Assembly (NCBI RefSeq): GCF_028641065.1 | Contig: NC_073391.1 | Location: 34,906,001-34,970,000, forward strand | Length of the DNA: 64,000 nucleotides | Source: Leucoraja erinacea | Lineage: Eukaryota | Direction: 5' to 3' | Shown: positions 1 to 64,000 of the stretch, piece after piece | Position numbering within the stretch: the stretch's first letter is position 1 | How the letters are laid out: each line of letters starts with the position of its first letter | Notes under the pieces: generated by a model | The model's database searches: none | The model's input: only the letters and a program-made list of their open reading frames with translations | What the model was told of the DNA's origin: nothing | Translations under genes and position numbers: made by a program

Positions 1-2145
1 GGAGTTGTCCATCTGCCATCAAGGATGACCTCTGCACATTCCTGTCCCTTCCCTGATAAGAGAAAGTCAAGAATGCTTCACCATCACATGTACCTCTCAC
101 CTGCCAGGCTTTGTTCTGCCCCACTTCTTTTCCACCTCTCTTCCTCCCCCGCCCCACAAACAGTCTGAAGAAGGGTCCCGACCCAAAACATCACCCATCC
201 ATGTTCTCCAGAGATGCTGCCTGATCCGCTGAGTTACTCCAGCACACTGTGTCTTAAACGAGCATCACGCAGACGAGACTCCCCACCATTGACTCCATCT
301 ACACCACGCTGCCTCGGGAAAATCATCCAATACAATCAAATACGTCCCACCTCGGTACAGAAGTTTTACAGCGGGCATCGCCAGACCGGAACAGCTTCTC
401 CTCCTCTGTGTTCGGGCTTCCGAACAGTCCTTGCATAAGCTAAGGTACTGTCCAATTCACGCCCACCTCATTGCGGACATTGGACCTTGTCTCTGGAACT
501 GATGAGCTGCAATGCTGAGAACTATGCTCTATACTCCGTATCTTCCCCTTTGCTCTATCTATTGTACTTGAGTTTCAGTTGATGGTGTTTATGTGTCTAT
601 ATATTTATGTATCTGATCTGTTTGGCCAGCAGGCAAAACAAAGCTTTTCACTGTGTCTCGTTACACGTGACAATAATACACCTAAACATTTGAATTTAAA
701 ACGTTCATTTATGTTAAAATGAGGTTGATTAAAAAATAAATGAACCTGAAGATATTTCTGTGAGGCTGATTCGCTGAGGCACATTGGTGAATAGTGCCTT
801 TAGTGAATTGGTGAATAGTGGCCATTACAGTTTGCATATTGTTCATTTAAATTAGACTTGAGCAACTGTATCCCCAAATGCACATTTACACATGCCAGGC
901 AAATGAGTTGGGACACCTGGTGCACTATGTATTCCAAGGCACTACCTTCAGGCAAGTCCATTACACAGGAAGAGGCTATTCAGCCCACCAGGCTCAGCTC
1001 CAGACCCAACAGAATCGCTGTATGTTGAGCAGCCATGCAGGTGGAATGGGCTGGAGAAAGTGATTTTGTTCCCTGTGTTCCATCACACACTTTCAGGTCA
1101 GACACCGAGTGAAGCTCCCTCTACACAATCCAATCATACATTCCCAGGGTCAAACTGACCGCTCTGGTCCCGTCCTCTATTTTTCTCACCCTGACCCAGA
1201 GGAGGCAGGTGAACTTATCCTGGAGAGACAGGAATCACTGGGTCTCTGCTGGGGTTCTGAGTCTCCCGTTGGAGGAGGGCGGTCAGGCGCTGGTTTGCAT
1301 CCGTACCCAGGTAGCGACTCTCCGACTCAGGACCCTGCGGAGATATATGTATTCCGAGTATTCCCGAGGACCCTGCGGAGGTATATGTATTCCATGTATT
1401 CTGAGTGCCCGCCTAGATGGCACCTGCTGGCGACGCACTTTTTCCTCTAGGGACGCTGCCTCCAGGAGGGGACACGGCTCCCGGTAGCGGGCATCAGTCG
1501 ACGCGTTAGGCGGGAGTTTCCTGGCTTTTATCATGACTTACTTAAAGCCAGGTACTGCCTCAAAGGCACTATTAAACGTGTTACTTTTTTGTCTGTTTGT
1601 TTTGTTTCTGGGTAAAACCATTTGCATTCTCAAAAAACGGGTCAGACACAGACAGTGTACGTTCCTTTGCAACTGAACACTCACCGATCAATAACACCCG
1701 CTAATTTCCTTACATTGAGAAAACTTAATAGTAAATGATTTTTATTGTTTGGTTTGTTAACGACAAAGTTTGTTAAAAGGCCTGGATGGCACATTGTGGT
1801 CTTTGCCCGTTGTCCAGGCAACACTCCATTGTAGACTCTGGTTTTCAAGGTGACGTTCCCTTTCCCAAGGGCAGCAATGAGTCAAGTATTGGATTCGCCG
1901 AACCATTGACTAGAGAAGGATGAACAGCAGGAGCAGGTGGGCTAAAGGGCCTGTTTTCTGAGCTGTACACTCCTCCCACAAAGACAATTGTTATCTCTCG
2001 CCCCCTTCCCTTTCGTCCTTCATCGTTATTTGTCTGCCTTGGAATCCCTCAAATTCATCACTCCCTCCCCCCCCTCTCACACTCCCTCCCCTCCCCCACT
2101 CTCCAAGGGCATGACTTCCTGGCACAGAAGGGAGAGGAGGACAGA

Positions 2146-2631
2146 TCAGACCGGGGAGCTGATCACTTGCATTGGGGGTGTGGGTGGTGGTTGTGAGCGG
2201 GGGGGTGAGTTCTGCCCCAACGCTGGGGTCTGCCCGACCACCCCCCTCAGGTCTGCCCCCCCTCCCCCAACATTAAGGGGGGGCCTGGCATCAATCCATC
2301 GCTGCAGCAGCAGGTTGAGTTGGTCCCGGTTAGTGATGCCCCGCAGGGACGCTGCCTCCTCACCCCCCTCACCCCCCTCACCCGTCCTGTCCCAGTCGCC
2401 CCCCTTCCACGCTGCGCCGCTCTGCCCACTGGTGAAGAACTGTCCCACGCTGCGCCGTGCGAATGCCTGCGCGTGCTCCCAGCACATCTCCTCGAAGATC
2501 TTCTGCTCCAGGTGCAGGTAGTTGCCCCAGTAGCGGGCGTGGAGGTGGCTGGCGGGCCGGGAGCAGGCTCCGAGGGAACGGGCCAGGAAGGCCGCCAGGA
2601 TCAGCAGCAACGCGGCGCTCCATCCCACAGC
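2146..2631 (-). CDS. CALHM3: CALHM3-like coding exon 2 (TM4 and C-terminal helix); protein about 352 aa
   Basis: Acceptor ccacag|GCT. AVGWSAALLLILAAFLAR, YWGNYLHLEQKIFEEMCWEHA and LRGIT..W..ARPPL match the CALHM C-terminus; ends at TGA. Confidence 0.9.
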   Translation of the reverse strand, partial: AVGWSAALLLILAAFLARSLGACSRPASHLHARYWGNYLHLEQKIFEEMCWEHAQAFARRSVGQFFTSGQSGAAWKGGDWDRTGEGGEGGEEAASLRGITNRDQLNLLLQRWIDARPPLNVGGGGADLRGVVGQTPALGQNSPPRSQPPPTPPMQVISSPV

Positions 2632-3582
2632 CTGTGGACACAGAGGCAACAGGCAGAGTGCTGCGGATCAGGAGAACCAGACCCAGGGGTCACCAGCCAG
2701 CTGCCCCGGTGACTGGCCCAACCTGACCCACCTTCACAAGCCCAGCTTTGCAATGGCACCCTGCTCGAGATTATGCTCCTGAGACCTTACCAACATGGCG
2801 CTGACAATGAGACCTCAACAACATGATGCATTGCCCTGGACCCCCATCACCTGGTGCTGATCCCTTGGATCTCATCAACATGACGCTGCCTCAGAGTCCT
2901 CATTAAAATGGCGCTGATCCCACAGTCCTCATCAACGTGGCGCTGACCCCAGATATCTCATCAATACGGCTCAGCGTTGTGTTAAAGGCAGAGCTGTAGT
3001 CTATGAATAGTTTCTGTGAAAGGAGCAGAATTCGGCCATTCAGCTCACCAGGTCTACTCCGCCATTCAATCCTGGCTGATCTAACTCTCCGCCTCAACTC
3101 CATTCTTCTGCCTTCTCCCCATAACCCTTGACACCCGTACTAATCAATAGTCTATCTATCTCTGCCTTAAAAAATATCCACTGGCTTGTCCTCCACAGCC
3201 TTCCGTGGCTAGGACTTCCACAGACTTCCACAGATTCTGGCTTGTCACTTCTCATCTTCCTAAAGGAATGTGGCGTAGGTGTCTCACTTATCCAGATGGT
3301 CAGGGACTTAGCATTATCCATGGACCTGCTGTGGCGATAGAAGAACTGCAGTTGGTTAATGCTGCTTAGTAGTTGGATAACTTAATATTAACTTAATAAA
3401 CGTTATTCCCTTTATCCGGTATCTGTACGCTATGGACGGTTCGATTGTAATCATGTATAGTGTTCCCACTGGCTGGTAATGGGCGCAACAAAAATAGATT
3501 TTCACTGTATCTCGGTACACGTGACAATAAACTAAACTAAACTAAACCTAGATGGACAGAACGGTCCGAAAGCTGCCGTTAC

Positions 3583-4155
3583 CTGGGAGATGGTTCGCAG
3601 GTATCTATACATGGCCTTGGCGGGAAAGGGCGGGTGTCGGAGCAGGGCCGCGGGAGCGAGGTCTCTGCAAGGAACGCGGGCCAGGGCGGAGCGGATTTCG
3701 GCCTCCCGGTAGCCGCTCACGTTGGCGAAGCGGGCGGGCTCCACCGAGGCAGAGAAGGCGCAGACGACGCACTTGCCGTCCAGCAGAGCGACGATGATCC
3801 AAGCCGCGGGGGCGAGGGCGGCGCCCTGGAGCACGGAGAGAAGCAGGTACCTTAGCGCCTGCCCATCCCGTCCCCGTCCCCGTCCCCGTCCCGGGCTGCC
3901 CTCCGGCCGCCGAGCCTCCAGCAGTAGCAGCGCCCAGCGCCCGTTCACCATCACCCCACACAGGAAGAGAGCGACTGGCGGCAGGAGCAGGACGCCCAGC
4001 CCGTAGAGCGTGTTGTAGAGCGGCAGGCACGGGCAGCTGAATCGGTAGGAGCCGTAGAGCCGGACACCGGCCAGGGCCAAGAGAGCGCTCACCCCGTTCA
4101 TCAGCGACTCCGGGTTCGACTGCAAGTGGCGGAACGCGGCGAAAAAGCGATCCAT
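3583..4155 (-). CDS. CALHM3: Calcium homeostasis modulator, CALHM3-like, coding exon 1 (191 codons)
   Basis: MDRF..SNPESLMNG, FSCPCL.YN.LYGLG, ALLDGKCVVCAFS, ARVPC and RYLRTISQ are CALHM motifs. Exon ends CAG|GTAAC (phase 0). YGLG, LFLCG and CAFS.SV.P fit CALHM3 better than CALHM1. Confidence 0.9.
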
Positions 4156-4751
4156 GGTCCCCCCCGCACTCAGCCGGCCTCACCGACCCTTCACTGTCCT
4201 GAGTTACCGACCTAGCACTGTCCGGTTACCGACCCAGCGCCGTCCGGTCCGGCGCTGAGGAGTTACCGAGCCGGTGCTGTCTGACCTGGCGCTGTCTGTA
4301 GTCACCAACCCAGCACTGCCCGGTTTTCGGCCGAGCAGTGTCCGGTCCGGTTCTGAGGAGTTACCGAGCAGACTGTGTCTGGAGTCACAGACCAGGCGCT
4401 GTCCGCCGCACGAATGGTGCTGAAATTCCCGCACGCACTCGGCAGCACCAGGTGTGTGTGTGGTCAGGTAGACCGGGCCCCCGCTGGTACAGAAATTTGT
4501 ATTAAAGGGACCACTGTGTGCGTCTGCAGGAGGGGTGCATAGACTCTTGTATTACAAAGCGCAAGAGGCTGAGAAGTGGATTGGATACAAACAGGGAAGT
4601 AGGTGCATGAGTAGACCATTCGGCCCATTGAGCCAGCACCGCCATTCAATATGAACGTGACTGATCATCTAAAATCAGTACCTCTCTCCTGCTTTCCCCC
4701 CATATCCCCTGATTCTTTTAGCCCTAAAAGTTAAATCTAACCCTCTAGAAA

Positions 4752-5141
4752 TTGCCCAACGCATCACCGGTTCCTCGCTCCCCTCCATTGAGTCTGTCCA
4801 AAGCAAGCGCTGTCTGCGGAGGGCGCTCAGCATCGCCAAGGACTGCTCTCACCCCAACCATGGACTGTTTACCCTCCTACCATCCGGGAGGCGCTACAGG
4901 TCTCTCCGTTGCCGAACCAGCAGGTCGAGGAACAACTTCTTTCCGGCGGCTGTCACTATACTAAACAACGTACCTCGGTGACTGCCAATCACCACCCCCC
5001 CCCCCCCCCGACACTTATTATTATTATTTATTCAAATCGTTTGCTATGTCGCTCTTCCAGGGAGATGCTAAATGCATTTCGTTGTCTCTGTACTGTACAC
5101 TGACAATGACAATTAAAATTGAATCTGAATCTGAATCTGAA
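4752..5141 (+). mobile_element. 5'-truncated Rex1/Babar-type LINE 3' end
   Basis: Encodes RYRSLRCRTSRSRNNFFPAAV (typical ORF2 C-terminus). Tail GACAATGACAATTAAA(TGAATC)n; flanked by TCTAGAAA direct repeats. Confidence 0.7.
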
Positions 5142-6931
5142 TCTAGAAAGGTTTAAATTAATATATTGGTCAGACGCAGGCAAGTGGAATTAGTGTGGAT
5201 GGGACATCTTGGTGGCTATGGGAAAATTCAGCCGAAGCACTTGTTCCGGTGCCGTATGACTCTAAAATGAGTTTAAAGTGAGATTCTCATGGCTCTGTTG
5301 TCGGTACATATGACAATTAAGCATTCTTGACTCTCAAAGTCATTCGCCGTGTAAACAAATTGCAGTCGACAGCAAGGGTTACTTTAATTTATTTTAATTC
5401 ACTGTGAAAAAGACACAAAGTGCTGGAGTAACTCGGCGGGTCAGGCAGCATTTCTGGAGAACATGGATAGGTGATGTTTAAGGTCGGGACCCTTCTTCAA
5501 GCTGATCGTGATGGAGGGTGTGTGTGTGTGTGTGGGGGGGGGGGGGGGTGAGCTGGAATAGAGGAGAGTGAAGAGTGATGATAGGTGGATACAGGTGAGG
5601 GGGGGATGTGATAGGTGCGTGGTTGGACAAGGGCCAGAGATGGAAAGACAACATGAAGACACAAGGAACTGCAGCTGCTGGTTTACAAAAGAAGACACAA
5701 GGTGATGGAGTAACTCAGTGGGACAGGCAGCAGCTCTAGAGAATGTGGAAAGGGATTTGGGTCACGACCCCTCTTCAGGCTAATTGACATTTGCGGACGG
5801 GACCCTTCTTCAGAAACGTGCGAGATAAGAATAGAATATTTGTGAATTATGAAGCAAGAGGAAAGATTAGGAGGGAAGGAGAAATGACTGTGACCCCAGC
5901 CCATCACACAGACCAGATTCCTCACCATTCATTCCATCTACACTTAACAATGCCTCAGAAAAGCAACTGACAATCAAAGACTTGTCCCACCCCGGTCATT
6001 CATTCTTCTCCTCTCTCCTGTCAGGCAGAAGGTACAAAAGCTTGAAATCTCGTCCCACCAGGTTCAGAAACACCCTCTTCAATTCTGTTGTCAAACCACT
6101 AAACAATTCTCCCATAAGGGTAAAGGTATAGTACAAATCCTCCAACCTTCCTCATTGCAGACTTGACACTTTTTCTCTGCAACTGTAACACTGTAAAACT
6201 ACCTTCTGAACTCTGGCATTTTTCTCCTTGCACTACCTGTTGTACTTCCCTACAGCTTGATTGCACTCATGTAAAGTATAATTTCATTGGATAGCACACA
6301 AACAAAGCCCATCATTGTACCGAGGTACATGTGGCAGTAATACACTAATCTCAATATTCCACCTCACATTCATTCCAGCACTAGCTCCAGCTCAATGCTG
6401 CACACGGAAAAACGAATGCTGGAGGAACTCAGTAGATCGAGCAGCGCACTGTGGGGGAAATAGGCCGTCCAATGTTAGTCCTGATGCAGGGTCTGGGCTG
6501 GAAACGGGCAGAATTATTCTCCCCCACAAACGCTGACCCAGCAGGTGCTTCTTTTGCCCTGAATTCAGCATCTTACTTGAAATTACTTGAAAGACTTGTC
6601 CCACCCGGTCATTCCCCGGCATTCAGGTCGAAGGTTACTCGAAGCGTATTACTTGAAATTGGAGAATTCAATGTTCATATCGCTGGATCTACCCAAGCAG
6701 AATAAGAGGTTCAACATTGTTGGATAAGAAACAGAGTTCTGGTGAAGAACCTTCGACCTGAATGCCTGTTTCCCTCTCATATAGCCCTGGGCATCCCCAG
6801 TACATTTCAGCATTCAGATAGACCAAGACACTCTTGCTCTGGACCAAGACACTCTAGCAAAGCAACAGAGACCTGGTGAAGAACCTTCGACATGAATGCC
6901 TGTATCCCTCTCCACATAGCTCTGGACATCC

Positions 6932-7183
6932 NNNNNNNNNNNNNNNNNNNNNNNNNNNNNNNNNNNNNNNNNNNNNNNNNNNNNNNNNNNNNNNNNNNNN
7001 NNNNNNNNNNNNNNNNNNNNNNNNNNNNNNNNNNNNNNNNNNNNNNNNNNNNNNNNNNNNNNNNNNNNNNNNNNNNNNNNNNNNNNNNNNNNNNNNNNNN
7101 NNNNNNNNNNNNNNNNNNNNNNNNNNNNNNNNNNNNNNNNNNNNNNNNNNNNNNNNNNNNNNNNNNNNNNNNNNNNNNNNNNN
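6932..7183. other. Assembly gap
   Basis: Run of N. Confidence 1.
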
Positions 7184-8750
7184 ACAGTTGTACAGTGCAA
7201 AATGAAAAGACATTTCCCAGTGAATAGCGGAGCATCGCACATGAAATTTAAAACATTACACACATAATAACACTAAAAACAATCCAGTCCCTGATGGGAC
7301 AGTATAAATAGTTAAAAGCAGATAAAAACACAATGTTAAAATTCAATAAGCAAATCTTAAAAAAATGTCCGGGGCAGCTGATTTGAGTGGCCAGTGCCAG
7401 TTATTAAAGTGTCCGTGCAAGCCGCAGAATCAAGTGATTGTGAGTACAGAGTGACTGTTTAGCAGCCTCACAGCCTATGGTAGGAAGCTGTTTAGCAGTC
7501 TTGTAGTCCGGGCTTTGATGCTTCGATATCTCTTGCCTGACGGCAGGAGATCCAGGTGTATGTGGAGGGGGTGCAGTTTGTCCTTAGCAATTCTCTGAGA
7601 TTTTTTCAGACAGCGGCTCTGGAACAGTTCTTGTACCGAGGGTAGGGAGACGCCAATGATCCTCTGCTCCCCTCACTACCCACTGCAGAGCCTCCCTGTC
7701 CGAGCAGTTGCAGGTGCAGTACCCGTATTTATGCAGTACATGAGTACAGACTCCACCGTACCCCTGTAGAAAGTCCTGAGGATGTTGGTGGGGAGTGAGG
7801 CCTGTTTTAGTTTCCTCAGGAAGTGCAGTCGCTGATGGGCCCGTTTGACGGTCCCAGTGGTGTTCCTGGACCAGGTGAGGCTGTCCGTAATTTGCACACC
7901 AAGGAACTTTATGCTCTCCACTCTCTCCACTGCCGTGCCACTGATGTTGAGGGGTGTATGCTTTGGCTGCGCCCTCCTGAAGTCGACAACCATCTCCTTA
8001 GTTTTGTCGACATTCAATTCTAGATTATTTTTGCCGCACCAGTCCACCAGTTGTTCTACTTCCTCCCTGTACATTGATTCGTCATCTCCACTGATGAGTC
8101 CCACCACTGTAGTGTCATCCGCGAATTTTATGATCTTATTGTCCCTGAATCTGGCAGCACAGTCATGTGTGAGCAATGTGAACAACAGCGGGCTGAGCAC
8201 ACAGCCTTGAGGGGAGCCGGTGCTCAGCGTGATCGAGCCTGAAGTGTTCTTGCCAACACGGACTGACTGCGGTCTCTCTGTCAGAAAGTCCAAGATCCAG
8301 TGACACAGGGTGGTGTTGAGGCCCAGCAGGGTTAGTTTCTCCACAAGTCTCTGTGGGATGATGGTGTTAAACGCTGAGCTGAAGTCAATGTACAGGATTC
8401 TGGCGTATGTGTTTTTGTTTTCCAGATGCGTGAGTACTGTGTGCAGCGTGGTAGAGATGGCATCCTCTGTAGAACGGTTGGGGCGATAGGCAAACTGGAG
8501 GGGGTCTAACGATGAGGGGAGGCTGGCACCAATGTGGGGTTTCACCAGGCGTTCAAACACTTCATTATTATTGGGGTCAGGGCGACTGGGCGGTAGTCAT
8601 TTACGCAGGCAACCACTGGTTTCTTCGCTATGGGGATTATCGTGGAAGTTTTGAGGCATGTGGGGACAATGGCTTGACTAAGGGAGATGTTAAAGATGTC
8701 TGTTAGCACATCTGCTAACTCCTCAGCACATTCCTTGAGCACACAGCCTT
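7184..8750 (-). mobile_element. Rex1/Babar-clade LINE, reverse-transcriptase region (frameshifted)
   Basis: ORFs 8542-8742 (NDYRPVALT) and 7676-8560 ([36 protein letters not shown]). Confidence 0.92.
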
Positions 8751-8823
8751 ATTTCAACATTCCAGGATCTTTCTAAAGGACAAGAATATCTACAGATAGA
8801 CCAAGACACTCTAGCAAAGACAC

Positions 8824-8945
8824 CTAATCAAACTTATAGATAATACGGCCACACTTTTTAGTTTGTACATAGGTAGGTATACAACTGTTGATTAAGGCAG
8901 CCTCCTCCTCCTCTCTGCTCTCAAAGCAATGAAGACTCTTTCTGG
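8824..8945 (-). CDS. GGH: GGH-like copy A, exon 10 (ARKSLHCFESREEEEAALI...YKFD*)
   Basis: 122 nt, caacag| acceptor, TAG stop; ARK..H.F...EEE..ALI...Y.FD motif. Confidence 0.9.
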
Positions 8946-9920
8946 CTGTTGAGAGAAAATGCAACAACTTAAGAATTGGAAGGACATGTAGCCGAGGCAT
9001 CTAGAATCAAGAATCACTATATACAGAATAACCACGGGTCAGGCAGCATCTCTGGAAGACATGGGCAGCATGCTCCCCTTATACAGACTGATAGAGGGGA
9101 GGAAATGACTTTTGATGCTGGGTCTATTATGATGTCTGAAGAAGAGTCCTGACCCAAAACGTCTCCTATTACTGTCCTCCAGAGATGCTGCCTGGCCCAC
9201 TGAGTTACTCCAGCAACTTGTGTCTTTTTTTTTTACAATAAACCAGCAACTGCAGTTCCTTGTGTTTATCTTTAACATAATTGTTTTAAACGACATAATA
9301 ATTATTGAATTGTCAGGCTTACATCAGAACTTTTAATGTGGTTTGCCAAACTACCACAGTAACTTATGCCTCAAGATTCTGCGGTTTGCTTATTCAGATT
9401 TAAGATCCTGGTTTCAGATTGAACTAAATCACTTTCTATACAGAATGTTGCCATATTAAACTCTCCATAACTATAGGTTAATATATATATATTTCCAATT
9501 GCACAATATCGGATCTGAAACATTAATTCTTCAAAATACTGATGTAGAAAACCATCTCCAATATTCGCTCTGCTTGTGTCCACACTATTTCTGCTCAATT
9601 GCTTTGCCCAGTCTATGGGTAGATTGAAACCCCTCTCCTTTGTGATCACTGTCTCACCCTCATCCCTAACTTCTGGTTCAGCACTTTGTTCCTCATCACC
9701 GTTGAATTTCTCCCATCAATGTTTTTTACCTCTATCTGTTTCTCAGCTCCACACAAATTGTTCCATCTCCTTGATTTCCTGAGCTTTGATCCTTTCTCTT
9801 CCTACATTTATCCCATGTTTACTTTTACTTCGTCCGGCAGTATCCGGGATTATTCAATCCCCAACTACAGTCACTAGGGGCCAACCATTGTAACGCCCAT
9901 AACATCATTCCCATATGTAC

Positions 9921-10058
9921 CTTCATTTACAAAGAACTCTGCCAATAGGTAGGACATCCTGACTCCCAGGGGACAGTGCAGAAAATCAAAATTCTTCTTC
10001 CAGAAATATCTGTTGGCTTCCGGATGCCACTGTGTGCCGTAAATTGGATAGCGGATCG
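9921..10058 (-). CDS. GGH: GGH-like copy A, exon 9 (YPIYGTQWHPE, catalytic His)
   Basis: 138 nt, AG/GT flanks; QWHPE and YLLAEFFVNE. Confidence 0.93.
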
Positions 10059-10139
10059 CTGCAATTTGAATGAAAAGAGCTCAGTACAAATACTCTATGC
10101 CCTACTCCCAATTCCGATGTCTCCGCCGCATTTGCACCC

Positions 10140-11165
10140 GACGAGGTGTTCCATACCAGGACATTTGAGATGTCCTCATTCTATAGGGAATTGGGGGTTC
10201 CCTCTTCCATCATAGATGAGGCCCTCTCTAGGATCTCCTCACTATCCCGCAGCTCTGCTCTTGCTCCCCCAATTGCATTAGGGACAGAGTTCTCCTCAGT
10301 CCTCACCTTTTACCCCATCAGCCGTCGCATACAACACATAATTCTCCGACATTTTCACCACTTCCAACGAGATCCCACCGTGGGCCACATCATTCCATCT
10401 CCACCCCTTTCCACGGAGACCATTCCCTTCGTAACTCTTCTCTTCCCACCCAAACCACCCCCTCCCCAAGTGCTTTTCCCAGTAACCCAGGAGGTGCAAC
10501 CCCTGTCCCTATACATCCGCCCTCGACTCTGACAGTCTTTTCAGGTGAGGCACAGGTTCACTTGCACCTCCTCAAACTCATCTACTGTATCCGCTGTCCC
10601 AGGTGTGGAATCCTATATAATCGGCGGGACAGAGCGCAGGCTCAGCGATCGTTTCACTGAACACCTCATCTCGATCTGCCTAAGCCCACCATTTCCGGTT
10701 GCTAAGCACTCCCATTCCCACAATGAGCATTCTGTCCTGGGCCTCCTCCACTGTCAGAGTGAGCCCAGCGCAAATAGGAGGAGCATGTGCTCATGTTTTC
10801 GCTTGGGCAGCTTACACCCGTGGTATAAATTTTGATTTCTCTAACGTTAAGTAACCCTTGCTTTCCCTCTATAGCCATCCCCCCCTCTTCCTAATTCTCT
10901 GACCAGTCTAACTGACTCCCGGATTATTTTTCCTCTGTATGCTTCTTTGTCAGCTTCCCCTAGCTAACAATTATATATTCCACATTGTCCTTGAAGGTTT
11001 TCTCTTTTGATGCCTCATTTTCACACCTTCCCGTTCCTTATCCCCGTGTCTCCCTCTCCCCTGACTCTCAGTCTGGAGAAGGGTCTCGACCCAAAACGTC
11101 AACCATTCCTCTATCCAGATATGCTGCCTGTCCCGCTGAATTACTCCAGCATTTCGTGTCTATCT
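10140..11165 (+). mobile_element. Degenerate Penelope-like element: 3' ORF region (GIY-YIG endonuclease) and terminal repeat
   Basis: RHRFTCTSSN...YIIG.T.RRL.DRF.EH...PVAKH; ends in the CTG(A)AGAAGGGTCTCGACCC..AAACGTC...CTCCAGCA terminal unit. Confidence 0.8.
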
Positions 11166-11346
11166 TCAGTAGTGGGGGGCTTGATCTCGCCAACAACATC
11201 GTTAGTGAGCAAAGGGCGATAAGTTAGAATGGATGCAGAGAAGATTTCCAAGGCTGCTGCCAGGACATTAGGGCCTGAGCCACAGTGAGAGGTTGGGCGG
11301 TCTGGGACTTTATTCCTTGGAGCACAGGAGGCCAGATTCTCCCTAC

Positions 11347-11440
11347 CTTCCATGGTGGAGACGAAGGTGATTCCTTGTGGGTCAGTGTTGGTGGAGACGA
11401 CCCTGTAGAAGGAGCGCAGCTTCTCGTTCGCCTCGAAGTC
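11347..11440 (-). CDS. GGH: GGH-like copy A, exon 8 (DFEANEKLRSFYRVVSTNTDPQGITFVSTME)
   Basis: 94 nt, AG/GT flanks; NEKL..F, TNTD and F.STME motifs. Confidence 0.92.
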
Positions 11441-12525
11441 CTAAAGACAACGGCCATGGTTAGTTACTGGGGAGACGGAGCAGTGACTCACCCCCCCCCC
11501 CCCCCCCCCCCCCCCCCACGCCATCTACCCCACCCCCTCCCCACAGCGTGTTGTGGACCATCCCTTCCCTCCTTCCGAACCCTCGACTCCCCCCCCCCCC
11601 CTTTTCTTCAACCCATGTTTCATTTTGTCTTCCCCTCTGTCAGCGCAAAACTCAACCCTTATGACGACAAACGTGGAGAGGATTTTTCCACTGGTGGGAG
11701 AGTCCAGAACCAGAGGGCACAGCTTCAGAATAAAATGATGTACGTTTACAGAGGAGACGAGAATGAATTTCTTCATCAGATGGTGATGAATCTGATGCAT
11801 CCATTGCCGCAAGCGGCTATAGAGGCAGTTAATTGATTATTTCTAAGGGTGGAGATTGACAGATCCTTGATTAGCAAGGGAGTCAAAGGTTATAGGGAGA
11901 AGGCGGGAGAATGGGATTGTGAGGGGAAGATAGATCAGCCATGATTAAATAGCAGAGTAGACTTGATGGGCCAAATTGTCTAATTATGAACTGTGATACA
12001 CCAGTTCCAGAGTCAAAGTCCAATGCCTGCAATGTGAATCGGACAGTAACCTGGCTTATGGAAGCACCGTTCAGAAGACTGAACACAAGGGAAGAAGCTG
12101 TTCCCAAGGTTTACTCAATAGCAGCCACTAATGTAAATGAGTAGTTTTTTATGAACTGTTTCAAAATATAAACTAGCAGTGATCAGATTTGCAGAGAAAA
12201 CTTGTCTAGCTGAACAATGGCCACCGTCTGAAGATAGTTGCCGTGAGCTCAGTTCACCGAGCCAGAGACAGACAGAGGTCGATGAACCCAACACGACCAT
12301 AAACACCCGTCCAGGGACACCGACAGCCCTTTCTGGTGAGGCAGGCTGATGGGTTAGAGGGGAGAAAGCTGGGATAATGAGGTGCGGCAGGGTCTCCCCT
12401 CCCTCCACAGTAGCCCGATAACCCCGCTCCCCCTCCCCGCAGCCAGGCACCCCCACTCGACAACCCCCTCAGCCATATATTCCGTCCTCGCCCGCTACCC
12501 CCCGCTGCTCGCCGCCCCATCTTAC

Positions 12526-12632
12526 GTCCAGGGTGATGCTGTACTTGTGGAAGTGTCCGGTCAGAGAGTTTTCCCCTAAAGCTCTCATCATCTCCGGCGG
12601 GAAATCACGGAACATTCGGCAGCTTTTTATTT
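12526..12632 (-). CDS. GGH: GGH-like copy A, exon 7 (EIKSCRMFRDFPPEMMRALGENSLTGHFHKYSITLD)
   Basis: 107 nt, AG/GT flanks; RMF..FP and FHK.S motifs. Confidence 0.92.
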
Positions 12633-12817
12633 CTGAAAAGCAACGAGATGGAGTCAGGGTGGGTGAGGGGGTGGGGGAGGGGTGGGGGGGGGGGGGGGGG
12701 AGATGGGACAGCGGGGAGGACAGGATACCTAGCGACTGCCGCGGAGGGGATTCCATCCCTTCCCCCCCATCCCGATCCGCGCCCCACGCCCCCACCCAGT
12801 CCCACCCCGCCCCGTAC

Positions 12818-12956
12818 CGGGGGTGAAGTGGAGCGGCAGCGCCGCGTTGCCGCTATCCGTAAGGCGGAGCAGGTTGAGACCGGCGGTGAGCGCCGTCAGA
12901 AGCTGGTGGCCCAGACACGTGCCCCACACCGGGAAATAGTCGCCCCGGTCACCGGC
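12818..12956 (-). CDS. GGH: GGH-like copy A, exon 6 (GDYFPVWGTCLG, catalytic Cys)
   Basis: 139 nt, AG/GT flanks; peptidase C26 nucleophile motif. Confidence 0.95.
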
Positions 12957-13127
12957 CTGTGGAGAGAGAGAGAGAGAAAGGGGGGTGTAAACATTGGGGG
13001 GGGGGGGGGGGGGGGAGCGCCGCACTGTGGGGGGGGGGGGGGGGGGGGGTCTGTACTGAGGGAGCGCCGCATTCCCTATCGCTACGTTTGGACATGGTTA
13101 TCACGGACACAACCTGTCACCACTGAC

Positions 13128-13212
13128 CTGGATCGCCAGCCTGTAGAAGATTCCGGAAACCCGGGCGAACTCCGAGCTCTGGATGTCCACGGCCCCCCCG
13201 GGGAGCAGGATG
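13128..13212 (-). CDS. GGH: GGH-like copy A, exon 5 (ILLPGGAVDIQSSEFARVSGIFYRLAIQ)
   Basis: 85 nt, AG/GT flanks; PGG oxyanion-strand motif. Confidence 0.92.
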
Positions 13213-13907
13213 CTGGGGGAGAGATGACTGTCAGTGAGCAAACGGTCCCATACGCAGAGCAGTGGCAGAGCACCAGGCACCGGCCTTCAAAACACCGGCT
13301 CAAACACCCTGTGCAACCGTAATGTAATGTATTGCCCCAACCTTTATACTCAAGTCCCTGACGGGTGAAGGGCCGCGTGAACAAAGATACCTCCCCCACC
13401 TCGCCTACCTGTGAAGCCACTCTCTGGGAAACTTGGAAGAACATGTATGAAATAAAAATAATAGCTCAGGGTCAACAGAAGCCTCTCACAAGGCACTCGA
13501 TGGCCTATCCTTACGCCAAGCAGACCACAGGATTACATGTTGCCAAGTGTGATTACTCGGTTACCGAAGGCCACGTTGGGTGTTTAAAAGAAGGAGATTT
13601 TTTGTCAAGAGTCTTTTCACAGATCCTTCATTTCTTCTTATTTAGCATCAACGATGCCAGAGAAAAGGTCGAGAGCTTCGAGTTACAAGTGGCGAATATC
13701 ATCAAACATTTGTCTTGGGTCAACAGCCAAAAAGGTAACTCACCGCCTCACTATTATCACAAGACTAATGTGGCCAACTTCTACAAATGCACCACAGAGA
13801 GCACGCTGTCAGGTGCATCACAGCTTGGTTTGGGAACAGCTCTACCCAAGACCACAAGAAGTTGCAGAGAGTTGTGGGTGTGGCCCAGACCATCACACAG
13901 ACCAGAC

Positions 13908-15517
13908 CAAAGAACTTATAGCGAAGCAAGATAGGCTACTCCTGCTAAATGCAATGGACTGACGTGTAGTACGCTATGGAGGGGATCATGGGCATTTTCC
14001 ACGCCCATTTTAGCAACCTGAGCCTACCTAACCCGACCCGACTCGCAGTGTAATCAATGTTGCGGGGCAACAGTTTGTGTGGGTCAGATTCATAAATCTG
14101 TCAGTTCAAACTTCTTGTCAAGAATAAAATTTGATTCTGGTAATTGTCTTTTTTAATGTTTTTTTTAAATCATTTCTTTTTAAATGGCTCACAAGCAGTG
14201 TTGAGTTGATTTTGTAGTAACCCGAACCGACCCGACTCGCACGGTGATTGACAGGGGGGGACTTTTTGTGCGTGATATAGGGTTAGATTCATAATTCTGT
14301 TAGTTCATAATTCTGTTGATTCTTGTTCAGGAATAAAATGTTTATAAACACACATACATGAAAATTATATAAATGTATATAACACACACAATTATATTTC
14401 TTCTAATCCAATAATGAACTTTATTTCAGACTAGACAAGGGACATTAAATAAGAAACATTATAAATAAGAAACATTGTCTTGGGGCACTCCCTCTCCCCG
14501 CTGCCCCGGGCCCCGCACTCTCTCTCCCCGCTGCCCCGGGCCCCGCACTCTCTCTCCCCGCACTCTCTCTCCTCTCTCCCGCGCTGCCCCGGGCCCCGCA
14601 CTCCCTGTCCCCGCTGCCCCGGGCCCCTCACTCCTTCTCCCCGCTGACCCGCACTCCTTCTCCCCGCTGCCCCGGGCCCCTCACTCTCTCTCCCCCCTGC
14701 CCCGGGCCCCGCACCCCCTCTCCCCGCTGCCCCGGGCCCCTCACTCTCTCTCTCCCGCACTCCCTCCCCCCGCTGCCCCGGGGCCCCGCACTCTCTCTCC
14801 CCGCTGCACCGGGCCCCGCACTCTCTCTCCCCCGCTGCCCCGGGCCCGCACTCACTCTCCCCGCTGACCCGGGCCCCGCACTCCTTCTCCCCCGCTGCCC
14901 CGGGCCCCGCACTCCCTCTCCCCGCTGCCCCGGGCCCCGCACTCCCTCCCCCCGCTGCCCCGGACCCCGCACTCTCTCTCCCCGCTGCCCCGGACCCCGC
15001 ACTCTCTCTCCCCGCTGCCCCGGGCCCCGCACTCCCTCTCCCCGCTGCCCCGGGCCCCGCACTCTCTCTCCCCGCACTCCCTCTCCCCGCTGCCCCGGAC
15101 CCCGCACTCTCTCTCCCCGCACTCTCTCTCTCCCCGTTGCCCCGGACCCCGCACTCTCTCTCCCCGCTGCCCCGGGCCCCGCACTCTCTCTCCCCGCTGC
15201 CCCGCACTCCTTCTCCCCACTGCCCCGCACTCTCTCTCCCCGCTGCCCCGCACTCCTTCTCCCCGCTGCCCCGCACTCTCTCTCCCCGCTGCCCCGGACC
15301 CCGCACTCTCTCTCCCCGCTGCCCCGGGCCCCGCACTCCTTCTCCTCGCTGCGGATCCAATCTTTGGCCGGAAGCAAGAAGGCGGGAGCAAGAAAGCGGA
15401 GCAAGATGGCGGAGTCAGGTTGCTAAAATGTGTCCTATAATCACCCATGAATCCGCCCATGAGCGTACCTCACTTTTGCGTGAGAGTAACCCATCTTGCT
15501 TCGCTATAAGATCTTTG
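13908..15517. mobile_element. Non-autonomous DNA transposon, P-superfamily-like
   Basis: 34-bp TIRs CAAAGA(A/T)CTTATAGCGAAGCAAGAT..., 8-bp TSD GACCAGAC (13900-13907, 15518-15525), subterminal inverted repeat CATTTTAGCAACCTGA; interrupts a LINE remnant. Confidence 0.85.
14483..15350. repeat. GC-rich minisatellite (~30-bp unit CCCCGCTGCCCCGGGCCCCGCACTCTCTCT) inside the transposon
   Basis: Direct tandem repeats. Confidence 0.95.
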
Positions 15518-15685
15518 GACCAGACTCCCCACCATTGACGTCATCTACACTTTTCGGAAAGCAGCCAACATAATGAAAAACCACTCTCGCCCTGGTCACT
15601 CCCCTTTCTCCCCTCTTTGTTTAGGCAGAAGAAACAAAAGCTTGAAAGCACATACCACCAGATTCAGGAACACCATCACCCCCCC

Positions 15686-15716
<31 letters not shown>

Positions 15717-16142
15717 ACCCCGCTGTTATCAGACGACTGAATGGTCCTCCCATAAACTAGGGTGCAGCCCCGATCTTCAAACCTACCTCATTGGTGACAT
15801 TGGAGTTTTCATCTGCAATTGTAAAGCTGTAAATGCTGTAACATTAGTCTGCTGCAACACTGTATTTTACTTTGCACTACCTGTTGTTCCTGCGTATGCT
15901 ATGGTTGTACTTGTGCATTGTGTAATTTGGCGGGATAGCATGCAAAGTGTTTCACTGTATCTCGGTACATGAGACAACAATAAACTGATACCAAAAACCT
16001 GCAGCGTGAGGCACCAATGTCCCGGAGAGAAGGGTGACATAGTAAGGGTCCAATATTCAGATTGGAAATACTTGGAGACACCAAAGGACCCAGGAGGTTG
16101 GAGCACTTGCAGATACAGACAATCAGCGGGGCCCTGAGTGAG

Positions 16143-16176
<34 letters not shown>

Positions 16177-16236
16177 GCAGTGTCCCTGAGAGGGGACAAT
16201 AAAATGAGTGAGCAAAACTGATGATCAAATACCTAC

Positions 16237-16287
16237 CCATTTATTGAATAAAATATCCGTTCATATTCAGACTCACTGAGGTACAAT
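16237..16287 (-). CDS. GGH: GGH-like copy A, exon 4 (LYLSESEYERIFYSING)
   Basis: 51 nt, ccccag| and |GTAGGT; SING motif. Confidence 0.9.
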
Positions 16288-17138
16288 CTGGGGAGAACAA
16301 GGAACCTCGATGAAACCGTCATCCCCGTGAATAACCCCCAATGTTATTTGTTTCCTGGTCCTGATTGCCATTGCAACCCAACTATAACTTTTATCCATAA
16401 CCCGCTCCAACCTCTGTCCACATCCCCAACCCTGTTGCCCCAACCCATTTCCAACTCAACCCTTATGACCCCAAACTCACTCCCAACATAATCAGCCCTA
16501 TCCCACATCCCCTACTCTGTTACCTTCCCCCAATTCCAGTCTCATCCCCATTCTTAGCCCAATTATATCCCTTCCCCAAATTCCCTCCCTGCCAAGATGT
16601 AACATTTCTAAAACACAAAAGTTGGCATAACTGACCTTTCCATCTACTCATCTTCCATAGAGCATCTCATCCACCACAGGAACAGGCCCTTCAGCCCGCT
16701 AAGTCCGTGCACAACAGGATCCCAAGACCAACTATTCTGTGCCTCCTTTTTTAGCACTGAGGGTGGTGAGGTTTTGACATGCACTGACGGGTAGGTGGTA
16801 GAGGCAGTTACAATAGGGACATTTAAGACGTTTTGGGTAGACACGTGGATTTGGAGGGAATGGAGGGAGATGGATCAAGTGCAAACAGATACAATTGGTC
16901 TGGGCACTATGTTTGACACAGATATTGGGGGCCGAGGAGCCTGTTCTAATGCTGTACTGTGCTATGTCGTATGCCCTCTAGTCTTTGACATTTCCACATT
17001 TGGAAAAAGGTTGAGTGTCCACCCTATCTGCACCCTATGTAGTCCCGCTACACCCTTTAACCCCTGATCCTGCACTCCAGGTGGTCAGCCGGGTCAGGCC
17101 CACCTGCCCGGTCAGCAGGACAGTATTGTCATCCCCAC

Positions 17139-17250
17139 CTGACAGGTGTCACCCGGCAGCCAGCCGACTCCAGGTGCTTCACGTTGGGAGCTGCTATGTA
17201 CATCTTTGCTCTAAACGTCAGTTCCTCGCGGGCAAGCTGCACCAAGATAC
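17139..17250 (-). CDS. GGH: GGH-like copy A, exon 3 (ILVQLAREELTFRAKMYIAAPNVKHLESAGCRVTPVR)
   Basis: 112 nt, AG/GT flanks, phase-compatible; YIAA..VK.LESAG.RV.PVR motif. Confidence 0.9.
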
Positions 17251-17662
17251 CTGATGGGACAGAGGAGAGAACAGCTGGCCCATCAACAGTCAGAACCTAT
17301 TCCCCAGATTGGAAACATCGAATGCTATCTGCACTCCATTTGCTCCACCTATTGCTGTTGAGTTTGACTTGTATTCGTGCATAGTATAATTTGATCTGGT
17401 TTGGGTTACGTGCACGACAATGTGCCTCAGTACACGTCACAATAATAAACAGAAACCTGAACCTACAGGAAGCCGTACAGGCTTTGGAGAGGTTGTCGGG
17501 GAGATCGATCTGGAAGCTAAATAAAATGACCCGATCGTATCTACTTCCATCGCCACCTCTAGCAGTGCGTTCCAGGCATTATCTATCCTCTGTGTAAAAA
17601 AAACACTTACCCCGCGCATCTCCTTTAAAATTTTCCCCTTTCACTTTAAACCGATGCCCTTT

Positions 17663-18061
17663 AAGGGGAGGTCTTATAGAAACTTACAACAATCTTAAGG
17701 GATCGGACAGGTTAGATGCAGGAAGATTATTCCCGAGGTTGGGGAAGTCCAGAACTAGGGGGTCACAGTTTAAGGACAAGAGGGAAATCTTTTAGGACCG
17801 AGATGAGAAAATCATTTTTTACACAGAGAGTGGGGAATCTGTGGAATTCTCTGCCACAGAAGGTAGTTGAGGCCAGTTCATTGGCTATATTTAAGAGGGA
17901 GTTAGATGTGGCTCTTGTGGCTAAGGGGATCAGGGGGTATGGAGAGAAGGCAGGTATGGGATACTGAGTTGGATGGTCAGCCATGATCATATTGAATGGC
18001 GGTGCAGGCTCGAAGGGCCGAATAGCCTACTCCTGCACCTATTTTCTATGTTTCTATGTTT
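17663..18061 (+). mobile_element. CR1 LINE 3' fragment
   Basis: FFTQRV.NLWNSLP ORF2 end, 3'UTR, (TTTCTATG)n tail. Confidence 0.9.
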
Positions 18062-21000
18062 AGAAACATAGAAACATAGAAATTAGGTGCAGGAGTAGGC
18101 CATTCGGCCCTTCGAGCCTGCACCGCCATTCAATATGATCATGGCTGATCATCCAACTCAGTATCCCGTACCTGCCTTCTCTCCATACCCCCTGATCCCC
18201 TTAGCCACAAGGGCCACATCTAACTCCCTCTTAAATATAGCCAATGAAGTGGCCTCAACTACCCTCTGTGGCAGAGAGTTCCAGAGATTCACCACTCTCT
18301 GCGTGAAAAAAGTTCTTCTCATCTCGGTTTTAAAGGATTTCCCCTTTATCCTTAAGCTGTGACCCCTTGTCCTGGACTTCCCTAACATCGGGAACAATCT
18401 TCCTGCATCTAGCATGTCCAACCCCTTAAGAATTTCTATAAGTTTGTAAGTTTCTATAAGATCCCCTCTCAATTTTCTAAATTCTAGAGAGTATAAACCA
18501 AGTCTATCCAGTCTTTCTTCATAAGACAGTCCTGACATCCCAGGAACCAGTCTGGTGAACCGTCTCTGCACTCCCTCTATGGCAATAATGTCCTTCCTCA
18601 GATTTGGAGACCAAAACTGTACGCAATACTCCAGGTGTGGTCTCACCAAGACCCTGTACAACTGCAGTAGAACCTCTCTGCTCCTATACTCAAATCCTTT
18701 TGCAATGAAAGCTAACATACCATTCGCTTTCTTTACTGCCTGCTGCACCTGCATGCCTACCTTCAATGACTGGTGTACCATGACACCCAGGTCTCGCTGC
18801 ATCTCCCCCTTTCCCAATCGGCCACCATTTAGATAATAGTCTGCTTTCCTGTTTTTGCCACCAATATGGATAACCTCACGTTTATCCACATTATACTGCA
18901 TCTGCCAAACATTTGCCCACTCACCCAGCCTATCCAAGTCACCTGCAGTCTCCTAGCATCCTCCTCACAGCTAACACTGCCCCCCCAGCTTATTGTCATC
19001 CGCAAACTTGGAGATATTGCCTTCAATTCCCTCATCCAGATCATTAATATATATTGTAAATAGCTGGGGTCCCAGTACTGAGCCTTGGGGTACCCCACTA
19101 GTCACTGCCTGCCATTGTGAAAAGGACCCGTTTACTCCTACTCTTTGCCAGCCAGTTCTCTATCCACATCAATACTGAACCCCCAATGCCTTGTGCTTTA
19201 AGTTTGTATACTAATCTCTTATGTGGGACTTTGTCGAAAGCCTTCTGGAAGTCCAGATACACCACATCCACTGGTTCTCCCCTATCCACGCTACTAGTTA
19301 CATCCTCGAAAAATTCTATAAGATTCGTCAGACATGATTTACCTTTCGTAAATCCATGCTGACTTTGTCCAATGATTTCACCACTTTCCAAATGTGCTGC
19401 TATCCCATCTTTAATAACTGACTCTAGCAGTTTCCCCACTACCGATGTTAGACTAACTGGTCTGTAATTCCCCATTTTCTCTCTCCCTCCCTTCTTAAAA
19501 AGTGGGGTTACGTTTGCTACCCGCCAATCTTCAGGAACTACTCCAGAATCTAAAGAGTTTTGAAAGATTATTACTAATGCATCTATTTCACCACTATTTC
19601 TGGAGCTACTTCTTTAAGTACTCTGGGATGCAGCCTATCTGGCCCTGGGGATTTATCGGCCTTTAATCCATTCAATTTACCCAACACCACTTCCCGGCTA
19701 ACCTGGATTTCACTCAATTCCTCCAACTCCTTTGACCCGCGGTCCCCTGCTATTTCCGGCAAATTATTTATGTCTTCCTTAGTGAAGACGGAACCAAAGT
19801 AGTTATTCAATTGGTCCGCCATATCCTTGTTCCCCATGATCAACTCCCCTGTTTCTGACTGCAAGGGACCTACATTTGTTTTAACTAATCTCTTTCTTTT
19901 CACATATCTATAAAAACTTTTGCAGTCAGTTTTTATGTTCCCTGCCAGTTTTCTTTCATAATCTATTTTTCCTTTCCTAATTAAGCCCTTTGTCCTCCTC
20001 TGCTGGTCTTTGAATTTCTCCCAGTCCTCCGGTATGCTGCTTTTTCTGGCTAATTTGTACGCATCATCCTTCGCTTTGATACTATCCCTGATTTCCCTTG
20101 TTATCCATGGATGTACTACCTTCCCTGATTTATTCTTTTGCCAAACTGGGATGAACAATTTTTGTAGTTCATCCATGCAGTCTTTAAATGTCTTCCATTG
20201 CATATCCACCGTCAACCCCCTTTTAGAATTAATTGCCAGTCAATCTTGGCCAATTCACGTCTCATACCCTCAAAGTTACCTTTCTTTAAGTTCAGAACCA
20301 TTGTTTCTGAATTAACAATGTCACTCTCCATCCTAATGAAGAACTCAACCATATTATGGTCACTCTTGCCCAAGGGGGCACGTACAACAAGATTGCTAAC
20401 TAACCCTTCCTCATTACTCAATACCCAGTCTAAAATAGCCTGCTCTCTCGTTGGTTCCTCTACATGTTGATTTAGATAACTATCCCGCATACATTCCAAG
20501 AAATCCTCTTCCTCAGCACCCCTGCCAATTTGATTCACCCAATCTATATGTAGATTGAAGTCACCCATTATAACCGTTTTGCCTTTGTCGCACGCATTTC
20601 TAATTTCCTGTTTGATACGATCTCCAACCTCACTACTACTGTTAGGTGGCCTGTACACAACACCCACCAGCGTTTTCTGCCCCTTAGTGTTGTGCAGCTC
20701 TACCCATACCGATTCCACATCCTCCAAACTAATGTCCTTCCTTTCCATTGCATTAATCCCCTCTCTAATCAGTAACGCTACCCCACCTCCTTTTCCTTTC
20801 TGTCTATCCCTCCTGAATATTGAATATCCCTGGATGTTCAGCTCCCAGCCTTGGTCACCCTGGAGCCATGTCTCCGTGATCCCAACTATATCATAGTCAT
20901 TAATAGCTATCTGCACATTCAACTCATCCACCTTATTACGAATGCTCCTTGCATTGAGACACAAAGCCTTCAGGCTTGTTTTTACAACACTCTTACCCCT

Positions 21001-22480
21001 TACACAATTATGTTGAAAAGTGGCCCTTTTTGATTTTTGCCCTGGTTTTGTCTGCCTGCCACTTTTACTTTTCACCTTGCTACCTATTTCTTCTACCCTC
21101 ATTTGACACCCTTCGGTCTCTACGCTCACACATTTAAGAAACCCTTTCCCTTTAACTCCATCCTCCACTGTCCCATTCAACACCCCACCCCCCTTATTCA
21201 GTTTAAAGCCACCCGTGTAGCAGTGGCAAACCTGCCTGCCAGAATGCTGGTCCCACACCTGTTAAGATGCAATCCGTCCCTTTTGTACAGTTCCCCCTTA
21301 CCCCCAAAACAGATCCCAGTGATCTAAGAATCTAAATCCCTGCCCCGTGCACCAGATCCTCAGCCACACGTTCAGGTCCCGTATCTCCCTGTTCCTGCTC
21401 TCGCCAGCACGGGGAACTGGAAGCAAACCGGAGATAACAACCCTGGAGGTCCTGCTTTTCAACATTTTTCCGAGCTCTCTAAAGTCACGCTGCAGAATAT
21501 TCATCCCCTTCTTTCCGACATCGTTTGTGCCGACATGCACTCCCACTTCCGGATGTTCACCTTCGCCCTTGAGGATTTTCTGCACTCTGTCCGTGACATC
21601 CTGGATCCTGGCACCGGGAAGGCAGCACACCATCCTCGCATCCCGTCTGTTGCCGCAGAAACCCCTGTCCGTACCTCTCACGATGGAGTCTCCCACTACA
21701 ATGGCCTTGCCTGCCTTAGGCCTTTTTGGTTTTGGCTCAACAGCCCTATTCGCATCACAGGCCAGTCCGCCGCTCACGTCTTCTGTCCCAACAGCTTCTA
21801 AGCGGATGAACCTGTTTACAAGAGGTACACCACCCGGGGGCGGTGGCATTCCATGCTTCCCTCCCTTTCTCACTGTCTCCCACCTTCTCTCTTCCAGTAC
21901 CTTAGGTGTAACAATCGTACTGTAGGACTTGTCGAGGAACGACTCCGTTTCTCGTACGAACCGGAGGTCATCCATTTGCTTCCCCAGTTCCCCAACACGG
22001 CCCTTCAGGAGCTCTACCTGGATGCATTTTTCGCATTTGTAGCAGCCAGAGGCACCAGCGGTGTCCTTGACCTCCCACATACTTGCAAGCATCGCACTGA
22101 ATCAGCTTGCCTGACATCTCCTTCTTTCGTCTCCCTCTCAAGCGTATTGCGTGGTCTCCTCTCCTCAGCCTCCTCTCCGAAGACTCTCGAGCCAAAGACT
22201 CACACTTTTCTCACAGGGCACTAGACTCTCGAGCCAAAGACTCACACTTTTCTCACAGGGCAGACTCTCGAGCCAAAGACTCACACTTTTCTCACAGGGC
22301 ACTTCGCTCACTCACTGCCGCTCGCAAAGAGCTGTCCTGCTTAAATTGACTGATAAATTGCCTGATTTACCAATTTACACAGCCAATTCCTCAGTTTTCA
22401 ACTGTTTTCACCCCTCTCCTCACACTTGGGCTAGAGCCAATCAGTGGTATCTCTTGCTAATCTGTTGCTGCTGTTGTTCC
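18062..22480 (-). mobile_element. Near full-length CR1 LINE in intron 2 of GGH-like copy A
   Basis: ORF1 has a CxxC..CxxC finger and SGNH esterase motifs (VGDSIVR, HVGTND). ORF2 has an APE endonuclease (NARSI, ETWL, YRPP, GDFN, SDH) and RT (QHGF, DFQKAFD). Several frameshifts; (TTTCTATG)n tail. Confidence 0.95.
22181..22301. repeat. Three tandem ~40-bp repeats in the CR1 5'UTR
   Basis: AGACTCTCGAGCCAAAGACTCACACTTTTCTCACAGGGC x3. Confidence 0.9.
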
Positions 22481-22697
22481 TCCCAAATCTACAGCAGTAG
22501 TTTCTAACTTTAAGGTGAGAGGGGCAAGATTTAAGGGAGATGTGTGGTGCAAGTTTTTTTTTGCCATCTTATCTACTTGCGTTGTTACTTTCAGGAGACC
22601 ATGGGACTTCCACCCCAAGATCTTTCTGTACCAAGGGTCCTGCCATTTACCACTGGCCGCAGCTAGCGCAAACCGCCAAGACGCCAACACAACTCAC

Positions 22698-22729
22698 CTA
22701 TCACGGGTCGATCATTCAGGATTCTGCGT
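22698..22729 (-). CDS. GGH: GGH-like copy A, exon 2 (RRILNDRPVIG)
   Basis: ccacag|...ATAG|GTGAGT, 32 nt; the N-D-R-P-x-I-G motif opens the GGH catalytic domain. Confidence 0.85.
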
Positions 22730-23592
22730 CTGTGGAAATGATAGGGATGAGAGTGAGTCTGGTGACGGAGAGAGTCACAGAGACATAAAGTGCTGGAGTA
22801 TGTGGGGTGATAGGGAGATCGGGTTGTGAACAGGAGTAAGACACCGGGGGCGGCAAATTTCTAGACCATATCAGGGGTCTGGTGGCGGTTGGGACTCTAC
22901 ACGGAACCTCTCCATAGACGCTGCCCGACCGGTTGAGTTCCTCCAGCACGTTGTGTCCTGAGAAAGAATCGGCCGAACGGATTACAAACTTCAGAACTGC
23001 CTTCCGACGGCTAGTTCGTGCCATCGTCTTCAAATGGGCCGAGACATCGGGTTGATGACAGCCGCCCGGTCCCTGCAACCCCGGCTCACCGACCGGCCAC
23101 GAGAATACGTCCGTCAGAGCAACTGGCCCGGCCCTAACTCATCCCCACACACTCCCGCCTTCCCGGGAGTCCTGAGGCCGTTTCACCCGCAGCTGAAGTC
23201 CTTTAGACTTTAGAAATACAGCGCGGAAACAAGCCCTTCGGCCCACCGAGTCTATGCCGACCCGTGCACACTAGGAATTATTTACAATTAACAAAAGCCA
23301 ATTAAACTACAAACCTGCTCGTCGTTGGAGTGTGGGAGGAAACCGGAGCACCCGGAGAAATCCCACGCTCAGGGAGGAGGTACAAACTCCGTACTGACAA
23401 CACCTGCAATCAGGATCGAACCCGGGTTTCTGGCAGCTCTCCCACTGCGCAACCGTGCCGACCCGGGCAGCGAGTAAACATAACCCCCCTCCCGCAGCCC
23501 TCTCTCCCCTCGGTGCCCGAGGGCAGTGCCTTGGCGCGGATGGCATCGACCATCCCAACCCGGCCCGGATCGCCCTCTCTGCCACCGCTCAC

Positions 23593-23609
23593 CTGTTGTG
23601 TCCGCTCAT
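23593..23609 (-). CDS. GGH: GGH-like copy A, exon 1 (MSGHN R)
   Basis: cagccATGAGCGGACACAACAG|GTGAGC, 17 nt, phase 2. Same size and context as copy B exon 1; TATTTAA upstream. Confidence 0.75.
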
Positions 23610-23680
23610 GGCTGTGTCCGCTCACGACAGTCTTTTGGGATGTCCCGTTCCGAATACTCTGGGCATAAGGAAGAGGCTGC

Positions 23681-23688
23681 TTAAATAT
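23681..23688 (-). promoter_or_regulatory. TATA-like box (TATTTAA) of GGH-like copy A
   Basis: GATATTTAAGCAGCC about 70 nt upstream of the ATG; conserved in copy B. Confidence 0.55.
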
Positions 23689-24032
23689 CGCCAGAACAAC
23701 GACACTCCCAGTACAGAGCTTCTTGCGTAACTCAGCGAAAGAAACAAAATTAACTCTTGCTGCCTCAGGCTCACAGCCGGGACCTAGCGTGAGAAGCCGG
23801 AGCGAGAAAAAGGCCTGTTTGCAAGAGTGTCATTGGTTTAAAATGCCTACAAAGAGCAACAAACGCAGATTAATTTGTACATTAATTGGCCTCTGTAAAT
23901 TGCCCCTGGAGCAGAGGGAGTAGGTGTGAAAGTGGGAGGAAGGAACTGCAGATGCTGGTTTAAAACGAAGATAGACACAGTTTACTGGAGTAACTCAGCG
24001 GGACAGGCAGTATCTCTGGAGAGAAGGAATGG

Positions 24033-24065
24033 GTGACGTTTCGGGTCGAGACCCTTCTTCAGACA
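24033..24065 (-). ncRNA. Minimal type I hammerhead-ribozyme motif in a Penelope-type terminal repeat
   Basis: Minus strand reads gtCTGAAGA-A-GGGTC-TC-GACCC-GAAA-CGTC-ac: CUGANGA and GAAA core, helix II, palindromic ACGT helix III, GUC site. Activity untested. Confidence 0.65.
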
Positions 24066-24184
24066 TTGCAGGGGTGGGAAGAGCGGTTGTAGATTTCCAC
24101 CATTCTGATTTAGTTTAGTTTAGTTTAGTTTATTGTCACGTGTACCGAGATGCAGTGAAAAGCTTTTGTTGCGTGTTATCCAGT

Positions 24185-24680
24185 CATTCCTAATTATTAT
24201 ACTGTAATCAAGGAAATTTCTTTGTTTTATGGTGAGTTTTAGGTAATGTTCTGATATGCCCAATATTATTAATTTAGGGTCGGGATCCATTTGGATATTG
24301 ACGACTACAGAGATTATTTTAAAAATATTCATCCAGTAATTTTTAATGTTGCAGGCTTTCGTCCCAAGTATCTTTTGCTATAGGTTGAGCTAATTCCTTT
24401 TCCCATGCTGGTCTATAATTCCGTCGACGGATTCTCATTGTCTAAAAATGTATTATAAATGTGAGATATTAATTTGACTGTGTTAGGGTATTTATTCAAA
24501 CATTCATCTGGAAATCTCCGATTCTCTGGTTCAGTATTCTCGTGTATGTGTTTTAACATAATCTTTAAGTAGTAAATATCTAAAAAAATTATTTGAATCC
24601 GTAATTCTGTTGTAACTCCTGAAACGAGAGCAAAATACCATTTATATAAAGATGTTTCCCATATTTTCTATCTTTGCCTC
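24185..24680 (-). mobile_element. Degenerate L1/Tx1-type LINE ORF2 C-terminal fragment
   Basis: AT-rich; P..PKLIILG...FLDYSIII resembles the fish L1 C-terminus. Confidence 0.5.
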
Positions 24681-25099
24681 TTAACCCCATTCTCCCGCCT
24701 TCTCCCAAGAACCTATGACACCCGTACTAACTAAGAATCTATCTGTCTCTACCCTATTGACTTCCACAGACCTCCACAGCCTTCTGAACACACATCCTTG
24801 TGGGGCACAACCAACATCAAATTTCAAACCTCACAGACACACCACCCGCTTTGTTACCTGCCCACGCGTTTTCCTTCCGCTTGCATCCCCACTGATGTGC
24901 TGCTGCTGGCTTCCATCCAATCGCATTCTGTACATGTTCTTTCTTGACACTGACTCATTGCCCACATAATCACCTGCCGACCTTTATTTCGACATCGTGA
25001 GTTTCAAATTACCGGAATCCTTTCCCAACCAACCTCTCATAACTAATTTCCAAGGTTTCCAGCTGCTTTGAAAGGGCATGAATGATGCGAGTTCCCAAG

Positions 25100-26390
25100 A
25101 AGTGTAATGAGGCATGCGCGAATGAAGACAGACCGGTGGCACTAATATCTGGGGCGATCAAGTGTTTTGAGATGTTGGTGATTACACATATCAACTCCTT
25201 CTTCAACAAGAACCTGGACCCACTACAATTTGCCCACTGCCACAATAGACCCACAGGGGGTGTGATCTCGCTAGTTCTCCACTCTTCACTGGACCACTTG
25301 GACAATAAGAACGCATCAACTGTAGCTGGCATTCAACACCATTATCTCCAAACTTATCATCAAACTCAGAGAACTGGGTCTATGTACATCTTTATGCAAC
25401 TGGATCTTCAACTTCCTCACTGGCAGACCTCAATCTGGACCAATTGGCGACAACATTTCCTCACCGGTTACTCACCACAGGGGCACCTCAAGGATCTTTG
25501 TTCAGTCATATACTCGACTGACACTATATCCATGACTGTGTAGCCAGTCTCATCTTTACATCTGCTGAAGATGCTATCGTTGTTGGACAAATAATGAATA
25601 TTATAATGGTATATGGACACACTGATCTGTTTTGTAGTTAATGCCTACTTTGTTATGCTGAAGCAAAGCAAGAATTTCATTGTCCTATCAGGAACACATG
25701 ACAATAAACTTCCTTGAATCCTGAATCTTGAATCTAATGGTGAGTCAGAGGATAGGAGGGAGATTGATATTCAATTGTGATTCAATGGTGCCAGAACAAC
25801 AATTTTGCTTTCAACATTAACGTTAGAAGGGGAAAGCCAATGAACCACGAACCTATCTTCATCGATGGGTTGGCGGTGGAGAGAGCCAACAACGTCCAGT
25901 TTCTGCAAGAGCATATCTCTGAAGATCTGTGCTGAGCCCAGCACAGCGATGCAATCAGAAAGAAAGCTCGTCAATGCTTCTGCTTTCTTAGAGGATTGAT
26001 GAAATTTGGTTTGTCCCCAAATACTCCATCAACCTTCCACATGTGTACGGTGAAGAGACACCGACTGGAACCATCACAGACTGGATGGCTCTGTACCTCA
26101 AATGCCCAGCAATGAAGATTACAGAGAGAGGTGGACACTGCCCAGATCATCACAGGTATTGACCTCCCCACCATCGAATAGATCTACAAGGGGCTCTGCT
26201 TTGATCTTCAATGGACAATGACCATGTCTGTTGTACGGACTTCAGTTTTGCACTATTATGGCTACCAAACATTATTGATTATTAATTGATTGTATTATTG
26301 ATTGTTATCCATTATATCTATCATGTTATGTTGATGTGAAGCTGCAGCAAAAATTTAATTGTTCCATTGCCATTAAATATGACTAATAAC
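25100..26390 (+). mobile_element. Degraded Rex/Babar LINE
   Basis: RPVALIS..IKCFE, LDPLQFA..HNR remnants with many disruptions. Confidence 0.75.
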
Positions 26391-27427
26391 CACGCTTCAC
26401 ACAGAGAGTGGTGAATCTCTGGAACTCTCTGCCACAGAGGGTAGTTGAGGCCAGTTCATTGGCTATATTTAAGAGGGAGTTAGATGTGGCCCTTGTGGCT
26501 AAGGGGATCAGGGGGGTATGGAGAGAATGCAGGTACGGGATGCTGAGTTGGATGATCAGCCATGATCATATTGAATGGCGGTGCAGGCTCGAAGGGCCGA
26601 ATGGCCTACTCCTGCACCTAATTTCTATGTTTCTATGTTTGACGACAATATATTTTTATGAACACACACTGGGAACAATTTACAATTTGCATAAGCCAAT
26701 TAACCCAAAACGTCACCCATTCTTTTTATCCAGAGATGCTGCTTGACTGGTCGGGTTACACCATCACTTTATGTCTATCTCCGCAATATACCAGCATCTG
26801 CAGTTCCTTTCTAGACAAACTACAAACCTGTACATCTTTGGAGTGTAGGAGGAAACCGGTGCACCCGCGGCCACAGGGAGACGGTTCAAGCTCCATACAG
26901 AGAGCACCCGTCATCAGGATCAAACCTGGATCTCTGACACTGTGAGGCAACAGCTTGACCACTGTGCCACTGTGACTCTGAGCCCGAGACAAGCCACCTT
27001 CTCGCACAGGGCACGGCAACTTCTGGCAGGATGAGTGGGACGTGACTGTGGTGGATCCCGTCAACACTCGATGCTTCGGGTCAATGATTTGACCTCGGGG
27101 CAGGGAGAGGACAGGGGTCATTTCACAGAGGCTATGATACGATACGATACGATACAATGGAACTTTATTTATCCCAGGAGAGAAATTGATCTGACAACAG
27201 TCATAAAACACAAACTACATGAAACATGAAATTAAAGTGTCGAGTGGAAAGGAGTGAGGGGAATGAGGGGGGGGGGATTGTACATGGTGCTGGAAGGCTG
27301 ACTCCTCCCAGTCCCCACCAACACGCGGAGGAGGCAGCGTTTGGAAGATAGTCGGGGACGGGACGCAGGTCTCCCCTCTTCCCAGTGGTCAGCAGGCTGA
27401 GAAACCTCCGGCCAGTCCCACCGCGGA

Positions 27428-27549
27428 TCAGTCAAAGAGGTAGACGCTACGGTACGAGCTCCGGTCACCGAGGAAGCGCGGCGTGTGCTGATCGATCAAT
27501 GCCGACTCTTCTTCCTCTTTACTGGCAAACCGGTGAAGATTTCTCCTGG
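27428..27549 (-). CDS. GGH: GGH-like copy B, exon 10 (ARRNLHRFASKEEEESALI...YLFD*)
   Basis: 122 nt, caacag| acceptor, TGA stop. Confidence 0.92.
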
Positions 27550-27809
27550 CTGTTGGGAAAGAAAAAAATAAATACAGTTTAAAATATTTAAATGTAATTA
27601 CTAGCCAGACACGTGGCAGAGGCCTTCCCCGAGTTGTCGCAGCCTCGGTGACCACCTGGGGATAAAACAAAAAAGGAATTGTGGGACTGGGATGGGAGAG
27701 GAGGTTACGGGGGGGGGGGGGAGGAAGGGGGGGAGAGAGATGGGGTCGTTTCTCCCCCCCCCCCCATCTCTGCAGCACTTTACGGCCATGGGAGTTTCCA
27801 CAGACGTAC

Positions 27810-27947
27810 CTTCATTTATGAAGAAGTCAGCCAGTAGGTAGGACATCCTGACTCCCAGGGGACAGTGTGGAGCATCCAAGCTTTCCTTCCAGATAAAGCG
27901 GTTCGCTTCCGGATGCCACTGGGTGCCGTAAATCGGATACTGGAGAG
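27810..27947 (-). CDS. GGH: GGH-like copy B, exon 9 (YPIYGTQWHPE)
   Basis: 138 nt, AG/GT flanks; catalytic His/Glu motif. Confidence 0.94.
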
Positions 27948-28114
27948 CTGCAGGAGGAACCAATGTAGCTCAGTATAAAGCAGCCGGAGACAATGTCAGT
28001 GACGTGGGCAGGGCGTGTGTGTGTGTGTGTGTGTCCGTCTCTCTCTCTCTGTGTGTGTGTGTGTGTCCCCCCCCTCTCTCCCCCCTCCAGGACAGGGAGG
28101 TGTACTACATTCAC

Positions 28115-28402
28115 NNNNNNNNNNNNNNNNNNNNNNNNNNNNNNNNNNNNNNNNNNNNNNNNNNNNNNNNNNNNNNNNNNNNNNNNNNNNNNNNNNNNNN
28201 NNNNNNNNNNNNNNNNNNNNNNNNNNNNNNNNNNNNNNNNNNNNNNNNNNNNNNNNNNNNNNNNNNNNNNNNNNNNNNNNNNNNNNNNNNNNNNNNNNNN
28301 NNNNNNNNNNNNNNNNNNNNNNNNNNNNNNNNNNNNNNNNNNNNNNNNNNNNNNNNNNNNNNNNNNNNNNNNNNNNNNNNNNNNNNNNNNNNNNNNNNNN
28401 NN
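28115..28402. other. Assembly gap
   Basis: Run of N. Confidence 1.
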
Positions 28403-29225
28403 GGATAGGGTGAGAGTGTGTAGGTGTGTCAGGGTATGTGTGTGACAGGGTGTGTGTGTCAGGGTGTGTGTGTGTGTGTGTGACGGTATGTGTGTGTAAG
28501 GTATGCAAGGTATGCATGAGTCAGGATGTGTGTGTGCAAGGTATGTCTGCGTGAGGGTGTGTGCATATGCATGTGTGTGTCTGTGATAGTATGTGTGTGA
28601 GTGTCAATGTGTAAGTGTGTGTGTGTGTGAGGGTGTGTGTGTCACAGTGTGTGTGGGTGTGTACATATGCCTGTGTGTGTGTGTGTGAGTGTGTGTATGA
28701 GGGTGTGTGTCACGGTATATGTGGGTTGTGCATTGTAAGGGTCAAAGGTTCATAGTAGCAAAAATAGAGTAATCAGCTAGATTGGCAGAACAGCATTCCA
28801 TTCTGATTACCCCAAACAATTCTGTGAATGCCTGATTACGCCTGGGATTGCTGAGCTGTCATTGTTTGGCGGACCACCTATGGTGTGTGAAGGTATGTGT
28901 GTGAAAGTGTGTGGAAGCAAAATGCTGGAGTAACTCAGCGAGTCAGGCAGCATCTTTGGAGAGAAGGAATGGGTGACGTGTGTGTCTGGATGTGTGTGTC
29001 AGGGTATGTGTGTCAGGACACATCTTTGTGTGAGGGTGTGTGTGTGTGTGTCAGAGCATGTGTGTGTTTCAAGTCATGTCTCTGTGTGAGGATGCGCGTG
29101 TGTGGCAGGGTGTGAGTCAGGGTGCATGCAACTGTGAGTGTGTGTTTGTCAGGGTATGTGATGATGTGTGTGTGTGTGTGTTAGGGTGTGTGTGTTAGGG
29201 TGTGTGTGTGTGTGTTAGGGTGTGA
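28403..29225. repeat. Degenerate (TG)n simple-repeat region
   Basis: Interrupted TG runs. Confidence 0.85.
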
Positions 29226-29279
29226 GTGGCTCTCCGTCCCAGATGTCGGGATACCCACACAATAAACAATAGACAACTG

Positions 29280-30285
29280 ACAATAGGTGCAGGAGTAGGC
29301 CATTCTGCCCTTCGAGCCAGCCCCGCCATTCAATGTGATCATGGCTGATCATCCCAAATCAGTACCCCGTTCCTGCCTTCTCCCCATATCCCCTGACTCC
29401 ATTTCTTTAAGAGCCCCATCTAGCTCTCTCTTGAAAGCATCCAGAGAACCAGCCTCCACCACCCTCTGAGGCAGAGAATTCCTCAGACTCACCACTCTCT
29501 GTGAGAAAAAGTGTTTCCTCATCTCCGTTTTAAAATGGCTTACCCCTTATTCTTAAACTGTGGGCCATGGTTCTGGACTCCCCCAACATCGGGAATATGT
29601 TTTCTGTCTCTAGCGTGTCCAAACCCTTACTAATCTTATATGTTTCAATAAGATTCCTTCTCATCCTTCTAAACTCCGGAGTGTACAAGCCTAGCTGCTC
29701 CATTCTCTCAGCATATGGCAGACCCGCCATCCCAGGAATTAACCTTGTAAACCTGCACTGCACTCCCTCAATAGCAAAAATGTCCTTCGTCAAATTAGGG
29801 GACCAAAACGCCACACGATACTCCAGGTGTGGTCTCACTAGGGCCCTGTACAACTGCAGAAGGACTGCTTTGCTCCTATACTCAACTCCCCTTGTTATAA
29901 AGGCCAACATTCCATTCGCTTTCTTCATTGCTTACTGTACATGCATGCTGACTTTCATTGACTGATGAACAAGGACCCTGAGATCACGTTATACTTCCCC
30001 TTTTCCCAACATGACACCATTTAGATAGTAATCTGCCTTCCTATTTTTGCTACGAAGGTGGATAACCTCACATTAATCCACATTAAACTACATCTGCCAT
30101 GCATCTGCCCACTCCCCCAACCTGTCCAAGTGACCCTGCATTCACGTAGCATCCTCCTAACAGTTCACACTGCCACCCAGCTTTGTGTCATCTGTGAATT
30201 TGCTAATGTTACTTTGAATCTCTTCTTCTAAATCATTGATGTATATTGTAAATAGCTGCGGTCCCAGCACCGAGCCTTGCGGTAC
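29280..30285 (-). mobile_element. CR1 LINE 3' fragment (older subfamily)
   Basis: KKANGMLAFI, LYRALVRPHLEY, CR1 3'UTR. Confidence 0.9.
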
Positions 30286-30383
30286 ACAAGCATGTACATT
30301 ATTCAGAACCGCATGTCTCTAATGTCCGGATTGCCCTGTGGTGTCAGACCCCCAGCCCATGACCACCCCCAGACTCTCCCTAC

Positions 30384-30477
30384 CTTCCATGGTGGAGACG
30401 AAGGTGATTCCTTGTGGGTCGGTGTTGGTGGAGATGAGTCTGTAGAAGGAGCGCAGCTTCTCGTTCGCCTCAAAGGC
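30384..30477 (-). CDS. GGH: GGH-like copy B, exon 8 (AFEANEKLRSFYRLISTNTDPQGITFVSTME)
   Basis: 94 nt, AG/GT flanks. Confidence 0.92.
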
Positions 30478-30970
30478 CTAAAGCCAAGGTCGCGATCAGT
30501 CACTGGGGGACGGAGCCCAGATTCCCATCCCCCAAACCAACGTCCCCTGCACACTACCCTCTTCCACCCTAACCCCATCCCCCCACCACACCCTGTCGCC
30601 AAACCACCACCCACCCACCGTACCCCCTCCCCACCCACCCCCCCACCACCCCTCTCCCACCCAGTCCCCACCAACTGCCCCTCCATACCATCCCCCCACC
30701 GCACCTGCCCCCCCAAACCACCACCCACTGTACCATCCCCCCCCCACACAACCCTCTCCCCCCCACCCTCATCCTCCCACCCAGTCCCCTCCAATCTATT
30801 CCCCTCCCATCCAGTCCCCTCCCACCGCCCCTCCATACCACCACCACCCCCCCCCCCCCCCCCCCCCCACCACCACCCACCTGCCTACAATGTGCAATTC
30901 ACTGGACCCACACACCGCCCCGAACACAGATCCCTCTCCCACCACTCCGCTGCTCGCCGCCCCATCTTAC

Positions 30971-31077
30971 CTCCAGGGTGAGGCTGTACTTGTGGAAGTG
31001 ACCGGGCAGGGGGTTTTCCGCTAAAACTCTCATCAGCTCTGGGGGGAAGTCACGGAACATTCGGCAGCTTTTTGTTT
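30971..31077 (-). CDS. GGH: GGH-like copy B, exon 7 (ETKSCRMFRDFPPELMRVLAENPLPGHFHKYSLTLE)
   Basis: 107 nt, AG/GT flanks. Confidence 0.92.
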
Positions 31078-31087
31078 CTGAGAAGGT

Positions 31088-31470
31088 GCGGGTCAGGGTC
31101 AGTGTCAGTGGCGGAGTCAGGGTTGAGGTCAGTGTCTGGGTCAGGGGTCAGTGTCGGGGTCAGGTTCGCTGTCGGTGTCAGGGTCACAGTCGGGTCAGTG
31201 TCGGATTCACAATCGGGGTAGGGGTCAGTGTCGGGGTCAGGATCAGTGTAGGGGTCAGGGTCAGGGTCAGTGTCGGGTTCGTGTCGGGGTTACAGTCGGT
31301 GTCGGGGTCAGAGTCGGTGTCGGGGGAGGGGTAGATGTAGGGGTCAGGGTCAGTGTCGGGGGTCAGTGTCGGGGTCACGGTCGGGGGTCAGTGTCGGGGT
31401 CGAGGAACAGTGTTGTGGTCAGTGTCGAGGGTCAGGGTCGGGGTCAGTGTCGGGGTCAGTGTCCGGAGTC
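31088..31470. repeat. (GGGTCA/GTGTCG)n hexamer-based repeat
   Basis: Direct observation. Confidence 0.85.
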
Positions 31471-32126
31471 AGTCCGGGGAGTTGGCCTATTGAGTCTACT
31501 CCGCCATTCAATCGTGGCTGATGTATTTTTCCCTCACAACCCCATTCTCCTGCCTTCTCCCAGAAACCTTCGACGTAACATAAACCAAATAAATCCAAAC
31601 CGAAATCAAAGCTTGATTGCAACTTTAAAGGAGATTTGCAGGGCAACTTTTTATAACAGTGGAGGGCCTGGAACGTACTGCGACGGGTGGTGGTGGAGAC
31701 GTGTTTGGGAGTCTTGTGGATTGGTGCATGATGTGCAGAGAATAGACGGAAATGGATCCGGTGCAGGGAGATAACAATTTGTCTTCCCATCCTGTTTAGC
31801 ACGGACATTGTGGGCCGAATGGCCTATTCTTGTGCAGTATTGTCCTTTGTTCTATCATTCCGAGGGAGACAATACTATGTTAAATGCTCGTGTCTTTGGT
31901 GAAGGAGCCCTGGGCACCTGGCACTGAGGTCAGAGTGAGTTTGCCCAGACGGTGTGGGATCTTCAGCCACGATCACCCTGTGGCTCAGCACTTCAAATCC
32001 CCCTCCCATCCCGAATCCGACCTTTCTGTCCCGTGCCTCCTCCATTGCCATAGTGAGCACCACCGGAAATTGGGGGAGCAGCACTTCATATTCCGCCTGG
32101 GCAGTCTGCGTCCCGGAGGCCTGAAC

Positions 32127-32164
32127 CAAAGATCTTAGAGCAGAGCTCCGCTAGAAGATCTTTG
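32127..32164. mobile_element. 38-bp remnant of the CAAAG-TIR transposon family
   Basis: CAAAGATCTT...AAGATCTTTG between perfect 8-bp TSDs GCCTGAAC. Confidence 0.85.
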
Positions 32165-32267
32165 GCCTGAACTTCTTGACTTCTCCAATTTCCGGTAGCT
32201 CTTGCTGTCTCCTCCCCTTCCTAGCTCAACCTCCTCCTCTTCCTTTCTTCTCTCCCCCACCCTGCAT

Positions 32268-32300
32268 CAAATATCTGATAGCGAAGATATAAGATCTTTG
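32268..32300. mobile_element. 33-bp remnant of the CAAAG-TIR transposon family
   Basis: CAAATATCTGATAGCGAAG...TATAAGATCTTTG between perfect 8-bp TSDs CCCTGCAT. Confidence 0.85.
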
Positions 32301-32808
32301 CCCTGCATCAGTCTGAAGAAGGGTTTCGGCCAGAAACGTTGCCTATTTCCTTCGCTCCATGGATGCTGTCGCACCCGCTGAGTTTCTCCAACAATTTTGT
32401 CTATCTTCAGCCACTCTGTTCATTCACGTCTGAGGTAAACAGGTGCCGGGGGAGGGAGCCGGAGTTTCTGGGAATCGGGCAGGAGGCTGGATCGTTGGAG
32501 AATCGGTCTAACCAGGACTAACTGGAGGGGCTGAATGGTCAGTTCCTGATTCGCTGCCGGCCCGGACAGTGCACCTCGTGGCCTTGCAATTCGTATCCCC
32601 CCTCCCCGGGCCCCCCCCCCCCCCCCCTCCCAACCCGCTTCATCCACGCCTCTACCGTGTATCTCCCGCTCTGTATCCCACGGCCCCTCTCCCTCGCCTT
32701 GACCCCCCTCTCCCCCGGGCAGTCCGTGCCCCACGCCTCCTCTTCCCCCGTCCACCGACCCACCCACTCCGTACCCCACGCCCCATCCAGTCCCACCCCG
32801 CCCCGTAC

Positions 32809-32947
32809 CGGGGGTGAAGTGGAGCGGCAGCGCCACGTTGCCGCTGTCCGTGCGGCGGAGCAGGTTTTGACCGGCGGTGAGCGCCGTCAGCAGCTGGTGG
32901 CCCAGACACGTGCCCCACACCGGGAAATAGTCGCCCCGGTCACCGGC
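32809..32947 (-). CDS. GGH: GGH-like copy B, exon 6 (GDYFPVWGTCLG)
   Basis: 139 nt, AG/GT flanks; catalytic Cys. Confidence 0.95.
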
Positions 32948-33229
32948 CTGTGGAGAGAAAGAAAGAAAGGAGGGGGTCAACATTGCACGAAGGGGTCACG
33001 CAGTCTCCCGGGCCCGGGGCAGGGCGCAGTCTCCCGGCCAGTTACAGCATTAACATCAGCAACAGAAAGGCAGAGCGCTGGAGGAACTCCGCGGGTCAGG
33101 CAGCATCTGGAGAGAATGGACGGATGGTGTTTCGCGTCGGGACCCTTCTTCAGGCAGATTGCGTGGGGGAAGGAGTCCAGCCCAATAACCAGCGGTGCTA
33201 GGACTGCTACTCTTCACGTTGTCTCTCTA

Positions 33230-33565
33230 TGACACAGTGGTGCTGCAGTAGAGTTGTCGCCTTAGACCCAGGTTCTAAGGTTGTCTTAGACCCAGGCAGC
33301 GCCAGAGACCCTGACTACTTGTGCTGTCTGTATATGGACTTTGTACGTTCATCCCGTGACCGCGTGGGTTTTCCCCGGGTGCTCCGGTTTCCTCCCACAT
33401 TCCTAAGACTTACAGGTTTGTAGATTAATTGGCTTGTAATTTGTCCCTAGTGTTTAGGATAGTGTAGAGTATTGGGATCGCTGGTCGACACGGACTCGGT
33501 GGTTCGACACGGACTCGGTGGGCCGAAGGGCCAGTTTCCGCGCCGTATCCCTAAAGTAAAGTCTA
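33230..33565 (+). mobile_element. tRNA-derived SINE; related copies near 23205-23450, 35970-36460, 57165-57460, 57905-58185, 61270-61450 and 62040-62270
   Basis: A/B-box-like head, conserved core GGTTTCCTCCCACA..CCAAAGAC, LINE-like tail GGGCCGAAGGGCC. Confidence 0.75.
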
Positions 33566-34334
33566 AGTATTTCGATAAAGGAAATTATGAATTTGTGGCC
33601 AGGTTTGTGTGATACCAAAGTCGGCGGAGGGACAGGTAGTGTTGAGGAAACGGACTCTGCAGAGAGACTTGGACAGGTTGGGAGACGTGGCAGATGGAAT
33701 ACAGTGTAGCAAAGTGTGGAGTCAGGCATTTTGGTAGTAGGAATGAAGACGGAGACTATTTACTAAAAGGGGAAAGGATTCGGAAATATGAGGTGCAAAA
33801 GGACTTAGGAGTGCTAGTGCATGATTCACAAAAGTTAATTTTGAAATTCCAATCAGTAGTAAGGAAGGCGAATGCAATGTTGGCATTTATTGTCAGAGGA
33901 CTTGAATACAAACAAACAGCGATGTAATGCTGAGGTTTTACAGGGCACTGATCAGACCGCATTTTGGAGTGTTGTGAGCAGTTTTTGGACCCATATCTAA
34001 GGAAGGATGTGCTGGCTCTGGAGATGGTTAGATATGGGGACAAACGTGGGTAAGTGGGTCTAGTTTAAATGGGTGTCGGTCGGCATGGGCGAGCTGGCCG
34101 AAGGGCCTGTATCCGTGTTGTATGAATTAATTAAAAAAAACACAGCTTCACAATTTCCAGTAAATAAGTCAGTGTCCCGACTGTCCTTAGCTCGGGAGCG
34201 TGAATGAAGGACAGCGGTCTGAGTCAGCCATCAGCTGTCGGTCACCGAACCGACACTGGACACCCCGGGGGTAACCTCACGGTCAGTCCCTGCGCCCCTC
34301 CTGCGCCCCTCTTCCACCCCTCCCCCCCCCTCTC

Positions 34335-34365
<31 letters not shown>

Positions 34366-34560
34366 ACACACACTCAGCTACATTGGAAAAAAATTGTATT
34401 TTTTTAAATCTTCTATATTTCCCCGTCATGTACAATGTTTACATATTCACATCTTCTGTCGTGCGGCAGCAAGTGAGAATTGCATTGTCCCAGGCAACCG
34501 GGACATATGGCGATAAAACACTCTTGACTCTTGACACACACAAGGCAAGCTCTAACTGAC

Positions 34561-34645
34561 CTGGATCGCCAGCCTGTAGATGATTCCGGCCACCCGGGCG
34601 AACTCCGAGGTCTCGAGGTCCACAGCCCCGCCAGGGAGCAGGATA
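34561..34645 (-). CDS. GGH: GGH-like copy B, exon 5 (ILLPGGAVDLETSEFARVAGIIYRLAIQ)
   Basis: 85 nt, AG/GT flanks. Confidence 0.92.
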
Positions 34646-35242
34646 CTGGGGGAGAGAGGTGACGGTCGGTAAATGGCACGGCGTACAGACCCGAGGATAT
34701 ATCGGACTATCGCGGCAGCGACGGCGCGGCGCACGGCTCCATTGCCTGAGCACAATGAACGCGGCAGCAACAACGTTGCATCGAGGGGTACCTGCCGGAT
34801 GTGACCGGCCGCTGACCGAGAACCAGGGGGTGGTAGGGGCTGGCCGACGGAGGAAACCTGTCCAACATAACAGAACACACAGTGCTGGAAAAACTCAGCG
34901 GGCCAGCAATAGCTGTGGTGGGAATAGACTGACGACGTTTGGGATTGGGACCCTTCTGCAGACTGATGGAGTAGGGGGCGGGGGGGGGGGGGGGGGGGGG
35001 GGGGTAGAAAGCTGGAAAAGAGAGGCTGGGTGGGACAAAGCCCATCGAGTGATAGATAGAAACAGGTGAGGAGGCTGATTGTGTAGCAGGTGACGAAGAC
35101 TGAAGGTGAAAAAGAGACAAAAGGGTGTCAGATAAGGAGAGAAGAGGAGGGGTGAAACGTAAAGGCGGAGGAGGAGGGAGAGGGGAGGGGGGGGGGGAGG
35201 GGGGGTGGGAGTCCGGAGCAGAAGGAAATGAGCAGGGCAATT

Positions 35243-35273
<31 letters not shown>

Positions 35274-35670
35274 CGCGCGCGCGCTGTGTGTGTGTGTATA
35301 TCCACATTGTTGTTTATTAGGGGTTTCACAGAGTACATGTCTGTAGTATTGCTTCAAGTAAGAATTACATTGTTCAGTTTCTAGCCAAACGACAATAAAA
35401 CACATTTGACTATTGACACAGGCAGGTCTGTGTGGTAACGTTCTGCGCATGCAGCTTCCTCCAACCGGACAGCGTGAGGCGCTGTGTGCCTTTCTGTGCC
35501 GGTTGCAGTCAGACGCGAGAGTGGCAACGAAGAGTCCGGTACTCGAGTGGAAGTAGGCAGCGAGGGACGCAGAGACAACCGGCGCCACTCGGGATGAGAG
35601 AGGGGGAGCATGTGTTCCCCGAGTGGCTAAAATATAACGAGAGAAAAAAATCTGATGATCAAACTCCTAC

Positions 35671-35721
35671 CCGTTTATTGAGTTAAATAGCTTCTCATAT
35701 TCAGACTCGTCGAGGTACAAT
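35671..35721 (-). CDS. GGH: GGH-like copy B, exon 4 (LYLDESEYEKLFNSING)
   Basis: 51 nt, ctgcag| and |GTAGGA. Confidence 0.92.
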
Positions 35722-36200
35722 CTGCAGAGAACAATGGCTTTTAGTCACCAAATCAAAATCTATCGTCACAACCCGCACTCGCCCAACCTAACCCAATTCC
35801 TAATTCATCGCAGCCTACATCCCCTTCTTATCCCAATTCTCAAGTCATTCACCACCCCAACTACCCATTCAACTCGCCCAACCAAGGCCACAACCCCCCA
35901 TCCCAATATCAATCCTAAACGCAGTCTCCATCTGCAATCCCTCATGTTCCCGATCGTTCCGGATTCTGCTAGACAGTGGCGCAGCGGTAGAGTTGCTGCC
36001 TCGTGGCGCCAGAGACCCGGGTTCAATCCTGACTACGGGTGCGGTCTGTGCAGTCTGTAACGTCCCCCCTGCGACCACGTGGGGTTTCTCCCACACTCCA
36101 AAGGCATGCAGGTTTGCAGGTTAATTGGCTTCAGTAAGTTGACCCTAGGCCTAGTGTGTACGATATGAAAGTGGGAATAACGAGCACCGGTGAACGGGAG

Positions 36201-36392
36201 TGTTCAAGAAGGAACTGCAGATGCTGGAAGATCGATGGTACACGAAATTGCTGGAGAAACTCAGCGGGTGCAGCAGCATCTATGGAGCGAAGGAAATAGG
36301 CGACGTATTTTCGACGGCCCGAAACGTCGCCTATTTCCTTCGCTCCATAGATGCTGCTGCACCCGCTGAGTTTCTCCAGCAATTTCTTGTAC
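36201..36392. mobile_element. Inverted-duplicated Penelope-type terminal unit
   Basis: ~70-bp inverted arms; 16-bp TSD CACCGGTGAACGGGAG. Confidence 0.8.
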
Positions 36393-37471
36393 CACCGGTG
36401 AACGGGAGATGGTTGGTCGGCGCGGGCTTGGTGGGCCTGTTTCCACGCTGTATTTCTAAACGAATGTAAAAAAACATCGCGAAGCGCTTTTCACTGATTT
36501 AAAAAAATATATCGATGAATGCAGCACGGAAACAGGCCTTTCGTTTGCCCGCGTTTGGCCCACATCCTTCTACAGCTTTTCAATCCTTGTACCTGTCCAA
36601 ATATCATTTAAATGTTGTTTTTGCATCCGTCTCGTCTACGTCCTCTGGCAGCTCGTTCTATATACCCAACACCCTCCGAGTGCAAAAGTTGCCCTGCAGG
36701 TTTTATTGAATTTCCCTATTTGATTTCCCTATCCTGCGGGGGAGGGGGGGGGGGGGGGGGGGGGGGGTCAAGAACTAGAGGGCATCGGTTGAGACTAAAA
36801 TTGAGATTAAACGATTAAATAGGAACCTGGAGGGCAACCTTTTTAAATAGAACTCTAACGGGGGATACATTCACCACATCTATTGTCCCTTATAATTTTA
36901 TACAAGGAATAGCGACCTAACCAGCCCGACCGCTTCCTGTAGATCAGGCCCTCGACTCCTGTGGCAACATCCATGTAAATCTTCTCTGCACTCTTTCCAG
37001 CTTAATAACAATTTTCCAACAACAGGGTGACTAAAACTCAACACAATACCCCAAACACAGCCTCATCAAAGCTCCTCACCTTCCCTCAGTCCTCACCCCT
37101 CCACTCCGCTCCCTCCTCCTCCTCTCCCCTCAACCCTCCTCATCCCTCCTCTCTGGCCCTCACCCCTCCTCTCCTCGCACCTTCCACCCTCCTCTCCCGG
37201 CCCTTACCTCACTCCAAGCCCCCACCCTCACCCCTCGCCATCTCCCCCCCATTTCCCCTCCCCCTCCTCCCCCCCCCCCCCCCCCCCACTCCCCTCGCCC
37301 TCAATCTTCACTTACTCCCCCACTCCTACAATCACCATTCATAATCCCACTAAAAACAAATGTCATTTGACGCGACGTTCCCATCTCCTCCGTTCATGTC
37401 CTTCGACGTCTTACCCGCAACCATCACCTCGGTCAGATACAAGGCCACCACGGGGTGCGCCGCGGGCTCAC

Positions 37472-37583
37472 CTGATGATCGCCACCCTGCAGCCGGCTGA
37501 CTCAAGGTACTTCACGTAGGTGCTCGCCACGTAGGTGCGGGCCTCCTGGGCCAGGTCGTCGCCCGTGTGCTGTGCCAGGATAC
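37472..37583 (-). CDS. GGH: GGH-like copy B, exon 3 (ILAQHTGDDLAQEARTYVASTYVKYLESAGCRVAIIR)
   Basis: 112 nt, AG/GT flanks; YVKYLESAG.RV. Confidence 0.93.
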
Positions 37584-37823
37584 CTGGTGGGAGAGGCAGG
37601 GGGGGGGTGAAGGCCGCGGACTGACTCGGGTCACACATAAATATAGCAGGTAGTGCAAAGAGAAACATACCAGAGTGAAGGATATAGTGTTACAGTGTTA
37701 CGGTTACAGAGAAAGCGCAGGGAAAAGAAAAAGTGCAAAGTCCGCAATGAGGTAGGATAGAAGATGGGGAGTTTGGCGATCACTGGTCCACGACGGGAGT
37801 AAACGGGCATCAACATCACTCAC

Positions 37824-37855
37824 CTATTATGGGTCGCTGGTTGAGGGTTGAAGCT
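37824..37855 (-). CDS. GGH: GGH-like copy B, exon 2 (ASTLNQRPIIG)
   Basis: 32 nt, ccacag| and |GTGAGT. In-frame TAA upstream with no ATG, so the exon must be spliced in. Confidence 0.88.
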
Positions 37856-38478
37856 CTGTGGAGGAGATTGAAGAGCGGGGAGGTGAGGTTGGGGAGGATC
37901 TCCGGCGCCGGGCGGACGCGGGGTTACGGGGTTACGGGGCTCCGTTTTTCGCTGTAGTCGGGGAGCCTCGGCCGGCGAGGCCAGCGGACACTCTCCGCCA
38001 GCACCCGACCACACCAGAGGTCCGGCCATTGCTGTCACGGCACAGAGGCCATTCCGCCCATCGTCAGCGACTACACTGGCGTTCACCCTGGCGTGATCTT
38101 ATTTCAACTAAACCCATCGCCCCTCTCTTTACCCTCGACCCACTGCAGTTCCTTCCACAGCCCCGACTCCCTCCCCATCCCAGGACCTTCTCCGTAACCT
38201 GACCCTCTCCCTCGCCTACACATTCCCGCTGCACTGGGCACCGATATGGGAGATACCCGATCGGTATCTCCGTCATATCCAGCTGCTCCCCAAACACTCC
38301 CATCTTCCAGGAATTGCCGAGGCCGTTTCACCCGCAGTGGAGCCCCCCGGGACAGCTGGTGAACAGTGCCCCCTCCACCCCCGCCTCCTCTCTCAGTGCC
38401 CTGGGTTGGTGCCCGGTGCGGTTGGCACCGACCATCCCGGCCCGGCCTGGATCGCCCTCCCTCCCTGCAGCCTCTCAC

Positions 38479-38495
38479 CTGCATTGTCCGTTCAT
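38479..38495 (-). CDS. GGH: GGH-like copy B, exon 1 (MNGQC R)
   Basis: gcagccATGAACGGACAATGCAG|GTGAGA, 17 nt, phase 2 compatible with exon 2. Confidence 0.75.
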
Positions 38496-38557
38496 GGCTG
38501 CGATCAGTCTCTGGGATGTCACCGACCGGAATAGTACAGGCACAGGAAAGGGGCTGC

Positions 38558-38565
38558 TTAAATAT
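38558..38565 (-). promoter_or_regulatory. TATA-like box (TATTTAA) of GGH-like copy B
   Basis: GATATTTAAGCAGCC shared with copy A at a similar distance from the ATG. Confidence 0.55.
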
Positions 38566-40105
38566 CTCCAGAAGCCACGGCCCTCCCAGTGACACGCGCA
38601 ACATGTTGTGAAACCCCGGCCTGTCGGAGTCAGAGTGACAGGGCGGGCTGAGAGAGAAACCTGCTTGCAAAATATTGTGATTGGTTCAAACCCACAAGAA
38701 CAACTACAAACTATTGAAAGTTGCCCAACTAAAAATTCACGAATTTCAAGTGAGGCCGTTTGGCCCATCGCTCGTGTGCAGGATCTTTGAAAACTGATCT
38801 CACGAGGGAGCAGACAGGGTGAACGCATCTGGGTATTTTACCCAGAGTCGTGGAATCAAGAAGAGGCCATAGATTTAAGGTGAGGAGCGAAAGATTAAAT
38901 GGGAACACGAACGGCAATTTCTTTACACATTCCGTGTATGGGTATATGGAACGAGCTAACAGAGGCAGAAGTAGAGGCAGGTACTATCACAACATTTAAA
39001 AAAAACATTTGGACAGGTACACGGATACCATAGATTTAGAAGGATAGGGGCCAAACGCAACCTGGTGGAACTAGTGTAGATGGGGCATGGTGGTCGGTGA
39101 AGGGGCTGGCTTCACGATGTATGACTGTGGGTAGTTCTATCCTTTAGGGACACCTATACGTCGTTGGAGTGTGGGAAGGCAGTGGAGGCCAAATCACTGG
39201 ATGGATTTAAGAGGGAGTTAGATAGAGCTCCAGGGGCTAGTGGAATCAAGAGATACGGGGAGAAGGCAGGCACGGGTTATTGATAGGGGACGATCAGCCA
39301 TGATCACAATGAATGGCGGCGCTGGCTCGAAGGGCCGAATGGCTTCCTCCTGCACCTATTTGCTATGTTTCTATGAAACCGTAGCACCCGGTGAAAACCC
39401 TCACTCCCTCTTCTGGAAGCGCCCTAAGTGTTCAACAAGTCAGCAGATACATTTATTTTCCGGGCATTTGGCGAACAAGTTTCCCCAGCTGTTTTCCCAG
39501 CATTTCCCCATTATAACCAGGCCCAGCTGCCTCTCAAACACTGATGTCCAGATCATAACACTAACACACTATCACTGAGTTGGCGAACGTGATGAGCTAG
39601 CACATTATTACTGAGTGTAAAAACAGAGCACAGAAAAAGATTCATAATGATGTTGCAAGGACTCCGGGACAAGTTGGGCAGGCTGGGACTGTTGATTGGA
39701 GCGCAGGGGGATGAGGGGTGGTCTTATAGAGGTGTACCAAATCGTGAGGGCAATAGTTAAAGGTCTTTTACACAGAGTAGGGGAATCAAGAACCAGAGGA
39801 CATAGATTTATGTGGAAAGGCTGGAAAAGATTTAATATGAAGCTGAGGGACAACTTTTTCACAACGAGGATAGTGGGTATATGGAACGAGCTGGCTGAGG
39901 ATGTGGTTAAGGCAGGTACTACAACAACATTCCAAAGACATTGGACAGGTGCATGGACAGGGAAGGTTTAGAGTGTTATGGGCCTGTCCGCAGACAAACG
40001 GGACAAGCTTAGATGGGACATCTTGGCCGGCATGGACGAGTTGAGCCGAAGGGCTTGTTTACCTATGTTGTGACTATCATAGTAGATCCGGGAGGGAGGA
40101 GGGGA

Positions 40106-40144
<39 letters not shown>

Positions 40145-40611
40145 TTTCACCTGGATGACTAAAGTACGTCGGGAGATTCCGGGGACAATAAATCAGGGAG
40201 CTTTCAAAACAATTAGTCAGCGGAATTTCTGGATAGGCGGAAAACGACGAGCTGAGTCCATTCTTTCTGGTCGCGTCGCGTCACCGTGAAACAGTCGACA
40301 AGTCATCATCTGTCGCAGCCTCTCACGTTTCTGGAAATAACACACTGCTCCCACTTCCGGAAAGTGTCGACATTTCAAAAATAGTTCCGCTTTTTTTAAT
40401 CTTTACAGAAAATCATAAGATCATGCTCGAGCCTAGAGAAAGGTGAGAGAGGAGGGGGGGTTGGGGTGTGATTGGCAATGGGTGGGGGAAGTGAGAAAAA
40501 AAAAGCTAGATGTGAAAAGGAAACAAAATGGGTGTCAGATAAAGAAAGAAGACCCGGTGTGAAATACAAAGCCGGAGGGAGGGATATGGGTGGGAGAGGA
40601 CGTGGGGTGGT

Positions 40612-40645
<34 letters not shown>

Positions 40646-41506
40646 GGGGGGGAGGGAGGAGTACAAGGGTAATGGGGGACTCGGGGTTTGGTGATAAGAT
40701 CTGACCTACAATTCCAAACTCCACGGCGAGCACCTGCCCAGTTCAGCGTTCGCCCAAGGTAGACACAAATAGTTGGAGTAACTCAGGGGGTCTGACAGCA
40801 TCTCTGGAGAAAAGGAATATGTGACGTTTCGGGTCGAGACCCTCCTTCAGATTGTTCTTCCTTATTGTTCGCCCAGGCGCCTGGTAGCTGCGGGGAATCA
40901 CTCACAAAGGTGTTCTACTGGTTTATTTTTTTCTGTCCCTCCTCCTTTTGTTGTTACATTTACTGACATTTACAATCTTCCAATCGTCACGTCTCAACTG
41001 CCGGACTCGAGGCGTTTGGAAGTGGGAGATGTAAGGAACTGCAGGTGGTGGTTTACAAATAAAAAGACACAAAGTGCTGGGGTAACTCAGCAGGTCAGGC
41101 AGCACCTCTGGAGAACACTGATACATGATGTTTCCCCATGAGTTGGAACCTTTTTTCAGACATCGTATGAGAGGGTAGAATGTTGGAAAAGTGAGGTGGG
41201 GGCGGGACAAAGTCTGGCAAGTGATAGGTGGCTACGGGTGAGGGGGTGATTAGCAAATGCCAGGGATGTAAAAACCTGTGAGATAAAGAGAGAAGTAGCG
41301 TGAAATGTGAAGGGAGAGGGGAGAATATAGAGGCAGGTGCTATCACAACCTTTAAAATACATTTGGACGGGTACACGGATACCATAGATTTAGAAGGATA
41401 TGGGCCAAACGCGGGTAGGTGGGACTAGTGTAAATGTGACATGAAAGTTGGGCCGAAGAGCGTGTTTCCACGCTGTAAGACTTTATGACTCTATGAGTAA
41501 ATGTAT

Positions 41507-42165
41507 TAGAAACATAGAAACATAGAAATTAGGTGCAGGAGTAGGCCATTCGGCCCTTCGAGCCTGCACCGCCATTCAATATGATCATGGCTGATCATCC
41601 AACTCAGTATCCCGTACCTGCCTTCTCTCCATACCCCCTGATCCCCTTAGCCACAAGGGCCACATCTAACTCCCTCTTAAATATAGCCAATGAACTGGCC
41701 TCAACTACCCTCTGTGGCAGAGAGTTCCAGAGATTCACCACTCTCTGCGTGAAAAAAGTCCTTCTCATCTCGGTTTTAAAGGATTCCCCCCTTATCCTTA
41801 AGCTGTGACCCCTTGTCCTGGACTTCCCTAACATCGGGAACAATCTTCCTGCATCTAGCCTGTCCAACCCCTTAATAATTTTGTAAGTTTCTATAAGATC
41901 CCCTCTCAATCTTCTAAATTCTAGAGAGTATAAACAAACCAAGTCTATCCAGTCTTTCCTCATAAGACAGTCCTGACATCCCAGGAATCGGTCTGGTGAA
42001 CCGTCTCTGCACTCCTTCTATGGCAATAATGTCCTTCCTCAGATTTGGAGACCAACACTGTACGCAATACTCCAGGTGTGGTCTCACCAAGACCCTGTAC
42101 AACTGCAGTAGAACCTCCCTGCTCCTATACTCAAATCCTTTTGCAATGAAATGAAAGCTAACATA
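41507..42165 (-). mobile_element. Young CR1 LINE 3' fragment
   Basis: Near-identical to the 3' end of the 18062-22480 element. Confidence 0.92.
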
Positions 42166-43024
42166 CCATGTATTGAGGTATTCCAACGCCAATACATTTG
42201 TAAGATTGCGTTTGAGTGTTTAAAGCTTGCACAGGCATGCGTTTGAGAAGCGAGGGGAAGAGTGGCCCAGGTAAGAGTTCAGTGCCCGCAGCAGTCCAGA
42301 CACCTTGATGTCATGGTGGAAATTCACAGATTTCATCGGATCAAGAAGGAAACATGACAAGATCGCCGGCAATTCCCAGGAGCATTTCAGACGTCAGTCA
42401 TCGGACAACTACTTTCAGTGCGGTTGGCGCTTGTGACATCAGTCGTTTTACGCTGGAATATACACAGCTGTGTGATTCAGTGCATGCCGGACCGAGAAAC
42501 AGCAGCGCGCCGGTGACAGCCAGAAGCAACACGCCAAGGATCCATTCGCTTTGCTGGTGCGGATCTCAGCCCCTGCTGGAATGGATCTCTGTCCCTGCTG
42601 GAATAGATCGCTGTCCCTGCTGGAATAACTATCAGACTCTGCTGGTATTTTATTTATTTATTTTTTTATTTTTATTTTATGATACTGCCTGTAAGGGAAT
42701 TTCATTTCGTTGTCTCAAATTGAGACAATGACAATAAATTTGAATACAATACAATACAACAATATGTCCCAGAACATGCTGGTGTGAATCTCGGTCATTA
42801 GCTCATAAGGTCATGTGATAGGATCAAGTCTACTCCGCCATTCAATCATGGCTGATCTATCTCTCCCTCCGAACCCAATTCTCCTGCCTTCTCATAACCT
42901 CTTAAACTGAACCAATCAAAAATCTATCTATCTCTGCCTTACAAAAACATCCCCCGACTTGGCCTCCACAGCCTTCTGCAGCAAATAATTCCACAGATTC
43001 ACCACCTTCCAACTGTTTGGTGGT

Positions 43025-43493
43025 ATTTGGCCATGGAGGAGGCCCAGGACAGAGAGGTCGGATTCGGAATGGGAGGGGGGAGTTGAAGTGCTGAGCCACC
43101 GGGAGATCAGGTTGGTTAATGCCGACTGAGCGATGATCGCCAAGCCTACGCTTGGTCTCACCAATGTAGATCAGCTGACATCTACATCAAATGGGCAAGT
43201 CAGATTTCACTACACCATTTGGTGTATGTGATAATAAATGTCCTTTGTATCCTTCGTATCCTTTGTATATAGAGCAGCAGATGCAATAGATGAGGTTGGA
43301 GGAGATGCATGCGAACCTCTGTCGCACCTGGAACAACTGCTTGGGTCCTTGAATGGAGTTGCGGGGGGAGGTAAAGCGACAGGTGTAGCACCGCTTGCGG
43401 TTGCAGGGGAAAGTGCCCGGGGAGGGGGTGGTGCGGAAGGGAAGGGAAGAATTGACCAGGGAGTTGTGGAGGGAGAGGTCTTTGCAGAAAGCA

Positions 43494-43531
<38 letters not shown>

Positions 43532-43972
43532 GATGGGAAGATGTGGTGAGTGGTGGGGTCACGTCGCCGCTCCGCTCTGCTCGGTCCGCATTAACCAACC
43601 TGATCTCCCGGTGGCTCAGCACTTCAACTCCCCCTCCCATTCCGAATCCGACCTCCCTGTCCTGGGCCTCCTCCATGGCCAGAGTGAGCACCACCGAAAA
43701 TTGGGGGGAAAGCACCTCATATTCCGCTTGGGCAGTCTGCACCCTAGTGGCATAAACATTGAATACACCCATTTCCGGCAGCCTTTGCTGTCTCCTCCCC
43801 TCAGCCCTCAGGCTCTCCCTCAGCCCTCGGGCTCCCTCTCTTCCTTTTCCATTTCTTCTCCTCCCACCACCCTACATCAGTCTGAAGAAGGGTTTCGGCC
43901 GAAATGTTGCCTATTTCCTTAGCTCCATAGATGCTGCGCACCCGCTGAGTTTCTCCCAGCACTTTTGTCTAT
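43025..43972. mobile_element. Penelope-like fragments in inverted arrangement (minus ~43025-43545, plus ~43575-43972)
   Basis: PVAQHFNSPSHSESDL occurs on both strands; terminal unit at ~43878-43972. Confidence 0.8.
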
Positions 43973-44731
43973 CTGTAATCATGTATAGTCTTTCCGCTGA
44001 GTGGATAGCATGCAACATAAAGTTTTTCACTGTAGGTACACATGAGAGTAAACTAAAGTAAACTAAACTAGACTAAACTAAACTAAACCAGTCCCTGTGA
44101 CATCTATGCTCCAGAAGCTCCTCTAGAATCTTTGTCCAGAGCCCCCCACCCCCCGTTGCTCTGTGTGTTTATGTTCGAGTTCACCAACGTAGTTCACCAA
44201 TGTAGTTCACCAACGTAGTTCATCATCCTCACCTCGGTCCACAATGATCTATGAACTCACTTCGCACTCACTCTCCTAGGAAAATGGCCTAAAGTTCCGT
44301 GATCGGTTCGGGAAGGGGGGCACGGTGACCACGGCACACGGGAATGAAGGGGCGGCTGCTGTAGGAGAACTAGCAATGACTTGTGGTGGTCGCGGGCGGT
44401 GTGTTTGGTGGCACTCTCGGCGTGCTGTTCCAGAGTGGATCTATTGGACTCATGTACAATATGGTCTGATTGGATATATGCAGAGCAAGCCTCTCACTGT
44501 TTCTCTGTACACGTGACATTAGTAAACCAAACTAAACAATTTGTTTTAATAGCAGGGAACTAAAATAAGGCATAAAATAAAGCATGAACATTCAGATTTA
44601 GACAATCCAAATCCTTTTCCCAGGGTGGAAATGTCATTTTTTACATTTATCAAGCCAATTAACACGTGGCTACAAACCTACATCTTTGGAGGGGGAGGAA
44701 ACCGAAAATCTCAGAGAAAACCCAGGCAGAT

Positions 44732-44990
44732 AGCACAATGGGCTAAGAGTTCGGCTGGCGACCGGAAGGTAGCCGGTTCAAATCCCGCTTGGAGTGCATA
44801 CTGTCGTTGTGTCCTTGGGCAAGACACTTCACCCACCTTTGCCTGTAATGGAATGTTACGGCGGCAGGCGCGGGCACACCGCGACGCCCTGTGTCTCCCT
44901 TTCAAGGGAGATGCTAAAAATGCATTTCGTTGTCTCTGTACTGTACACTGACAATGACAATAAATTGAATCATTTCATCATTTTTCATTT
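44732..44990 (+). mobile_element. tRNA-derived SINE with a Rex/Babar-type 3' tail
   Basis: A box TAGCACAATGG, B box GGTTCAAATCC, core GTGTCCTTGGGCAAGACACTT, tail shared with 5060-5117; CAGAT direct repeats. Confidence 0.8.
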
Positions 44991-45607
44991 CAGATCACGA
45001 GGAGACCGGACAAACTCCGTACTCAACTACCTCCTCCAGCAGCTCGTTCCACAAACCCACCGAATGGCCTCCCTGTGTGTAAAATGTGTCGTTCACATAC
45101 CTATTAAACCTCCACCCCCTCAGATGCAACCTTTTAATCAGAGGGTGGTGGTATCTGGGATGAGCTGCCAGAAGAAGCTATAGACATGGATATAAGTGTG
45201 ACTTTCAAAACGTGTAGGAAGGAAGTGCAGATGCTGGTTTGCATCGAAGATAGAGAAAAAGATGTTGGAGTAACTCAGCGGGACAGGCCGCATCTCTGGA
45301 GAGAATGAATGAGTGACGTTCCGGGTCAAGACCCCTTTTTCAGATTCTCGAGGAAGAAACTGAAGGCTCTAAGGGAGACCGAAGAAGGGCCGTGACCCGA
45401 AACATCACCCATTCCATCTTTCCAGAAATGCTGCCTGTCCCGCTGTTACTCCGGCATTTTGTTTCTATCTTCTATAACTTTTAAAATACATTTGGACAGA
45501 TATGGATAGAAAGGGTTTAGAGAGATGTGGACCAAGAGGTGGAAAATGGGACTAGCCCAGAATGGCAACTCGGTCGGCATGGACTAGGTGGGCCGAAGGG
45601 ACTGTTT

Positions 45608-46136
45608 TCTGAGGAAAGACATTCTTGCCATAGAGGGAGTACAGAGAAGGTTCACCAGACTGATTCCTGGGATGGCAGGACTTTCATATGAAGAAAGACT
45701 GGATAGACTCGGCTTGTACACGCTAGAATTTAGAAGATTGAGAGGGGATCTTATAGAAACTTACAAAATTCTTAAGGGGTTGAACAGGCTAGATGCAGGA
45801 AGATTATTCCCGATGTTGGGGAAGTCCAGAACTAGGAGTCACAGTTTAAGGATAAGAGGAAAGTCTTTTAGGACCGAGATGAGAAAATCATTTTTCACAC
45901 AGAGAGTGGTGAACCTGTGGAATTCTCTGCCACAGAAGGCAGTTGAGGCCAGTTCATTGGCTATATTTAAGAGGGAGTTAGATGTGGCCCTTGTGGCAAA
46001 AGGGATCAGGGGGTATGGAGAGAAGGCAGGGATGGGATACTGAGTTGGATGATCAGCCATGATCATATTGAATGGCGGTGCAGGCTCGAAGTGCCGAATG
46101 GCCTACTCCTGCACCTATTTTCTATGTTTCTATGTT
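45608..46136 (+). mobile_element. CR1 LINE 3' fragment
   Basis: IEGVQRRFTRLIPG..FFTQRVVNLWNSLP; (TTTCTATG)n tail. Confidence 0.92.
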
Positions 46137-46355
46137 TTCCTGCTGTATTACTCTGTGGCTCGAGTGTTACAGTTCTGTTCACCCCGAAGAAGGCGCGATG
46201 CTCTGAAGAGAGCGCCAGGGATTCGCTCTCTGTGGGGAAGATGTGATGAACTCCTGACTGCCGCTGGCCTATCGGCCCTGTGCCTTTAAGGAGCGCTGGC
46301 CGAAGCGACTTTTCGTCTTATATGGAGTGCCAGGAAATGAGTAAGAGAAAAGGAC

Positions 46356-46397
<42 letters not shown>

Positions 46398-46399
46398 AG

Positions 46400-46518
46400 G
46401 GAGGAAGGAAGGAAGGAACTGGCGGCATCACTCAGTCCCCGGAGCGGAGCGGCTCGGGGCGGCGCCTGTCCCCCACCAACGGACGCGGGAACCCGCCAGC
46501 CCCCACCCGGTGACCGAG
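46400..46518 (+). promoter_or_regulatory. ITPRIP: CpG island and probable non-coding first exon of ITPRIP
   Basis: CpG-rich ~46200-46810, GGAA repeats, strong donor GAG|GTGAGT at 46518/46519. The coding exon has an acceptor 12 nt before its ATG and so needs an upstream exon. Confidence 0.6.
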
Positions 46519-47879
46519 GTGAGTGAGTGAGTGACCCTCCGGTCCGATCCGGCCGCCTCCTCCTGCACCCCACGACAGGCGAGAGAAGGTCCCGCCGCGG
46601 CCTCCGGGCGTTGTGGGGGGGGGGAGGTCAGGTCGGATCCACGGGGCGGCTGCGGGCAAGAGGGAGAGAGTGAAGAAGGCGGTGGGAGAGGAGGAGGAGA
46701 CCCGGCGAGAGGGGATAGAGGGCCGGGTAGGCGACCGTCTGTGGGTCGGGGTAGGGGATCACCACGTGTGTCTGTGTAACTGAGTGTTTCCGCACGCCGT
46801 GGGTCTGTCAACGTGAACGTTTAAAACTCTGCAGTTCAACCCCCCCCTGGGTTTAGGGTCTATTGTTTTCACCCTCTGCGTTCGCTGAGAGTAAACTGTT
46901 TTTAGAATGAGGAAGCCGCACCTTGAACAGACCCGTTAACTGTGACCACCCACCCCTCTGTTATCTCTCGTCATGGGCGAACAGGCGGTGGGGTCTGGAA
47001 GGACACGGAACAAACAGTACAGATGATAGACACAAAACGCTGGAGTAATTCAGCGGAACAGGCAGCATCCCTGCAGAGAGGGAATGAGCGACGTTTCGGA
47101 TCGAGGCAACTTCTTTTAAGATCCGAAACATCACCCCTTCCTTCTTTCCAGAGATGCTGCCTGGCCCGCAGAGTAACTCTAACATTTTGTGTCTGTCTGT
47201 CTTCGGTGTAAACCAGCATCTGAAGTTCCTTCTTATACATAGCACAGTCCAGTACAGGAACAGGCCACAATGTCTGTGCTGAGACCAACTCTTATCTGCC
47301 TGCAGCCTCTAATCTGCATCACCATTCTATTGACTTGGTCTCCACAGCCTTCTGTGTCAATGAATTCCACACATTCACCAGCATCTGACAAAAATAAATT
47401 CCTTCTCAACTTGCTAAAGGCATGATATTTTATTCTGAGGCTATGGCCTCTCGTCCTAGAGTCTCCCACTAGTGGAAACATCCAATCCAGGTCTTTAGCA
47501 ATTCAGTACTTTTCAATGAGACTCCCCCTCCGCCCCCTCATCCTTCTAAACTCCAGTCCTTTCAAACTGGAGTACAGACCCAGTGCCTTCAAATGCTCAT
47601 CATATGTTAACCCAATCATTCTTCTGGTCATTCTCATAAATCCTCTCTGGACCCTCTCCAACGCCAGCACATCCTTCCACAGATATGGGGCCCCAAACGG
47701 CAAACGATACTCCACATGTGGTCTGACCAGTGCCTTATAAAGCCTTAGCATTACATCCCTGTTTTTGTATTCTAGTATTCTGTTATTGCCAGATCATAAG
47801 ATCATAAAATCATAAGTGATAGTAGCATTAGGCCATTCGACCCATCAAGTCCACTCCGCCATTCAATCATGGATGATCT

Positions 47880-49827
47880 GTGAAAAGAAAGAGATTAGTT
47901 AAAACAAAATGTAGGTCCCTTGCAGTCAGAAACAGGTGAGTTGATCATGGGGAACAAGGATATGGCGGACCAATTGAATAACTACTTTGGTTCCGTCTTC
48001 ACTAAGGAAGACATAAATAATTTGCCGGAAATAGCAGGGGACCGCGGGTCAAAGGAGTTGGAGGAATTGAGTGAAATCCAGGTTAGCCGGGAAGTGGTGT
48101 TGGGTAAATTGAATGGATTAACGGCCGATAAATCCCCAGGGCCAGATAGGCTGCATCCCAGAGTACTTAAGGAAGTAGCTCCAGAAATAGTGGATGCATT
48201 AGTAATAATCTTTCAAAACTCTTTAGATTCTGGAGTAGTTCCTGAAGATTGGCGGGTAGCAAACGTAACCCCACTTTTTAAGAAGGGAGGGAGAGAGAAA
48301 AAGGGGAATTACAGACCAGTTAGTTTAACATCGGTAGTGGGGAAACTGCTAGAGTCAGTTATTAAAGATGGGATAGCAGCACATTTGGAAAGTGGTGAAA
48401 TCATTGGACAAAGTCAGCATGGATTTACGAAAGGTAAATCATGTCTGACGAATCTTATAGAATTTTTCGAGGATGTAACTGGTAGCGTGGATAGGGGAGA
48501 ACCAGTGGATGTGGTGTATCTGGACTTCCAGAAGGCTTTCGACAAGGTCCCACATAAGAGATTAGTATACAAACTTAAAGCACACGGCATTGGGGGTTCA
48601 GTATTGATGTGGATAGAGAACTGGCTGGCAAACAGGAAGCAAAGAGTAGGAGTAAACGGGTACTTTTCACAATGGCAGGCAGTGACTAGTGGGGTACCGC
48701 AAGGCTCAGTGCTGGGACCCCAGCTATTTACAATATATATTAATGATCTGGATGAGGGAATTGAAGGCAATATCTCCAGGTTTGCGGATGACACTAAGCT
48801 GGGGGGCAGTGTTAGCTGTGAGGAGGATGCTAGGAGACTGCAAGGTGACTTGGATAGGCTGGGTGAGTGGGCAAATGTTTGGCAGATGCAGTATAATGTG
48901 GATAAATGTGAGGTTATCCATTTTGGTGGCAATAACGGGAAAGCAGACTATTATCTAAATGGTGGCCGATTGGGAAAGGGGGAGATGCAGCGAGACCTGG
49001 GTGTCATGGTACACCAGTCATTGAAGGTAGGCATGCAGGTGCAGCAGGCAGTAAAGAAAGCGAATGGTATGTTAGCTTTCATTGCAAAAGGATTTGAGTA
49101 TAGGAGCAGGGAGGTTCTACTGCAGGTTACACAAAAAAAGCTGGAGAAACTCAGCGGGTGCAGCAGCATCTATGGAGCGAAGGAAATAGGCAACGTTTCG
49201 GGCCGAAACCCTTCTTCAGACTGGTTCTACTGCAGTTGTACAGGGTCTTGGTGAGACCACACCTGGAGTATTGCGTACAGTTTTGGTCTCCAAATCTGAG
49301 GAAGGACATTATTGCCATAGAGGGAGTGCAGAGACGGTTCACCAGACTGATTCCTGGGATGTCAGGACTGTCTTATGAAGAAAGACTGGATAGACTTGGT
49401 TTATACTCTCTAGAATTTAGGAGATTGAGAGGGGATCTTATAGAAACTTACAAAATTCTTAAGGAGTTGGACAGGCTAGATGCAGGAAGATTGTTCCCGA
49501 TGTTAGGGAAGTCCAGGACAAGGGGTCACAGCTTAAGGATAAGGGGGAAATCCTTTAAAACCTAGATGAGAATAACTTTTTTCACACAGAGAGTGGTGAA
49601 TCTCTGGAACTCTCTGCCACAGAGGGTAGTTGAGGCCAGTTCATTGGCTATATTTAAGAGGGAGTTAGATGTGGCCCTTGTGGCTAAGGGGATCAGAGGG
49701 TATGGAGAGAAGGCAGGTACGGGATACTGAGTTGGATGATCAGCCATGATCATATTGAATGGCGGTGCAGGCTCGAAGGGCCGAATGGCCTACTCCTGCA
49801 CCTAATTTCTATGTTTCTATGTTTCTA
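47880..49827 (+). mobile_element. Young 5'-truncated CR1 LINE with intact RT core, nested in the 3'UTR of an older minus-strand CR1
   Basis: ORF 47920-49254 ([33 protein letters not shown]); tail present. Confidence 0.95.
49126..49222 (-). mobile_element. 97-bp Penelope-type terminal unit with hammerhead motif, inserted in the CR1
   Basis: 13-bp TSD GGTTCTACTGCAG; CTGAAGA-A-GGGT-TTCG-GCCC-GAAA-CGTT. Confidence 0.85.
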
Positions 49828-50720
49828 TCTATCACTCCCTCCTAACGCCATTCTCCTGCCTTCTCCCCATAATCTCTGACACCTGTACTAATCAATGCTA
49901 GCATTGCTTTCTCTTTCCATACCATCAATTTAACTTGCAAATTAACTTTTTGGGATTCCTGCACTAATACTCCCAAGTCCCTTTGCATCTCCAATTTCTG
50001 ATTTCTCTCCCCATTTAGGAAATAGTGTACACCTTTATTCCTACTACCGAAATGCACAACTCCACACTTTGCTACACTATATTCCATCTGCCACTTCTCA
50101 GCCCACTCTATAAACCTGTCCAAGTCCTTCTGCTCTAACCTTACTTTCTCTAACCGACCTGCCCCTCCACCTAACTTCGCTTCATCTGGAAACGTGGTCA
50201 CTAATCTTTTAATTCTCTCATCTAAATCATTAATATACAACCTGACGAGTGGCAGCTCCTGTACCGAACCCTGAGGAACACCGCTAGCCACTGGCAGCAA
50301 ACCAGAAAAAGCCTCCTTTATTGCTGCTTTGCCTTCTGCCATCAGCCAACTTGCAATCCATGCTAGTATCTACCCTCTGATACCATGAGCTCTGATCTTC
50401 TTTACCAGCCTTGCGTGTGGCACCTTATCAAAGGCCTTCTGAAAATCCAGGTAAACCACATCCACTGACTCTCCTTTGTCTATCCTGCAATTTGGTTTCT
50501 CAAATAATTGCAACAGGTTCATCAGCCAAGATCTCCCTTTCACAAAGCCCTGCTGACTTTGCCTCATTTTACAGGGTGCTCATAAATACTCAGAAACCTC
50601 ATCCTTTATAATGCACTCCAAAATCTTATCAACCACTGAGGTCAGGCTAACCGGCCTATAGTTTCCACTATTTTGCTTCACTCACTTCTTGAACAGCAGA
50701 GTAATATTTACAATTTTCAA
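49828..50720 (-). mobile_element. Older degenerate CR1 LINE
   Basis: [24 protein letters not shown] remnants. Confidence 0.85.
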
Positions 50721-53220
50721 AATATCTAAATCTATCCATGTAACAGTCCAAATGTCTTTTAAATGTCTACAAAGTATTGGGGTAACTCGGCGGGTCGGGC
50801 ACCATCTCTGGAAACATGAATAGGTGATGTTTCGGGTTGGGATCCTTCTTCAGACTGAAAAAGGGTCCCAACCTGAAACATGATCTGTGAAAGAAGGAAC
50901 TGCAGATTATTCCTTGGAGTGCAGGAGGATGAGGTGTGAACTTATAGAGGCCTATAAAATCATGAGAGGAATACATAGGGTGAATGCACAGAGTCTCTTG
51001 CCTGGAGTAAGGGAATCAACAACCATATTTATATGCCAAATTCAACTAATCTCTTCTGCTTGCACATCATCCATATCCGCCTGCTCTAACATTTCTGTGG
51101 GGTAAGGTGGAGAGGGTAGGGGTCATGAAGAAATACAGCATGGAAACAGGCCCTTCAGCCCAACAAATCCACGCTGACCATTACACTAGAGTTGTCCCAT
51201 TTTAAAAATTCTCCCCACTTTCTTATCAACTCGCATCTCATTCCATTTAAAATTCCATTTGCCATCGCCCGCCGGGGGCTTTGACTCTGACATCGGGAGG
51301 AGAATGAGGAGTGCAAGGGAGAGATAAGACTTTGCCTTCCATCACAGTGAGGAGGAGATTCACTGTGATGGATGTTTGTGTAAATTGTGTTGTGTCTTGG
51401 TTCTTTTTCTTGTGTATATGACTGCAGAAACCAAATTCCGTTTGAACCTCAATGAGGTTCAAATGACAACAAATAAATCGTATTGTATTGTATCATGTAC
51501 TTCACTTTTCTACGAAAATAAATTGGCATGTTTTCCTATATTACGCTCTGTAATCTCTGGAACTCTCTGCCACAGAGGGTAGTCGAGGCCAGTTCATTGG
51601 CTATATTTAAGAGGGAGTTAGATGTGGCCCTTGTGGCTAAGGGGATCAGAGAGTATGGAGAGAAGGCAGGTACTGGATACTGAGTTGGATGATCAGCCAT
51701 GATCATATTGAATGGCGGTGCAGGCTCGAAGGGCCAAATGGCCTAATCCTGCACCTAATTTCTATGTTTCTATGTTTCTATTAGCTATTTCCTTATCCAT
51801 TCACTTGGCACACGTACAACCACGTGAAATCACTCTGCACCCTGCTTACCATCGTATTGTCACTCAGCGCGTCACACTCAGCAAACTTGGCTGAGTTACA
51901 CATTCCAATCGGGACGCTAACAACCTCTTCATACCACCACCTCTTTGGAGGGGAGATCGTGTTATCCCATGTCTGGTGATTGGCCCTGCATCTCATCCTG
52001 TCTGGTTATCATTTGACTAGTGTCTTGATCTACTTGCTCTGTGCCTGCCCCAAGTTTAAGGTGTTGCACTTTGGGAGGTTGAAGTTGTAAGTGAATTGTA
52101 AGTGGGGTAAGTGAATTGTAGTATACAATTAATAGCAAGACACTTAACCGCATTGATGTTCAGCGGGATCTTGGGGCCCAATCACATAGCTCCTTGAAAG
52201 TGGCAACACAAGTAGATAGAGTGGTGAACAAGGCATGTGGTATGTTTGTCATCATCAGTTGGGGCATTGAATTTAGGAGTTAGTAAGTTATGTTGCAGTT
52301 TTAATTTGGTTTGGTCGCATGTGGAGTTGTTGCGTATAGTTCTGGTTGCCCCATTACAGGAAGGATGTGCAGGATTTGGAAAGAGTGCAGAAGAGGTTTA
52401 GACACAAAGTGATGGAGTAACTCAGGGGGCAGACAGCATCTCTAGAGAAAAGGAATAGGTGAGACCCTTCTTCAGACTCACCCCAGGGTCTGAAGAAGGT
52501 TCTCAACCTGAAACGTCACCCATTCCTTTTCTCCAGCGATGCTGCCTGACCCGCTGAGTTACTCCAGCTTTTTGTGTCTACCTTCGGTGTAAACCAGCAC
52601 CAGAATCTTGCTTGGATTAGATGGTATTGGCTATAAGGAGATGTGGAGAAAATTGGAATATTTTCTCCTGGTGGTTGATGGGAGATCTGATAGAGGTATA
52701 AAATCATTAGGTGCACAGGATCCAGCACCTTTATCCCTAGGTGGAAAATTTCAATGACCTAGCGTTGAGGTGATGTGGAGAAAGTTTAAATTAGATGGAC
52801 ACTTGAAACACACTACCAATGGTGGTGTGGAGTTAGATGCGATAATGATGTTTAAATGACTTTTAGATAAGCACATGGATATGCAGGGAGTGGAGGGATA
52901 TGGATCACGTGCAGGCAGAGAGGATTAGTTTAATTTGGCATCATGCCAGGCATGGACATTGTGGGCTGAAGGGCCTGCCCCTGTGCTGTACTGTTCAATG
53001 CCAAAGCCTGTTTGGCCCATATCTAGGCCTGTTTCCATTCTGGCTGCCCCTTTAGTAAGTGTTCAGCTCGTTGCTGACCCTGGGCAGGGCCTTGCCCTCT
53101 CCCACCCAGGCTTGCCTCTTGGCCGGCGTGCCTGGGCCTCCCTCTGCCTTCCCCACCCCGCAGCCCATGTGTCTGGGCCGGCCCTCACCTTGCTTTCTCT
53201 CTCCGCAGGTCTAGGCCGAC

Positions 53221-54780
53221 ATGCCAGCTGGACTGGTCACCGTCTGGCTGCTGGCGAGTGCCCTGCTGAGCGAGCCCCCGCCACAGTGCCAGGGCCCGGG
53301 GAGGATGGAGGAGCGGGCAGCCCAGCTGCAGGCACAGATGCGGCGGTTGGAGCGGGAGCTAGCGGAGGCGGCGATGGCTTCTGGCAAGGATCAACAGGAG
53401 GAGGAGGAAGAGAAGGAGGAGAGGGGGGACTGGAGGCGGTGGAGCGCACTGCCTCTGGCTGGCCTACTGTTGCTCCTGCTAGTACTGTGGGCCTGTCCCC
53501 GGGCTGTGAGGCTGGCGGGTGGAGTGGGGAGCGTCCCACATGTACCCCCGGCCCCACTGCCCGACCCCCAGGCTCTGGCCTGCTTCTACGAGCGCAGCGT
53601 GAGGCTTCCGGCTGACGAGGTGTCCAGGATCCGTGAGCTGGTGGAGGGCTTTGCTGATGACCTGCTGGAGGCCGTGCGGAGTGTGTGTGACCGGGAGCTC
53701 GACATGGAGCTGGAGGAGAGCATTGGCGTCGGCAGCCTGTACGAGAACTGGCGGCTGGACAGGCCGCTGGCTTGTGACCTACTGGTGCCCTTCAGCCCGC
53801 CTGAACCTTACCGCTTCCAGGCCGACCTCCTGCCTCCGGCCAGCCACAGGCCCGAGTGCCGGGCTTATGGGACTATCCGAGTGCTAGGCCCGGGACCCGG
53901 CGCCTGCCTGTGCGGGGACACACAGCAGGCCCGGGACATGCTGTGTCTGGTGCATGGCCAGCAAGGGCTGGTCTGCTGCCCTGACCTGTTGTGGGCCCCC
54001 ACCGCACCCTTCCTGTCATGGAGCTCGGTCATGCGCTGGTTCCAGGCCACCCTGACCAAGGCCTGGGCCCGCATCTCCCACAAGTACGACTTTGAGCTGT
54101 GCTTCCAGGATCTGGAGTGCCCAGGATCCCTTCGGATCCGATTCCGCCCAGGCAGGACCGTGCTCTTCCACCTCTGCCCGGTCGTGCAGTTCGATGGCTC
54201 CGACATGTACCTGATCCCAGGTCAAGGCCTACCCAGACCCGAGTGGGATACAAGCCGGGGCCTACTCGGGCCTGACCAGGACACAGCCTGGGTCCTCAGC
54301 TCTGCCGTCTACGAGAAGCGTTTCCTGGCCTGGGCAGCCAAGCGGTTACCCTCTGGCCCATGCCACCTGGCCTGCCTGCAGGTCGCCGCCTTCCTGCACC
54401 AGAAGCAGTGCCGGCTGAGTGGGCCGAGCGGCCTGTGCCACTACCACCTGAAGACAGCCCTGCTGCACCTGCTAGCCCGCCTGCCCCCAGAGGCCTGGCA
54501 CCGCTCCTGCTTGCGGGCCCGGCTCCACGACCTGCTGGCCTTCCTGCAGCGAGCCGTTCAGAGTGGCCGCCTCGACCACTTCATCCTGGGTAGCAGGCCG
54601 GCCCTGCCCGAGCTAGGCATCCCGGCCTGCCTGCGTTCAGCCCAGCCTCCCAACCTACTGGCGGGGCTGGTTGCCCACAGCCAGCTGTTGTGCCGGGCTC
54701 TGTACACGTTGGCAGAGATGCGGAGGAACGCGGCAGCCCTGGTCCGTGAGTATGGCCCGCACGACCCCCAGGTCCCCTGA
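53221..54780 (+). CDS. ITPRIP: Inositol 1,4,5-trisphosphate receptor-interacting protein (Mab-21 family), 519 aa, single coding exon
   Basis: Signal peptide, coiled coil, hydrophobic segment, then FYER..RELVEGF.DDLLEA.RS.C, IGV.S.YENW..DRPL.C, PPEPYRF, DMLCL.HG, HKYDF.L, YHLKTALLHLL. Acceptor ccgcag| at 53208; AATAAA near 55118. Confidence 0.95.
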   Translation: MPAGLVTVWLLASALLSEPPPQCQGPGRMEERAAQLQAQMRRLERELAEAAMASGKDQQEEEEEKEERGDWRRWSALPLAGLLLLLLVLWACPRAVRLAGGVGSVPHVPPAPLPDPQALACFYERSVRLPADEVSRIRELVEGFADDLLEAVRSVCDRELDMELEESIGVGSLYENWRLDRPLACDLLVPFSPPEPYRFQADLLPPASHRPECRAYGTIRVLGPGPGACLCGDTQQARDMLCLVHGQQGLVCCPDLLWAPTAPFLSWSSVMRWFQATLTKAWARISHKYDFELCFQDLECPGSLRIRFRPGRTVLFHLCPVVQFDGSDMYLIPGQGLPRPEWDTSRGLLGPDQDTAWVLSSAVYEKRFLAWAAKRLPSGPCHLACLQVAAFLHQKQCRLSGPSGLCHYHLKTALLHLLARLPPEAWHRSCLRARLHDLLAFLQRAVQSGRLDHFILGSRPALPELGIPACLRSAQPPNLLAGLVAHSQLLCRALYTLAEMRRNAAALVREYGPHDPQVP

Positions 54781-57592
54781 GTCACCAGCTAGGCCACCTG
54801 GGTAGGCTGGGGCCTCCTCTCACAGTCTGGACTGGGAGCAGGAGTAGGCCATTCAGCCTCTCGAGTTGCCGGCCTTCTACCTCAGCACTATCCCTGTGCC
54901 TCCTCCCTGTGGGGCCTGGGACCAGATAATCCACTCTGACCGAGGATCATTGCCCACTGCCCATCACTGACCAATCCCTTCGGACACCGGCCTTGGGGAG
55001 TCTGGCCAATGCAGGGTGCAGGCCGGCCAGCACCTTCTGGGGTCTGCAGCTGTGGCCAATCCAGATTTTCAAACAGAATCTATTTTGTATTAAATGCACA
55101 TTTTATTATTCAATAAGAATAAATGTCACTACTGATCTGATCCAATTCTCACCGTGCAAAATAAGTGTGAATATGAATAAGGTTAGTGCAAACAGATATG
55201 GATCGATATGGGCCAAACACATAGAAGAGGCCTTCATCGTATGTGTGGAACAGTTGGGCCAGAGGCCCTGTTTCTGACCTATACAATTATATTTGAGAGA
55301 CCAGGAAATAATAGAGATTGTAACAATTTCCAAAGGCAAAAGTTAGTACATTTTAACTGGGGAGAGATCGGAAGATTATGTTCAAAAAGACCTTGAACAC
55401 AAATTAAGCAAGCAATCCAGCAAGTTCAATGTTGGGTTTTATTGGAAGCAAATTTGAGTACAAAGAATAAAACAGTTTCGTATGACTTTGCTGAGACTAC
55501 ATATGTAGCACTATAAAGTCACATGACATGGAGACACCCCCTTCGGCCCAACTTGTCCATGCCGACCAAGATACCACATCTAAGCTTGTTCCATTTGCTT
55601 GCATTTGGCCCGTACCCCTCTAAACCTTTCCTATCCATGTACCTGTCCAAATGTCTTTTAAATGTTGTTATTGTACCTTTCTCAACTACCTCCTCCGGCA
55701 GCTCGTTCCATATTCCCTTCACCCTTTGTGTGGAAAATGTTGCCCCTTAGGTTTCTATTAAATCTCTTCCCTCTCGCTGTAAATCTATGCTCTTTAGTTC
55801 TTGATTCACCCTACCGTGGGAAAAATACTGCATTCATTCTATCTATTCCCTTCATGATTTTATACACCCCTATAAGATCACCCCTCGACCTTCTGCGCTC
55901 CAAGGAATAAAGTCTCACCCTGCCCAACCTTTTCCTGTAGCTCGGCCTCTCAAGTCTTGACAGCTATTTTTTGCTAATTGTATAAACACTTAACCTGACC
56001 CTGAGTGATGACTTTTTCACTCCACTATTAAGAGGAGAGGTTGAACACCACAACCAAGAGGGATACAATGTGGTGAACTGTGGAACTAGTGAAACAAGGG
56101 GTGGCAGATTGCAACCTTCACGTGGTCCGCCCTGTTTCAACGAATGCAATCCTGGCGTGCACAATCAGATAAAATCAAATAGAACAAGTTGTCCTACAAC
56201 TTTAGGCTGTGCACGCCATATGCAAATAGAAGTGAATCAACTAGGGTGTAGAAAGGGGGATGGGGAGGGATGGGAGGGCGGGGAAAGAGTGTTAGTAGAA
56301 GTTACTTAAAATTAGAAAATTCAATGTTCTCACCGCTGGGTTGCAAGCTACCCATGCAAAATGAGGTGCTGTTCCTCCAATTTGTGTCTGGCCTCACTCT
56401 GGCAATGGAGGTGGTCCAGGAGAGCAAGGTCAGTGTGGGTGGGCACAAAAAGCTGGAGTAACTCAGCGGGACAAGCAGCATCTCTGGAGAGAAGGAATGG
56501 ATGACGTTTCATGTCAAGACCCTTCGTCAGGTCAGCTTGGGAATGGGAATGGGAGTTGAAATGGTTCACGACAGGGAGATCCGGTAGGCCTCTGTGGTCT
56601 GGGTGTATGTGTTGAGTGAAACGGCCACTGACTACTTTTGGAAATGGGCCTCAAATATCGGTCGAGTGGAGAAACGAAGCGTAGTTACACAAAGCAGCGT
56701 AAACAAACATCCTCCTTTGGACCGGCTCAGCGGCACAGAGGAATGTGGTTATTTTCAAACTCTAACAGGAAGGAGTTTAGATTACATTAACCAATGGATC
56801 CGCTGGGTATATATAGCCTACAGGTCTAGTGCACACAAGCAGCCAAAATAAACCCATTCAGAATACATTTACTAATTTAACAGCCAATTGGAGAGGGAAC
56901 TTTTTAATCTCAGTTCCTTTCTCAGTTGAGTACAAGAATCAGGAAGTCATGTTGCAGTTTTATACAGATTTGGTTAGACTGCTTTTGGAGTATTGTGTGC
57001 AGTTCGAGTGTTCCTATTACAGGGAGGTTGGGAGAGAGCATCGAAGAGTATCACGGACACCATTGACCAAAGGCTAGTTCCTGTAATCTTCTATGAAATG
57101 AATTGAAATTTATTTGCCCCTTTCCTCAACTTTGTGGAACTATTATGTTTTAGCATACAAAACAATGGGTGGCACAGTAGTGCAGCACGTACACAGCACC
57201 AGAGACTCTTGTTCAATCCTGACCTCAGGTGCTATCTGTGTGGAAGTTGCATGTTCTCTCTGTGACATGGGTCTCCTCTGGGCTCTCCGGTTTCCTCCCA
57301 CATCTCAAAGACGTGTGGGTTTGTAGGTTTATTGGCCCTCTGTAAATTGCCCCTAGTGTGTTGGGAGTGGGTGAGAAAGTGGGACAACGTAGAACTAGTG
57401 TGAATGGGGTGATCGATGGTTGGCTTGGACTCGATAGGCCAAAGGGTCTGTTTCATTTAAACTAAAACCTCAGAACACGTGACAATAATAAACCTAAACC
57501 TACACCTGATCACTCCCATCAATATAACCCCTGAAAGGACGGACCTGGCCAGCCAGCTAGACGGGCAATCCGTACGGGCCCACAGCCCTTGG

Positions 57593-57737
57593 TCAGTCAC
57601 AGGCCTCGGGTTTACGCTGCATGTACAGCTCAAAGAAGCGTTTGTAGGCATGGTTGTCATTGATCGTGGCTTTGACGGCAGCATCTTTCAGCATAGCAAG
57701 GGTCCAGGTCTTGAGGGCAGGGCTGTCATCCAGGAAA
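57593..57737 (-). CDS. GSTO1: Glutathione S-transferase omega, last exon (FLDDSPALKTW...KPEACD*)
   Basis: cgccag| acceptor, phase-compatible; P.LK.W..AM..D..V and PEACD motifs. GSTO1 versus GSTO2 orthology not resolved. Confidence 0.88.
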
Positions 57738-59282
57738 CTGGCGGACAGGAGAGAGAGAGAGTTTAGGTTAATTTATTATTTTAGTTCATTATTGTCACGT
57801 GTACAGAGGTACCGTGAAAAGCACTTTTTCTTTGTTCAATCAGCAAACATACAATACATAATTGCAATCAAGCCGTCTACAGTATACAGATACAGGATAC
57901 ACAATGGCACAGTGGTAGGTTTGCAGTCTCACAGCGCCAGAGACCCGGGTTCAATCCGGTTTACGGATGCTGTCTGTGCGGCGTTTGTACGTTCTCCTTG
58001 TGATCGTGCGAGTTTTCTCCAAGTCCCCTTTTTCTGCCCACATTCAAGACGTACAGGATTGTTGGTTAATTGGCCTATGGAAATTATAAATTGTCCCTAG
58101 TGTGTAGGATAGTGCTAGTGTACGGGGTGGTTGGCAAGGACTCATTGGAACACAAAGCCTGTTTCTGCGCTGTATCTCTAAAGCCTAGAGTAAAGTCTGA
58201 AGTCAAAAGGGTAAAGGGTAAAACATTTAGTGCAAGGTAAAGTCCGATTAAAGATAGCCTGAGGGTCTCTAATGAGGTAGATGGGAGGTCAGGAGTGCTC
58301 TCTAGTTGGTGAGACGACAGTTCAGTAGCCTGATAACCGCCATGATAAAACTGTCAGTGAGAGATGGTGACTACATGAAGACAACCCCACTCCATCAGCC
58401 GATGGGCCACCCGTTACTAGTTACTGACGTAGGAGCCATAGACAACCTGTTGGTGGAATGCAGGGGGTTGAGCGGCATCTGCGGGGGTGGGGAGGGATGG
58501 ATTAAGTATCATTTGGGGCGAAACCTTAAATTAGGATTTCTCGTGAACATTCCTGGCGAGTGAGGAACTGGCCTGGTTTATTCCCTGGCCCGTGCTGACC
58601 TGCAGGGAGCCACTTGTTGCACCATTTCAGAGGGCAAGTGAGTCAACCAAACTTAAACGTAAAGCATCCATGTCAGTGGGTCTAGCTGGGCAAGGTACAG
58701 AGCAGACAGGGCAAATACAGAACAAGACAGCAGATATGGGGCAGGCAGAGCAGATAGGCAGATACAGGCCAGGCAGATACAGGACAGGCAGATACAGACC
58801 AGATAGACACAAGACTTGAAGGACAGGTACAGGGTAGACCAGTCAATACTCCTGAAACGCATTAATGAAGCAGGTGGGATTTTACATTAAAGGAATACAG
58901 AGTATTGGGAGTAACCGAGTGGGTCAGGTAGCAACTCTGGAGAACATGGATAGGTGATGTTTCTGGACTGGACCCTTCTTCAGAATGAGTTTTTACATAA
59001 CTTTTTTTTTCATTCCAGAGGGTGGGATGAGTTTGGAACATCATTCCTAATCAGTTCAGACACAATGGGTCAAATCACAAAGTGCTGGAGTAACATCTGT
59101 GCAGGGAATTGGACAGACAACCAGGTTTGAAGAATGGTTCCAACTAGAAGAATCGTCTGTCCATTCCTTCCACAGATGTTGCTTGACCCGCTGAGTTCCT
59201 CCAGCACCGTGTTTATCTCAGGGTTGAAGTTCCTGGGTTGTGTGCACGTTTACATTGTCCATGACCTGGGGATACTACTCAC

Positions 59283-59389
59283 TTGGTCAATGAGAAGGCG
59301 TCTAGCCGTTCGAACCAGGGCCACAGCATGTAGTCGGTCATGGTCACCGAGTCACCGCCAAAGAACTGAGTCTTCGCACCGGCCAGATG
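59283..59389 (-). CDS. GSTO1: GST omega internal exon (HLAGAKTQFFGGDSVTMTDYMLWPWFERL)
   Basis: 107 nt, AG/GT flanks; FFGG..DY..WPWFERL. Confidence 0.93.
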
Positions 59390-59789
59390 CTGCAACCAGA
59401 TAGAGATCAGTGTGGCGCTCCCGAGATCGCGCGTGCACGCTGCCGGTCACGGACAGGCGCGTCCCCACCTGCCTGCACGTGCACGTGCACGGAGAGGCGC
59501 GCCCACGATCATCGCGCTACGGGACCGCGCGTGTACTGACTGTCGGTCACGGGCACGCGCGTACCCGAGACAGCGCGCGCACAGGTGGTCGGTCACGGAG
59601 AGACGCCCTCCCGCGGATTGCGCGTTCACGGGAAGTAGAGCCAGTCATAAACGCGGCGCGGAGGGCGCGCACGGGGCCGCGCGTGCACGGGCTTTGGATA
59701 CTTTAGGATGCGCGCGCTCCGGGGGGAACCGCGACTGTCGGTGTCGCGCCGCGCGCTCCCTGCGACTGTGCGTGCACGAGCAGCCGACG

Positions 59790-60505
59790 TGGTACTGAGG
59801 GAGCGCCGCACTGTGGGAGGGGCGGTACTGAGGGAGCGCCGCACTGTGGGAGGGGCGGTACTGAGGGAGCGCCGCACTGTGGGAGGGGCGGTAGTGAGGG
59901 AGCGCCGCACTGTGGGAGGGGGGGCGGTACTGAGGGAGCGCCGCACTGTGGGGGGGCGGTAGTGAGGGAGCGCCGCACGGGGGGGGGGCGGTAGTGAGGG
60001 ACGGGCACTGTGGGAGGGGGGGCTTACTGAGGGAGCGCCGCACTGCTCCGGGGGGCGGTAGTGAGGGAGCGCCGCTGTGTGAGGGGGCGCCGGGAGCGCC
60101 GCAGCGCTCCCTGCGACACTGTGGGGGGGGGCGGTACTGAGGGAGCGCCGCACTGTGGGGGGGCGGTAGTGAGGGAGCGCCGCACTGTGTGGGGGGGGTA
60201 GTAGTGAGGGAGCGCCGCACTGTGGGGGGGGGGGGAGGGAGCGCCGCTCTGTGGGAGGGGCGGTAGTGAGTGAGGGAGCGCCGCACTGTGGGGGGGGCGG
60301 GACTGAGGGAGCGCCGCTCTGTGGGAGGGGCGGTACTGAGGGAGCGCCGCACTGTGGGAGGGGCGGTACTGAGGGAGCGCCGCTCTGTGGGAGGGGCGGT
60401 AGTGAGGGAGCGCCGCTCTGTGGGGAGGGGGCGGTAGTGAGGGAGCGCCGCACTGTGGGAGGGGCGGTACTGAGGGAGCGCCGCTCTGTGAGAGGGACAG
60501 TACTG
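59790..60505. repeat. G-rich minisatellite (~34-bp unit GGCGGTACTGAGGGAGCGCCGCACTGTGGGAGGG)
   Basis: About 20 direct tandem copies. Confidence 0.95.
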
Positions 60506-60623
60506 TAGTGTCGTTGCCCTGGGGCGAGGACATCCCATTAGAATTTCCCCGCAGCCCTTCAGCATCCCAACACATATTCCCCGGATCCTGGTCCCAGGAT
60601 ACACTGACTCTCCCTTCATTCAC

Positions 60624-60725
60624 CTGTTCAAAGTAGCCGAGCTTTGACTGGAACTCCTCTTCCAGTTTGGACGTGTCTTCTGATGCCTTTCTGGCCATGG
60701 AAATCTTGAAAATGCAACCAATCAC
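60624..60725 (-). CDS. GSTO1: GST omega internal exon (VIGCIFKISMARKASEDTSKLEEEFQSKLGYFEQ)
   Basis: 102 nt, caacag| and |GTGAAT, phase 0/0, bridges the flanking exons. Confidence 0.85.
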
Positions 60726-62392
60726 CTGTTGACAGAGGTGGAGAGCAGCGTTTAGGATGAATGCACTCGGTCGAACCTCTACAGATGTGCGGTGTGGAGC
60801 GCATTGACCAGTTGTATAATGGCCTGGTTCGGTAACTCGATCACCCAGGAACGAAGGGGATTAAGAGTGATGGACACTGCCCGGTCCATCACAGGTACTG
60901 AACTCCCCACCATCGCACGGTTCTACAGGAGACACTGCCTCAAAAGAGCAGCCAGCATTATAAGTGGCCCACACCGTGAAAACCCTGACCCCCAGGTTCA
61001 GGAATAGCTGCTTCCCAGCAACCATCAGGCTCTTTAGTTTAGTTGAGAGATATAGCACGGAAACGGGCCCTTCGGCCATGTCGTGGACCACCAGGTAAAT
61101 GTTTACAATGTTCAATTTTATTTTTAATATGTTTTATTATTTATTTATTTTTATTTTTATTTTTCATTTTTAATGATTTTTTTAATGATACTGCCTGTAA
61201 GGGGAATTCATTTCGTTGTCTCAAATTGAGACAATGACAATAAATTTGAATACAATACAATACAATACAACCTACAAACCTGCACGACTTTGGAGTGTGG
61301 GAGTAAACCGAAGAGAGTGTGGGAGGAAACCGAAGATCTCGGAGGAAACCCACGCAGGTCACGGGGGGAACGCACAAACTCCGTACAGACAGCACCCGTA
61401 GTCGGGAGCGAACCCGGGTCTCCAGCAACTCTGCCGCAGCGCCACCGTGAACACAGCACAACACTGACCTCAGCAACTGGGATATTTTACGGACTGTGTC
61501 TTTGGTTGCACTATGACTTCAGTTTTGCAATATTATAGTTTCTGTTAATATTGTGATTACTTATAGTATTTATGTTAATAATTGTTTAGTATTTTTGATT
61601 GCAAAGTAATTTCTGTGTGTTATTATATTAACTGTAAGTAATTTTGTGGAAGGATCCCCACCCAAAACATAACCTGTTTATGTTCTCCTGGAAAGCTGCC
61701 TGACCCGTCGAGTTACTTTGGCACTATGTGGTTTGTTAAGAATCTCATTTGTCCTTTAGCCAGCATGCATGACACAGCTATAAGGAGAGAGGGTCAAAGT
61801 TTAAAGGAGAGGTGCAGGCAACTTTTTTTACACAGAAGCGATGGGTGCCTGGAATGCTCTGCCAGGCACCCATCTGAGAGGCTTTTGAATAGGCAGATTG
61901 ATTTACAGGGAATGGAGGGCTATGGGTTATGTGCTAGTAGGTAAGAGATGGTCTTGGTATTATGTTTGGCATGAACATTGTGGGCCGAAGGGCCTTTCTT
62001 GTGCTGTACTGTTTGTTCTATGGCTATGACAAGGTAAACATGGGTGGCACAGTGAAGCAGCGATAGAGTTGCTGCCGCACTGCATCAGATACCCAGGTTC
62101 GATCCTCATTATGGGTGCTGTTGGTGTGGAGTTTGTAGGTTCTCCCCGTAACGCATGGGTTTCCTTCACAAAGTGCATGTGAAAGTGGGATAACACAGAA
62201 CTGGTGTGAATGGGTGATCGCTGGTGGGCCTAGACTTGGTAGATTGAATGGCCTGTTTCCATGCTGTTCCTTTTAATTCTTGACTGTTGCAACATTGTAC
62301 TCGGCGTCATATACCTATGCCCCTCCCCCCCCCCCCTCCCTCTGATTCCATCCTCTACCGGCCACCTATAAACATGTCTCCTGGTGCGGTAC

Positions 62393-62615
62393 CTTGCTGA
62401 AATGTTCCCACAGCATCTTCTGCCTGGCCTTCTCGTAAGGGTCGGCGAGGAGCAGTCGTCTCTTGGGATAACTCTCATCCAAAAACTCACAGGCGATGGG
62501 AGACTCGTAGATCAGCTGGTTGCTGGACGTCTCCAACACTGGCACCAGGCCCAGGGGGTTCTTTTCAAAGAACCAGTCGGGCTTGTCCAGCAGATTGACG
62601 TTGATGGTTTCGTAC
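62393..62615 (-). CDS. GSTO1: GST omega internal exon ([30 protein letters not shown]...); earlier exons lie beyond the window
   Basis: 223 nt, AG/GT flanks; diagnostic omega-class motifs ([24 protein letters not shown]). Confidence 0.95.
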
Positions 62616-64000
62616 CTGGAAGACAACGGAACTGAGAAACTGCTCACAATTAAATGTTGCACAAAGTATCTACACCAGATGCCACCTCAAGAAGACGGCA
62701 GCTATCAGCAAGGATCCCGCGATCTGAGCCGCGCCTTCTTCTCACTGCTACTTTCAGTCAGGGGATGCGGAAGACTGAAGTCCCACACCACCAGGTTCAG
62801 GAACTGCTACTATCCTACAACCATCAGGTTCATGAACCGACTCGTACAACCCTAATCCTACCTCAGCAATGGCACACTACAGACCACTTCTTGCACTCCC
62901 TCAATGTCAGCAAGACAAAGGAGATTGTGATTGACATCAGGAAATGAAGCGGTACACACATCCCAGTCTACATTGATGATGCCGAAGTAGACAAAGTCGA
63001 AAACTTCAAGTTTCCAGGCCATTACTCAAACCAGCCTCCCTTCCATTGACTCCATCTACTCTTCACGCAGCCTCGGCAAGGCCAACAGCGTAACCAAGGA
63101 TCAGTCGCACCCCAGTCATTCCCTCTTCTCCCCGCTCCCATTAAAAAAGGTATACAGAAGTTTGAAAACGCATACCTACAAGTTCAGGAACAAGTCTATG
63201 TACCTGTGATGCTGTTGGGTGGTGCCAGCAATGGCTGCCTCGCCAACAGTCTGTCTGCCCCTTTCTTCTTTGTTATTTTTTCAGTATGTGTTAAATGTAT
63301 GTTTTTGGTGTTCTTTAGCTTGTTTTATGTGGCGAGTGGGGGAGGGGGTTGGGGAAACGTTTTCTAATCTTTTACCTCGACGGAGATACGATTTTTTTTT
63401 CTGTATCGTATCTCCATCCGCACTCCGGCCTAACATCATGGAGTTGGCAGCCTTTGCTGGAGACCGACTTCGAGAGCTCCACCGCGGGAGCCTGTAGACT
63501 TTAGCATCACGGAACTTGCAGTTTCTAGTCAGAGACCGACTTCAGGAACTACAAGCCGCAGGAGCTTCCACCGCCCCGACGTGGGAGCTTCGATCGCCCC
63601 AACGCAGGATTTTTGATCGTCCCGACATGGGGGCTTCGACTGCCGGCTGTGGGAGCTTTGATCGCCTGGACCGAAAGTTCGACTGCCCCGACCGCGGGAG
63701 AAAAATGAGGGAAGAAGATTAGACTTTATTGCCTTCCATCACAGCGATAAATGTGGGCATTCCGTGTGGTGGATGTTTATGTTAACTTTTATGTAGTTGT
63801 GTGTAGTTTTATGTAGTTGCTTTTTTTAAATGGCTGCATGGGAATTCGCTAATCATTGTACCTTAATTAGTACACGCGACAAGTAAAGACCTTTGAAACC
63901 TTTGAAGCAAGACACTCATTGTACCAGTTCCCCACCACACTCGTACATCTGACAATGGACTTGATTCGACTAGACCTACCTGGAGGAGCACTGCACTAAC

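Follow-up and report, generated by a model that had tools for sequence, protein, structure and literature searches.

Genomic setting of the locus

The 64,000-nucleotide stretch of Leucoraja erinacea DNA analyzed here (the window) contains a CALHM family gene, an exon of gamma-glutamyl hydrolase and the single-exon gene ITPRIP (Table 1). In keeping with a skate source, the ITPRIP protein belongs to a 90%-identity cluster of 27 members, of which the two that are named come from Amblyraja radiata and Rhinoraja longicauda. Two short remnants of transposon ends, 38 and 33 bp long, lie close together, probably in the intron that follows the gamma-glutamyl hydrolase exon; the next exon was not located. 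Both interrupt a 5'-truncated retroelement fragment (the host fragment) that is bounded by a perfect 12-bp duplication. One frame of the host fragment matched 61 proteins in a full-library protein search, the only search to identify the end of its ORF; Pfam, PDB, Atlas and word-index protein searches did not. In the best relative (P0016, 75% identity), an RVT_1 domain (5.6e-19) is accompanied by a GIY-YIG match that is weak and falls short of the Pfam cut-off. Ten of the 61 relatives were scanned, of which one gave RVT_1 and four gave GIY-YIG matches, again below the Pfam cut-off. On the strength of these domains in its relatives, the host fragment is likely Penelope-like. An Rfam search over 31800-32600 returned nothing at threshold and two weak matches; the 3' end of the host fragment has what we take to be a hammerhead-like look.

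Paralogs of the host fragment elsewhere in the window are uninterrupted by the remnants. The target of remnant 1 is present as a single copy in two of these paralogs, and that of remnant 2 as a single copy in the closer one. Immediately after the duplication of remnant 1, at 32173-32175, the window is 2 bases longer than the paralogs. The net insertion at remnant 1 is 48 bp, in frame with the end of the host ORF, and a stop falls three codons into the insert. Among other repeats in the window, two LINE-like copies (18061-19882 and 47902-49827) are inverted relative to each other, some 28 kb apart, and are 97-99% identical in pieces, as in a young family. An inverted repeat with 303-bp arms (17759-18366, 93%, 2 bases between the arms) also lies in a LINE-like region.

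Table 1. Features of the window. TIR, terminal inverted repeat; fractions are identical positions over positions compared.
Feature	Position	Strand	Remarks
CALHM family gene	3535-4179	-	
Non-autonomous element, 1,610 bp	13908-15517		8-bp duplications at 13900-13907 and 15518-15525, GACCAGAC, 8/8
Left TIR, 34 bp	13908-13941	+	31/34 positions agree with right TIR
Left subterminal inverted repeat, 16 bp	14006-14021	+	Exact match to 15415-15430
Internal copy of TIR positions 13-27, G at 17	15395-15409	+	14/15 match
Right subterminal inverted repeat, 16 bp	15415-15430	-	Exact match to 14006-14021
Right TIR, 34 bp	15484-15517	-	31/34 agreement with left TIR
Left duplication of host fragment, 12 bp	31959-31970		12/12 identical to 32403-32414
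Host fragment: 5'-truncated, probably Penelope-like retroelement; end of GIY-YIG-type ORF and 3' region	31971-32402	+	
Remnant 1, left target-site duplication GCCTGAAC	32119-32126		8/8 identical to 32165-32172
Remnant 1, two TIR ends head to head, 38 bp	32127-32164		19+19, or 20+20 with common GC
Remnant 1, right target-site duplication GCCTGAAC	32165-32172		8/8; edge also in organisms A and B
Remnant 2, left target-site duplication CCCTGCAT	32260-32267		8/8 identical to 32301-32308
Remnant 2, TIR ends, 33 bp	32268-32300		19+1 filler+13, or 20+15 sharing GC
Remnant 2, right target-site duplication CCCTGCAT	32301-32308		8/8
Right duplication of host fragment, 12 bp	32403-32414		12/12; contig spanning the locus in organism D continues from 32403
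Gamma-glutamyl hydrolase exon	32809-32947	-	PDB match E 1.7e-13, residues 110-162 of 312; splice signals
ITPRIP, single-exon gene	53221-54780	+	

The parent transposon family

The family from which the remnants derive is represented in the window by a non-autonomous element. Its 16-bp subterminal inverted repeats sit some 90-100 bp in from the ends; the longest word shared in 2000 shuffles was 14. When the window was searched for TIR positions 13-27 at two or fewer mismatches, only the two TIRs and the internal copy at 15395-15409 were recovered, and this copy may serve as a transposase site. A tandem array of some three 14-bp units, similar to TIR 13-27, occupies 15369-15412, just inside the right subterminal repeat, and its units are likewise candidate transposase sites. 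More than half of the 1.6-kb element is a GC-rich minisatellite (14485-15352, 868 bp, period 30, about 31 copies). No Pfam match at the cut-off was obtained for the element in the 18 of 36 listed frames that were scanned, the rest being mostly flanks or minisatellite. Four CxxHF matches in the window included no convincing THAP motif, and no transposase for the TIR family was found there.

An 8-bp target-site duplication accompanies all three insertions (the element and both remnants). The P target motif GTCCGGAC is matched by the three duplications at 6, 5 and 3 of 8 positions (P ~0.0005 against window 8-mers, n = 3), and the hobo (hAT) motif GTNCGNAC also fits them (P 0.0035, n = 3). The element termini are CA and also fit YARNG, which the accessible parts of PMC3014272 and PMC2820524 give for hAT and for P, respectively. 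The parent element is thus assigned to either P or hAT, with a leaning to P. The TIR word occurred nowhere in open PubMed Central and bioRxiv text. In the titles and abstract openings listed from those two open sources, which leave out subscription journals, neither natural P-type scars in a vertebrate genome nor this skate family were reported; the family may be catalogued in Repbase or Dfam.

Structure of the two remnants

Coordinates, letters, insert lengths and duplications of both remnants were as originally predicted from the sequence, with intact and perfect 8-bp duplications at each site. Both inserts consist of outer TIR ends only, from the 34-bp TIR of the element at 13908-15517. The prediction was correct in this respect and fell short in the extent of the arms, which it put at the outer ~13-19 bp and which actually reach 19-20 bases. 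Searching the whole window for inserts of 8-150 bp that end in TIR sequence and lie between 8-bp repeats recovered exactly two, namely the two remnants; the same scan of 30 block-shuffled windows gave none with a perfect-duplication match and three with one imperfect match each. The remnants are real, TIR-only inserts between intact duplications. Six weaker TIR-like words in the window were rejected for want of a duplication, among them the 12-bp word at 25489-25500, which differs by a single base from the shortest TIR fusion predicted and likely arose by chance. Matches to the TIR pattern in five metagenome and six viral contigs were also taken as chance, as none of the 11 had a second end or BLAST similarity to the window.

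Remnant 1, which folds as a hairpin (z -3.87), has arms of 18-20 bases each and a total of 38, so that 18+20, 19+19 and 20+18 all fit. With arms of 18-20 nt it requires three substitutions and no filler, equivalent to two 20-nt arms sharing GC, whereas limiting each arm to 17 requires three substitutions and a 4-nt filler. Scored against the A17 TIR of the window, the corresponding totals are five changes for long arms and nine under the 17-nt limit. The four would-be filler bases match what both arms would have at TIR positions 18-19 (a 1-in-256 coincidence for random filler), and this 4-mer was not found in the tails or in the 28 flanking bases on either side. The rule of 17-nt overhangs on which the original prediction relied therefore fails for remnant 1, since the filler that it demands is simply the continuation of the TIR and arms of 19-20 nt demand none. 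Remnant 2 has a left arm of 19-20 bases and a right arm of 13-15; read as 20+15 sharing GC, it requires a changed junction base. Under the 17-nt limit (17+1+15) it takes four changes rather than three, a nearly equal fit. The case against 17 nt thus rests on remnant 1, and remnant 2 does not discriminate.

The junction is a 2-nt GC microhomology in remnant 1 and either GC or a 1-nt filler in remnant 2. TIR position 17 is G in both arms of remnant 1 and A in remnant 2. This G is likely a natural variant, because the internal copy at 15395-15409 carries it too. The best-fit differences from the window TIR number 3/38 in remnant 1 and 3/33 in remnant 2; in one alignment, 5/40 and 4/35 arm positions differ, respectively. 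Such differences outnumber what the surrounding perfect duplications suggest, above all in remnant 2, whose divergence from the TIR exceeds the prediction from its apparent youth (P 0.007-0.06).

Age and order of the insertions

Four of 24 sequencing runs were compared over 31780-32600; none of them contained as much as half of the words sampled. Organisms C and D each have one contig that spans the locus without the host fragment, at 89-93% identity, joining 31970 to 32423 in organism C and 31958 to 32403 in organism D. As these organisms are without the host fragment, it and its inserts are younger than the split from C and D. With its perfect 12-bp duplication, the host fragment is well suited as a presence/absence marker for comparing skates.

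Both edges of insertion 1 occur in organism A (99-100% identity), and the right edge occurs in organism B (97-98% identity). In both organisms the contigs break off at a GATC 8 bp into the TIR and are compatible with a scar or a full element. Judged by the right edge, insertion 1 is therefore shared with organism B in one form or the other. At site 2, the contig of organism B tracks the window to two bases beyond the left duplication and then departs for 10 letters. The TIR and an unoccupied site both carry these two extra bases; organism B thus probably has no insertion at site 2, as judged from this one contig, and insertion 2 is likely younger than insertion 1.

Contigs break 8 bp into each TIR end in runs X1 and X3. 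These breaks were considered as structure, a reading that was rejected because they fall exactly on GATC and one loose end doubles GATC, which points to a library effect. The ratios of depth over insert 1 to that in neighboring host bins were 0.83 and 0.49 in X1, 0.086 and 0.015 in X3, and no more than 0.024 and 0.005 in X9 and X15, figures that do not represent copy number because the libraries appear GATC-cut, which would enrich TIR junctions, and scars, TIR ends and host copies are mixed. High depth was confined to organisms A and B, where it is a hint at most. In X1, six contigs continue past the right end of insert 1 into different flanking sequence, and a consensus built from 24 loose ends (agreement 0.47) places the last 8 letters of the TIR directly before 32311 in other host copies. 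These loose ends hint that the 3' region of the host family is a repeated insertion target. One joint ties the right end of insert 1 to 32312.

The order of site 1 followed by site 2 is compatible with a local hop. With uniform sites, the chance of two of three insertions falling within 95 bp is 0.009, a value computed after the fact. Against a local hop we count the difference at position 17 (A in remnant 2 versus G in remnant 1) and the hint that other host copies were hit.

Comparison with known transposons

Published systems are compared here on the basis of the accessible parts of the cited papers. The donor products of Drosophila P (PMC2895639, PMC7776569) show the same TIR-only insert, 8-bp duplications, 2-nt microhomology or filler and length of 30-38 bp. 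They differ in having arms of at most 17 bases, as against 19-20 in skate, and in being laboratory products rather than a natural vertebrate fossil. Table 1 of PMC2895639 covers 66 isolates by our tally from Rad51-null flies; gap repair, which is excluded there, is possible in skate, and the comparison is limited to that extent. Junctions of 30-38 bp make up 28/66; 14 isolates share one 30-bp join and five share one 32-bp join, both through 2-nt microhomologies at or near the tail tips. Inserts longer than 34 bp (14/66) arise through filler, and none of the 66 has TIR bases beyond 17 (PMC2895639). The table also includes forms with a full tail, an A and a short tail, like remnant 2. The original reading of the remnants as excision footprints holds up as the best one, and their anatomy matches these P donor-site junctions (PMC2895639 Table 1); the P membership that went with it is putative, as the termini, the 8-bp duplication and the target preference also fit hAT. 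Because the arms exceeded the 17-nt limit when this was tested, the remnants are described as resembling a P donor scar and are not filed as one. The 17-nt stagger has been called an atypical feature of Drosophila P transposase (PMC7776569, PMC10983969).

The layout of the parent family, with CA termini, an 8-bp duplication and subterminal inverted repeats, is like that of Drosophila P and zebrafish Pdre2. Known P TIRs are 13-32 bp long, and that of the skate family is 34 bp. The CA termini, the 8-bp duplication and the occurrence of non-autonomous copies are likewise shared with Pdre2/zfTHAP9 of zebrafish (PMC10983969) and Izanagi of medaka (PMC2820524), both of which have a THAP or transposase link; their TIRs are of other sequence and measure 13 and 27 bp, respectively. 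In the accessible parts of these two papers, neither TIR-retaining scars nor a cut position is given for either element. Excision by zfTHAP9 in fly cells leaves larger flanking deletions, not tidy scars (PMC10983969), and this counts against reading the remnants as tidy P-like scars. The hAT elements hobo, Ac and Tol2 share the 8-bp duplication, the YARNG termini (PMC3014272) and a GTN..NAC-type target motif (PMC3276498). They form hairpins on the flanks and leave flank-derived scars (PMC3878927), whereas the skate inserts are TIR-derived and their flanks intact. Tc1/mariner elements also leave a scar of overhang sequence between duplications (PMC3878927); the overhang is 2-3 nt and the duplication TA, compared with ~20 nt and 8 bp in skate. 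Given the flank hairpins of hAT and the 2-3-base residue of Tc1/mariner, neither yields such a scar by end joining alone.

Origin of the remnants

The remnants are likely excision scars. We favor, with somewhat more than even confidence, the explanation that they are donor-site scars left by end joining after a P-like cut whose stagger was ~20 nt. A longer element would once have stood at each site, and its excision would have left a 3' tail of the first ~20 TIR bases on each flank. At site 1 the tails could then have paired through their terminal self-complementary GC (20+20-2 = 38). At site 2 an intact tail could have annealed to the other tail through GC at its positions 14-15 (20+15-2 = 33), or joining might have added one filler base (19+1+13). 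We infer the former full elements, the transposase-made breaks, the length of the stagger and the superfamily. When overhang lengths of 10-34 were compared, 20 alone produced both 33 and 38, and these are the sole intact-end microhomology products of a 20-nt overhang. Depending on the allowed range, some overhang fits 56/3192, 38/930 or 6/156 length pairs (1.8-4.1%). The fit of a 20-nt overhang to both lengths is suggestive, for a value fitted after the lengths were seen and a sample of two scars.

The main alternative is that the same arms arose by aborted gap repair, in which any cut-and-paste excision (by P with 17-nt tails, by hAT or by another transposase) is followed by the recopying of a few TIR bases from the sister chromatid before the ends are joined. 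Gap-repair tracts are usually long and uneven. This route would explain arms longer than 17 together with intact duplications and requires no new stagger length; it could also have started from hAT, which the termini fit as well as P. Interrupted gap repair is moreover an accepted origin of deleted elements (PMC3014272, PMC3878927). We nevertheless consider it unlikely here, as it gives no reason for three of the four arms to end at 19-20 of a 34-bp TIR, and the TIR microhomologies allow 27 different product lengths between 11 and 60 bp, others of which gap repair could have used. It is quite improbable that the 33-38-bp units were themselves mobilized as an amplified mini-MITE and inserted as such with fresh duplications. 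The high depth over insert 1 in organisms A and B would suit such a unit, as would the six X1 contigs leading into other flanks and the failure to find a full element at either site (contigs of A and B end 8 bp inside the TIR, and C and D are without the host). The depth signal, however, comes from apparently GATC-cut libraries, the two remnants are unlike each other in length, in junction and at TIR position 17, and neither has the subterminal repeats or the remainder of the candidate binding motif at TIR 13-27. An identical junction had been proposed as the mark of a mini-MITE; this is unsafe, since 14/66 independent Drosophila repair events gave one same 30-bp junction (PMC2895639).

Loss independent of transposase would have the element fold through its TIRs during replication and the interior skipped between short repeats of the stem. 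The nearly precise excision of Tn10 is a precedent for such slippage, the TIRs can make a 34-bp stem, and the junctions lie at palindromic words, which are direct repeats across the stem. The best repeat, however, is the 8-bp palindrome at TIR positions 3-10, the longest, which would give a 12-bp product, and the next, of 4 bp, would give one of 22 bp; the observed joins use at most 2 bp and neither remnant uses the 8-bp palindrome. The lone 12-bp look-alike in the window (25489-25500) is without a duplication, and slippage is very improbable as the origin of the remnants. The least probable of the explanations is a canonical 17-nt P cut with filler at both junctions. Remnant 2 can be accommodated in this way (17+1+15, four changes), and filler is common in fly junctions (18/66 isolates, PMC2895639). 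The filler of remnant 1 would have to reproduce TIR 18-19 of both arms, bases that are absent from the tails and the 28-base flanks.

Implications

If the ~20-nt stagger is true, a natural archive shows a vertebrate family using a P-type long stagger of different length, and the stagger could be obtained without biochemistry by tallying scar lengths in a single skate assembly. The chemistry of the cut would also help to classify an orphan non-autonomous family. We put forward tentatively, at somewhat less than even confidence, the broader proposal that skates hold many scars of a P-like transposase with a ~20-nt stagger, and that the superfamily has conserved the long stagger in vertebrate germ lines, with a length that varies and a position that can be read from genome sequence alone. 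If the scar lengths lack a cut-off, the remnants would be an ordinary pair of extreme internal deletions. The TIR of zebrafish THAP9, at 13 bp, is shorter than 17.
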